Source: a virus (taxonomy: Duplodnaviria; Heunggongvirae; Uroviricota; Caudoviricetes). From it: a stretch of DNA of 35,933 bases. This document shows, piece after piece, positions 1 to 35,933 of the stretch; the first letter of the stretch is position 1, and each line of letters begins with the position of its first letter. Location: the IMG/VR virus record IMGVR_UViG_2684623171_000008. One strand, given 5' to 3'. A model generated the notes under the pieces. It did not search any database. It had not been told where the DNA came from and saw only the letters and a program-made list of their open reading frames with translations. The translations under genes were made by a program, and so were the position numbers.

Positions 1-141
1 TTACTGCTTACACTGTAAGAACGCCGCAAACTCCGCTCCCCAGAAGCTCATCCGTATTTCGCACAGCGAACCGTGCAGCATCCAGATGATGAGGATTGCC
101 GTCACGCAGAACGTGATGGCCGTAAGCGATTTTTGCGACAT
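1..141 (-). CDS. Hok/Gef-family type I toxin-like small membrane protein (46 aa, MSQKSLTAITFCVTAILIIWMLHGSLCEIRMSFWGAEFAAFLQCKQ)
   Basis: Own translation of the minus strand (ATG 141..139, TAA 3..1); ORF too short for the supplied track. N-terminal hydrophobic helix plus SLCEIR and AAF motifs resemble Hok/HokA. Confidence 0.5.
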   Translation of the reverse strand: MSQKSLTAITFCVTAILIIWMLHGSLCEIRMSFWGAEFAAFLQCKQ

Positions 142-271
142 AGCACTTGCTCCTTTTCCGGAGAGGCGCTAACCTTTCACTTGTCAAGGTAATGCGGTTA
201 GGGCCTCGGTTAAACAGAAATGTTTTCCGGGGCCTTTCCACATCTGGCCTTCGGGTATTCCCTCCGACCAT
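8..271 (-). CDS. Possible Mok-like overlapping frame covering the Hok-like ORF
   Basis: Track ORF of 87 aa in an alternative frame that overlaps the whole hok-like ORF, as mok does in hok/sok loci. No independent support. Confidence 0.2.
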   Translation of the reverse strand: MVGGNTRRPDVERPRKTFLFNRGPNRITLTSERLAPLRKRSKCYVAKIAYGHHVLRDGNPHHLDAARFAVRNTDELLGSGVCGVLTV

Positions 272-331
272 CAGCCGAAAGGCACCCGCGCGTAATCTAT
301 CGCTTTTTTGTTACTCCGGCAATTCTGCCTG

Positions 332-592
332 TTAATTCTGAGGTAAAGGCAAACTCATCTGGTTGTTTCCCCTGTGCGAAGCTGGCAGCTCATTCCACGG
401 GATGCCCTCTGAAGAGTGAACGCCGGGAGCGTGTTTCGATGTGAATTTATGGAAAGCCTCCAGTGTTGAGAAGCATACGCCGCATTCCAGATTGTTACAC
501 TGGTAATATTTTTGCCGCACTGTGTTTGAATCATTTTCCGGACGACTGGTGCGGATACGGGCAGATGCGCCACAAAGCGGACAACGGAACAT
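332..592 (-). CDS. ogr: Ogr/Delta-family zinc-finger late-gene transcription activator
   Basis: Begins MFRCPLCG...YYQCNNLECG, the Cys4 pattern of P2 Ogr; AAGGGAGG RBS upstream; lies downstream of D as in P2. Confidence 0.8.
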   Translation of the reverse strand: MFRCPLCGASARIRTSRPENDSNTVRQKYYQCNNLECGVCFSTLEAFHKFTSKHAPGVHSSEGIPWNELPASHRGNNQMSLPLPQN

Positions 593-752
593 AGCGACCT
601 CCCTTAACGTGATGCTGCCGCTATTCTAAGTTGTACTGACTCAGACTCCAACCGTTAGTCCGCTTTGAATGGTAAATGGAATTGTTTTCTCTTCAGAATT
701 AACTATAAAAATGCATTGTATTCAATAAGTTACCATCTAATGATTTGTTATC

Positions 753-1358
753 TTATTTAGGTTCATCATAAATTTCGTTTCCATCTTCATCCCTATATCC
801 CTGTAGTCCTGTGAGGTAATCAACAAAATATCCATTCCCTAAATCGGCTTCATGTTCTACCTGATTACTTGTAAAGTACTTTTCGGAAGACATATTCAAA
901 TTATTTGGAAGATGTGTCGAAGGCTCTTCACACCATGATGGTAACTTTTCATCAGGCTTCTGATGTCGATTAAAATTGTTATACAAATCTTTAGGGCATT
1001 GATAGCGGCTTATTCCGTCAAATAAAAACTCGTGAGTTACACATGAGGGATAGTGATTATTGATAAATGATTCCACTAAACAGGCAACTTCTTCAGGGTG
1101 CACAGAAAAACACTCACTTTTACTGCCGGTGCTAAGGTGACGTATACGCTTAACACCAGGTTGAGACTCAAGATATACCAAAAGATTAGACTCAATCTCA
1201 TGAACATCACCGTCTATGATGTTATAAGCAGTGTAAATAAAGAACCCTGGGTTCTGGGATGAGACATGTCTATTCTGCAGACCGCGAGTTGTTTTTCCTA
1301 CTTTTGACCATTGGTGATCATTAATATTAGCACCAACATATATCCAGTTATTGCTCAT
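753..1358 (-). CDS. T5orf172/GIY-YIG-like domain protein (cargo gene between D and ogr)
   Basis: N-terminus WIYVGANIN...KVGKTTRGLQNR fits the IY-(N10)-KIGxT-R pattern of T5orf172/GIY-YIG domains; AT-rich gene with its own upstream promoter-like sequence; no P2 counterpart at this position. Confidence 0.55.
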   Translation of the reverse strand: MSNNWIYVGANINDHQWSKVGKTTRGLQNRHVSSQNPGFFIYTAYNIIDGDVHEIESNLLVYLESQPGVKRIRHLSTGSKSECFSVHPEEVACLVESFINNHYPSCVTHEFLFDGISRYQCPKDLYNNFNRHQKPDEKLPSWCEEPSTHLPNNLNMSSEKYFTSNQVEHEADLGNGYFVDYLTGLQGYRDEDGNEIYDEPK

Positions 1359-1394
1359 ACAGTTCTCTTATTATGGGGAAGAAATACCATGAAA

Positions 1395-1422
1395 ATTTTA
1401 TCGTTTATTGGGTTGTGTTCAA
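1395..1422 (-). promoter_or_regulatory. Putative sigma70 promoter for the cargo gene (TTGAAC-N16-TAAAAT on minus strand)
   Basis: Hexamers read on the minus strand, about 35-65 nt upstream of the ATG at 1358. Confidence 0.3.
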
Positions 1423-1510
1423 GAAATTAATGTAGAGTGAATTGTCTTAATGAGCTTAGTGTGCGCAATAAATATACTGACTTAGGTCTGAGTAAGGGCA
1501 TCTAAATTGC

Positions 1511-2620
1511 TCATTCTGTTTCCGCTATCCATTCCGGGATTTTGGCTTCAAGCTCAAGCTGCGTGGTAAAGCCGCTGTTATCAATGGTGTGCTCGGCTTT
1601 TGCAATAATCCAGTCCTGATTGTCGATGTCACTTTTGAAGCCTGTCACCGTGCCATGCATTTCAGGGTAGAGTTCTGCACGTCCACGCGCCAGCGTGATG
1701 GAGAATGATGCGGCTCCGCGTTGTAGTTGCTGCCACTTTGCCGCCGCTGCACGCCTTGCTGCCTGCTCGTTCTGGTAAGTCTTGCGTAACACAAACACAT
1801 TGCCTGCCGCACCTTCCATATAATCACCTTCACGGCTGCTGCTTTTCTCCTTTTTGGGTTTTGGCGGTTTGCGGCGTTTCACGCTGACTTTTTTCTTTTT
1901 CCCGTAATTAAGATCAAGCCAGTAAGCGCGTACCCCCGTATACGCTTCGCGGTCAGCAATGCGGAACTGATGGCGATCGCCGCTGCTGCGTGTGATGGCG
2001 AACGAGGGCAACGGCTGGCCCTGTGCATTCACGCCACCGCCGGGCATGATGAATAACAGATTACCGCTTTTTACCGTGGTGATTGCGCCCAGCATTTCCG
2101 CCATGCGTGTAAGGAAGGACATGTCGCTTTCTTCGGTCTGGTCGGCGTGGTCGATTTCAATATCCATCAGCATTTCGCTGATTTGCGGTTTCAGACCGTA
2201 CCGATGAGCGATGGCGGATACCACGCGCTCAACGGTCACATCATGCCAGGACACCTCACGTTTAACGTTAAATTCATCCCGAAAATCTGCGCTTCTGGCT
2301 GAAACAGTCAGCCTGTCGGGCGGTCCTTCATGAGCAATTTCATCAACAATGTAAGTGCCTTTTTCTGTCAGCGGTTCTCCTTTCCAGCCAATGAGAACCG
2401 TCAGGCGCGCGCCCCGTGGCGGTAGCTGCAACTGACCATCCGCATCATCCAGCGTGATGGCGATCTGGTCTGCCTCAAATCCCCGGTTGTCGGTCAGCGA
2501 CAGGCTCATCAGGCGCTCCGCCACGCCGGACAGCGTTTTACCCTCCGCGAGAATATCAAAATCCGGCATTTTTACGGGGTCTGTGCTCTGACTGAGCAAT
2601 TGCATGGTGGTGTCGGTCAT
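1511..2620 (-). CDS. D: Tail protein D (P2 gpD-like)
   Basis: Resembles P2 gpD from MTDTTMQLLSQ onward; start set at the internal ATG at 2620 preceded by GGGAGG, not the longer track ORF. Confidence 0.85.
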   Translation of the reverse strand: MTDTTMQLLSQSTDPVKMPDFDILAEGKTLSGVAERLMSLSLTDNRGFEADQIAITLDDADGQLQLPPRGARLTVLIGWKGEPLTEKGTYIVDEIAHEGPPDRLTVSARSADFRDEFNVKREVSWHDVTVERVVSAIAHRYGLKPQISEMLMDIEIDHADQTEESDMSFLTRMAEMLGAITTVKSGNLLFIMPGGGVNAQGQPLPSFAITRSSGDRHQFRIADREAYTGVRAYWLDLNYGKKKKVSVKRRKPPKPKKEKSSSREGDYMEGAAGNVFVLRKTYQNEQAARRAAAAKWQQLQRGAASFSITLARGRAELYPEMHGTVTGFKSDIDNQDWIIAKAEHTIDNSGFTTQLELEAKIPEWIAETE

Positions 2621-2777
2621 CTGTTCCCTCCCTGTGCGGCATGGTCGCATGTGCGTGCGGAGGGGGTTACTGCTTTTTGTTGTCGCCGTGGCGGGAGAAT
2701 GGCGCAGGGGTGAGATTACGCGCGTGGTGGGTGATGATTGTTGCCGAATCATTTAACGGATACAAGGGGGTGAAGCT

Positions 2778-3962
2778 ATGAGTGAAACTCGTTTTCATGG
2801 TGCCCGTGTTACGGAAAATACCGACCTGGTAACAGCGATTAACGATGTTGATTCCAGCGTTATCGGTATCGTGGCAACGGCGGATGATGCGGACGCGAAG
2901 CTGTTCCCGCTGAACAAGCCCACACTGCTGACCCGCGTCAATGACGTGCTGGGAAAATGCGGAACAACGGGGACGCTTTATCGTGCGCTTAAGGCCATCG
3001 CAGACCAGGTGAGCACAAAGGTGATCGTCGTTCGCGTGGCTGAACACAAAGAAGAAGACGGAAAGACGCAGGATCAACTGGTTATCGGTGGTTCTGAGGA
3101 TGACGGCAGCTATACGGGGATGTATGCGCTGCTTGTTGCAGAACAGGATGAAAGCATCGGATACCGTCCGCGTATTCTGGCCGCGCCGGAGCTGGACACG
3201 GAGGCGGTGACAAAATCCCTGTGCGTGATTGCGGGTAAGCTGCGCGCGTTTGTGTATGCCTCATGTCACGGCTGTAACACGATGGCTGAGGCGATTACCT
3301 ACCGCCAGAAATTCAACGAACGTGAGGTGATGCTCTTATGGCCGGACTTCATCGCCTACAACCCGAAAAGTGGCAAAAACGAAACGTTCCCCGCGCCTGC
3401 CTATGCGTGCGGCCTTCGTGCGTACATTGACCATGAGCAGGGCTGGCACAAATCGCTGTCCAACGTTCCGGTTAAAAATGTGCTGGGAATGTCCAGGCAT
3501 GTGTTCTGGTCGTTGCAGGCCGAAGACAGTGATGCCAACAGCCTCAACAACAAAGAAATCACGACCATTATTCGTCGCAACGGGTTCCGCTTCTGGGGCA
3601 ACCGCACACCGGAAACGAACGCCTACATCTTTGAGGTGTATACCCGAACCGCACAGGTGCTGGCTGATTCAATTGCGGAAGCGCAGTTTGAAACCATCGA
3701 CAGTCCACTGACGCCTGCGAACGTGAAGGATGTTATCAGTGCCATCAGGGCAAAACTGGATTCACTGGTTACTGCCGGGAAACTGATTGGCGCGTCGTGC
3801 TGGTATGACGTGGTGGATAACAGCACCACGGATTTACGTCAGGGGCGTGTGCGTATTCGCTACAAATATACGCCCGTTCCTCCGCTGGAAGATATGGAGC
3901 TTTACCAGACGTTTACTGATGAATACTTTGATCCCGCATTTGCGGTGTTGGGAGGTGTCTGA
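2778..3962 (+). CDS. FI: Contractile tail sheath protein FI
   Basis: 394 aa; conserved P2 FI stretches (FPLNKP, LRAF.YAS, GWHKSLSNV, RRNGFRFWGNRT, YTPVPPLE). Confidence 0.9.
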   Translation: MSETRFHGARVTENTDLVTAINDVDSSVIGIVATADDADAKLFPLNKPTLLTRVNDVLGKCGTTGTLYRALKAIADQVSTKVIVVRVAEHKEEDGKTQDQLVIGGSEDDGSYTGMYALLVAEQDESIGYRPRILAAPELDTEAVTKSLCVIAGKLRAFVYASCHGCNTMAEAITYRQKFNEREVMLLWPDFIAYNPKSGKNETFPAPAYACGLRAYIDHEQGWHKSLSNVPVKNVLGMSRHVFWSLQAEDSDANSLNNKEITTIIRRNGFRFWGNRTPETNAYIFEVYTRTAQVLADSIAEAQFETIDSPLTPANVKDVISAIRAKLDSLVTAGKLIGASCWYDVVDNSTTDLRQGRVRIRYKYTPVPPLEDMELYQTFTDEYFDPAFAVLGGV

Positions 3963-4474
3963 TGGCTGTACCAAAACATCTTCGCTTTTTTACGCTGTTT
4001 GTGAATGGTGAAAACGAAGTGGGTAAGGTGACGTCCGTCACTCCACCTAAACTGACGCGCAAAACTGAAAGCTATCGTGGCGGTGGCATGATGGGGGCGG
4101 TGAGTATCGACCTCGGTCTTGATGATTCTGCGCTTGATGCGAGTTTTGTCATGGGGGGCGCAGTTCGTGAGCTGTTCCTTAAATATGGCGGCACGATTGA
4201 CGGCACGTTGCTGCGTTTTGCGGGTGAATACTACACCGATGCAGAAAGTGATCTGTATGAAATCGAGATGCGCGGGCGTGTGACGGAAATTGATATGGGG
4301 GAAGCCAAACAGGGCGAAGCCACATCACACACTTACGCTGTCAAAAACACCTACTACAAGCTGAGCGTTAACGATCGTCCGCTGTGGGAAATCGACCTGC
4401 TGAACCACATCTACCGGAAGGACGGCAAGGACATCGTGCCTGATCGCATCCGTTCCGCGCTTGGGCTTGGCTGA
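3962..4474 (+). CDS. FII: Tail tube protein FII
   Basis: 170 aa; ATGA overlap with the FI stop; P2 FII-like. Confidence 0.9.
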   Translation: MAVPKHLRFFTLFVNGENEVGKVTSVTPPKLTRKTESYRGGGMMGAVSIDLGLDDSALDASFVMGGAVRELFLKYGGTIDGTLLRFAGEYYTDAESDLYEIEMRGRVTEIDMGEAKQGEATSHTYAVKNTYYKLSVNDRPLWEIDLLNHIYRKDGKDIVPDRIRSALGLG

Positions 4475-4528
4475 TAAGTAATATGCAGGCGGCGCAGTGC
4501 GCCGCCTCTGACTGAAAGGAGTTTCCTG

Positions 4529-4894
4529 ATGAAAGAGACGAAAAACATCGATACCGAAAACACGGTAGTTGCTGACACTGTGAAAGAAACCAGTGAGCGT
4601 GGCGTAAAACTTACCCAACCAATTGAGCGAGGCGGCGAAAAAATCACGTATGTGGAGATCACCGGGGCTATTGAGCAGGCTGGATCTCTGCGAGATTTGT
4701 CGCTGTCTGATGTGCTGAATCTGAAAGCGGAATCCATGTTTACGCTGCTGTCACGCGTGACATCACCGCGACTGGATGAAGTGACGATCAAAAAAATGGC
4801 ATCCCGTGACTTTATTCAGTTATGTGTGGTTGCCGTAAATTTTTTGAGCGGTGCGGACTCTGGCGGGAAGAACGAACAGGCGACGGAAGCCTGA
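4529..4894 (+). CDS. E: Tail assembly chaperone E
   Basis: 121 aa; AAGGAG RBS; sits between the tube and tape-measure genes and contains the slippery site. Confidence 0.8.
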   Translation: MKETKNIDTENTVVADTVKETSERGVKLTQPIERGGEKITYVEITGAIEQAGSLRDLSLSDVLNLKAESMFTLLSRVTSPRLDEVTIKKMASRDFIQLCVVAVNFLSGADSGGKNEQATEA

Positions 4895-5058
4895 TCACGG
4901 TTGTGTGCTTTGAGCACATAGAAGACTTTGTGGCAGATATTGCCGTTATTTTTAACTGGTCGCCCGCCGAAATCTTCATGATGACGCCCGGCGAAGTGGT
5001 TAGCTGGCGTGAGCGGGCGGCACTTCGCAGCGGGAATGCAGACAATGAAGACTCTTGA
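4529..5058 (+). CDS. E+E' frameshift fusion product (-1 shift at 4840-4846)
   Basis: E frame to the slippery site, then the -1 frame (track ORF 4822..5058) to TGA at 5056-5058. Confidence 0.65.
4840..4846 (+). other. Programmed -1 frameshift slippery heptamer T_TTT_TTG (E to E')
   Basis: Codons AAT TTT TTG in the E frame; the -1 frame stays open to 5058. This is the heptamer used by P2 E/E'. Confidence 0.7.
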
Positions 5059-7852
5059 TATCCGGGTCGCTTTCAGCGCCGTTGACAGGCTGACCCGACC
5101 TGCAGAAAACGCACGCCGCCTGATGGGGCAGTTTGGTGACTCCATCCAGCGAACGCAGGGGGCGATCAAAAATCTCGAGCGTCAGGCGCGTTCATTTGAG
5201 CGCGCCCGCGACGCTGTCAGTAAAGCGGATGCGGGTATCGTGAAAGCACGACGCCAGCTTAACGCCCTTAATCAGTTACAACGCACGGGTACAGTGCTCA
5301 GCGAAAAACAACAAAAGCTGATGCAGCAGTTAAGCACCCGGCTTGAACGCCTGAATGAATCGCGCACACGGGAAATTCAGAAAATGCGGGAGCTTGGCGG
5401 AGAGCTGAAACGCCACGGCATTTCCCTGACAGGCAGCGATAACACCATCCAGCAGGCCATCAGACGCACCGAACAGTACAACAACCAGCTTGAACGCGAA
5501 CGGCAGGCGCTTGCGCGTGTAACGCGGGCGCGTGAGCGGTATTCGCGCGCACAGGAAACAGCGGGAAAACTGAAAACAGGTGGTGCGCTGGCAATTGGTG
5601 CGGCAGCTGCGGGCGGCTATGCTGCCGGGCGTTTTTTGCAGCCTGCGATCGGGTTCGGGAAAGAGATGTCCCGCGTTCAGGCACTGACGCGAATCGACAA
5701 AAACAGCCCGCAGTTTAAGGCGCTGCGTGAGCAGGCGTTAAAACTTGGCTCTGAAACGCAGTTCACCGCAGGCGATGCCGCCAGTGGGCAGGCATTTCTT
5801 GCAATGGCTGGTTTTACTCCGCAGGCCATTCAGGCTGCGCTTCCCGGCGTGCTGAGCATGGCAACGGCTGGCGGTATGGATCTCGGCGAGACGGCGGATA
5901 TTGGCTCAAATATCCTGACGCAGTTCGGCCTTTCTGCTGACCAGATGGACCGGGTCGGTGACACACTTACCGCAGCGTTTACCCGTACCAACACTGACCT
6001 TCGCGCACTGGGTGAAACCATGAAATATGCAGGTCCGGTGGCGGGCAAGCTGGGAATATCGCTGGAGCAGGCCGCAGCGATGGCGGGCGTACTGGCGAAT
6101 ATGGGTATCAGGGGAAGTGATGCCGGGACGGCAATGCGTGCCAGCCTGGCTCGTCTGGCATCACCGCCAAAGGCGGCGGCAGAAGCTCTGAAAGAGCTGG
6201 GCGTGTCCGTCTCTGATGCGAACGGCAAAATGCGCCCGATGGAGGATTTGCTGGCCGACCTTTATAAAGCCACCCGCAAATACGGGGAAGTTGACCGGGT
6301 ATCGTTCTTTAAGGACATTGCCGGAGAAGAGGCTTTCACATCATTTATGGCCCTCGTTGATGCGGCAGGTGACGGCTCCTTACCTAAACTGAGAAAAGAA
6401 CTTGAAGGCGCGCGCGGTGAGGCTGAGCGCACGGCAAAGGTTATGGCCAACAACCTTGACGGCGATCTGAAATCACTCGGCAGTGCATGGGAAGGGTTGC
6501 GCATCCGCATTGCAGATCTGATTGACGGTCCGCTGCGTTCTGTCACGCAGTGGCTAACGCGGGTGGTCTCAAAGGTGACGGCACTGGCGCAGGCCCATCC
6601 TGTACTGACGCGCCAGCTACTGATTGCAGGCGGTGCGCTGCTGGCAGTGACTGCAACCGTAGGCTCGTTGTCGCTTGCTCTTGGTGTGCTTGCTGGCCCA
6701 CTGGCAAAACTGCGTCTTGGTTTTTCCCTCCTGACCGGATCAATGAATGCTGTCAGGCTCCTGCCAGCACTATGGGGAATGGTGACGGGTTCCGTTTCTT
6801 TGCTGGGGGGTGCTATCGGGGCGCTGTTCAGTCCGGTTGGTCTTATCGTGGCTGCGCTTGCCGGAGCTGCCGTTCTTATCTGGAAATACTGGGATCCCAT
6901 CAGGGCATTTTTTGCCGGGGTGTTCAGCGGGATTATGGAAAGGCTGGCCCCGTTGCGCGAAACCTTTGAACGGTTTGGTTCTGTTTTTGACGCAATCGGA
7001 AGCGGGATCAGCCAGGTGTTTAACTGGTTTAAATCGCTGCTGTCACCGATGGAGTCCAGCAAGGAAACGCTGGATAAATGTACCAGTGCTGGCGAGATAT
7101 TCGGTAACGTTCTTGGCGGTGCGTTACAACTTGTTCTGACGCCTGCAAAAATGCTACTGGATACGCTGGCGTGGATACTTGAAAAACTTGGCGTCCTTCC
7201 GGATGAAGCGGAAAGGGCGCGCAAGAAAATCGAAGACGCACAGCGTGCGGCCATTCTTCAGGACAAGGTTGCCTTGCTTCAGGGGGACCTGGCGAAAATC
7301 AATCCGCCGAAGCCTGTGGAAAATGGCAATGGCACCGGAGGTGATAAACCCAAAGACAACAAACCGCTCACAGACAGCAATACCGGTACGCTACGCAGAC
7401 TCAGCAAAATTGCTGATAACACAGGTAAGCTGGTTGATGAGACGAAAAAACGCATTGGCCCCGGCGATATTGTCTTTAAGAACCTGCCCCGCGCACTTGC
7501 TGTTCGTGGGGAGTGGCAGGAGCGGAAGATTGCGCAGGTCAGTAAGCCTGCTTCCGCAATCAACATCACACCCGTGGTCCCGACTCCTCTGCCTCCGGCG
7601 CTGGTCCCTGTTGTTGCGGCCAGCTCCCGCCCGGTGGCGGAGGCCATACGATCGCCAGTGGCATCAGTTCCTGCAACTTCCCGTAACCGGGAGCCTGTTG
7701 TCTCCGGATTTGGCGGTGAAATTCATGTTCATCTGCATAACGTTGTTACGCAGAATCCCCGCGAACTGGCGAAACTGGTCGGTGAAATGGTCAGGGCAGA
7801 ATTGGAACGACGCGACCGTGCCGGACGTGGCAGTTTTTACGATAAAGATTGA
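5036..7852 (+). CDS. T: Tail tape measure protein T
   Basis: About 940 aa; coiled-coil N-terminus, central hydrophobic/Gly-Ala-rich region; overlaps the E' end. Start uncertain (5009, 5036 or 5045). Confidence 0.85.
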   Translation: MQTMKTLDIRVAFSAVDRLTRPAENARRLMGQFGDSIQRTQGAIKNLERQARSFERARDAVSKADAGIVKARRQLNALNQLQRTGTVLSEKQQKLMQQLSTRLERLNESRTREIQKMRELGGELKRHGISLTGSDNTIQQAIRRTEQYNNQLERERQALARVTRARERYSRAQETAGKLKTGGALAIGAAAAGGYAAGRFLQPAIGFGKEMSRVQALTRIDKNSPQFKALREQALKLGSETQFTAGDAASGQAFLAMAGFTPQAIQAALPGVLSMATAGGMDLGETADIGSNILTQFGLSADQMDRVGDTLTAAFTRTNTDLRALGETMKYAGPVAGKLGISLEQAAAMAGVLANMGIRGSDAGTAMRASLARLASPPKAAAEALKELGVSVSDANGKMRPMEDLLADLYKATRKYGEVDRVSFFKDIAGEEAFTSFMALVDAAGDGSLPKLRKELEGARGEAERTAKVMANNLDGDLKSLGSAWEGLRIRIADLIDGPLRSVTQWLTRVVSKVTALAQAHPVLTRQLLIAGGALLAVTATVGSLSLALGVLAGPLAKLRLGFSLLTGSMNAVRLLPALWGMVTGSVSLLGGAIGALFSPVGLIVAALAGAAVLIWKYWDPIRAFFAGVFSGIMERLAPLRETFERFGSVFDAIGSGISQVFNWFKSLLSPMESSKETLDKCTSAGEIFGNVLGGALQLVLTPAKMLLDTLAWILEKLGVLPDEAERARKKIEDAQRAAILQDKVALLQGDLAKINPPKPVENGNGTGGDKPKDNKPLTDSNTGTLRRLSKIADNTGKLVDETKKRIGPGDIVFKNLPRALAVRGEWQERKIAQVSKPASAINITPVVPTPLPPALVPVVAASSRPVAEAIRSPVASVPATSRNREPVVSGFGGEIHVHLHNVVTQNPRELAKLVGEMVRAELERRDRAGRGSFYDKD

Positions 7853-7858
7853 GGAGTC

Positions 7859-8353
7859 ATGGCCATGATGATGATCTACGGCATGTTTGTTTTTGAGCTG
7901 CGCACATTGCCGCATCAGCAGTTACAGCAAAATAAAAGCTGGCGGCATGTGAAAAATGAACGCGTTAACCGTTCAGCAAGCTGGCAGTATATCGGGGCAG
8001 GCGATGATCGCATCGTGCTTTCTGGTGTGCTTTATCCTGAAATCACAGGTGGCGAAGTGTCGCTGTCGCTGCTGACCACGCAGGCGTATACAGGACGCCC
8101 CTGGCCTCTGATTGATGGCGTCGGACAGATTTACGGCATGTATGTACTGACTGAAACGAATACGACCCGCTCCGAGTTTGATCGCTACGGTAAGGCGAAA
8201 AAGATAGAATTTTCACTGACTCTTGAACGCTGTGATGAGGATTTGCGGGAGCGCCTGCAATCCTCATCGTTCAGTGATATGCTGTCCGGCTTCAAAGATA
8301 AGGTCACATCATCCCTTAACAGCGCGGCCAGCTCCGTTAAAGGGCTGTTTTGA
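7859..8353 (+). CDS. U: Tail protein U
   Basis: About 160 aa directly after T; P2 gpU-like. Start may be ATG 7865, which has better GAGGAG spacing. Confidence 0.8.
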   Translation: MAMMMIYGMFVFELRTLPHQQLQQNKSWRHVKNERVNRSASWQYIGAGDDRIVLSGVLYPEITGGEVSLSLLTTQAYTGRPWPLIDGVGQIYGMYVLTETNTTRSEFDRYGKAKKIEFSLTLERCDEDLRERLQSSSFSDMLSGFKDKVTSSLNSAASSVKGLF

Positions 8354-8360
8354 TTAACGC

Positions 8361-8390
8361 AAAACCGCTAATGGTCAGATTAGCGGTTTT
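8361..8390. terminator. Perfect 12-bp-stem hairpin between convergent U and invertase (bidirectional terminator-like)
   Basis: AAAACCGCTAAT-GGTCAG-ATTAGCGGTTTT; overlaps the invertase stop codon; T-rich flank on the plus strand. Confidence 0.5.
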
Positions 8391-8979
8391 CATTTTCCTG
8401 AATCTGCCTGATTGTTTCTTCAGCCTGTATATCGCCTACAGGGTGATAACGATAAATCGTCGATATGCCGATGTCGTAAATGATCGCCAGTTGTTTCCTG
8501 TCATGACCGTTTTTAATCAGCCTCGCTATTTGCTCGTGTTGTTCTTTTGTCAACTTCGGGCGACGTCCGCCAATGCGTCCTTGTGCGCGTGCTGCTGCCA
8601 GCCCGGCCAGTGTACGCTCTACAATTAATTCACGTTCCATTTCGGCTAAAGCTCCCATGACGTGAAAAAAGAAACGCCCCATGGGTGTTGATGTGTCAAT
8701 GCTGTCCGTCAGACTACGGAAATTAACACCTTTTTCCCGCAATTCCTCAATAAGCGTGATCAGGTGTTTCATACTTCTGCCCAGTCTGTCCAGCTTCCAG
8801 ACAACCAGCGTATCTCCTTCTGATAGCGTTCTGAGCAGTTTTTTCAATCCCGGTCTGGCTGATTTCGTTCCGCTGATTTTATCTTCAAAAATCAGTTCAC
8901 ATCCTGCGCACTCCAGCGCGTTACGCTGCAATTCTGTATTCTGGTCATTTGTTGATACGCGGACATAGCCAATAAGCAT
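8380..8979 (-). CDS. Serine-recombinase DNA invertase (Gin/Pin/Cin/Hin family)
   Basis: 199 aa; MLIGYVRVSTNDQNT...VVWKLDRLGRSMKHL...GRIGGRRPKLT, with catalytic Ser region and C-terminal HTH; GGGGA RBS. Confidence 0.9.
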   Translation of the reverse strand: MLIGYVRVSTNDQNTELQRNALECAGCELIFEDKISGTKSARPGLKKLLRTLSEGDTLVVWKLDRLGRSMKHLITLIEELREKGVNFRSLTDSIDTSTPMGRFFFHVMGALAEMERELIVERTLAGLAAARAQGRIGGRRPKLTKEQHEQIARLIKNGHDRKQLAIIYDIGISTIYRYHPVGDIQAEETIRQIQENENR

Positions 8980-9034
8980 GATGGATCCCCTGAATAAAAA
9001 CCGGGGATGATGCCAGTTAGCCGTAATCTCTGCA

Positions 9035-9060
9035 TTTTCTTAAACGTTGGTTTGGGAGAA
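9035..9060. other. Invertase crossover site A (gix/hix-like 26 bp, 12-2-12)
   Basis: TTTTCTTAAACG-TT-GGTTTGGGAGAA; its reverse complement shares 14 identical bp (TTCTCCCAAACCAA) with site B. Confidence 0.65.
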
Positions 9061-9420
9061 GCGGCAAAACGGGATGTGGGGACAGGGGAAAATCAGATAC
9101 CGGACATGGCCTCTTTTGCCAGTGGTGATGGGTGGATGAAATTACCCAACGGGAAAATCCTGCAATATGGTCGTGGTGCGGTTACGCCGACATTATCGAC
9201 GCAAACAATGAGAATTACATTCAGCATCCCTTTCCCCAAAAAAGCGGACTGCGCCATGCTTACTCATTCTGGTGATGGCGGTGCGCCTTTAGGCGCTGGG
9301 CGAGGGTTCGTGATGACTGCAGAAGGCCCAACGTTAACCGGCTTTAATTCTGCTTACAGAACGTCATCAACCAGCGACACGGTATCGATGAATTACAGTT
9401 GGTGGGCTGTTGGTGAGTAA
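9049..9420 (+). CDS. Alternative (currently unfused) tail-fibre C-terminal segment, expressed only after inversion
   Basis: Open frame from site A (..GLGEAAKRDVG...) to the stop at 9420, in the same frame as H relative to the shared GLGE codons; the track ORF start at 9007 is not a real N-terminus. Confidence 0.55.
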   Translation, partial: GLGEAAKRDVGTGENQIPDMASFASGDGWMKLPNGKILQYGRGAVTPTLSTQTMRITFSIPFPKKADCAMLTHSGDGGAPLGAGRGFVMTAEGPTLTGFNSAYRTSSTSDTVSMNYSWWAVGE

Positions 9421-9431
9421 TTTTATTCAGG

Positions 9432-9884
9432 GTGATTTATATGAACGAATATGTTTATAGCGCAAGGCATAATGCTTTTTTCCCTGTGGATATGATTGAT
9501 AAATATAAATCAGAGGGATGGGATTTATCAGACGCTAAGGAAGTAAATCAAAATATTATCAGTGAGTTTATGGCTGAACCGCCACAAGGAAAAATCCGTA
9601 TTGCCGGAGATGATGGGCTGCCTGCGTGGGCAGATATTCCTCCACCCACGCATGAAGAGCTTATTGAAATTACTGAATCAGAAAGACAGCTACTAATTAA
9701 CCAGGCCAACGAATACATGAACAGTAAGCAATGGCCCGGTAAAGCCGCTATTGGTCGTCTGAAAGGTGAGGAACTGGCGCAATATAATTTGTGGCTGGAT
9801 TATCTGGACGCACTGGAACTGGTTGATTCCTCCAGTGCGCCAGATATTGAATGGCCTACGCCTCCGGCAGTTCAGGCCAGATGA
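9432..9884 (+). CDS. Tail fibre assembly chaperone, alternative copy (tfa')
   Basis: 150 aa; C-terminal APDIEWPTPP tail resembles the other tfa (APDVIWPELP); lies inside the invertible segment. Confidence 0.7.
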   Translation: MIYMNEYVYSARHNAFFPVDMIDKYKSEGWDLSDAKEVNQNIISEFMAEPPQGKIRIAGDDGLPAWADIPPPTHEELIEITESERQLLINQANEYMNSKQWPGKAAIGRLKGEELAQYNLWLDYLDALELVDSSSAPDIEWPTPPAVQAR

Positions 9885-10458
9885 CATCCGGCGCGGTGCT
9901 GGTATCTGTTGCCGTCACCGCGTCAATGTAATCCAGCACAGCGTTAAGTCGGGTGGTTTCTGCCTGCGTCAGTTTACGTCCGGCCTGCAATTTCAGTTGA
10001 ATCAGACTGATGGAAGCCATTGCAGTATCAATCAGCGACTGGCGCTGTGCTTCTGCCGCTTCTACTGCGGTACCGTGTTGTGCCTCAGTATCTGTCACCC
10101 ATTTTTCACCATCCCATTTATCGTATGGCGTTAACGGGGCGATAGTGGTTGTATTTTCGGGATAGTCGCCTAGTGCTGTGATTTCTTTGGCATCTCCCGT
10201 TTCGGTGTTATAGACGATTTCACCGCGATGGTCTGACACATATTCCCATGATTTTAAATCCACAGAACGGCAAATTGTATAACCAGCCTTAGATGTAACA
10301 GGAGCGTCTAAACAGGAATATGCTGGAATACCGACACCCACAGCAAGATATTCAGTTGATGCAGAAATATACTCCCGTGTTTCACCATCATAGTTATAGA
10401 CAGTAATATTCCCCGCCTTCGTGGCAATAAGCTCGCCATTTAATACAGCGTTATCCAT
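9856..10458 (-). CDS. G: Tail fibre assembly chaperone (P2 G-like), currently expressed copy
   Basis: 200 aa immediately downstream of H; its 3' end overlaps tfa' convergently by 29 bp. Confidence 0.75.
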   Translation of the reverse strand: MDNAVLNGELIATKAGNITVYNYDGETREYISASTEYLAVGVGIPAYSCLDAPVTSKAGYTICRSVDLKSWEYVSDHRGEIVYNTETGDAKEITALGDYPENTTTIAPLTPYDKWDGEKWVTDTEAQHGTAVEAAEAQRQSLIDTAMASISLIQLKLQAGRKLTQAETTRLNAVLDYIDAVTATDTSTAPDVIWPELPEA

Positions 10459-12092
10459 TATGCAGCCCTCACGATATAGTTAAATGCAATATTCCGTGGA
10501 CGAGTTTCATTTATCCCATATGCTGTTGTTCTCTGATTCCCGACAAAATATCCATTTGGATTCGAAGATACATAGTAATCATCAAAATCAAGTGGACTAT
10601 CAGCGCCCGGAGTCAGACTGGCAATATATCCTCTACCCATAACTTCTGATGCTGGTATTTCTTTTGTACGATAATCACTGACTCTGAATATCTGCCCCTG
10701 ATGAGTATGTAATTCTACCCCTCCATTCTGAAGACTTAGCAAGGCACGTACAGCATCAATACCACGCCCGTCATCCCAGCCACGAATAAACTCACCACGT
10801 AAATCAGGCAATTTATTTGTCGGATAAGCCTTTGCCAGTTCCGGGTATTCTTCAGCAGAAAAAGCGGCACCGTTGCATTTCAGCCAGCCTGTTGGCGGAG
10901 TGGCTGAAGGCCACGGAACAGGCACCCCAACCGGTAATGCAGAGCCTTCTCCCAAACCAAGGTAATCAAGAACTCCCTGAGTGCTGGTTTTACCAAGAAT
11001 GGCACGTCCAACACTTGTCAACGCGGTTAACGCGGCACGATCTGCCCCTGTAAAATATGGGAGTTTATCTGCTGATGTAGCAAGCTCCGCCAGCGCCGTC
11101 AGGGTGGCATCCTTCGGTTGCTTACCCGCAAGCGCGTTAGTCATGGTGGTCGCAAAATTCGGGTCATTGCCCAGCGCCGCAGCCAGTTCGTTCAGCGTGT
11201 TCAGTGCATCAGGTGACGAATCTACAAGTGCGGCAATCGCGGCCATAACGAAAGCCGTGCTTGCGATCTGGGTACTATTAGTTCCCTGTGGCGCTGTTGG
11301 TGTTGTTGGCGTTCCGGTCAGTGCCGGGCTGTTTAATGGTGCTTTCTTGTTCGTTTCATCCATTACCACCTTAACAGCTTTTGGTGTCGCTGCCAGCGTT
11401 TCAGACGTGCTGTTCGTGGCGCTACTGAGCTGAACAATCCCTTTTTGTATAGTGGTGGCGTTCTGGGCGGTATATTTCCCGTTAGCCAGGTCATATGCAG
11501 CCTTAACCGCTTTCGGTGTTGCGGCCAGTGTTTCTGATTCACTGTTAATTGCACTGCTTAACTGAGTAAAACCTTTTGCGGTCAGCGAGGCGTCCGGGTG
11601 ACGTCGTGACTGTTCGTGCTCTGAGATTTTATCATCCACATATTTGCGGGTTGCCAGAACCACAGACGGGTCGATTTTCAGCGTGATAGCTTCGGTGTTC
11701 GTGACAACCAGAATCATGCGGATAGTCTGGGTGCGTCCACTGCCTTCCTGCAACTGCGGTTTGTACGTTTCCGGGCAGTTTGCCACCGCAATGAGTACAC
11801 CTTCATCATCATAAAGACCAATCTCACGGATCCAGAATCCTCCCTCGTTTTCAGGGATGATTTGCTCCGCAATAATCTGGCTCTGATTGTTAGGGTCAAC
11901 ACTCAGAAGATTCAGCGGTGCAATGCGTTTCTGGTTAATCAGTTTTGTTTGTGCAGGGTCTGGTGTTGGTAACACACCATTTGCATCACCAACGGCCATT
12001 TGCGTCAGATTCAGCTTACTGCCGAGCATCGTCGCGTTAGCCAGTCGTGCTGCGCCCTGATTAGTCAGAATGGCGTAGTATTTCACTGTCAT
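10458..12092 (-). CDS. H: Tail fibre protein H (constant N-terminal part plus currently fused variable C-terminus)
   Basis: 544 aa; long stretches close to P2 H (DPSVVLATRKYVDDKISEHEQSRRHPDASLTAKGFTQLSSA...). Crossover site B lies at codons ..DYLGLGEG.. Confidence 0.9.
   Translation of the reverse strand: MTVKYYAILTNQGAARLANATMLGSKLNLTQMAVGDANGVLPTPDPAQTKLINQKRIAPLNLLSVDPNNQSQIIAEQIIPENEGGFWIREIGLYDDEGVLIAVANCPETYKPQLQEGSGRTQTIRMILVVTNTEAITLKIDPSVVLATRKYVDDKISEHEQSRRHPDASLTAKGFTQLSSAINSESETLAATPKAVKAAYDLANGKYTAQNATTIQKGIVQLSSATNSTSETLAATPKAVKVVMDETNKKAPLNSPALTGTPTTPTAPQGTNSTQIASTAFVMAAIAALVDSSPDALNTLNELAAALGNDPNFATTMTNALAGKQPKDATLTALAELATSADKLPYFTGADRAALTALTSVGRAILGKTSTQGVLDYLGLGEGSALPVGVPVPWPSATPPTGWLKCNGAAFSAEEYPELAKAYPTNKLPDLRGEFIRGWDDGRGIDAVRALLSLQNGGVELHTHQGQIFRVSDYRTKEIPASEVMGRGYIASLTPGADSPLDFDDYYVSSNPNGYFVGNQRTTAYGINETRPRNIAFNYIVRAA
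10947..10972. other. Invertase crossover site B inside H (gix/hix-like 26 bp)
   Basis: Plus strand TTCTCCCAAACC-AA-GGTAATCAAGAA; inverted relative to site A with identical central dinucleotide (TT in the H reading direction). Confidence 0.65.
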
Positions 12093-12697
12093 GCGTTTAC
12101 TCTCAGATTATCAATTAAATGAATGGCCGGGGCAGGGAAATAATCCCCTTCGACAATAATGGACTCCGGGGTGTAGGGATAAACCGTCAGGGCATCGCCG
12201 TGATAGCATCCCGTACCAACGAAAATCTTTCCGTTCACACTCAGGCTGATCGCCAGCCCCGTCAGATGGCGACTTACTGGTTTTGCATCCGCAATAAGGC
12301 GCTCAAGTTCCTGATACATTTCATCGGTGATGCCCTGATCAAGTACTCCGACAACAATGCGAAATGTTCCTGGCTCCTCGTTGAGTTGCCACCACTCCTT
12401 TACTTCAATCAGGTAGCCGAGAGGCTCCACGGCTCTTCGCAGTGCGCTGATGGTCCCTTTGTGTCGGTGTATCAGCCATGCATCACGAATTACCTGTCGC
12501 TTTGTCTCTTCCGGCCAGTTGCGATCCCAGCGGTCAACGGAAAACGCCCAGGCGAGATAAGGCAGCAGATGCACCGGGCAGGTGTCCGGCGACCACAGCG
12601 TGTTGAGGTCTACCGGAATGTCTGTAATGCGTGTTCCGACGGCTTCGGCACAACGCATGAAATTGCTGGCTGATGGTGGTAACAACGAATTACTCAT
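12089..12697 (-). CDS. I: Baseplate assembly protein I
   Basis: Follows J and precedes H; start set at ATG 12697 (MSNSLLPP.., GAAGGTGGA RBS) rather than the longer track ORF. Confidence 0.75.
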   Translation of the reverse strand: MSNSLLPPSASNFMRCAEAVGTRITDIPVDLNTLWSPDTCPVHLLPYLAWAFSVDRWDRNWPEETKRQVIRDAWLIHRHKGTISALRRAVEPLGYLIEVKEWWQLNEEPGTFRIVVGVLDQGITDEMYQELERLIADAKPVSRHLTGLAISLSVNGKIFVGTGCYHGDALTVYPYTPESIIVEGDYFPAPAIHLIDNLRVNA

Positions 12698-13586
12698 TGC
12701 GTCCACCTTCGCTGATGGTGAATGACTCACAGCGCGCCGCCTGTATGTCGCTGATGGTCATATTCTGTGTGGGTTCGATTATCTCCACGCGTTGCACACC
12801 GTGCACATGCAGTGCGGCAGCAATGGCGGACAACGCCACGTCCTGACCGATAAGCCCCTGCTCAGCCAGCCACTTCCTGAACGACGATTCAGCCGCGGCC
12901 AGAATAGGTTCGGATTCCGGGCCGGGGTAAAAGTACAGTTTTGCATTCAGCCGCCATGTCACGATTCTGGCGCTCTGTACGGTCAGGCGGTCGGCCACCG
13001 GGCGGGTATCCTCTGCATTCAGAACGGCGCGAACGGTATTAAGCAACGCCTCCGTTGCTGTGCCGTCGCCCTCAGTGGACAGGATGGAAACCGTCACATT
13101 TGCCGGAGACGGGCTGATAGCCCGCGCATCACGCACCAGACCGCTGGCGCTGCGGGCAAAATACTCGTATGCACCTGACGGGCCAGCAACACTCAGGCCG
13201 TCGTACGCCCGCTGCGCCCGCAGTCTCAGCGAGGTGTCGCTCTCCATCACCGCGTCGGTGGTATCCGTTGCCGGAGTGATGGTCAGGCGCTTTGTGTTCA
13301 TATTGCCCGCGAGGTTGTCCAGGTCTGTCCCGGCGCTGTGGCTTAACATGCAGGCGCGTGCCCCCTCATTGACCCGCTGGCGTAACAGCATTTCACGAAA
13401 CGCTGTTGTCTGGGCGATAACGTTCAGGGGTTCCGATTCCAGCTCCAGCGCGGCGGAAACGGCTTCACGCTGTTCGGCGGGATAAGCCGCAATCATCATG
13501 GCCTTTGTGTCAGCCAGAATTGCCTCAAAATCAGGCTTCGCGATGATGGCGGGTTCCGGTAACTGGGAAAGGTCAACAGCAGGCAT
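12690..13586 (-). CDS. J: Baseplate protein J
   Basis: 298 aa; position and size match P2 gpJ. Confidence 0.8.
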   Translation of the reverse strand: MPAVDLSQLPEPAIIAKPDFEAILADTKAMMIAAYPAEQREAVSAALELESEPLNVIAQTTAFREMLLRQRVNEGARACMLSHSAGTDLDNLAGNMNTKRLTITPATDTTDAVMESDTSLRLRAQRAYDGLSVAGPSGAYEYFARSASGLVRDARAISPSPANVTVSILSTEGDGTATEALLNTVRAVLNAEDTRPVADRLTVQSARIVTWRLNAKLYFYPGPESEPILAAAESSFRKWLAEQGLIGQDVALSAIAAALHVHGVQRVEIIEPTQNMTISDIQAARCESFTISEGGRNE

Positions 13587-13589
13587 GAT

Positions 13590-13940
13590 TTACTCTCTCA
13601 GCGTGATGGTTAATTCAACATTCTGCATGGTCTGCATAACAGTGCCCGACAGCGTCACCCCGGCGCGGCCTCCTGCCTTCCAGACAACGTCGATAGCGTC
13701 CAGGGCAATGCGGGGTTCCCATCGTGTCAGCGCAATCACGGCAGCACTCATGCATTGCAGACGCGTGGTGTTATTCATGGGTTCGTCAATCAAATCAGGC
13801 ACAAGGCTGCCATATTCCCGTCGCATAACCCGGCTTGCCAGCGGGGTGGTCAGGATGTCCCTGACTGACTGTTTCAGGTGCTCCATATCGTTCAGGTTTC
13901 CCGTTCCGTCCGGGTTCATTCCTGTGTAGCGGGTTGTCAC
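13590..13940 (-). CDS. W: Baseplate protein W (gp25-like)
   Basis: 116 aa between V and J. Confidence 0.8.
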   Translation of the reverse strand: MTTRYTGMNPDGTGNLNDMEHLKQSVRDILTTPLASRVMRREYGSLVPDLIDEPMNNTTRLQCMSAAVIALTRWEPRIALDAIDVVWKAGGRAGVTLSGTVMQTMQNVELTITLRE

Positions 13941-14518
13941 TGCGGGCCTCCTGTCGAATCGCTGCCACCTTTAACGCCACCGTGCTTATGCGTATGCACT
14001 GTGATGCCGTTTGAGGTGAAATCGCCGCCGCTGTGCGTGATATTGCCGCTCATCTTTCCCCCTTTTGTGACGTCAATCTCGGCTGTTTTCAGAAGGTTTG
14101 TGCATTCCACGACGGGCGTATCCAGTTTCACGCTGACGGATGCCTGCAGGGTGGCTGTTTTCATGCCGCTGGCGCTCAGTGCGCCTGCGTCCGCGTCGTA
14201 GCGGAACACCGCGCCATCCGGCGCGCTGACCACGATTTCTTTCAGGCTTTTGCCGGGGGCCGGATTGGCATCACTCCACAGGCTGCCAATTATCATGGCG
14301 GTTTCCGGGTTGCCGCCAATGCAGGCAATTACCACCTGTTCGCCCACTGATGGCGGCAGCCACACATTGAAGGTTCCCGCGCGCGTGGTGTTCCAGCGCA
14401 ACCAGCCTGTTTCCAGTTCGCCGCTGCGAACGCGCACGCGCCAGGACTTCTCATCAACTTCAGAGATGATCCCGGTGCGGATGATATTGCTCAGCAGTCG
14501 CATGAGTTCTGCGCTCAC
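13937..14518 (-). CDS. V: Baseplate spike protein V
   Basis: 193 aa; ATGA-type overlap with W; Gly-rich C-terminus. Confidence 0.8.
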   Translation of the reverse strand: MSAELMRLLSNIIRTGIISEVDEKSWRVRVRSGELETGWLRWNTTRAGTFNVWLPPSVGEQVVIACIGGNPETAMIIGSLWSDANPAPGKSLKEIVVSAPDGAVFRYDADAGALSASGMKTATLQASVSVKLDTPVVECTNLLKTAEIDVTKGGKMSGNITHSGGDFTSNGITVHTHKHGGVKGGSDSTGGPQ

Positions 14519-15159
14519 CGTACAGCCTCCGCAATCCGGCCCAGCACCGTGTTATAAATCAGACGCTCATCTGCCTGGCTGATACCCAGCAGCTCACGTA
14601 CCGGGTAATCGGTGAAAATGCCCGGCGCAACCTGATCGCGCTCACCGTACTGATGAACGCGGGCAATACGTGCGGCTACGCCGCTGTAACCCACCGTCAC
14701 ACCGGAAGCATCTGCACGGGCTTTCAGGTAGCGGGCGGTGCGCAGTTTTACGAACATGGGGACGCGCTTTGTGCTGTCCTGGTTGATGCGCCGGGTGCGT
14801 ATTTCCAGAAAACGGTCGATGTCATCCCGATAAAACGTGCGGATATTGTTTTTATCCTCATCCCACCCGGTAATGGTTCGCCCGTATTTCCCCGTGTCGT
14901 GATGCCAGTTTTTCAGCGTGCGTGCTTCGTTATTCCAGATAAAGCGAATGCGCTCCTGTATCCGGGTTACGCGGCGTCTGCGTGGTGTCCATGCGGTCCC
15001 GTCCGGCGCTTTCTGTGACCGGATGCGCGCCTGCTGGGCGCGGCGTAAATCCTGTGCCAGCTTTCTGGCGATGTTATTGATGGCCTGCTGATTCAGGCTG
15101 TCGCGGATAGCCTCAAAGGTTTCATCCACGCGGGTGAATGCCTTATCCATCGCTTTCAC
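14515..15159 (-). CDS. S: Tail completion / virion morphogenesis protein (S position)
   Basis: 214 aa between R and V; assigned mainly by gene order. Confidence 0.55.
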   Translation of the reverse strand: MKAMDKAFTRVDETFEAIRDSLNQQAINNIARKLAQDLRRAQQARIRSQKAPDGTAWTPRRRRVTRIQERIRFIWNNEARTLKNWHHDTGKYGRTITGWDEDKNNIRTFYRDDIDRFLEIRTRRINQDSTKRVPMFVKLRTARYLKARADASGVTVGYSGVAARIARVHQYGERDQVAPGIFTDYPVRELLGISQADERLIYNTVLGRIAEAVR

Positions 15160-15610
15160 CCCGCGTCACATCCTGGAATACATGCGACCAGTCGCCTTCG
15201 GAAGAGGGCAGGCGGGGTTTTGGCTCCGGCAGGTGTTCTGCCTGCGGTGTGCCCTGACTGTTGCGCGTAATGCGAACGCGTTCCCGCAGGGGGAGCGTAA
15301 ACAGGAGATCGGCGCTGTCATCGTCATTGATAACGGCGGAAAATTTGATGTCCTGATTACGCTCCGGATTGAGCAACAACTGTGGCTGATTTTCGGATAA
15401 CCACGCCAGCAGCGGCAGCGTGAGGTCGTCCAGCTCCCCGGCGTAATCCATGACAAACATCACCATCTGATAGTGGTAAACAAACGAGGGAGTTTCTCCG
15501 GTCGTTTCAATGTTGCCGCTCTCCACGAAAATGGTGAATTTTTCCGGGTTAGCCTGACACCATCGGCATGAACGGGTCATGGCTTCACGCAGGGAATCAG
15601 TTTTCAGCAT
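15143..15610 (-). CDS. R: Tail completion protein R
   Basis: 155 aa; start MLKTDSLREAMTRS resembles P2 gpR. Confidence 0.75.
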   Translation of the reverse strand: MLKTDSLREAMTRSCRWCQANPEKFTIFVESGNIETTGETPSFVYHYQMVMFVMDYAGELDDLTLPLLAWLSENQPQLLLNPERNQDIKFSAVINDDDSADLLFTLPLRERVRITRNSQGTPQAEHLPEPKPRLPSSEGDWSHVFQDVTRGESDG

Positions 15611-15887
15611 GGTTGTTATCCTCGTTGTTCAGTCGTTGCAGCCTGCGTTGTTCCAGTAATTCAATGGCCCGTTTATCCGCGTTACAGGTTTCCAGTGCAT
15701 CCAGAAGGCGGTCGCCCCATATACCGAGATTTCCCCATGTGGGAGTGTCAGGGAAGGGGGGAGGCGTTACCGGTATGGTCAGCGTCTGCGGTATAAGCCG
15801 GACTGACGGCGCTGGCAGTGGCGCGTTCTGCGTGCCTGCGCAGCCTGTCAGTAAAACGAGCGTCAGGCAAAGCGTGGGCGCATTCAT
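15597..15887 (-). CDS. o-spanin (LysC/Rz1-like outer-membrane lipoprotein)
   Basis: MNAPTLCLTLVLLTGCAG lipobox signal, Pro-rich; starts inside the i-spanin gene in another frame. Confidence 0.6.
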   Translation of the reverse strand: MNAPTLCLTLVLLTGCAGTQNAPLPAPSVRLIPQTLTIPVTPPPFPDTPTWGNLGIWGDRLLDALETCNADKRAIELLEQRRLQRLNNEDNNHAEN

Positions 15888-16155
15888 CTTTTGCAATATC
15901 GTTGCGTAGCTGTTCACGTCTTACCTCTCCGTCCTGATTGCGTTGCTGATTTTCCACGCGGAGTTGCGCCAGCACCTGCTGCATATCCTGTACCCCGGCG
16001 CTGATGATATTCAGGGTGTCGGCGGTACTTTTCAGGGTGCTGGCCTGCGCTTCGTTTCTGGCGTTCTCCCGGCCCAGCGACCACGACAGACGCATGGATG
16101 TTCCCCATCCGGCAATCAGAAGGAAAGCGACGCCAAGCGTGGGCCAGAGCTTCAT
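15748..16155 (-). CDS. i-spanin (LysB/Rz-like)
   Basis: Start set at MKLWPTLGVAFLLIAGWG (N-terminal TM helix) followed by a coiled coil; lies directly after the endolysin. Confidence 0.6.
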   Translation of the reverse strand: MKLWPTLGVAFLLIAGWGTSMRLSWSLGRENARNEAQASTLKSTADTLNIISAGVQDMQQVLAQLRVENQQRNQDGEVRREQLRNDIAKDECAHALPDARFTDRLRRHAERATASAVSPAYTADADHTGNASPLP

Positions 16156-16544
16156 GCCGGATAGGCTCCGTGTGGTAACTGAAAATGCGGTCCGTCTTTC
16201 AGGGTCTTCCAGTCGCCGCCCCATTCCACCGGAATATTCAGTTCCCGGCTGGCCTGTCTGAATGCTGCTGCGATTTTTTCGTACAGCGGCCATTCCCATG
16301 ACACCTGGCTGCCGATATAAGCCACAACATCCACGGCATGCCCCGTAAGGTGGCGGCTGTTCATGGTCTGGCTCTTACCTGTGGCCACAAGTTGCTTCTG
16401 GCGGTAACGGCTGCGCAACCCTTCGGTGATACCAAAATCCACTTCCGAGATTTCCAGTGCCCGTCGGGTCACTTTCACCAGATCAGGATTTACGCCCTGC
16501 AAATTCTTTTCGCTCCGGCTGCTGAATTTAAATGTGTTGCTCAT
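16152..16544 (-). CDS. Endolysin, peptidase M15 (L-alanyl-D-glutamate / VanY-like) family
   Basis: 130 aa; SRHLTGHAVDV and DGPHFQ zinc-ligand motifs typical of M15 peptidases. Confidence 0.7.
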   Translation of the reverse strand: MSNTFKFSSRSEKNLQGVNPDLVKVTRRALEISEVDFGITEGLRSRYRQKQLVATGKSQTMNSRHLTGHAVDVVAYIGSQVSWEWPLYEKIAAAFRQASRELNIPVEWGGDWKTLKDGPHFQLPHGAYPA

Positions 16545-16864
16545 TCGTCTTTCTCCTTCACCCTGCGATTAAAGGCCGCAATAACCTTGTCGCGTGCTTT
16601 CTCTGCCCCCATAAAACCGATTGATGCGCCGATAAACGTCACGGCATCTTCAGGAAAACCGAAGAAGCGCAACGACCCGGCCACGGCCATGGCAAGAACG
16701 CCGCACGCCAGCGATCCCGTTACGGTCTGAACCAGTGTTCGTCCGTCATAAAGACTCATCAGCGCGGAAATGCTGACCGCCGCGCCTACTGCATACACCG
16801 TTGGCAGGTGGTCAAAGAGCCACGCAATAACCTGCTCTGTGATCCCTGTTTGAATGGTGCTCAC
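16541..16864 (-). CDS. Holin
   Basis: GTG start after the X stop with GGGGAG RBS; three predicted TM helices and a charged C-terminus. Start uncertain. Confidence 0.6.
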   Translation of the reverse strand: MSTIQTGITEQVIAWLFDHLPTVYAVGAAVSISALMSLYDGRTLVQTVTGSLACGVLAMAVAGSLRFFGFPEDAVTFIGASIGFMGAEKARDKVIAAFNRRVKEKDE

Positions 16865-16866
16865 TG

Positions 16867-17067
16867 CTACTCCCCCCACAACTGAATCATTTCTCGTTTC
16901 TTCTTCTCCGGCTCCGGCATCTCCACTTCCTGCCCGGCGTCCAGAAATACCTGCTGACAGAGTCCGGGGTTGGCATCCAGCACCTTTTCGGTGACGCCCT
17001 GCGTCGTGCCGTAGTACCGGAAACAGAGCGAATCCACGGTGTCGCCTTCCAGTGCCTTCACTTTCAT
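16867..17067 (-). CDS. X: Tail protein X (LysM-like)
   Basis: MKVKALEGDTVDSLCFRYYGTTQGVTEKVLDANPGL resembles P2 gpX; internal start chosen. Confidence 0.75.
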   Translation of the reverse strand: MKVKALEGDTVDSLCFRYYGTTQGVTEKVLDANPGLCQQVFLDAGQEVEMPEPEKKKREMIQLWGE

Positions 17068-17570
17068 CAGCACAACTCCGCAAAGATTCGCGGGCGGCAC
17101 AGAATGTCAGAGATGGCCCAGCTCACATCGCGCCACAAATCCGATGTCTGTATATCCAGTGCGTCCGCCCGGCGGTCGCCCTTGTCCGTTGTGTCCGCAT
17201 CGCGGTAACGCTCCAGAATCAGGGCGCGTGTGGCGGTGTAAACCGCATTGCGCCAGTGCCAGAGATTGACGCTTTCTCCGTTAATTACGGGTGCCGGAAC
17301 ATCGGCCAGCGTCTGATGGCCAGCCGCCTGCTGTTCCTGCTGCCACGCTTCCAGCTCGCGGGTAACGTGTGCCACGGCCCCGGTGGCTGTATGCAGCAGG
17401 CGGGAGGTGGTCACACGGCCCGGCAGTCGTACCGCCAGACGCAGCTCACGCAGCACAATATCCGGCCAGAATGCACCTGCTGAAATACGGGTATCACCAT
17501 CATCGGTATCGGTGATGTCGTCCTCTGCGGGTCCGGGGTTGGTTCTGGCAACCATACTCATGGGGTTCAC
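17067..17570 (-). CDS. L: Head completion/stabilisation protein L
   Basis: 167 aa downstream of M; P2 gpL-like. Confidence 0.75.
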   Translation of the reverse strand: MNPMSMVARTNPGPAEDDITDTDDGDTRISAGAFWPDIVLRELRLAVRLPGRVTTSRLLHTATGAVAHVTRELEAWQQEQQAAGHQTLADVPAPVINGESVNLWHWRNAVYTATRALILERYRDADTTDKGDRRADALDIQTSDLWRDVSWAISDILCRPRIFAELC

Positions 17571-17662
17571 TCCTGAAAAAATCGGGCGGTGGGTGCGCGG
17601 TGTAAACGGTCACGGAGTCAAACCGGAACACCGCGCACGCCGCCCGCTGACGGGGTCAGTCG

Positions 17663-18463
17663 TTAACCGCGCTTCGCCTTCTGCGTCGCGGTGGTTTTTC
17701 GTGTTGCAGGCTTCCGCGTTGTCTTTTTACTTTTGCTGCTTTCGTCCTGCGCCTGCGGTGTGCTGGCATCTTCTGGTGCGGCTGCGGAATCGGCTTTTTT
17801 CAGGGCGCGGGAAAGGGTTGCAATCTCGCGTTTCACACCTGCGTTCGGGTTCAGGTGCATCGCTTCGCGCAGCAGCTTCAGTGATGAGGCCATGCTGTCC
17901 GCATCGGTCAGGCCACGGCGGGCAAAGGCGCACGCTTTGCATAATTTGGCGCGCACTTCGTCCGGCATGTCCTGGTCGGTGACAATCTCCCGGAGGGTGT
18001 CCAGTGGTTCGATAAAGGCGGACAAATCCGCGTCGGCATCCGTCCCGGCCTGCGTCAGTACCGGATTACAGATTTCTTCGGTCAGTACCGTGGCAGCAGT
18101 ACGTCCAAAGTTATCCGGCATGATGAGGTTGTGACGGACCACATATGCACCAATACGCAGCGCCAGCGGAAGATCGCCGCAGTCAATCGCCCACACCATC
18201 AGCGTGGCAATCACTTCATCCTGCTGCCCGCCGTCAGCCTCCAGCGTTCCCTCAATCCAGCCGGAAAAGTCCGGCAATAACTCTTTTTTGATGGCGGCTT
18301 TCGCGCTTCTGGCCTGTACGCCCTTAAGCCGGGCCTGTGCCAGACGCAGACGATACAGCACCTCTTCATGCGCGGTACGCGCGGCGTGGTCCACGCCTTC
18401 ATTCGCCCGGCCTGCGCGCTGTGCCATCACGTTCTGCCAGTGTTGCTGTGCAGGAGTAATCAT
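17663..18463 (-). CDS. M: Terminase endonuclease (small) subunit M
   Basis: 266 aa with a basic C-terminal tail; follows N. Confidence 0.8.
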   Translation of the reverse strand: MITPAQQHWQNVMAQRAGRANEGVDHAARTAHEEVLYRLRLAQARLKGVQARSAKAAIKKELLPDFSGWIEGTLEADGGQQDEVIATLMVWAIDCGDLPLALRIGAYVVRHNLIMPDNFGRTAATVLTEEICNPVLTQAGTDADADLSAFIEPLDTLREIVTDQDMPDEVRAKLCKACAFARRGLTDADSMASSLKLLREAMHLNPNAGVKREIATLSRALKKADSAAAPEDASTPQAQDESSKSKKTTRKPATRKTTATQKAKRG

Positions 18464-18508
18464 TTTTTCTCTCCGTTACAGGCGGGCATGATGCCCGCCG
18501 TGAGGTGA

Positions 18509-19561
18509 TTAGCTGTCGGCGAACTTCAGGCCAGTGACCATCGCGCACTTGCCATAGTCTTCAACGACATAAGCGTCATTGATGGACTGGTAGGTGGCGA
18601 TGCGGTTGTATTCCGGCTCGTCTTTCATCAGGCGACGCATTGTTCCTTTCTGCCAGTAAATTGACAGGTTGTTGAACGAGGTGATCAGCATCGTTGCATC
18701 CGGGAAGAACGGCGCAAGGAATACATCCAGCCCGCCAATGGCGCGCGATGACAGGATGAGCTGTCCGGCAAGTAATTCCGCATTGGGATTCTGGCCGCTG
18801 ATGCTGTTCAGCACGGGTAGACGCAGCGAGTTAAACAGGTTGCGCCCCATAATCACCACGAGGTCGTCAGCTTCCTTGTGCCATTCATCCAGCAGGGATG
18901 AGCGCGCGTCCTGTACCAGAGCATCAGCGTTCGCATATTTACCCGCGTGCGCCACGGTGTTGTCCATGTTGCGGGAGGTCAGCGTTACATCATTCATAAC
19001 GCGCTCGCTGGCGTCGGTTCTGATGTGCTCCAGCCATCCCACGTTAACGTCCTGAAGCAGCTTGTTAGTGCTGAAGTTGGACTCATCCGCGTGAGACGTG
19101 CCGTTGAAACCGATCATGATGCGGTCAAGCGCCACCTGCCGGGCAATCTGTGTGCTGACGCGGGACTGAAAATCAGGGTGTGCCGCCCAGGCATCAAGCT
19201 GCGGATACGAAATAAACGTGTCGTAGTTCACCTGTTCGCACTGGTATTTGCGGTTTTTCAGATCAACCACGTTATTCGGGTTACGGCGTTTTGTGCCGTC
19301 ATAACTGGTATTCGTGCGCGCAATCGGCCCGGTGGTGTCCAGGAGGATTTTTTCGCCTTTCTGGTCAGTCACACCGAACACGTTAATTTTTTTTGTAAAT
19401 TCAGTGCTCTCCTTTACTGCGTTTTCAAAACGCTGCTGCACCGAGGGTTCCACGGTAAATCGCGATACCAGTGCAGATACCGGGATATTGTTAAGCGACG
19501 CCTGCTGCGCCATATAGCAACCCAGCTTGTTGCGGGTAATATCTGACATCACCAGATTCAT
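18509..19561 (-). CDS. N: Major capsid protein N
   Basis: 350 aa; P2 gpN-like stretches (FTVEPSV, YECEQ.N, MLQDV.VGWL, LSIYW). Confidence 0.9.
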   Translation of the reverse strand: MNLVMSDITRNKLGCYMAQQASLNNIPVSALVSRFTVEPSVQQRFENAVKESTEFTKKINVFGVTDQKGEKILLDTTGPIARTNTSYDGTKRRNPNNVVDLKNRKYQCEQVNYDTFISYPQLDAWAAHPDFQSRVSTQIARQVALDRIMIGFNGTSHADESNFSTNKLLQDVNVGWLEHIRTDASERVMNDVTLTSRNMDNTVAHAGKYANADALVQDARSSLLDEWHKEADDLVVIMGRNLFNSLRLPVLNSISGQNPNAELLAGQLILSSRAIGGLDVFLAPFFPDATMLITSFNNLSIYWQKGTMRRLMKDEPEYNRIATYQSINDAYVVEDYGKCAMVTGLKFADS

Positions 19562-19583
19562 AAAAATTTGCTCCTTTGTCTTA

Positions 19584-20420
19584 TCAGAAGTCAGCCAGCT
19601 GGTCGGAGGCTGCGCCCGTTGCGGTGAAGCGGTTCTGCGGATCGCCGTCCTGCGTGCGCAGTTTTTCCTTCAGTGCTGTCAGCTCTGTGGTCAGTGACGT
19701 GATTTTCTGGCGGTCCTGCTGATGGCGGGTTTCCAGCACATTAAAACGGTCGATAATGTCGGCCTGTGACGTTGCGACGCCTTCCACCGCTTCCTGAATA
19801 CGGGAGAAACTGGCGTCATCCGCTTTGCGGCCACGACCAATAATCCCCATTACGCGGTTAAACCACTGGGTGCCTTCTTCCTGGCGTTGTTCTGCCATTT
19901 CGATGATTTCAGACTCGATGGCTTCGGAAATGAGCGGTGCTTCACCCTGGACACTGTTGAACGTCATCACCGCCTGACGTTGCTGTGCCGTGAATTTCAG
20001 GCGCTCAGTGCCCAGGCTTGCCGGGGTGTCGGTCATCGCCAGCCCGACCAGATAGGCGCGCCCGTTAACGGAGAACTGCGGGTGCAGTTCGATACTGGAA
20101 TAGATTTTCTTGCCGTCCGCGACAAGCTGCTTCATGCGCTCGGTCGGTTCGATTTCTGCATACAGCGCAGTACGTCCGGCCAGCGGACCTTCCGTAATGT
20201 CTTCCGTACTCAGTGCGGTGACATCGCCCATTGCGGAAAATTCGCTTGACGGGCATGGCGAGAGATAGTGCTCAACGTTCACGCGGGCAGCGTAAACATC
20301 CGGGTTGAAGTTCTCGGCGGCTTCACGCAGATGCACCGGACTGATTTCACGGCCATCAACAGTTGATCCGGAGACAGCCACGCGAAACTTTTTGCGGGAT
20401 GTCTTTTTTTCATTAGCCAT
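19584..20420 (-). CDS. O: Capsid scaffold protein O
   Basis: Start set at ATG 20420 (MANEKK.., GAGGGG RBS); diverges from P as in P2. Confidence 0.85.
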   Translation of the reverse strand: MANEKKTSRKKFRVAVSGSTVDGREISPVHLREAAENFNPDVYAARVNVEHYLSPCPSSEFSAMGDVTALSTEDITEGPLAGRTALYAEIEPTERMKQLVADGKKIYSSIELHPQFSVNGRAYLVGLAMTDTPASLGTERLKFTAQQRQAVMTFNSVQGEAPLISEAIESEIIEMAEQRQEEGTQWFNRVMGIIGRGRKADDASFSRIQEAVEGVATSQADIIDRFNVLETRHQQDRQKITSLTTELTALKEKLRTQDGDPQNRFTATGAASDQLADF

Positions 20421-20574
20421 AGTTTTTGCCCCTCTGACTGGTTCTTCAGTCATGATGGCAAAGCGTAACAGGCTGATACAAAGGGCTTTTGTTGTAAGAA
20501 AACGGCCAGAACAGGGGGTTAAGGAGAACGGTTTCGCGCGCGGGTAATCTTCCTGTAATTACTCAGGGGGAGCA

Positions 20575-22326
20575 ATGATTCAGGACGCTTTTGTGCGCCA
20601 GCGTGCGCGGCAACTTTACTGGCAGGGTTATCCGCCCGCAGAAATATCACGTCTGATGGGAATAAACCCGAACACGATTTATGCGTGGAAAAAACGCGAC
20701 CAGTGGGATGAAACGCCACCCGTGCAGCGTGTCACGCAGTCCATCGATGCGCGCCTCATCCAGCTTACTGAAAAACAGAATAAAACAGGTGGTGACTTTA
20801 AGGAAATAGACCTGCTGACCCGGCAGCTTAAAAAACTGCATGATGGCCAGCCGGATGCGACGGCCACAGGAAAGAAAGGCCGGGCGAAAAAACTTAAAAA
20901 TCATTTCACGCCGGAGCAGATTGCCGCACTGCGGGAAAAAATCATCAGCAGGCTGGAGTGGCATCAGCGGGGCTGGTTTGACTCCCTGACCCTTTGCAGT
21001 GAAGCCGGGATACGTAACAGGATGATCCTGAAATCCCGACAGATTGGGGCGACCTGGTATTTTGCACAGGAAGCACTGCTGATGGCGCTGCGTGACGATG
21101 TGGCACAACCTTACCAGCGTAACCAGATTTTTTTGTCTGCGTCGCGTCGTCAGGCGTTCCAGTTTAAAAGCATTATTCAGAAGGCCGCGGCTGAAGTTGA
21201 TGTGGAGCTGAAAGGGGGCGATAAAATCATCCTCTCCAACGGCGCAGAACTGCATTTTCTCGGTACTTCTGCTGCGACGGCACAGTCCTACACAGGCAAT
21301 TTTTATTTTGATGAATTTTTCTGGGTCAGTCGCTTTGCTGAACTGCGCAAGGTGGCTGGCGCTATGGCAACCCTCAGCGGGCTGCGACGCACCTACTTCT
21401 CCACGCCATCCACCGAAACGCACGAGGCATACGTCTATTGGAACGGCGACCGCTGGAACGAGAAAAAGGCCGCGCATAAACGCCAGCGTTTTTCTGTGGA
21501 CTGGAAAACGCTGCATAACGGGCTTATCTGCCCCGACCGGACGTGGCGGCAAATTGTCACGCTGGAAGATGTGGTTAATCACGGCTGGAAACACACCGAT
21601 ATTGATGAAATTCGTGATGAAAACACCGAAGACGAGTTCCGCAATCTCTATATGTGTGAGTTTGTCCGCGAAGGGGAATCGGCATTTAACCTGAATATCC
21701 TGATTGGCTGCGGTGTTGATGGATACGACGACTGGAAAGACTGGAAACCTTTTGCTCCCCGCCCGATGGGGAATCGTCCGGTATGGATTGGGTATGACGC
21801 AAACGGCAGCAGTGGAAACGGCGACAGCGGCGCTGTGTCCGTGGTGGTTCCTCCGGCTGTTCCTGGTGGCCGTTTTCGAACGGTGGAAACGCGACGCGTT
21901 CAGGGGCTGGAGTTTGAAGAACAGGCCAGAGTCATTGAAGAGTTCACGTGTCGCTACAACGTGGAACACATCGGCATTGATGCGACTGGCGGGCACGGGG
22001 ATGCCGTTTATCAGATAGTGAAACGGTTTTTCCCTGCTGCTATTCCGTACACCTTCACGCTGTCATCAAAACGGTCGCTGGTACTGAAAATGCTGCAAAT
22101 AATGCGTGCCGGGCGGTGGGAATACGATCGCGCCGAACGCGAGCTGGTCGCGGCCTTTAACGCCGTGCGTAAGGTGAAAACACCGGGCGGCTTTATCACT
22201 TACGAAACGGACCGAGCGAGGGGGATCAGCCACGGCGACCTTGCGTGGGCAACCATGCTTGCTGTCATTAATGAACCGATTGGCGGCGAAGGAGAAAACG
22301 AGCGTTTCACGGTTATGGAGTTCTGA
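20575..22326 (+). CDS. P: Terminase ATPase (large) subunit P
   Basis: 583 aa; P2 gpP-like with ATPase and nuclease regions. Confidence 0.9.
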   Translation: MIQDAFVRQRARQLYWQGYPPAEISRLMGINPNTIYAWKKRDQWDETPPVQRVTQSIDARLIQLTEKQNKTGGDFKEIDLLTRQLKKLHDGQPDATATGKKGRAKKLKNHFTPEQIAALREKIISRLEWHQRGWFDSLTLCSEAGIRNRMILKSRQIGATWYFAQEALLMALRDDVAQPYQRNQIFLSASRRQAFQFKSIIQKAAAEVDVELKGGDKIILSNGAELHFLGTSAATAQSYTGNFYFDEFFWVSRFAELRKVAGAMATLSGLRRTYFSTPSTETHEAYVYWNGDRWNEKKAAHKRQRFSVDWKTLHNGLICPDRTWRQIVTLEDVVNHGWKHTDIDEIRDENTEDEFRNLYMCEFVREGESAFNLNILIGCGVDGYDDWKDWKPFAPRPMGNRPVWIGYDANGSSGNGDSGAVSVVVPPAVPGGRFRTVETRRVQGLEFEEQARVIEEFTCRYNVEHIGIDATGGHGDAVYQIVKRFFPAAIPYTFTLSSKRSLVLKMLQIMRAGRWEYDRAERELVAAFNAVRKVKTPGGFITYETDRARGISHGDLAWATMLAVINEPIGGEGENERFTVMEF

Positions 22327-23372
22327 TGAGCAGAAAAAATAAAAAAGTGCGCATGAGTTCACGCATTGATCTCGCTGATGCGCTCAGGAAAGAATCATCG
22401 CTCAGTGCATTCACATTTGATGGTCCTTATCGCCTGACCGGGCATGACCTGCTGGACAATATGTACTGTGCTGATAACGGGCGGTGGTATGAAACCCCAG
22501 TGGACTGGTACGGTCTGGCAAGAGCTGCCCGGCAAACGTCCTGGCATCAGTCTGCGCTTTACTTTAAGCGCAATGTATTGCTCGGCTGCTATATTCCGCA
22601 CCCGCTGCTTTCCCGGCAGGATTTCTCGGCGCTGGCGCTGGACTGGTTTGTGTTCGGTAACGCATTCCTTGAGCTTCGGAGCAATATGCTCGGCGAACCG
22701 CTTAAATTACGGCACGCCCTGGCGAAATACATGCGACGCGGAAGCGATCTTGAATCATGGTGGTATGTGCAGGATGGCAAGGATGCGTTTCAGTTTCGTC
22801 CTGGCAAAGTGTGCCACCTGATGAATCCGGATATTAACCAGGAAATCTACGGCATGCCGGAATATCTTGGCGCATTACTCTCGGCCAGCCTTTCTCATTC
22901 GGCGGACATGTTCAGAAAACTGTACTACGACAACGGATCCCACGCCGGGTGCATCATCTACATCGGTGCAGCGCAGGTAAACCGCGAAAGCATGGACTCC
23001 CTGAAAGAAACGCTACAGGGGGCACGTGGTGGTGGTGCGTTTAAAAACGTGCTCATTCATGCGCCCAACGGGGGCAAAGAGGGGGTGCAAATTTTGCCGT
23101 TCCAGCAGATCACCGCAAAGGATGAGTTCATGAATGTTAAGGCGGCATCCCGTGATGATGTGCTGGCTGCGCACCGCGTTCCGCCGCAACTGATGGGGGC
23201 GATGCCGGGCGAAAAAAGTGCGTTTGGTGATGTGGAGAAGGCCGCGCGGGTTTACGCAATTAACGAGCTGATGCCCGTCATGGAGGCCATGAAGCACATC
23301 AATGACTGGCTTGGCGAAGAGGTGATCCGCTTTAACCCTTACGCACTGTTAGATACCCAGCCCACATCCTGA
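22326..23372 (+). CDS. Q: Portal (capsid vertex) protein Q
   Basis: 348 aa; ATGA overlap with the P stop; last gene before the presumed cos region. Confidence 0.9.
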   Translation: MSRKNKKVRMSSRIDLADALRKESSLSAFTFDGPYRLTGHDLLDNMYCADNGRWYETPVDWYGLARAARQTSWHQSALYFKRNVLLGCYIPHPLLSRQDFSALALDWFVFGNAFLELRSNMLGEPLKLRHALAKYMRRGSDLESWWYVQDGKDAFQFRPGKVCHLMNPDINQEIYGMPEYLGALLSASLSHSADMFRKLYYDNGSHAGCIIYIGAAQVNRESMDSLKETLQGARGGGAFKNVLIHAPNGGKEGVQILPFQQITAKDEFMNVKAASRDDVLAAHRVPPQLMGAMPGEKSAFGDVEKAARVYAINELMPVMEAMKHINDWLGEEVIRFNPYALLDTQPTS

Positions 23373-23825
23373 CGCGCTTCGCTTGTCTGCTGCTTCGCCG
23401 GGGCATAAAAAATTTATGCCCCGACTCTCCAGCTCCTGTATCAGTCAGATAATTTCACGACGCTTTCCTGCTTATTGCCATCATCGACGGTCAGATTCTT
23501 ACGCAATCCCACTGCGCTGACTGCATGTTCTCGCCGCCTCAGTGCGATTTTGACGGCCTTACCTTTCACCCCATCAAACCAGAATCCCTCACGTATTTTT
23601 CACGCTCAGCGTGAGAAATACGGCCATTCTGTCGTGTCGCTGCGACATCGTTAAGGGAACGCTATTTACCCCCCTGAAACGCGGGCTGTTCCCCCGTCAC
23701 TTGCGCGCAGAAAAAACGCGTTTTTTTGTGCACGTACGGATCCTTGACGGATCCAGCCACCACGCGGGCCGGAAGTACAAAAAGTCGTTCAAAAAAATTG
23801 TGCAAACTTGTGCACTATCGTGCAA

Positions 23826-23851
23826 ACAAAAAAAGCGCCTTATCGGCGCTT
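23826..23851 (-). terminator. Rho-independent terminator for the leftward ORF at 23860-24129
   Basis: Hairpin AAGCGCC-TTATC-GGCGCTT followed on the minus strand by a U-run. Confidence 0.5.
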
Positions 23852-23859
23852 CAAAAGTA

Positions 23860-24129
23860 TCAATTGTTGCTGTTTATTAATCGCCAACCACGAACATATG
23901 CTTCATAGGCATCTCTGTGCCTTACAGTTCCAGCCTGGCTAAACGGAATGTTAGCTAAAACTAAATCATTCTGAGCCATAGCGCGTCCTTCAAGCGCATC
24001 TTTTATGCCTAGCTCAAAAGCACAGGCAGCGCATTTGTGCCGACCTTCTTGTCCTTGATATTCAGGGAGAGACAGAAATGTTGGATTATAACGATGAGGG
24101 TTCTTGCAAATACCTGTTTTAGCCCGCAC
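23860..24129 (-). CDS. Hypothetical Cys-containing protein (89 aa) in the old/tin cargo position
   Basis: GTG start; preceded by a long structured leader and followed by a terminator; no recognisable family. Confidence 0.35.
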   Translation of the reverse strand: MRAKTGICKNPHRYNPTFLSLPEYQGQEGRHKCAACAFELGIKDALEGRAMAQNDLVLANIPFSQAGTVRHRDAYEAYVRGWRLINSNN

Positions 24130-24258
24130 TTTATTTACCTCATAGGAAAAATATGCGTGCCTTTACAGAGGTGCGTGTAAGCAATAAAATATACGACGCA
24201 CATTTTGATTTACTTCGGAAGGCACGCATATCAGGTTAAGTGAGTCCGACCGAGTTTT

Positions 24259-24293
24259 ACGCCCCAATAGTTGCTGCTATTGGGGCGTTTTGC
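24259..24293 (+). terminator. Strong hairpin with T-run (plus-strand terminator-like) inside the leader region
   Basis: ACGCCCCAATAG-TTGCTG-CTATTGGGGCGT followed by TTTTG. Confidence 0.45.
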
Positions 24294-24337
24294 ATGGACA
24301 ATGCCGCGCAATTATCTTGTCGCTCACAATGCGAACG

Positions 24338-24365
24338 ATCTTACAAAAAGGCACATTACTGTCAA
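24338..24365 (-). promoter_or_regulatory. Near-consensus sigma70 promoter (TTGACA-N16-TAAGAT, minus strand) overlapping a 13-bp inverted repeat
   Basis: Hexamers read directly; the -35 lies within arm GTCAAGATAATTG, whose partner CAATTATCTTGTC is at 24310-24322. Confidence 0.4.
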
Positions 24366-24493
24366 GATAATTGATCGTTTTAATCGATAGATAATAGACA
24401 ATCTATTTGTTTAACAGATCGATTATTGAAGTAAGTGTGCCAAATGGAATGATACTGTCTCTATAAACGTGAGCATTTTTCGCGCAGATGCTT

Positions 24494-24805
24494 TTACTCA
24501 GGAAATAACGCCCGGATATTCCCAGCCATCTGGCTGGTTATCTTAGCCACTGGTGCAGACTGTGCTTCAAACTTTTTTGAGCTGATTTGTGTCACAGGTA
24601 ACATCTCATCATCAGCCCATGCGGCCAGTCGGTAAGCCTCTGCCGGATTCGTCTTCAGAAGTGCCAGCCCGGCCAGAAAAGCCACGCGTTGGCCGCTTTT
24701 GCGGGCTTCTGGTGTAAGGCTGTCCAGCCAGGCGCATGCTTCTCCTTCGTTCTTGACGGCGGCGGGCTTCAGATAGAAACTTATCCGTCTGGTTGGTGTC
24801 GTCAT
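24494..24805 (-). CDS. ParR/StbB-like partition adaptor protein
   Basis: 103 aa from ATG 24805 (AAGGAG RBS); ISFYLKP...LDSLTPEARKSGQRVAFLAGLAL...LFPE resembles plasmid R1 ParR; directly follows the parM-like gene. Confidence 0.65.
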   Translation of the reverse strand: MTTPTRRISFYLKPAAVKNEGEACAWLDSLTPEARKSGQRVAFLAGLALLKTNPAEAYRLAAWADDEMLPVTQISSKKFEAQSAPVAKITSQMAGNIRALFPE

Positions 24806-24809
24806 TGGT

Positions 24810-25769
24810 TTACTCCTTGTCCATTGCGTACAGCCCATTAACCAGAGCAAACTGTGGCACCCCGTCCGCGATGAAAGTCGCATTAACTCCGCAGGCTTCG
24901 CGGATAGCGGGTGCCACAATCTCCGCCCCGCCACCGACAACCATCACCCGCCCGTAACCCGAAAAAACCGCCAGCGCGCGGATCACGCGTTGTTTCAGTG
25001 TTTCTTCCTTTTCACGAATAACCGCCATCAGGCTGGCGTAATGCGCGTCATTGTGGATGTGCTGGCGCAGCCAGGCTTCATTATGGCGATGTTCGATAAT
25101 GGTATTGGCGATGTGGTGACTGGTGCGCATACCGTTAGTGGCCATCACCGACAGTACGGCATCGGCCATAAGAGAAACGCCTACGTGTGGATCGCAAAAC
25201 ACCTGGCTGATACCTGCCAGTTGCCCCTGAACCTTTGCCACATCCAGCGTGGTTCCGCCCAAATCCACAATCAGCAGGGATTCAAACGGACTCATGTCAG
25301 CCAGTGCTTTAAAGCCAGCCGGAATGGATTCAGGCATAACCCGTACGTTACGGATAGTGAATGCTTCGCCGTTCTGGTACTCCACCGGGCGCATGACGTT
25401 CGCTTTTTTGCGGTTGATGTTGGCCATGTCCGGCTGTGCGTTTGTGTCGAAATATTCGCTCAGTGGCAGGGTAACAACCACATCCACTTCCTGTGGCGTG
25501 ATGTCTGATTTGACCAGCGCGTGATGAATGGCAATGACATTCACATCGCTGTACTGGTATTGCGTGTCGGTCGTCTGGACAAAGCGATCGCTGACCGGAT
25601 CAAAACCATAGCGCACGCCATCAAGCATGTAGTTAGCAGGCTGCGAGCCACCGAACGGCGCAGACCATTCCGACTTGAAGCTGTTCGGGCTGATGGCGTT
25701 GCGGCGTTCGCCGTTCTCAGTCCATGCCAGCTTGATGTTGGTGGAGCCGTCGTCGATGTAAATTTTCAT
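24810..25769 (-). CDS. ParM/StbA-like actin-type segregation ATPase
   Basis: 319 aa; MKIYIDDGSTNIKL, LIVDLGGTTLD and VMVVGGGAEI are actin-fold phosphate and adenosine motifs; extensive resemblance to R1 ParM as recalled from memory. Confidence 0.85.
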   Translation of the reverse strand: MKIYIDDGSTNIKLAWTENGERRNAISPNSFKSEWSAPFGGSQPANYMLDGVRYGFDPVSDRFVQTTDTQYQYSDVNVIAIHHALVKSDITPQEVDVVVTLPLSEYFDTNAQPDMANINRKKANVMRPVEYQNGEAFTIRNVRVMPESIPAGFKALADMSPFESLLIVDLGGTTLDVAKVQGQLAGISQVFCDPHVGVSLMADAVLSVMATNGMRTSHHIANTIIEHRHNEAWLRQHIHNDAHYASLMAVIREKEETLKQRVIRALAVFSGYGRVMVVGGGAEIVAPAIREACGVNATFIADGVPQFALVNGLYAMDKE

Positions 25770-25798
25770 GTCGGTTTTCCTTATGTTGATTAATTAAT

Positions 25799-25912
25799 CG
25801 TTTACGGGATTCTGAAATCCCGTTTTTGCCTGTTTTGTGCGCGCCTCATATATCGCTGCGCGTTTTTTGCTCATTTACGGGATTCGTGAGTCCCGTTTCT
25901 GTCTGTTTTTTG
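25799..25912. repeat. Two ~41-bp direct repeats, each with an 8-bp-stem hairpin, upstream of parM (candidate parC-like centromere/operator)
   Basis: Repeat 1 at 25799-25839 and repeat 2 at 25872-25912 (TTTACGGGATTC..TCCCGTTT..CTGTTTT), 73 bp apart; repeat 2 lies in the last codons of gene A. Confidence 0.45.
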
Positions 25913-28686
25913 TTTCCACTGGTCAGGCCACCCCGCAGCAGGTCTGCTTTGCGGCTGGCGCGTTCAGTGGTTTCACTGATTCTCTGTGCGTGCTCTGCGT
26001 CGCGGATGGCGCGCAGCATGTCAGAAAGCACGGTAACGGGTGTTTTCATGGTGTTCTGGTCCTGCTGAAGTGTGGATGCCAGGCGTGCGGCGGCTTCAGG
26101 GTCTGATGCCCCCAGCTGTGCCAGATAGCTGGCGACCGGGTTATGGCGGATCTCCGTGCTGCTTACGCCATGATTACGGCTCAGACGCTGCCAGAGCTGC
26201 GTGATTCGGCTGTCCGGGCGGGTATCCGGTTTGCGTACAATTTCAAATCCCTGCGGTGCAATGATGCTGCCGTCAACGTACAGACTGCCGCCCCGTAACA
26301 GGTGCTGCATCTGTTGTTCACCGATATGCAGGCCGAGAGATTCAGCAGACTCCCGCCATTCTTTAGCGAGTAACTCGTGGTTATCAGGCAAAGGCCGCTG
26401 CTGTTTGCGGCTCTGTGTCCAGTTCTGCATTTCATCGCTGCTGTTTTTTGCCTGTTTGTCACGAAGCGAACGCATCAGCGCCCGGCGTTCGTGCCGTTTC
26501 AGTGAGCGCATCCATTCATTTACTTCAACGCCGTCAGGAAGCTGCGGCCACGGTGCTGGCCGTTCTTCCGGCTGTTCTGTCCCGTTGTTGCCTGTTTCCT
26601 GTACACGGGGACAGTTATTGCCACGAGTCCAAGGGGCGGCAGGGCCGCCCTGAAGGTCAAAACCATTTTCGCGGGCGCTGTCTTCCGCTTCCGGTTTGCG
26701 TCTTACCAGCTTCCAGTTATCCGGATGCGTGCATACGCGGGAAGACTCCCCAATGAGCGGCGACCAGATCCCGTAAATCTGTACGCTCTGTTCACCGTAA
26801 TCGTTCAGCTCATCTGCGAGGTCGTAGGCGGTGCGAATCAGGTAGTCTTTGCGTGGAACAAGTACGCCACCCTGTTTCTCAATGTAGGTGGCAAAACATC
26901 CGGCATCAGCGGCAGCGAGTACCGCGTCCATTGCGTCATCCTTCAGCCGTTGCGGGCCTTCCGGATTGCGTGCCATCTGGCTGGCAAGGCGGCGCAGTTC
27001 ACGCCACACCTGACGGGAGGGGATGCCAAAGAACTGGAACTGACGGACCCGGTGAAGGCGCGCCCAGCCGATGGCGCGCTCCACGCTCTCGGCCATTGAT
27101 TTACCTGTTTCGTGGTCAACGCGTGGCTTGCCCGTTTTCGGGTCGATGCCATCCACGGCGCGGCTGTCCAGGTTCTTTCCGATGTAGGTGGCGATGTAGC
27201 TGGTTGGCGTGCCTTTTGAGCCGTCGACGTACTCCGCCTTAAAACGCGGAGTTATGTCATCGCCCAGCTCGTGGCGGTCTTCCTGAATGGCAATATCGCA
27301 GACGTGGGACACGATGGTTTCAATCTCGTCCGGATGTGCAAAGACCATCATATGCCAGTGCACAGTGCCGTCATGGTGAGGCTCCACCGTGCGGATGCCA
27401 TACCAGCGCAGGCCGTCGCGGTTCAGTTTTTTGCGGACCGCCGCAAAAAACGTGTTAACCAGGTAATCGCTGGAGTCGCGCATTGTGGCCCCGTTCCATT
27501 TGGGATTCGGATGACCGTTCTCCGTTGTTGCGTGGTATTTTGACGGGCAGGTGACAGTCAGAAACACCGCTCTGTCGCCACGGGCTTCGGCCAGAAGTTC
27601 CAGCCCCTTCATGGTGGCCATCATTTCTGCCTTACGGTGAACCGGGTTACTTACTCCCGCGTAATACACCGTCTCGAGATCAATCGTGAACCCGTCTTCA
27701 TTTTCCAGCATGAAACTTTTCAGGAAATCGCGTGTTTTCTCGCGCTGTGCGCGAAACTCGCTTAACGCGTCCTGGCTCAGATAGGGTGATGTTTTTCTGG
27801 AAACCAGACAGGCGGCGCGGAGTTGTTCTTCCCGCCACTCGCAACGTAACAGCCACAGTTTGCGTTTCCACCATTCCGCACAGGTCAGGCGAAGGATTGC
27901 GCCCGGCAGCAGCTCCGTGTCCGGTTCGTTCCTCCGGTCTTTGTCTGTTGTCAGTGCGTCATAATGTGGAGGCATGGCGTGCAGGTGTAACGCCATGCGG
28001 GCCAGCATCTGATACGCCTTCAGCGTTACATCCATGGTCAGCTCACCATCGGTCGCGCCAAAGCCATCGCAGAGTTTTTCGAAGGTGCTGCTGAACATCG
28101 CCGCCGTCATGGTGGCCAGCGTCTGTATCTGGTGCTTGTTGAGCTGCGGCAGGTAAAGCAAATCATCCAGGCGTTCGCGTCCGGCAAGGGAGCGATAACC
28201 CGGTGTCAGCCAGCGGTGGTCGGTGCGGTCCAGGCGTTCGAATATTTTGCGCAGGGTTCCGCGCGCGTAGCGTTCAGCCTGCCAGCTCTTTTTGCCTTTC
28301 TGGCGATCGGCTTCCTGTTTTTTGCGCAGGAAAGAGAGGTGGCGGCTCAGAGGTTCACGCAGATAAACGGGAAGCACCTTCAGTGTGGCAAAAGCACGGG
28401 CCACCGGGTCTTGTTCTGTTGCCTGACGCTTGCTGATGATGCTTTGTGCCAGCTTTTCACGCTGTCCGGCTTCCTCAAGGGATGCCATGAGTTTTTTACC
28501 CACGGTGGATTGTGCGAAAAAGGCTTCCTCCTTCGCTTCCTGTTCTTCCAGAGCCTTTTTGTCTGCCTCAAGGTAGTAACGGATGGCGCGTTGCAGGTCG
28601 GTTTCAGTTTCCTGCCTGTGCTCCGTAAATCTGGCCGGATCAATGGCTGGCCGTGGTTCATTCCAGCTCCATGCAAACTCATTCAT
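25846..28686 (-). CDS. A: Rolling-circle replication initiator A (P2 gpA-like HUH endonuclease)
   Basis: About 946 aa; HWHMMVF (HUH) motif and downstream Tyr-containing region; ATGA coupling to the upstream ORF. Longer than P2 gpA as recalled from memory. Confidence 0.85.
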   Translation of the reverse strand: MNEFAWSWNEPRPAIDPARFTEHRQETETDLQRAIRYYLEADKKALEEQEAKEEAFFAQSTVGKKLMASLEEAGQREKLAQSIISKRQATEQDPVARAFATLKVLPVYLREPLSRHLSFLRKKQEADRQKGKKSWQAERYARGTLRKIFERLDRTDHRWLTPGYRSLAGRERLDDLLYLPQLNKHQIQTLATMTAAMFSSTFEKLCDGFGATDGELTMDVTLKAYQMLARMALHLHAMPPHYDALTTDKDRRNEPDTELLPGAILRLTCAEWWKRKLWLLRCEWREEQLRAACLVSRKTSPYLSQDALSEFRAQREKTRDFLKSFMLENEDGFTIDLETVYYAGVSNPVHRKAEMMATMKGLELLAEARGDRAVFLTVTCPSKYHATTENGHPNPKWNGATMRDSSDYLVNTFFAAVRKKLNRDGLRWYGIRTVEPHHDGTVHWHMMVFAHPDEIETIVSHVCDIAIQEDRHELGDDITPRFKAEYVDGSKGTPTSYIATYIGKNLDSRAVDGIDPKTGKPRVDHETGKSMAESVERAIGWARLHRVRQFQFFGIPSRQVWRELRRLASQMARNPEGPQRLKDDAMDAVLAAADAGCFATYIEKQGGVLVPRKDYLIRTAYDLADELNDYGEQSVQIYGIWSPLIGESSRVCTHPDNWKLVRRKPEAEDSARENGFDLQGGPAAPWTRGNNCPRVQETGNNGTEQPEERPAPWPQLPDGVEVNEWMRSLKRHERRALMRSLRDKQAKNSSDEMQNWTQSRKQQRPLPDNHELLAKEWRESAESLGLHIGEQQMQHLLRGGSLYVDGSIIAPQGFEIVRKPDTRPDSRITQLWQRLSRNHGVSSTEIRHNPVASYLAQLGASDPEAAARLASTLQQDQNTMKTPVTVLSDMLRAIRDAEHAQRISETTERASRKADLLRGGLTSGNKKQTETGLTNPVNEQKTRSDI

Positions 28687-29072
28687 GGCTGGTATCCCGT
28701 CACGCGCTGCCACTCCTGCGAGAAGAGGGCAGAAAGGCGGTTAAATTCAGCGGTGTATTCACTCAGCGAGGCACACCCGCCAGCAGTGCGATGCGCCAGC
28801 ATTGCCGCAAATACGGAGGCCGGGGAGTCGTAATACGCCAGCAGTGATTCTCCGTGTGGTGTCAGGCAGTGCAACGCCAGCCCGTGTGGTGTGAAGTCCA
28901 CGCGGTAGCAGTCGTCTACTGTGAAATAAAGGGTGTCTGCATTCTCCGGTTTTGTGGTGCGTGCTCTGTTGTCACGACCACGGATGTAGAGATCAAATAA
29001 TCCCTGAAGAACGGGAGCCAGACGGGTGTCCTGTGTGCGCACCCATCTTGTGAAGTCATGAGCGTCAATCAT
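28683..29072 (-). CDS. Hypothetical early-operon protein (129 aa)
   Basis: Translationally coupled to A (ATGA overlap). Confidence 0.45.
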   Translation of the reverse strand: MIDAHDFTRWVRTQDTRLAPVLQGLFDLYIRGRDNRARTTKPENADTLYFTVDDCYRVDFTPHGLALHCLTPHGESLLAYYDSPASVFAAMLAHRTAGGCASLSEYTAEFNRLSALFSQEWQRVTGYQP

Positions 29073-29144
29073 GCTGCAATTCTCTTTACTACAGATGTGC
29101 GAAGGCCTCCCGCCGCAAGGTGCAGGAAAGGCCCGGAACAGGAA

Positions 29145-29375
29145 TTAATGGGGTTTGTTTTGCTGCTCGATGAGCTGCTGAAGCTCGCGCAGATCATCCG
29201 CCAGATAGCTAAATACTGCGGCGGAGTAGGCGTTTGACAGCACGTGGCTGTGCTCATGTGACATGTTGATGAACATGATACGAGCGACGCGTGATGCGCG
29301 GTAAAGTCTGCGGTTGATTTCAGTCTGGATGTGACGACGCGCAGCGTATGCGCGCTGTTGTTTGCGGTTTGCCAT
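29145..29375 (-). CDS. Hypothetical early-operon protein (76 aa)
   Basis: ORF in the early operon downstream of a structured non-coding region. Confidence 0.35.
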   Translation of the reverse strand: MANRKQQRAYAARRHIQTEINRRLYRASRVARIMFINMSHEHSHVLSNAYSAAVFSYLADDLRELQQLIEQQNKPH

Positions 29376-29552
29376 GGGGTGGCCTCTTTGGTTGTAAGTT
29401 TTGAAAACTCACCATCCAGAGGTGGAAAACTCGGGGTGGTGAGACGTACAGGGTTTCCACAACCGGCAACCAAAGAACCCGGCCCGACCGAAGTCGGCCC
29501 TGTACGCCCCACCATAATTCGTGTGCGAAAAAGACGTGGCGATACGGTACGC

Positions 29553-29576
29553 ACAAAAAAACCGCTGGCGCGGTTG
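29553..29576 (-). terminator. Rho-independent terminator-like hairpin within the early operon
   Basis: AACCGC-TGGC-GCGGTT hairpin followed on the minus strand by a U7 run. Confidence 0.45.
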
Positions 29577-29697
29577 TGCGCTTTGGTTGTCAGCGGGGTG
29601 GAAATCCCGGCACCCGTTTTATGAGGTGCAGCGGAAATGTAACCTGACTGATTGCGGCATGGCAAGCGGTTTTTTTGTGTGTGCATGTTCTGGTTTC

Positions 29698-29997
29698 TTA
29701 CTGGTTCAGAAAAAAATCAAAAACCTTGTCAATGCGTTGCAGCAGCTCTTGCTGTATTGCTTCCGGCGTTTCCGGTTCGCCCGGCGCCTCCAACGTCGCG
29801 CAGAAATCAGCGATTTCATGATGGAGCGTCAGGCGAATGGCAGGAGCCGTGGTTCTGGCGTGCTCCAGCTCATTCAGCAGTGCCAGCACAGCAGACGGCG
29901 AGAGCATTGCGCGAAATGCCAGTAATTTTTGAGGCGTTGCCATTCGTTGCAGGGCAAATGCCAGTTCGCGTAGCTTCTGGTGGTTGATGGTGCTCAT
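29698..29997 (-). CDS. Hypothetical early-operon protein (99 aa)
   Basis: ATGA-type coupling with the upstream ORF. Confidence 0.45.
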   Translation of the reverse strand: MSTINHQKLRELAFALQRMATPQKLLAFRAMLSPSAVLALLNELEHARTTAPAIRLTLHHEIADFCATLEAPGEPETPEAIQQELLQRIDKVFDFFLNQ

Positions 29998-30260
29998 GCT
30001 CTGGCTTCCTTCAGTAGCTGGTTAAACATGTGAGTAAGTGGATTGCTACACCCGAACGGCATCGGGTTTACGTGGTAAGAAGCCTGGCCTCCTGTTTTGC
30101 GAGCGCGACCACCTGTGCTGCGGTTTGTTCTGATGACTAAGCCGCCGCGCCAAAGTCGGCGTAACTCAGCATTAATGGCTGTGGTTGGGGTATTCAGTGC
30201 TGCGGCGATCTCTCCGCCGCTACACCCCGGATGAGTAGCGATGTAGTCCAGAATGGTCAT
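29994..30260 (-). CDS. Hypothetical small protein, possible winged-helix DNA-binding fold (88 aa)
   Basis: Translationally coupled on both sides; the fold assignment is a guess from sequence character. Confidence 0.4.
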   Translation of the reverse strand: MTILDYIATHPGCSGGEIAAALNTPTTAINAELRRLWRGGLVIRTNRSTGGRARKTGGQASYHVNPMPFGCSNPLTHMFNQLLKEARA

Positions 30261-30460
30261 CTGCGTGGCTCCTGTACCTGTCGGATAAGATTTACTCGCG
30301 CCACGTTGGTGGCGCAGAAGTAAGTGCCGTCAGTGAGGTAGATGTGGTGTGCATCCTTTTCCGAACGATGTTTGTCGATAGTGGTAATCAGGCGTTCGTC
30401 GACCTCGTATTCGCGCCCTCTGGAGGTAAAGCGAACGACGGGAAAATGCTTAATTGCCAT
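30257..30460 (-). CDS. Hypothetical early-operon protein (67 aa)
   Basis: Coupled to the downstream ORF. Confidence 0.4.
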   Translation of the reverse strand: MAIKHFPVVRFTSRGREYEVDERLITTIDKHRSEKDAHHIYLTDGTYFCATNVARVNLIRQVQEPRR

Positions 30461-30483
30461 TGCGCCCCCTTTGTCCAGTAACC

Positions 30484-30837
30484 CTATGCGTTAAATACGG
30501 CACGTTGCGCGTCATCAATGAATACAGCTTGAGAGCGTTCTATCAGGCGGAGATTTGTCAGAAGCTCTGACTCTTTTGTGTGGTAAGGCGTTATCAGGTA
30601 TTTGCCGTGCAGTTCGGCAATAATGGTGTATTGCGTCATTATTGCCGAACCAAGAATGTAAATGCGGCGTCCAATGCTGGACGGATTCATGGCTGCAACT
30701 GTTGACTGTGTTTTAAGAGTATCGATTTCTTTGCCCTGTTCCTCAATAATTTTGGCTGCGTCAGCGGTGATTTTTGCAATGGTCAGTGCGTGAAGTGCTG
30801 CCATATGTTGGCTACGCTTCACGGCATCTTTAGCCAT
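30484..30837 (-). CDS. Hypothetical early-operon protein (117 aa)
   Basis: First gene after the AT-rich intergenic region containing a T9 tract. Confidence 0.45.
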   Translation of the reverse strand: MAKDAVKRSQHMAALHALTIAKITADAAKIIEEQGKEIDTLKTQSTVAAMNPSSIGRRIYILGSAIMTQYTIIAELHGKYLITPYHTKESELLTNLRLIERSQAVFIDDAQRAVFNA

Positions 30838-30993
30838 TTCATCTTCCGCTTCTGATATTTTTTTTTAATGTGTCGATAATGCCTTCTTCTTTTGCTTTCA
30901 TTTTATATCTCCGTTATTTACGCGTGCGAATACCTCCATTAATACGGATGGTTTTCACGTTTTCTTATTTAATTTGATGTTTTATTTGTATCG

Positions 30994-31107
30994 TTATTCA
31001 TCAGAGAAAAAACGCTCGATCTTTTTCACTGAATTAATAATTCGCATAATCCCAATGGCGCAGACCACCGAAATAATCAGAACAAGCCATGAGATAAATA
31101 TACTCAT
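30994..31107 (-). CDS. Small hydrophobic peptide (36 aa, MSIFISWLVLIISVVCAIGIMRIINSVKKIERFFSDE)
   Basis: Own translation; ATG overlaps the stop of the upstream 81-aa ORF (ATGA coupling); single predicted TM helix. Confidence 0.35.
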   Translation of the reverse strand: MSIFISWLVLIISVVCAIGIMRIINSVKKIERFFSDE

Positions 31108-31349
31108 GCGATATTTCCCAGCTTATACGGTTCAATATGTTCCCCGCATTCTGCGGCACAGATCAGCTCGGAAAGTTCGTTAAGTGCATCCAGATCATCA
31201 GCGTAAAAAGCCACGTCATACAGACTTCGGATTGCTCTGGTCAATGAGTCACGGGCCGCACGTTCAGCATGAGCGCCTGATGCACTTAAGCGAAAATAAA
31301 AACGCTCAAGTGCTTTGTTAATGAGAGTTTTATATTCTTTGCCCATCAC
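31104..31349 (-). CDS. Hypothetical early-operon protein (81 aa)
   Basis: ORF in the early operon. Confidence 0.45.
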   Translation of the reverse strand: MMGKEYKTLINKALERFYFRLSASGAHAERAARDSLTRAIRSLYDVAFYADDLDALNELSELICAAECGEHIEPYKLGNIA

Positions 31350-31357
31350 AACGCCCT

Positions 31358-31645
31358 TTAATCTGCTTTCTGTATTTCAGCTTCTGAATCCATACAAATA
31401 ATTTCGATATAGGGTTCATCGGCATTAACCTGGCGTGCCTTTTCAGCTTCGCTAATGATTTCTCGTACGGTCTGGTACGGAAGTTCCACAAGCAGTCGCG
31501 TGCCGTTCAGATAAACGTAAGTGGCTTCGTCGGTTCCGTTTTTACCCGCCGGAGTCACTCCGTCAATAGCGGATGCACGTAATAACAGTTCACCGCGAAA
31601 ATCAATAAAACGGATAAATACACCTTGTGCATGGTCTTTGGTCAT
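31358..31645 (-). CDS. Hypothetical early-operon protein (about 95 aa; start uncertain)
   Basis: The track ORF would overlap the upstream gene by 100 nt; internal ATG 31645 chosen. Confidence 0.35.
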   Translation of the reverse strand: MTKDHAQGVFIRFIDFRGELLLRASAIDGVTPAGKNGTDEATYVYLNGTRLLVELPYQTVREIISEAEKARQVNADEPYIEIICMDSEAEIQKAD

Positions 31646-31655
31646 AAAGCGCCTG

Positions 31656-31994
31656 TTATAAATCAGCCTGTTTAATAAAACTTTGCCCGCGAAGCAGACG
31701 ATCAACCGTGCGAAGTGCTTCGTATAATGTGAAATCCTGCCCGAACTGATTGTCGCCACAGCTCAATGCAAAAATGCGGTTTCCGGTAAACGGATTGCGT
31801 GGGCATTTGTGGATCACGATTCCAGCTTTCTCAATCAGCCAGGCGTGCTCGCCGATTTGTTTTACTGGGTAGCCATCCGGCGTTGCGTGTGTATCACTCA
31901 GGCTGTAGCGGATGTTGCTGCGTGATGCACTGGTAGTGAAACGGTTAGCGTGGCGTTCTGTTCCGGTACGAAAATTACGGCGTTGCTTCAGCAT
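31656..31994 (-). CDS. Hypothetical early-operon protein (112 aa)
   Basis: Second gene of the early operon after cox. Confidence 0.45.
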   Translation of the reverse strand: MLKQRRNFRTGTERHANRFTTSASRSNIRYSLSDTHATPDGYPVKQIGEHAWLIEKAGIVIHKCPRNPFTGNRIFALSCGDNQFGQDFTLYEALRTVDRLLRGQSFIKQADL

Positions 31995-32008
31995 AAAATG
32001 ACACCTCG

Positions 32009-32287
32009 TTATTTTGTCATCTGCACGTATTTTTCTGCGCTCCTGATTGTTTTCAGGAAAAGAGCGAAGAGATTTACTGTGCGTCTTGAGTTCTTTTCAT
32101 CCTGGTTGATGGGAATTGAACCTCTGTCAGCCTGTCTTTTCACTGTGTTAACAGCTTGGTTGGTACGCTTTGCGTAATCTTTCAGGCTTTCTTCAAGTAC
32201 TGGTAACCCATGCTCATCGCGGTAGGGATAGAACGCTGCTAAACGCTCAAAGTCTGCCTGTTCGTGTGTGTTCAGGACTTTTGCCAT
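32009..32287 (-). CDS. cox: Cox/Apl-like excisionase and early regulator (first early gene)
   Basis: 92-aa basic protein transcribed divergently from C with operators between; assigned by position. Confidence 0.55.
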   Translation of the reverse strand: MAKVLNTHEQADFERLAAFYPYRDEHGLPVLEESLKDYAKRTNQAVNTVKRQADRGSIPINQDEKNSRRTVNLFALFLKTIRSAEKYVQMTK

Positions 32288-32325
32288 GTGTGATAACCTG
32301 CGCTATCTGTGGTTGTTTGTGACTT

Positions 32326-32379
32326 GGTGTACTTATAAGTACACCTTGTGCGCAAGCTTAGTGTACTTATAGGAACACT
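32326..32379. promoter_or_regulatory. Immunity-switch operator pair: 20-bp perfect palindrome GGTGTACTTATAAGTACACC and related repeat AGTGTACTTATAGGAACACT
   Basis: Two related sites 34 bp apart (centre to centre) between cox and C. Confidence 0.5.
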
Positions 32380-32383
32380 GTCA

Positions 32384-32692
32384 ATGCTTATCGGTGAAAA
32401 AATTAGAGTGATTCGTGAATCAGAGGATTTAACGCGCGAAGAATTTTGCGGCCTGATTGATGTGCCTATCGGCACTTTGCGTCGTTATGAAACGGGGCGG
32501 ATTGAAAACATAGGGGGCGAAGTGCTTATCAAGATTGTTAATCACCCTCGCTTTTTTAAGTACATGAATTGGCTTATGACGGGAAAAACAAATGAGGCTG
32601 CTGGGCAGATCAGTCCGTCTCTCTCCCCTGATGGGCCAAAAAGCACATCGCCTTCTCAAAAACCCCGCAAGACTGGCACACAGCCCGGCTAA
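32384..32692 (+). CDS. C: Immunity repressor C (P2 C-like)
   Basis: Start at ATG 32384 (AGGAA RBS); GEKIRVIRESEDLTREEF...GTLRRYETGR HTH region resembles P2 C. Confidence 0.75.
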   Translation: MLIGEKIRVIRESEDLTREEFCGLIDVPIGTLRRYETGRIENIGGEVLIKIVNHPRFFKYMNWLMTGKTNEAAGQISPSLSPDGPKSTSPSQKPRKTGTQPG

Positions 32693-32741
32693 TCATGGAG
32701 CGCTGGGGGCATGGTGGTCTTGTAACGCTGGGGTTTCACGA

Positions 32742-33719
32742 ATGAGCATAAAATCAATTCCGGGAGGGTATCTTCTTGACATGCGCCCTGAGGGGCGTAA
32801 AGGCAAACGCATTCGCAAAAAATTTAAAACGAAATCGGATGCAGTTTTATATGAGCGGTGGGTGCTGGCGCAACAGCATAACAATGAGTGGAAAGGAAAC
32901 TCTATTGATCGCCGTCCTCTGTCAGTGCTTATTGACTTGTGGTGGAAATACCACGGCCAGCTAATGAAGTCAGGGCATAACACGCGCCTTAAATTGCTGC
33001 GCTTGAGTGAGGCAATGGATGACCCGTGCGTGCATAAACTTAATACAACAATGCTCACCGAGCTACGTGTGTCCAGGATAGAGCAGGGGATACAGCCCAG
33101 CACCATAAATCGAGAGATTGGGGCGTTAAGCGCGATGTTTACCGCACTCATCTCATCCGGCCATTTTCTTAATGATAACCCCGTTCAAGGCCTTAAAGGA
33201 ATGAAGGTTAACGAGCGTGAAATGGGATATCTGAGTAAGTCTGAATGTGTTCAGTTGCTGGATGCACTGGCTGAAAATCCCGATGAACGGCTGGCTGTCG
33301 AAATCCTTCTGTCGACCGGGGCGCGATGGGGCGAGGTAGCGGCACTGGAGCAGCGCCGTGTTCTTCATTGTCGAATCACTTTTTCAAAAACGAAGAACAG
33401 CAAAAACCGTACCGTTCCTATTTCTGAAAGCCTGTTTGAAAAGATCAAAAAACGGGGCGGGAAACTGGTGTTTCCGACGCTGGATTATCCATTGGTTCGC
33501 GATGTCATCAAAACGGTCGCACCTGATGTTCCCGACGGCCAGGCTGTTCATGCGCTGCGCCACACCTTCGCCAGTCATTTCATGATGAACGGCGGCAATA
33601 TTCTGACGCTCCAGAAAATTCTGGGGCACGCAAAGATTCAGACAACGATGATTTATGCCCATCTTGCGCCGGATTACTTGCAGGATGCGGTGAGGTTTAA
33701 TCCCTTGGGAGGAATGTAA
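32742..33719 (+). CDS. int: Tyrosine integrase (P2 Int-like)
   Basis: 325 aa from ATG 32742; MSIKSIPGGYLLDMRPEGRKGKRIRKKF, LSTGARWGE, HALRHTFASHF and ILGH...MIYAHLAP resemble P2 Int. Confidence 0.9.
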   Translation: MSIKSIPGGYLLDMRPEGRKGKRIRKKFKTKSDAVLYERWVLAQQHNNEWKGNSIDRRPLSVLIDLWWKYHGQLMKSGHNTRLKLLRLSEAMDDPCVHKLNTTMLTELRVSRIEQGIQPSTINREIGALSAMFTALISSGHFLNDNPVQGLKGMKVNEREMGYLSKSECVQLLDALAENPDERLAVEILLSTGARWGEVAALEQRRVLHCRITFSKTKNSKNRTVPISESLFEKIKKRGGKLVFPTLDYPLVRDVIKTVAPDVPDGQAVHALRHTFASHFMMNGGNILTLQKILGHAKIQTTMIYAHLAPDYLQDAVRFNPLGGM

Positions 33720-33721
33720 CT

Positions 33722-34222
33722 ATGGAAATAAAAAAACCTACAAAAAAAGAGTTATATGACTATTTACTATCGAAATATATAGAAGATAAATGCAAAGAAG
33801 AAGCTGATGAAATCAATAAGAAGTCGATGAGTCGTGTCAAAAAACATAAAGAGCGGCTGATGGAGATTACGCCAGAAATCTTCTTCCGTTTCTTGTCTGA
33901 GAAGGGGGTCTCCAGTGTCTGCCCTTCATGTGGATCGTCGCGATTATCTATTCCTGAAAGTATGGATCTTTGTTGGGATAAAAATAAGAAACCAGAAAAT
34001 TTTAACAATCTACCCTTGGAGGAGCAGAGTGAGTTAATTAAAGAGAACATAAAGCATTATGTATCTTATACTTTTTTTGGTGATGTTAAGAGCATACCTG
34101 ATATGCGCAAAACTTATTACACGCTGCATTGCCTGAATTGTGGTTACCTGAGCCTTTACCGTACGTCTGCGGTGCTGAAGTGGTTGGAGAAAGACAAAGC
34201 GCAGGATGGTGAAAATGGGTAA
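33722..34222 (+). CDS. Hypothetical zinc-ribbon protein (166 aa; CPSCG...CLNCG), AT-rich cargo
   Basis: ATG 2 nt after the int stop; two Cys pairs; no recognisable family. Confidence 0.5.
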   Translation: MEIKKPTKKELYDYLLSKYIEDKCKEEADEINKKSMSRVKKHKERLMEITPEIFFRFLSEKGVSSVCPSCGSSRLSIPESMDLCWDKNKKPENFNNLPLEEQSELIKENIKHYVSYTFFGDVKSIPDMRKTYYTLHCLNCGYLSLYRTSAVLKWLEKDKAQDGENG

Positions 34223-34760
34223 TGCAGCAAGAAACCTTTTCGGTAATTCAGCAGGTAGTATGTCGCATTCTGAGCGTGATGTGCTTTATCATGGCGGCGA
34301 TGGCGGCAGTAGTGGAGGCGGAATGTCAGATAAACTTGAAAGGCGAATTGAGCGACTCGAAGGTGATTTATCGCTAACAAGAAACGACCTTGCGACGCTT
34401 ACTGAACGCACTACAAACCTCTCAACCAAAGCTGATGTTGGTGAGGTGAAAGGTGAGCTCAAAGCAGACATTGCTCATCTGAAAGGTGATCTTAAATGCG
34501 ATATTGCGAATCTAAAAGGTGAGCTTAAATCTGATACAGCTCACCTGAAAGAGCAGCTCAAATCAGACATTAACAGCCTGAAGGGTGAGCTTACCGAAGC
34601 GATGGATAAACGCTTTGACAAGATTATGGATGAGATGAATCGGCGGTTTGACAAGGTTGATGATAATACGAAGTGGCGTTGGAGTGGCATTATTGTGCCA
34701 GTATGCACAACCATTTTCACGGCGGCGGTTGCTGTATTTGTTGCTAAATTTGTTGGCTGA
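34206..34760 (+). CDS. Coiled-coil protein with tandem 11-residue repeats and a C-terminal TM anchor (start uncertain; ATG 34323 has a GGAGG RBS)
   Basis: Repeats DIAHLKGDLKC / DIANLKGELKS / DTAHLKEQLKS / DINSLKGELTE; hydrophobic C-terminus IIVPVCTTIFTAAVAVFVAKFV. Confidence 0.5.
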   Translation: MVKMGNAARNLFGNSAGSMSHSERDVLYHGGDGGSSGGGMSDKLERRIERLEGDLSLTRNDLATLTERTTNLSTKADVGEVKGELKADIAHLKGDLKCDIANLKGELKSDTAHLKEQLKSDINSLKGELTEAMDKRFDKIMDEMNRRFDKVDDNTKWRWSGIIVPVCTTIFTAAVAVFVAKFVG

Positions 34761-34869
34761 TGATCCACAAATTGACCACATCCCTGTTATTTGTTGTGGT
34801 TGGCTGTGTTTTTGTGTGTCTGTAAGTCTTTGATAATTATCTAACTTATTGATTTTTGCTTGTGTTTAT

Positions 34870-34894
34870 GGCCGCTCTGCGGCCTTTTTTCTTT
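34870..34894 (+). terminator. Rho-independent terminator
   Basis: GGCCGC-TCT-GCGGCC followed by TTTTTT. Confidence 0.5.
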
Positions 34895-34952
34895 TCACTG
34901 TCGAAGAGTCACCGTAAAATCAACGCCATGACACTTCAGCAGAACGGATACC

Positions 34953-35933
34953 ATGCTGACACTTGCCCGCCAACAACAGCGACAAAATATTCGCTGGTTA
35001 TTATGCCTGTCAGTTTTGATGCTGCTGGCGCTTCTCTTAAGCCTTTGCGCCGGTGAACAATGGATCTCGCCAGGTGACTGGTTTTCTCCTCGTGGCGAAC
35101 TGTTCGTCTGGCAAATTCGCCTGCCACGTACGCTGGCTGTATTGCTGGTTGGTGCGGCGCTGGCTATATCCGGCGCTGTAATGCAGGCGTTGTTTGAAAA
35201 TCCTCTGGCAGAACCTGGACTACTTGGCGTCTCTAACGGCGCAGGCGTGGGGCTTATCGCCGCGGTATTGCTTGGGCAAGGGCAACTCCCCAACTGGGCG
35301 CTAGGGCTGTGTGCGATTGCTGGGGCGCTTATCATCACTTTAATACTCTTACGTTTCGCCCGTCGTCATCTTTCGACCAGTCGGTTATTGCTGGCTGGCG
35401 TTGCATTAGGGATTATCTGTAGCGCACTAATGACGTGGGCTATCTACTTTTCCACCTCTGTTGATTTACGTCAGCTGATGTACTGGATGATGGGCGGTTT
35501 TGGCGGCGTAGACTGGCGGCAAAGCTGGCTGATGCTGGCATTGATCCCCATGTTGTTGTGGATCTGTTGTCAGTCCAGGCCGATGAATATGTTAGCACTT
35601 GGCGAGATCTCGGCGCGGCAACTGGGTTTACCCCTGTGGTTCTGGCGCAATGTGCTGGTGGCAGCGACCGGCTGGATGGTTGGCGTCAGTGTAGCGCTGG
35701 CGGGTGCTATCGGCTTTATTGGTCTGGTGATCCCACATATTCTTCGGTTGTGTGGTTTAACCGATCATCGCGCATTACTTCCCGGCTGCGCGCTGGCAGG
35801 GGCGAGCGCATTGCTGCTGGCCGATATTGTAGCGCGCCTGGCATTAGCTGCCGCAGAGCTGCCTATTGGCGTGGTCACCGCAACGTTGGGTGCGCCGGTG
35901 TTTATCTGGTTATTGTTAAAAGCAGGACGTTAG
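34953..35933 (+). CDS. btuC: Vitamin B12 ABC transporter permease BtuC (host gene, complete)
   Basis: 326 aa; 10-TM permease whose sequence I recognise as enterobacterial BtuC; ends with TAG at the window edge. Confidence 0.95.

Follow-up and report, generated by a model that had tools for sequence, protein, structure and literature searches.

A putative RNA-based anti-immunity module of the IsrK/C4 kind in the early operon of a P2-like prophage

In phage P4, the IsrK RNA is the seqA leader and the C4 RNA is the CI RNA, and together they constitute an immunity system (PMC3632133). The IsrK/C4 pair serves as an immunity system also in P1, P7, N15, and some lambdoid prophages (PMC3632133; PMC2864571; PMC4825925), and the RNAs were described by Weinberg as the c4 and c4-a1b1 motifs (PMC2864571). 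The c4 RNA of P1 and P7 blocks ant at its ribosome binding site, and its loop sequences define heteroimmunity (PMC12197685). In Gifsy-1, isrK is accompanied by the C4-like STnc1160/orf45 and by an anti-repressor gene, anrP, and IsrK acts in trans (PMC4825925). The nucleotides of Gifsy-1 orf45 are conserved but its amino acids are not, and orf45 is coupled to anrP through an AUGA overlap; that IsrK binds Hfq and activates the anti-repressor gene in trans is known for Gifsy-1 only (PMC4825925).

Here, we analyzed a stretch of 35,933 nucleotides (the window), a P88-type P2-like prophage (genus Xuanwuvirus), and asked what occupies a 322 bp gap (29376-29697) between two minus-strand early ORFs. 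The upstream neighbor of the gap encodes 99 aa (29698-29997, minus strand) and has its stop at 29698. Identifying the parts by sequence and their workings by homology, we consider it highly probable that the gap is an RNA-based anti-immunity module of the same kind as P4 CI, P1 c4, N15, and Gifsy-1 IsrK.

The module sits in the early operon on the Cox side of the prophage. A C-type repressor gene (32348-32692, plus strand) faces an oppositely oriented Cox-like gene (32009-32287, minus strand), and all called genes from the Cox-like gene down to 25846 lie on the minus strand, the last of them being gpA. Following the direction of transcription, the order is PisrK - IsrK - C4 - epsilon-like - orf129 - gpA. 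Nine complete E. coli genomes, including six of O157:H7 (e.g., FRIK944), matched a 901 bp query (29100-30000) at 100% identity, and phages P88, P884B11, and Shae_phiSM, together with an ST131 prophage, showed 87-97% identity over the module region. The P88-type Xuanwuvirus relatives are complete phages of ~36 kb. Overall, the conserved module recurs in P88, P884B11, Shae_phiSM, and 939 E. coli genomes, and was present in ~1,300 of 5,426 complete genomes, O157:H7 included. Homology to P88 begins at a mosaic junction at the upstream edge of the module, at ~29680, and P88 and Shae_phiSM carry other cargo genes upstream of this junction. As judged from these comparisons, the module is a conserved core part of the phage genus, and only its upstream edge is a recombination junction. 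A preliminary description of the gap had called it a structured non-coding insert and had suggested a boundary of acquired DNA as one explanation. The boundary does exist at ~29680; however, what lies downstream of it is not an insert but a module conserved across the genus.

We scanned the whole window against Rfam and obtained exactly two matches above the curated thresholds, both full length and both on the minus strand. Matches to IMPDH-RNA on the plus strand (17.7 bits vs. 95.4) and to STnc410 (17.5 bits vs. 50) were sub-threshold and were rejected. The isrK and C4 pair was found at equal spacing in P88, Shae_phiSM, the ST131 P88-like phage, an Stx2 phage, N15, and P4.

The first of the two RNAs is an 88 nt C4/CI-type antisense RNA (RF01695; 29432-29519, minus strand), which begins 35 nt beyond the IsrK-type RNA in the direction of transcription. 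Its covariance-model score was 82.0 bits against a gathering threshold of 45 (E = 8e-15), with a full-length match to model positions 1-87. A 17 bp closing stem (29437-29453 with 29498-29514) encloses hairpin 1, which has a UUCG loop (CCGAC-UUCG-GUCGG, 29484-29497), and hairpin 2. The 9 bp stem with an inner GC-rich hairpin that had been picked out in the preliminary description is present, and is the inner part of this closing stem (CGTACAGGG at 29445-29453 pairing with CCCTGTACG at 29498-29506). The 88 nt minus-strand RNA folds at -46.4 kcal/mol, and its minimum free energy (MFE) fold is the Rfam structure; none of 200 shuffled sequences was as stable (z = -3.9). Both this and the Rfam match indicate that the structure is not due to chance. 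After the closing stem, the 3' tail is ACCC here, compared with GCCA in P4 and the Stx2 relatives. We counted this against recognition by RNase P, which is thus not assured.

The second RNA is an IsrK-type leader (RF01394; 29555-29629, minus strand), the equivalent of P4 seqA plus t1 and of the c4-a1b1 motif, which scored 64.3 bits against a gathering threshold of 50 (E = 1e-11). Its 75 nt form hairpin 1, hairpin 2, and an intrinsic terminator (29555-29575, minus strand) with an AACCGC/GCGGUU stem, a GCCA loop, and U7. A terminator scan placed the stem at 29575-29560 (AACCGCGCCAGCGGTT) and the U7 tract at 29561-29555 on the minus strand. The hairpin with U7 that had been proposed on the transcribed strand is therefore present by both the scan and the isrK match, and is, on the same grounds, the terminator of the IsrK-type leader and the counterpart of P4 t1. 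This agrees with attenuation, one of the functions originally suggested for it, and the presence of two RNA genes, one IsrK-type and one C4-type by Rfam, agrees with another, an sRNA. However, the terminator had been said to follow the structured stem. Because transcription runs from high to low coordinates, it lies 5' of C4 and ends a separate, upstream RNA. The preliminary description also missed the RNA family and the match between the loops of the stem-loop RNA and target sites on its flanks.

Upstream of the leader, we found a sigma-70 promoter-like site, PisrK (29636-29665, minus strand), consisting of a -35 box (TTGCCA, 29665-29660), an 18 nt spacer, and a -10 box (TACATT, 29641-29636). 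The -10 box ends 7 nt before position 1 of the isrK model, and the predicted start at ~29629 coincides with position 1. The site was invariant among epsilon-type relatives in two alignments, and Rha-type relatives have TTGACT-17-TATATT at the same position. By position and conservation, PisrK is a predicted promoter for IsrK; the homologous PisrK of Gifsy-1 was experimentally shown (PMC4825925). A search for LexA boxes returned one chance match only, inside gene A, and no SOS box at PisrK. Separately, lytic transcription would have to pass the predicted IsrK terminator on its way from the early promoter to the essential gene A, a point that we counted against our best explanation.

The gene immediately downstream of the gap, which we propose to be the regulated gene, is a 76-aa epsilon-like ORF ("derepression protein"; 29145-29375, minus strand) with its AUG at 29375. 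The protein matched Pfam PF25738 "Derepression" (33.1 bits vs. a gathering threshold of 27) and was 35% identical to P4 epsilon over 51 aa (E = 5e-8), and the pN/pS of its frame was 0.44. By these matches, it is a homolog of the P4 epsilon anti-repressor. A search of PDB sequences with this protein returned nothing, PADLOC gave nothing meaningful for the neighboring small proteins, and neither the 76-aa nor the 129-aa protein had NCBIfam matches or Pfam matches to Icd or Ant. The 129-aa protein is the product of orf129 (28683-29072, minus strand; phrog_3237, no assigned function), the end of which overlaps the start of gene A. Gene A (25846-28713, minus strand), the last gene downstream of the module, encodes a 955-aa P2-type replication initiator (PF05840, 432 bits) and is annotated as a replication endonuclease. 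Across the modules collected from IMG/VR (see below), the first downstream gene was epsilon-like in 78 (76+2), Rha in 32, and Bro-N/P22_AR_C in 5; in the other 4 it was a 64-aa P4-like ORF with no Pfam match. Save for these 4, the first downstream gene is, by its sequence matches, always of an anti-repressor type.

A close parallel is with P4, in which isrK (8692-8615) and C4 (8507-8420) have the same order and strand as here, and in which the order seqA - CI - epsilon - orf151 - orf106 - alpha parallels that of our locus; the P4 region begins with PLE, ahead of seqA/t1, and has seqC between the CI RNA and epsilon. In both, an antisense RNA is flanked on either side by its targets, the promoter is separated from it by an intrinsic terminator, and an epsilon-family anti-repressor gene is followed by a replication gene further downstream. 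However, P4 is a satellite, whereas the element here is a complete P2-like, helper-type phage, and its replication gene encodes a P2-type gpA (PF05840) instead of the alpha primase. The dimensions differ as well: IsrK and C4 are separated by 35 nt here and by 107 nt in P4, the distance from C4 to epsilon is 56 nt here and ~245 nt in P4, and the epsilon protein has 76 aa here and 95 aa in P4. Moreover, the module is located in the middle of the Cox-side early operon here but at the start of the operon in P4. We considered the possibility that the element is itself a P4-like satellite, which would have an alpha primase-helicase and sid/delta/psu but lack structural genes, and rejected it on account of the gpA replication gene and the complete-phage relatives; only the immunity cassette is P4-like.

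The immI region of P1 and P7 has the same a1 b1 / b' a' / a2 b2 arrangement, with b2 covering the ribosome binding site of the gene that comes first downstream, by the published description of P1. The P1 order is P51 - a1 b1 - c4 RNA - a2 b2 - icd - ant, whereas our locus has no icd homolog downstream and its anti-repressor is of the epsilon type and not Ant. Matches to icd and ant being absent downstream, we rejected membership in the P1 immI operon. Gifsy-1 is lambdoid and the element here is P2-like, but the two share a terminated IsrK, a C4-like RNA after it, and an anti-repressor gene downstream, as well as an open frame that starts inside the C4-like RNA, is conserved in its nucleotides but not in its amino acids, and ends in an AUGA overlap. 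The predicted PisrK would correspond to the Gifsy-1 promoter, and the C4-like RNA would likewise be reached by read-through. In N15, the anti-immunity locus produces a small processed RNA that controls icd and antA-C. The N15 isrK (2983-3058) and C4 (3084-3171 of L004) come with an annotated terminator, and their pairing sites co-vary with those of the window; N15 is, however, a linear plasmid prophage, and its downstream genes gp32-gp30 are unlike those here.

We then mapped the pairing sites, all on the minus strand. In C4, the b' segment (UUCUUUGGUUG, 29467-29477) lies in the 12 nt loop of hairpin 2, where the exposed sequence is UCUUUGGUUG (the ST131-type b' is UCUUGUGUAG), and the a' segment (GUGGAAA, 29454-29460) is part of the unpaired stretch that links hairpin 2 to the closing stem. 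Upstream of C4, the a1 target (UUUCCAC, 29598-29604) occupies the loop of IsrK hairpin 2 and is complementary to a', and the b1 target (CAACCAAAG, 29581-29589) occupies the IsrK linker and is complementary to the b' loop. Downstream of C4 lie an a2 target (UUUCCAC, 29422-29428), complementary to a', and a b2 target (CAACCAAAGAG, about 29383-29394), complementary to b'. The b2 target overlaps the Shine-Dalgarno sequence of the epsilon-like gene (AAGAGG), which is located 8 nt before the AUG. The window contains four copies of the 9-mer CAACCAAAG, where 0.47 would be expected, and b1, b', and b2 account for three of them; the fourth, at 34423, is without a nearby a-type partner and was taken as chance. 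The b':b2 duplex across the Shine-Dalgarno has a predicted energy of -20.9 kcal/mol, and in the predicted fold of the full read-through transcript b' was paired with b2 in cis.

In an alignment of five elements (the window, the ST131 P88-like phage, the Stx2 phage, N15, and P4), the loops and the target sites changed together wherever they could be aligned. For a larger sample, we scanned IMG/VR. A loose C4 pattern returned DNA with no nhmmer-detectable similarity to the module and was replaced by a specific pattern for the conserved C4 hairpin 1, which yielded 120 DNA stretches. After parsing, and with the window and a few earlier-fetched loci included, we had 120 modules with 28 distinct (b', a') combinations, in which a' and b' assort combinatorially. 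The runs of complementarity averaged 7.1-9.0 nt at fixed positions for cognate partners, compared with 4.4-5.0 nt for non-cognate ones.

For formal pair counts, we aligned 24 of the 28 loop types. The two helices formed with the IsrK side were nearly always paired: in a1:a', 6 of 7 pairs had changed on both sides (99.4% of cells paired), and in b1:b', 7 of 9 (98.6%). On the downstream side, 5 of 7 pairs had changed on both sides in a':a2 (88.7% of cells paired) and 6 of 11 in b':b2 (86.7%); small alignment shifts probably account for part of the unpaired cells in these two helices. The observed covariation score was reached by none of 500 shuffles, and slid controls were ~40% paired. Within the RNAs themselves, the C4 closing stem was 100% paired across the 24 types, and both sides had changed in 4 of its pairs; pairing in the isrK helices was 99-100%, and hairpin 1 and the terminator showed compensatory changes. 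Conservation of the structure across related prophages, which had been put forward as a check in the preliminary description, thus holds across the aligned types. In these alignments, the six sites (a1, b1, b', a', a2, and b2) co-vary across relatives.

By analogy with the described systems, we propose that PisrK fires in the lysogen, independently of the C repressor, and that most of its transcripts would stop at the terminator to give IsrK. Transcripts that read through would give C4, probably excised by RNase P. C4 would then pair with a2 and b2, blocking translation of the epsilon-like gene via its ribosome binding site, and the block would probably also limit orf129 and gene A, through lost translation and polarity or through premature termination. 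By pairing with a1 and b1 in the nascent leader, C4 may tune termination and so regulate its own synthesis, after the example of P4 t1. Conversely, free IsrK would titrate C4, as in Gifsy-1, and the anti-repressor would be turned on, favoring induction. The loop sequences would set the specificity, that is, the immunity type.

The main output of the module might instead resemble that of P4 and N15, with C4 chiefly a transcription-termination factor that acts on nascent a1/b1 and a2/b2, providing a second layer of immunity that gates gene A, and with translational repression secondary. We regard this as possible but less probable. The gene order matches the P4 left operon, gene A is downstream in the same transcription unit, and the homologous N15 hairpin is annotated as a terminator. 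For P4 itself, Briani et al. 2000 reportedly found that termination at t1 is modulated by the antisense CI RNA, and CI RNA reportedly enhances termination at t1 and t4 (Briani et al. 2000; Sabbattini et al. 1995, cited in PMC3632133). However, b2 lay over the Shine-Dalgarno in every type examined, which is the signature of a P1-style translational block, and our scan of 28500-31500 found no second terminator between C4 and gene A. The two modes of action are, in any case, not mutually exclusive.

We think it very improbable that the gap is a degraded pseudogene of an "ash family protein" in which the hairpins are incidental, even though PGAP applies this label in FRIK944 and in the ST131 phage. 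Pfam PF10554 Phage_ASH does match residues 16-110 of a 205-aa ORF (29069-29686) with 32.7 bits, and 32 of 33 unique relatives keep the 205-aa frame open, but the match spans exactly isrK, C4, and the targets. In that frame, pN/pS was 1.08 over the RNA region (33 unique relatives) and 1.12 over the epsilon-like gene, and hence there is no selection on the protein; the variation is concentrated in six short sites, where it preserves RNA pairing and not amino acids. Furthermore, the ATG of the 205-aa ORF (29686) is upstream of the module's own PisrK, both RNAs exceed curated Rfam thresholds, and in P4 a "cI protein" ORF likewise overlies the locus that is treated as CI RNA (PMC3632133). Translation of the RNA locus appears to be the origin of Phage_ASH and of several PHROG "regulator" families. 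The region is mislabeled in current annotation, as an "ash family" pseudogene by PGAP and with a spurious reverse-strand ORF in P88.

Finally, plain operon punctuation or a recombination scar, that is, an ordinary intrinsic terminator beside a stable but functionless stem-loop where acquired blocks meet, is barely credible: it could draw on the mosaic junction at ~29680 and the differing upstream cargo of P88 and Shae_phiSM, but identity of the module within the genus stays at 87-97% while loops and targets co-vary, the covariation of a' and b' with four target sites held in the IMG/VR modules, homologous modules occur in P4, N15, and Stx phages, and promoter, terminator, antisense RNA, and Shine-Dalgarno keep a fixed geometry. 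Co-variation of loops and targets excludes a mere scar.

If the anti-immunity reading is correct, a common E. coli prophage family carries an epsilon-type anti-repressor under RNA control, which is of relevance to the induction of P2-like prophages and to their interplay with P4-like satellites and other module-bearing prophages. This kind of system is well known, and what is added here concerns annotation and context, not principle. A full-text literature search combining C4 antisense RNA with "P2-like" returned no paper, and the module goes unmentioned in the papers on P88 and phiSM. The RNA family itself is well described, but we found no description of its P2-like setting in the literature searched.

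We also considered a more specific scenario, which we put forward as doubtful, in which P88-type phages have integrated a P4-style RNA cassette midway along the early operon, where it would gate both the epsilon-type anti-repressor and gene A. Two further features could assist: a 21 nt repeat arm, by which transcripts from the early promoter would read through the IsrK terminator or be cut at it, with those from PisrK ending there, and a 148-codon frame that would couple translation through to gene A. If this were true, the shared cassette would imply exchange of CI/epsilon modules between helper-type phages and P4 satellites, and loop types would define cross-talk groups among co-resident elements.

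The repeat arm belongs to an inverted repeat that flanks isrK and was seen only in the P2-like context. It joins 29549-29569 (the 3' half of the terminator, U7, and GUGCGU) to an upstream arm (ACACACAAAAAAACCGCUUGC, 29662-29682, minus strand), which is 90% complementary to the other arm over its 21 nt. The upstream arm has an A7 tract immediately 5' of the PisrK -35 box and marks the outer edge of the conserved module. An exact complement of at least 10 nt was present in 50 of 52 unique epsilon-type modules, compared with 0 of 19 Rha/Ant-type modules. The upstream arm would be carried only by RNA arriving from the early operon, and the MFE fold of such early-operon RNA paired both arms around the whole of IsrK. 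On this folding model, the repeat could let early-promoter transcripts pass the IsrK terminator, or be processed at it, though this is kinetically doubtful. Both arms are almost invariant. We also considered the upstream arm as a terminator for the plus strand and rejected this, as no hairpin lies directly before the T-run.

The 148-codon frame (29069-29515, minus strand) starts at a conserved AUG at the 5' end of C4, crosses the epsilon-like gene in another frame, and ends at an AUGA that it shares with the start of orf129. The frame was open in 45 of 45 unique genes, compared with 32% of synonymous-randomized genes, an openness that could also be explained by the relatedness of the sequences. 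Across the epsilon-like gene, its pN/pS was 1.12, and it is not conserved as a protein. By analogy, the frame may be the counterpart of Gifsy-1 orf45, which has 45 codons and an AUGA overlap with the anti-repressor gene, whereas here the frame has 148 codons and the AUGA overlap is with orf129.

Once translated, the isrK-C4 RNA locus (29357-29641, minus strand, within an ORF at 29069-29686) is matched by the Pfam family PF10554 (Phage_ASH), and likewise by PHROGs 995, 821 and 6928, annotated as "transcriptional regulator/repressor". In the frame that matches Phage_ASH, pN/pS is ∼1.1. PF10554 and the three PHROGs look like translated RNA genes, as do the "ash family protein" pseudogene calls made by PGAP. 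The GenBank record of phage P88 (L246) also carries a reverse-strand "hypothetical protein" that exactly covers isrK and C4 (L246, 5033-5221); this annotation is probably spurious.

A 148-codon open frame on the minus strand (29069-29515) begins at a conserved AUG at the 5′ end of C4 and passes through the epsilon-like gene out of frame with it; its stop codon overlaps the start of orf129 in an AUGA. All 45 unique relatives keep the frame open, compared with 32% of synonymous-randomised genes, and protein-level constraint is absent from it. By analogy with Gifsy-1 orf45, which starts in a C4-like RNA and is AUGA-coupled to the anti-repressor gene anrP, the C4-AUG frame may be a translational-coupling device. 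Among the Rha-type modules of IMG/VR loci L126-L245, Rha is in frame with the C4-AUG frame in 28/32, and it is for this reason that database CDSs named "Rha", "peptidase" or "regulator" stretch over the RNA.

Across the same loci, modules whose C4 hairpin 1 is identical differ in the exposed pairing segments b′ and a′, of which 28 combinations occur. The two segments assort independently among modules, suggesting that immunity specificities are exchanged as modules.

PisrK and isrK are flanked by a 21-nt inverted repeat (29549-29569 and 29662-29682; 90% complementary). Its upstream arm is confined to epsilon-type (P2-like) modules, being present in 50/52 of these versus 0/19 Rha/Ant-type modules. 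The repeat may act in read-through control, be cut by RNase III, serve as an UP element or bind a protein. A cargo hot spot (∼29680-29697) separates the Ead/Ea22-like ORF from the module; here P88 has two additional genes (L246, 3884-4914), one of them for an SPFH-domain protein, and Shae_phiSM has an additional DNA-binding protein gene (L247, 2818-3369).

Further upstream, an intact minus-strand ORF of 117 aa (30484-30901) matches phrog_9338 at positions 22-138 only; RefSeq calls the gene over this interval frameshifted in the identical prophage carried by the O157:H7 genome FRIK944. The C-type repressor and Cox-like genes diverge, and two operator-like palindromes, GGTGTACTTATAAGTACACC (32326-32345) and AGTGTACTTATAGGAACACT (32360-32379), lie in between; this region is presumably the Pe/Pc switch.

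Follow-up and report, generated by a model that had tools for sequence, protein, structure and literature searches.

A fast-varying gene cassette encoding zinc-ribbon and coiled-coil proteins between int and att of a P2-like prophage of Escherichia coli O157:H7

Two small genes, termed ORF1 and ORF2, directly follow the integrase gene in an E. coli O157:H7 prophage of the P2-like type, raising the question of whether they belong to the phage or to the host, and what their products might do. All coordinates refer to the window, i.e. the whole stretch of 35,933 nucleotides that was analysed.

Prophage boundary and gene junctions

The prophage is integrated between ihfA and btuC, with ORF1 and ORF2 located between int and its right end. 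The lysogenic operon on the plus strand starts with the gene of a C-type helix-turn-helix repressor (32384-32692; Pfam HTH_3 and phrog_147), followed by that of a P2-type tyrosine integrase (32742-33719; Pfam Int_N, 2e-28, and Phage_integrase, 4e-20), both of which are RefSeq CDSs. Downstream of ORF2 lie a phage-side att arm of 33% GC (34761-34869), which is kept in 299 E. coli genomes regardless of the preceding cargo, and the 25-bp att core GGCCGCTCTGCGGCCTTTTTTCTTT (34870-34894, plus strand), which forms the right prophage boundary and has a second copy beside ihfA, at the opposite prophage end. The core thus falls within 34761-34952, the interval beyond the gene pair in which the original prediction had placed the attachment site. 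Position 34870 is also where homology begins to the empty-site genomes, a sample drawn across all 5426, and the empty site of E. coli K-12 JM109 consists of ihfA, ~100 bp and btuC, with both ORF1 and ORF2 absent. Because the empty site lacks both genes, the junction maps to 34870 and the core is repeated near ihfA, the two genes are placed inside the prophage. They are genuine phage cargo, as had been predicted, and the comparison with the empty btuC site was a check set beforehand. It refutes the alternative that ORF1 and ORF2 are host island genes of the btuC locus, which retains practically no probability. With respect to this locus, every copy with an inspected neighbourhood follows an integrase inside att repeats, and the same gene pair is found after int in a 32-kb P2-like record of Klebsiella, which was submitted as a replicon of its own ("plasmid unnamed").

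The att core coincides with the intrinsic terminator of ihfA (GGCCGCTCTGCGGCC then TTTTTTCTTT), the hairpin of which (34870-34884) lies together with its T-run inside the core. The terminator originally noticed after the gene pair is present, but a phage-owned terminator was rejected, as the hairpin is part of the att core. The core probably ends the C-int-ORF1-ORF2 transcript. Both genes had also been described as AT-rich, which holds for ORF1 (38% GC) but only mildly for ORF2 (45%), compared to 52.5% for the prophage.

The int stop codon TAA (33717-33719) is separated from the ORF1 start codon ATG (33722) by the 2-nt gap noted before, and a GGAGGA motif lies 9 nt upstream of this ATG. Scanning the plus strand from int to ORF2, including the int-ORF1 gap, found no consensus promoter. 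Given the 2-nt gap and the lack of a consensus promoter between int and ORF1, co-transcription of ORF1 and ORF2 with C and int is plausible. The most likely start codon of ORF2 is ATG 34215, which would give a protein of 181 residues; it overlaps the ORF1 stop by 8 nt and has an AGGA motif 8 nt upstream. Such an 8-nt overlap, of the ATGnnnTAA/TGA type, occurs in 11 of the 17 loci with tabulated junctions. Alternative starts are found at 34206 and at 34323, the latter being that of RefSeq, which is probably ~36 codons short in many genomes. In addition, the Gly codons of a linker in ORF2 form a GGAGG upstream of the invariant Met37, where, on the speculative sensor-ruler reading considered below, an internal start may give an isoform devoid of the partner protein.

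Architecture of ORF1 and ORF2 and their structural relatives

ORF1 (33722-34222, plus strand) encodes the zinc-ribbon protein of 166 residues that had been recognized from the sequence, and is predicted to be cytoplasmic. It has two CxxC knuckles (residues 67-70 and 137-140), the four cysteines of which are invariant in an alignment of 38 homologues, in addition to the family marks P51, F57, L58, G62, Y133, V151 and W154. The AlphaFold2 (AF2) model has a pLDDT of 91.6, and a fold search with it found no match. ORF1 matches phrog_4293 (1.2e-22) and belongs to a small, Enterobacterales-restricted family, with 86 representatives among 1.84 billion proteins. It has no Pfam entry; scans of ORF1 and the other alleles against Pfam, NCBIfam and PADLOC gave nothing above threshold, the same scans of ORF2 yielded only coiled-coil noise, and a sequence search of the PDB gave nothing for ORF1. 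Megablast and tblastn searches of the phage collection with ORF1 revealed no relatives, and phage relatives appeared only with a short allele as the query. The pI of the family is mostly 5-6, which fits better with protein binding than with general nucleic-acid binding.

ORF2 (34215-34760, plus strand; only 34323-34760 in RefSeq) encodes a tail-anchored coiled-coil protein of the DUF1640/CCDC90-like type. From the N-terminus, it consists of a peptide predicted to be disordered (residues 1-26, 34215-34292; pLDDT <50 for residues 1-31), the Gly-rich linker GGDGGSSGGG (residues 27-36, 34293-34322), a helix, the motif LSTKAD (residues 69-74, 34419-34436), a stalk of tandem 11-residue repeats and a C-terminal transmembrane helix. 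The repeat array predicted originally is present (34428-34592), but comprises five 33-nt units rather than four, namely KADVGEVKGEL, KADIAHLKGDL, KCDIANLKGEL, KSDTAHLKEQL and KSDINSLKGEL; TRF detected the 33-nt period at 34447-34571. Residues T71, K72 and D74 of LSTKAD are invariant in 22 homologues, and the helix of the AF2 model breaks at residues 69-71. The monomer model is of low confidence (pLDDT 61), and the PDB sequence search with ORF2 gave only weak coiled-coil matches, among them the three-chain entry 6h9l with 11-residue repeats (E 0.2). The C-terminal anchor, also foreseen from the sequence, is predicted at about residues 155-178 (34677-34748), within a model helix of residues 150-180, and its hydrophobicity is kept in all homologues. 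ORF2 has no signal peptide, and K/R residues precede the transmembrane helix.

ORF2 matches the DUF1640 family (PF07798) with 26.5 bits (E 6.7e-6), below the gathering cut-off of 33.5; the family is precomputed on several close homologues of ORF2, and the RefSeq product name is DUF1640/CCDC90. As in the DUF1640/CCDC90 proteins, which include mitochondrial MCUR1 and CCDC90B and prokaryotic homologues, a helical N-terminal part is followed in ORF2 by a β-layer motif, a coiled-coil stalk and a C-terminal transmembrane anchor. The β-layer motif with which the DUF1640 stalk begins reads [aliphatic]-A-T-K-[polar]-[DE] (PMC4786415), to which LSTKAD fits with Ser in place of Ala. In both cases the stalk would lie on the cytoplasmic or matrix side. 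However, ORF2 differs in its additional N-peptide and Gly-rich linker, its obligatory zinc-ribbon partner gene and its variable hendecad stalk, and the resemblance does not imply a connection with the metabolism of calcium or proline.

Similar to ORF2, the Bdr proteins of Borrelia cp32 are prophage-borne and combine a central 11-residue repeat array, which varies in copy number, with a C-terminal hydrophobic anchor. ORF2 matched Bdr at 3e-13 in BLASTP with a set of four sequences and at 4e-6 in tblastn, values to which repeat composition may contribute; in the Bdr of B. miyamotoi that was examined, the 11-mers are of the SDIMSVKSDLK type. Bdr is an inner-membrane protein (PMC10016077) with a signature of KID/KIE tripeptide repeats (IPR003900; PMC4370689). 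This signature is absent from the five ORF2 repeats, which read K-A/S/C-D-I/T at this place and follow the consensus K-[ASC]-D-[IT]-A-x-L-K-G-E-L, as against the KID/KIE types of Bdr. Moreover, Bdr possesses neither the Gly-linker peptide nor the zinc-ribbon partner, and comes from a different phylum and a different element.

Further relatives are gp27 of the Liberibacter phages SC1/SC2, P47 of APSE-1 and a DUF1640 protein of an Aliivibrio plasmid, which share ATKAD, 11-residue repeats of the ELKxDIAxVR type, a KW motif and a transmembrane helix, with an identity of 32-43% in the stalk. Unlike ORF2, these solitary stalk proteins have no N-peptide, no Gly linker and no adjoining ORF1-type gene.

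Conserved pairing and modular exchange of the two genes

In all 20 ORF1-family loci inspected, an ORF2-type gene comes next, either abutting or overlapping. As the pair recurs in 20 of 20 inspected loci and in several genera, a chance pairing of open reading frames is excluded; ORF1 and ORF2 constitute a conserved, fast-varying cassette. The ORF1 partners gave profile matches of 1e-23 to 1e-66, and further alleles scored 98.6-99.2% in hhalign; the ORF2 partners scored 98% (E 1.9e-13) across the end of the N-peptide, the Gly linker and the first helix. The carriers include many enterobacterial prophages, of the P2-like, siphovirus and P22-like types, in which the cassette occupies differing accessory slots. 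In siphoviruses it lies upstream of the tape-measure gene; a Pectobacterium P2-like phage carries it between its baseplate and tail genes, and a Yersinia prophage between the genes of an 825-residue protein and a tailspike. It also adjoins ORF6N genes, and in Mixta it stands alone in the chromosome as a low-GC islet. Scanning genome contigs with back-translated patterns, which are narrow, retrieved two loci only. A role of the cassette in integration was rejected, since it is also found far from any int.

ORF2 was detected in 39 of 5426 genomes. The cassette is carried by only some of the 299 prophages at the site, an unrelated gene encoding 131 residues filling the slot in 159, and at least five distinct contents occur between the conserved int and arm sequences of these 299 genomes. 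The E. coli int-att slot harbours at least four highly divergent cassette alleles with near-identical flanks: the ORF1 alleles are 22-31% identical, compared to 93-100% for their flanks. The cargo of the STEC409 type was considered as a divergent ORF1 and rejected (hhalign probability 1.4%).

Comparison with TUM1880 and STEC388 in sliding 40-nt windows delimited the block that is swapped between alleles (33700-34307, plus strand), which covers ORF1 and the first ~30 codons of ORF2: identity is at least 93% everywhere outside the block and 7-53% inside. Correspondingly, the ORF2 match begins only at query nucleotide 88 in at least 14 genomes, and the Gly-rich linker marks the right-hand recombination breakpoint. 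The N-peptide of ORF2 lies within the swapped block, and its class switches together with that of ORF1, which points to the peptide as a candidate ORF1-docking element. As a counter-point to docking, this co-variation spans few allele classes. Among the alleles, the stalk differs in length by whole hendecads, from 2 to 7. Taken together, the divergence of ORF1, the joint swapping and the varying hendecad number resemble the pattern of an arms race; changes in repeat number could also arise by neutral slippage of the 33-bp repeats, a counter-point to a role in exclusion.

A candidate role in phage exclusion and its alternatives

We propose that ORF1 and ORF2 form a coupled moron cassette, the products of which would assemble into a membrane-tethered two-protein complex by which other phages are excluded or aborted in the lysogen, a reading to which we assign a probability of about 0.4. 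The two genes would be translationally coupled and read from the lysogenic C-int transcript up to the att-core terminator. The C-terminal helix of ORF2 would reside in the inner membrane, with the hendecad stalk projecting into the cytoplasm, a topology suggested by the lack of a signal peptide, the four-cysteine partner and the K/R residues ahead of the helix. By analogy with DUF1640 proteins, the stalk would be trimeric, whereas the Gly-rich linker would be flexible and the N-terminal peptide would hold ORF1. In this way, ORF1 might be presented at a fixed spacing from the membrane, on its cytoplasmic side, each hendecad measuring an estimated ~1.6 nm. The lysogen would be protected from other phages through superinfection exclusion or abortive infection, with ORF1 providing specificity or sensing and ORF2 serving as membrane tether or effector. 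More speculatively, and with rather low odds, the cassette would be a new two-component type of exclusion or Abi system, in which a hypervariable zinc-ribbon sensor is docked by a swappable N-peptide on a tail-anchored coiled-coil "ruler" of hendecad-set length.

By functional analogy only, the cassette may be compared with RexA/RexB of phage lambda, a two-component exclusion or abortive-infection system of a cytoplasmic sensor and a membrane protein, and with the single-gene membrane morons gp15 of HK97 and SieA of P22. As proposed for the cassette, these are expressed in or near the lysogenic operon or from moron slots among tail genes and work at the inner membrane; like the cassette, they are optional and differ between related prophages. 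However, the cassette shares no sequence or fold similarity with them, and instead of a polytopic channel ORF2 would have one transmembrane helix with a long stalk. No homology of either protein to a known defence protein was found. In PADLOC-DB 2.0.0, the sole row for ORF1 is DUF3800_VII (E 0.0047), and the matches of ORF2 are confined to coiled-coil regions of ZorA, LmuB and LeoBC; other alleles have no match. In keeping with the proposal, the P2 int-att interval has been reported as a minor defence hotspot, only 3% of the recognisable P2 defence systems being found in this slot (PMC13586616). As expected of int-att cargo, the cassette is located between int and att, inside the element, and varies among close prophages. 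Whereas that survey covers recognisable defence systems, the cassette proteins match none in PADLOC-DB v2.0.0, and its main text contains neither DUF1640 nor CCDC90 (PMC13586616). Slot location is in itself a weak indicator, and morons also have non-defence functions, which is a further counter-point to exclusion.

Another is that in other elements stalk proteins of this type occur singly beside genes of replication or partition, from which an alternative arises: the stalk might be an inner-membrane tether for replication, partition or genome positioning, with the zinc-ribbon protein as an adaptor. A solitary stalk protein lies beside the replication/partition locus of the Borrelia cp32 prophage (PMC10016077), and stalk relatives adjoin the primase gene of Liberibacter phage SC2 and the DNA polymerase gene of APSE-1. 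Moreover, the present prophage encodes ParM/StbB, and hok at its other end, and the Klebsiella P2-like genome bearing the cassette was deposited as a plasmid. Nevertheless, parM lies ~9 kb away from the cassette in the window, many cassette-bearing phages have no partition genes in the inspected stretches, the ORF1 family is mildly acidic and the cassette is also found by itself in a chromosome. Nor would a housekeeping tether be expected to show such extreme divergence among ORF1 alleles, and we regard this explanation as improbable.

A further alternative is a lysis accessory, in which an XhlA-like ORF2 would work with the holin under regulation by ORF1. PBSX XhlA (PF10779) is likewise a small, tail-anchored coiled-coil phage protein, and the two share the order of coiled coil, KW-type motif and transmembrane helix. 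The window ORF2 has no match to Pfam XhlA; short ORF2-type partners match it below the cut-off of 34.7, at 26.4 and 19.6 bits (7.7e-6 and 1e-3), and ORF2 has weak phrog matches to holin and spanin families. However, XhlA belongs to a lysis cassette that also encodes a holin and an amidase, whereas ORF2 lies outside the lysis module, and no inspected locus has the gene pair in a lysis cassette. The prophage already encodes a holin and an endolysin, with a DUF2570 gene where LysB would be expected and a LysC resembling Rz1. In addition, the pair is optional among near-identical prophages and is oriented here with the lysogenic operon, leaving a lysis function a slim chance.

Two small genes that overlap, the downstream one encoding a membrane protein, also recall the arrangement of a toxin-antitoxin-like addiction pair, in which ORF2 would be a membrane toxin restrained by the coupled upstream ORF1. 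The hok gene at the opposite prophage end could be cited in favour, and MqsA is a precedent for a zinc-ribbon antitoxin, although the MqsA row in the Foldseek search with ORF1 was non-significant. Against this, the overlapping layout is the sole resemblance, and neither protein is homologous to any toxin-antitoxin family; the stalk, which exceeds 100 residues, does not resemble known membrane toxins, and ORF2-type proteins occur alone in other phages. We therefore consider an addiction pair quite unlikely.

About as unlikely appears a lysogenic conversion that affects the physiology or virulence of the host and is unrelated to phages. ORF2 might, for example, act as a scaffold that alters an inner-membrane complex in the manner of mitochondrial MCUR1/CCDC90B; it resembles the DUF1640/CCDC90 proteins, and the hosts of the genes include STEC lineages. 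XhlA-domain genes beside cI in Mannheimia phages have also been suggested as virulence factors (PMC4553209). However, no host partner is indicated, and the hypervariability of ORF1 is more in line with a conflict with other mobile elements than with a fixed target in the host. The "haemolysin" label of the Pfam XhlA family is moreover apparently a misnomer, which arose from a mix-up of an unrelated Xenorhabdus protein with PBSX XhlA.

The P2-like int-att slot and the DUF1640 stalk family were already known. By contrast, the conserved pairing with an unclassified zinc-ribbon protein, the joint exchange of ORF1 and N-peptide and the quantised stalk length were absent from the literature and libraries searched; queries for the accessions, phrog identifiers and architecture of these proteins found nothing in the literature, and the supplements of a second hotspot paper gave no match. 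The cassette of ~1 kb comes from E. coli with natural alleles (at least four ORF1 classes, 2-7 repeats), which makes anti-phage activity, tether length and specificity easy to test. A phenotype, if found, would define a defence or exclusion system missed by current finders, and would provide a first functional handle on a stalk family that extends to Borrelia Bdr, the phages of insect symbionts and plant pathogens, and mitochondria. If the sensor-ruler reading is true, the cassette would for the first time offer a tractable system in E. coli to study what the DUF1640/Bdr-type stalk proteins of Borrelia cp32, APSE and Liberibacter phages do and, by extension, mitochondrial MCUR1/CCDC90B.

Boundaries and cargo of the prophage

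Seven complete genomes, among them that of E. coli O157:H7 strain FRIK944, match the window region at 100% identity. In the RefSeq annotation of the FRIK944 record, ihfA and btuC flank a complete P2-like prophage. Read from ihfA onwards, its genes are hok/gef, ogr, those for tail and head, the ParM/StbB pair, the replication endonuclease, the early genes, the C repressor, the integrase and two small genes (ORF1 and ORF2), followed by btuC. At the empty site of K-12 JM109, ihfA is followed by ~100 bp and then btuC; for the empty-site genomes sampled from the full set of 5426 complete E. coli genomes, homology begins at 34870. The sequence GGCCGCTCTGCGGCCTTTTTTCTTT at 34870-34894 recurs immediately behind ihfA at the opposite end of the prophage; it constitutes the att core and doubles as the intrinsic terminator of ihfA. 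Therefore ORF1 and ORF2 lie inside the prophage, as cargo rather than host island genes, and the att core falls within the interval assigned to it by the original prediction (34761-34952). The terminator predicted downstream of the pair indeed exists, and it coincides with the att core and is that of ihfA.

The 109 bp from the ORF2 stop codon to the att core (33% GC) is conserved in 299 genomes regardless of the preceding content, and thus represents a phage att arm. By eye only, CCACA-type motifs were recognized in this arm (34761-34869; GACCACAT, ATCCACAA and TTGTGGTT) and in the other phage-side arm, at attL (locus L002, 37230-37300; GTCCACAT and TTCCACTA), which makes them candidate integrase arm-binding sites.

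A Hok/Gef family toxin gene (1-141, minus strand; Pfam 4e-7) is located between ogr (332-592, minus strand) and the left att site, which itself lies outside the window, so small cargo is found beside att at both prophage ends. Plasmid partition genes of the ParM and StbB type, a pair at 24494-25769 (minus strand) without PADLOC hit, fill the gpA-gpQ slot, which is the main defence hotspot in P2-like phages; together with hok, they suggest that the phage may also be maintained as an episome. An orphan 201-aa ORF (753-1358, minus strand) that separates gene D from ogr, without Pfam or PADLOC match, may mark a third cargo slot. In addition, a DNA invertase of the recombinase family (8380-8979, minus strand) adjoins alternative tail-fibre and tail-fibre-assembly genes, according to RefSeq annotation only, suggesting host-range switching.

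Architecture of ORF1 and ORF2

ORF1 (33722-34222, plus strand; 166 aa) begins 2 nt after the int stop codon TAA (33717-33719), the gap originally described, with GGAGGA 9 nt upstream. Of the two genes described as AT-rich, ORF1 has a GC content of 38% and ORF2, only mildly AT-rich, one of 45%, compared to 52.5% for the prophage. Two CxxC motifs (residues 67-70 and 137-140) and a confident AlphaFold model (pLDDT 91.6), in which a long N-terminal helix and a short one precede a zinc-ribbon sheet and a C-terminal helix, agree with its earlier designation as a zinc-ribbon protein. The sole family match was phrog_4293, of unassigned function; no Pfam or NCBIfam family was matched, and a structural search with the model gave no informative neighbour. 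The family is small (86 representatives at 50% identity in a set of 1.84 billion proteins), and its named hits are only in Enterobacterales (Escherichia, Shigella, Salmonella, Klebsiella, Providencia, Buttiauxella, Serratia, Pectobacterium, Pantoea/Mixta and Yersinia). The four cysteines, F57, Y133, G141, V151 and W154 are invariant in the family alignment, and most members are mildly acidic.

The second ORF, ending at 34760, has a 33-nt period in its DNA and encodes five exact 11-residue units (hendecads) instead of the four initially counted, in addition to the anticipated C-terminal hydrophobic helix. Its monomer model, of low confidence, has a disordered segment (residues 1-36), a helix (37-68), a break (69-71), a second helix (72-146) and the terminal helix (150-180). 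The break coincides with LSTKAD, which matches the β-layer motif that marks the start of the DUF1640 stalk (Lupas group; PMC4786415). RefSeq names the protein DUF1640/CCDC90; its score lies just below the Pfam cut-off. Short ORF2-type partners have a below-threshold Pfam match to XhlA. In the tail-fibre region, 29 nt at 9741-9769 share 72-83% identity with the DNA of the hendecad repeats (repeat family D1), most likely by chance.

RefSeq starts ORF2 at 34323 (MSDKLERR), giving 145 aa. The frame upstream of the equivalent position is open in all loci examined and codes for a short peptide followed by a Gly-rich linker, even in distant relatives; the siphovirus versions read ...FP(K/Q)HGGGG.... 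Moreover, in 11 of 17 loci an upstream ATG starts ORF2 with an 8-nt overlap of the ORF1 stop, and an SD-like motif lies 5-10 nt 5' of this start in 13 of 17. For these reasons we favour a start at 34215, which would give 181 aa. The Met after the linker (34323) is invariant in all homologues, and Gly codons create a GGAGG 4-7 nt 5' of it in 11 of 17 scanned loci, as well as, by direct reading of identical sequence, in the window and L010, a further locus. A second, internal start at this Met is possible; the annotated start reflects either a widespread misannotation or a genuine dual start.

Conservation and allelic exchange of the cassette

In all 20 loci inspected, an ORF2-type gene abuts or overlaps an ORF1-family gene, and profile comparisons confirmed the homology of both partners; the pair is a conserved cassette. 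It occupies the int-att slot in P2-like prophages of E. coli, Salmonella, Klebsiella and Providencia, and a P2-like Klebsiella genome of 32 kb, which was deposited as a replicon of its own, has C and int together with a pair of this kind. Elsewhere, it is found upstream of the tape-measure gene (siphoviruses SPN3UB, 29485 and ST101-KPC2phi6.1, and Klebsiella prophages), between the genes for baseplate V and tail S in a P2-like prophage of Pectobacterium, beside an ORF6N-domain gene in Serratia, where an Arc gene is also close by, between the tailspike gene and the gene for an 825-aa protein (Yersinia), and between int and a cI-type repressor (Buttiauxella). In Mixta/Pantoea it stands alone in a 0.8-kb islet amid core genes (L030 3001-3658), with no phage genes within 3 kb. 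This islet has 44% GC against 55% and separates a CdaR-like regulator gene from DUF3461/dapD.

At least five different contents occupy the slot in the 299 E. coli genomes carrying the att arm. Besides the window type with its 166-aa ORF1, there are the STEC388/TUM1880 type, whose ORF1 has 132 aa and shows 22-23% identity in the multiple alignment, the RM9088/CREC-591 type and the W13-16 type. The commonest content, present in 159 genomes, is a single, unrelated gene of 131 aa (L006 3609-4004 in E. coli STEC409), whose product has no Cys4 motif, TM helix, PADLOC hit or similarity to ORF1.

Compared to TUM1880 and STEC388, the DNA identity is at least 93% per 40-nt window up to ~33700 and again from ~34308, whereas it drops to the random level in between. 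The exchanged block therefore comprises ORF1 and the initial ~30 codons of ORF2; on its right side, the breakpoint falls among the codons of the Gly linker. The same pattern appears in at least 14 genomes, where ORF2 is matched only from nt 88. As the class of the N-terminal peptide shifts with that of ORF1 in all other loci too, we propose that this peptide docks ORF1. Otherwise near-identical ORF2 alleles differ in the number of exact hendecads per stalk, being 2, 3, 4, 5, 6 or 7.

Relatives of the stalk and possible function

Stalk-like proteins with an ATKAD motif, 11-residue ELKxDIAxV(R/K) repeats, a KW motif and a TM helix are carried by Liberibacter phages SC1/SC2, APSE-1 (P47), an Aliivibrio conjugative plasmid and Borrelia (Bdr); unlike ORF2, they have no zinc-ribbon partner. 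Bdr proteins reside in the inner membrane, are encoded by cp32 prophages and contain 11-residue KID repeats; they have no assigned function (PMC10016077, PMC4370689). The bdr gene of Borrelia miyamotoi (L032 1375-2049) belongs to a group described as Borrelia-only. The motif order and 11-residue repeats common to Bdr, the DUF1640-type stalks of APSE-1 and Liberibacter phages (L008, L009) and this prophage suggest one wider family borne on mobile elements.

The two genes are translationally coupled and occupy an accessory slot of the prophage, oriented with the lysogenic C-int operon; a consensus promoter scan between int and ORF1 found none. ORF2 would be tail-anchored with its stalk in the cytoplasm, given the absence of a signal sequence, the basic residues before the TM helix and the Cys4 partner, and its N-terminal peptide would hold ORF1. 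Our best guess, with a probability of about 0.4, is an anti-phage function, because the cassette is optional, moves between accessory slots of unrelated phages, is able to stand alone in the chromosome and has highly divergent alleles between conserved flanks, and because the int-att interval is a reported minor defence hotspot of P2-like phages (PMC13586616). Counting against this, its proteins have no homology to any known defence component. Rival explanations are a membrane tether related to the replicon, a role as lysis accessory or addiction pair, and host-directed conversion. The slot position and the DUF1640-type stalk are of already known kinds; our literature search found no description of an obligatory zinc-ribbon partner, a swappable docking peptide or a quantised stalk. 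Altogether, we regard the pair as a prophage accessory cassette and a candidate exclusion system.
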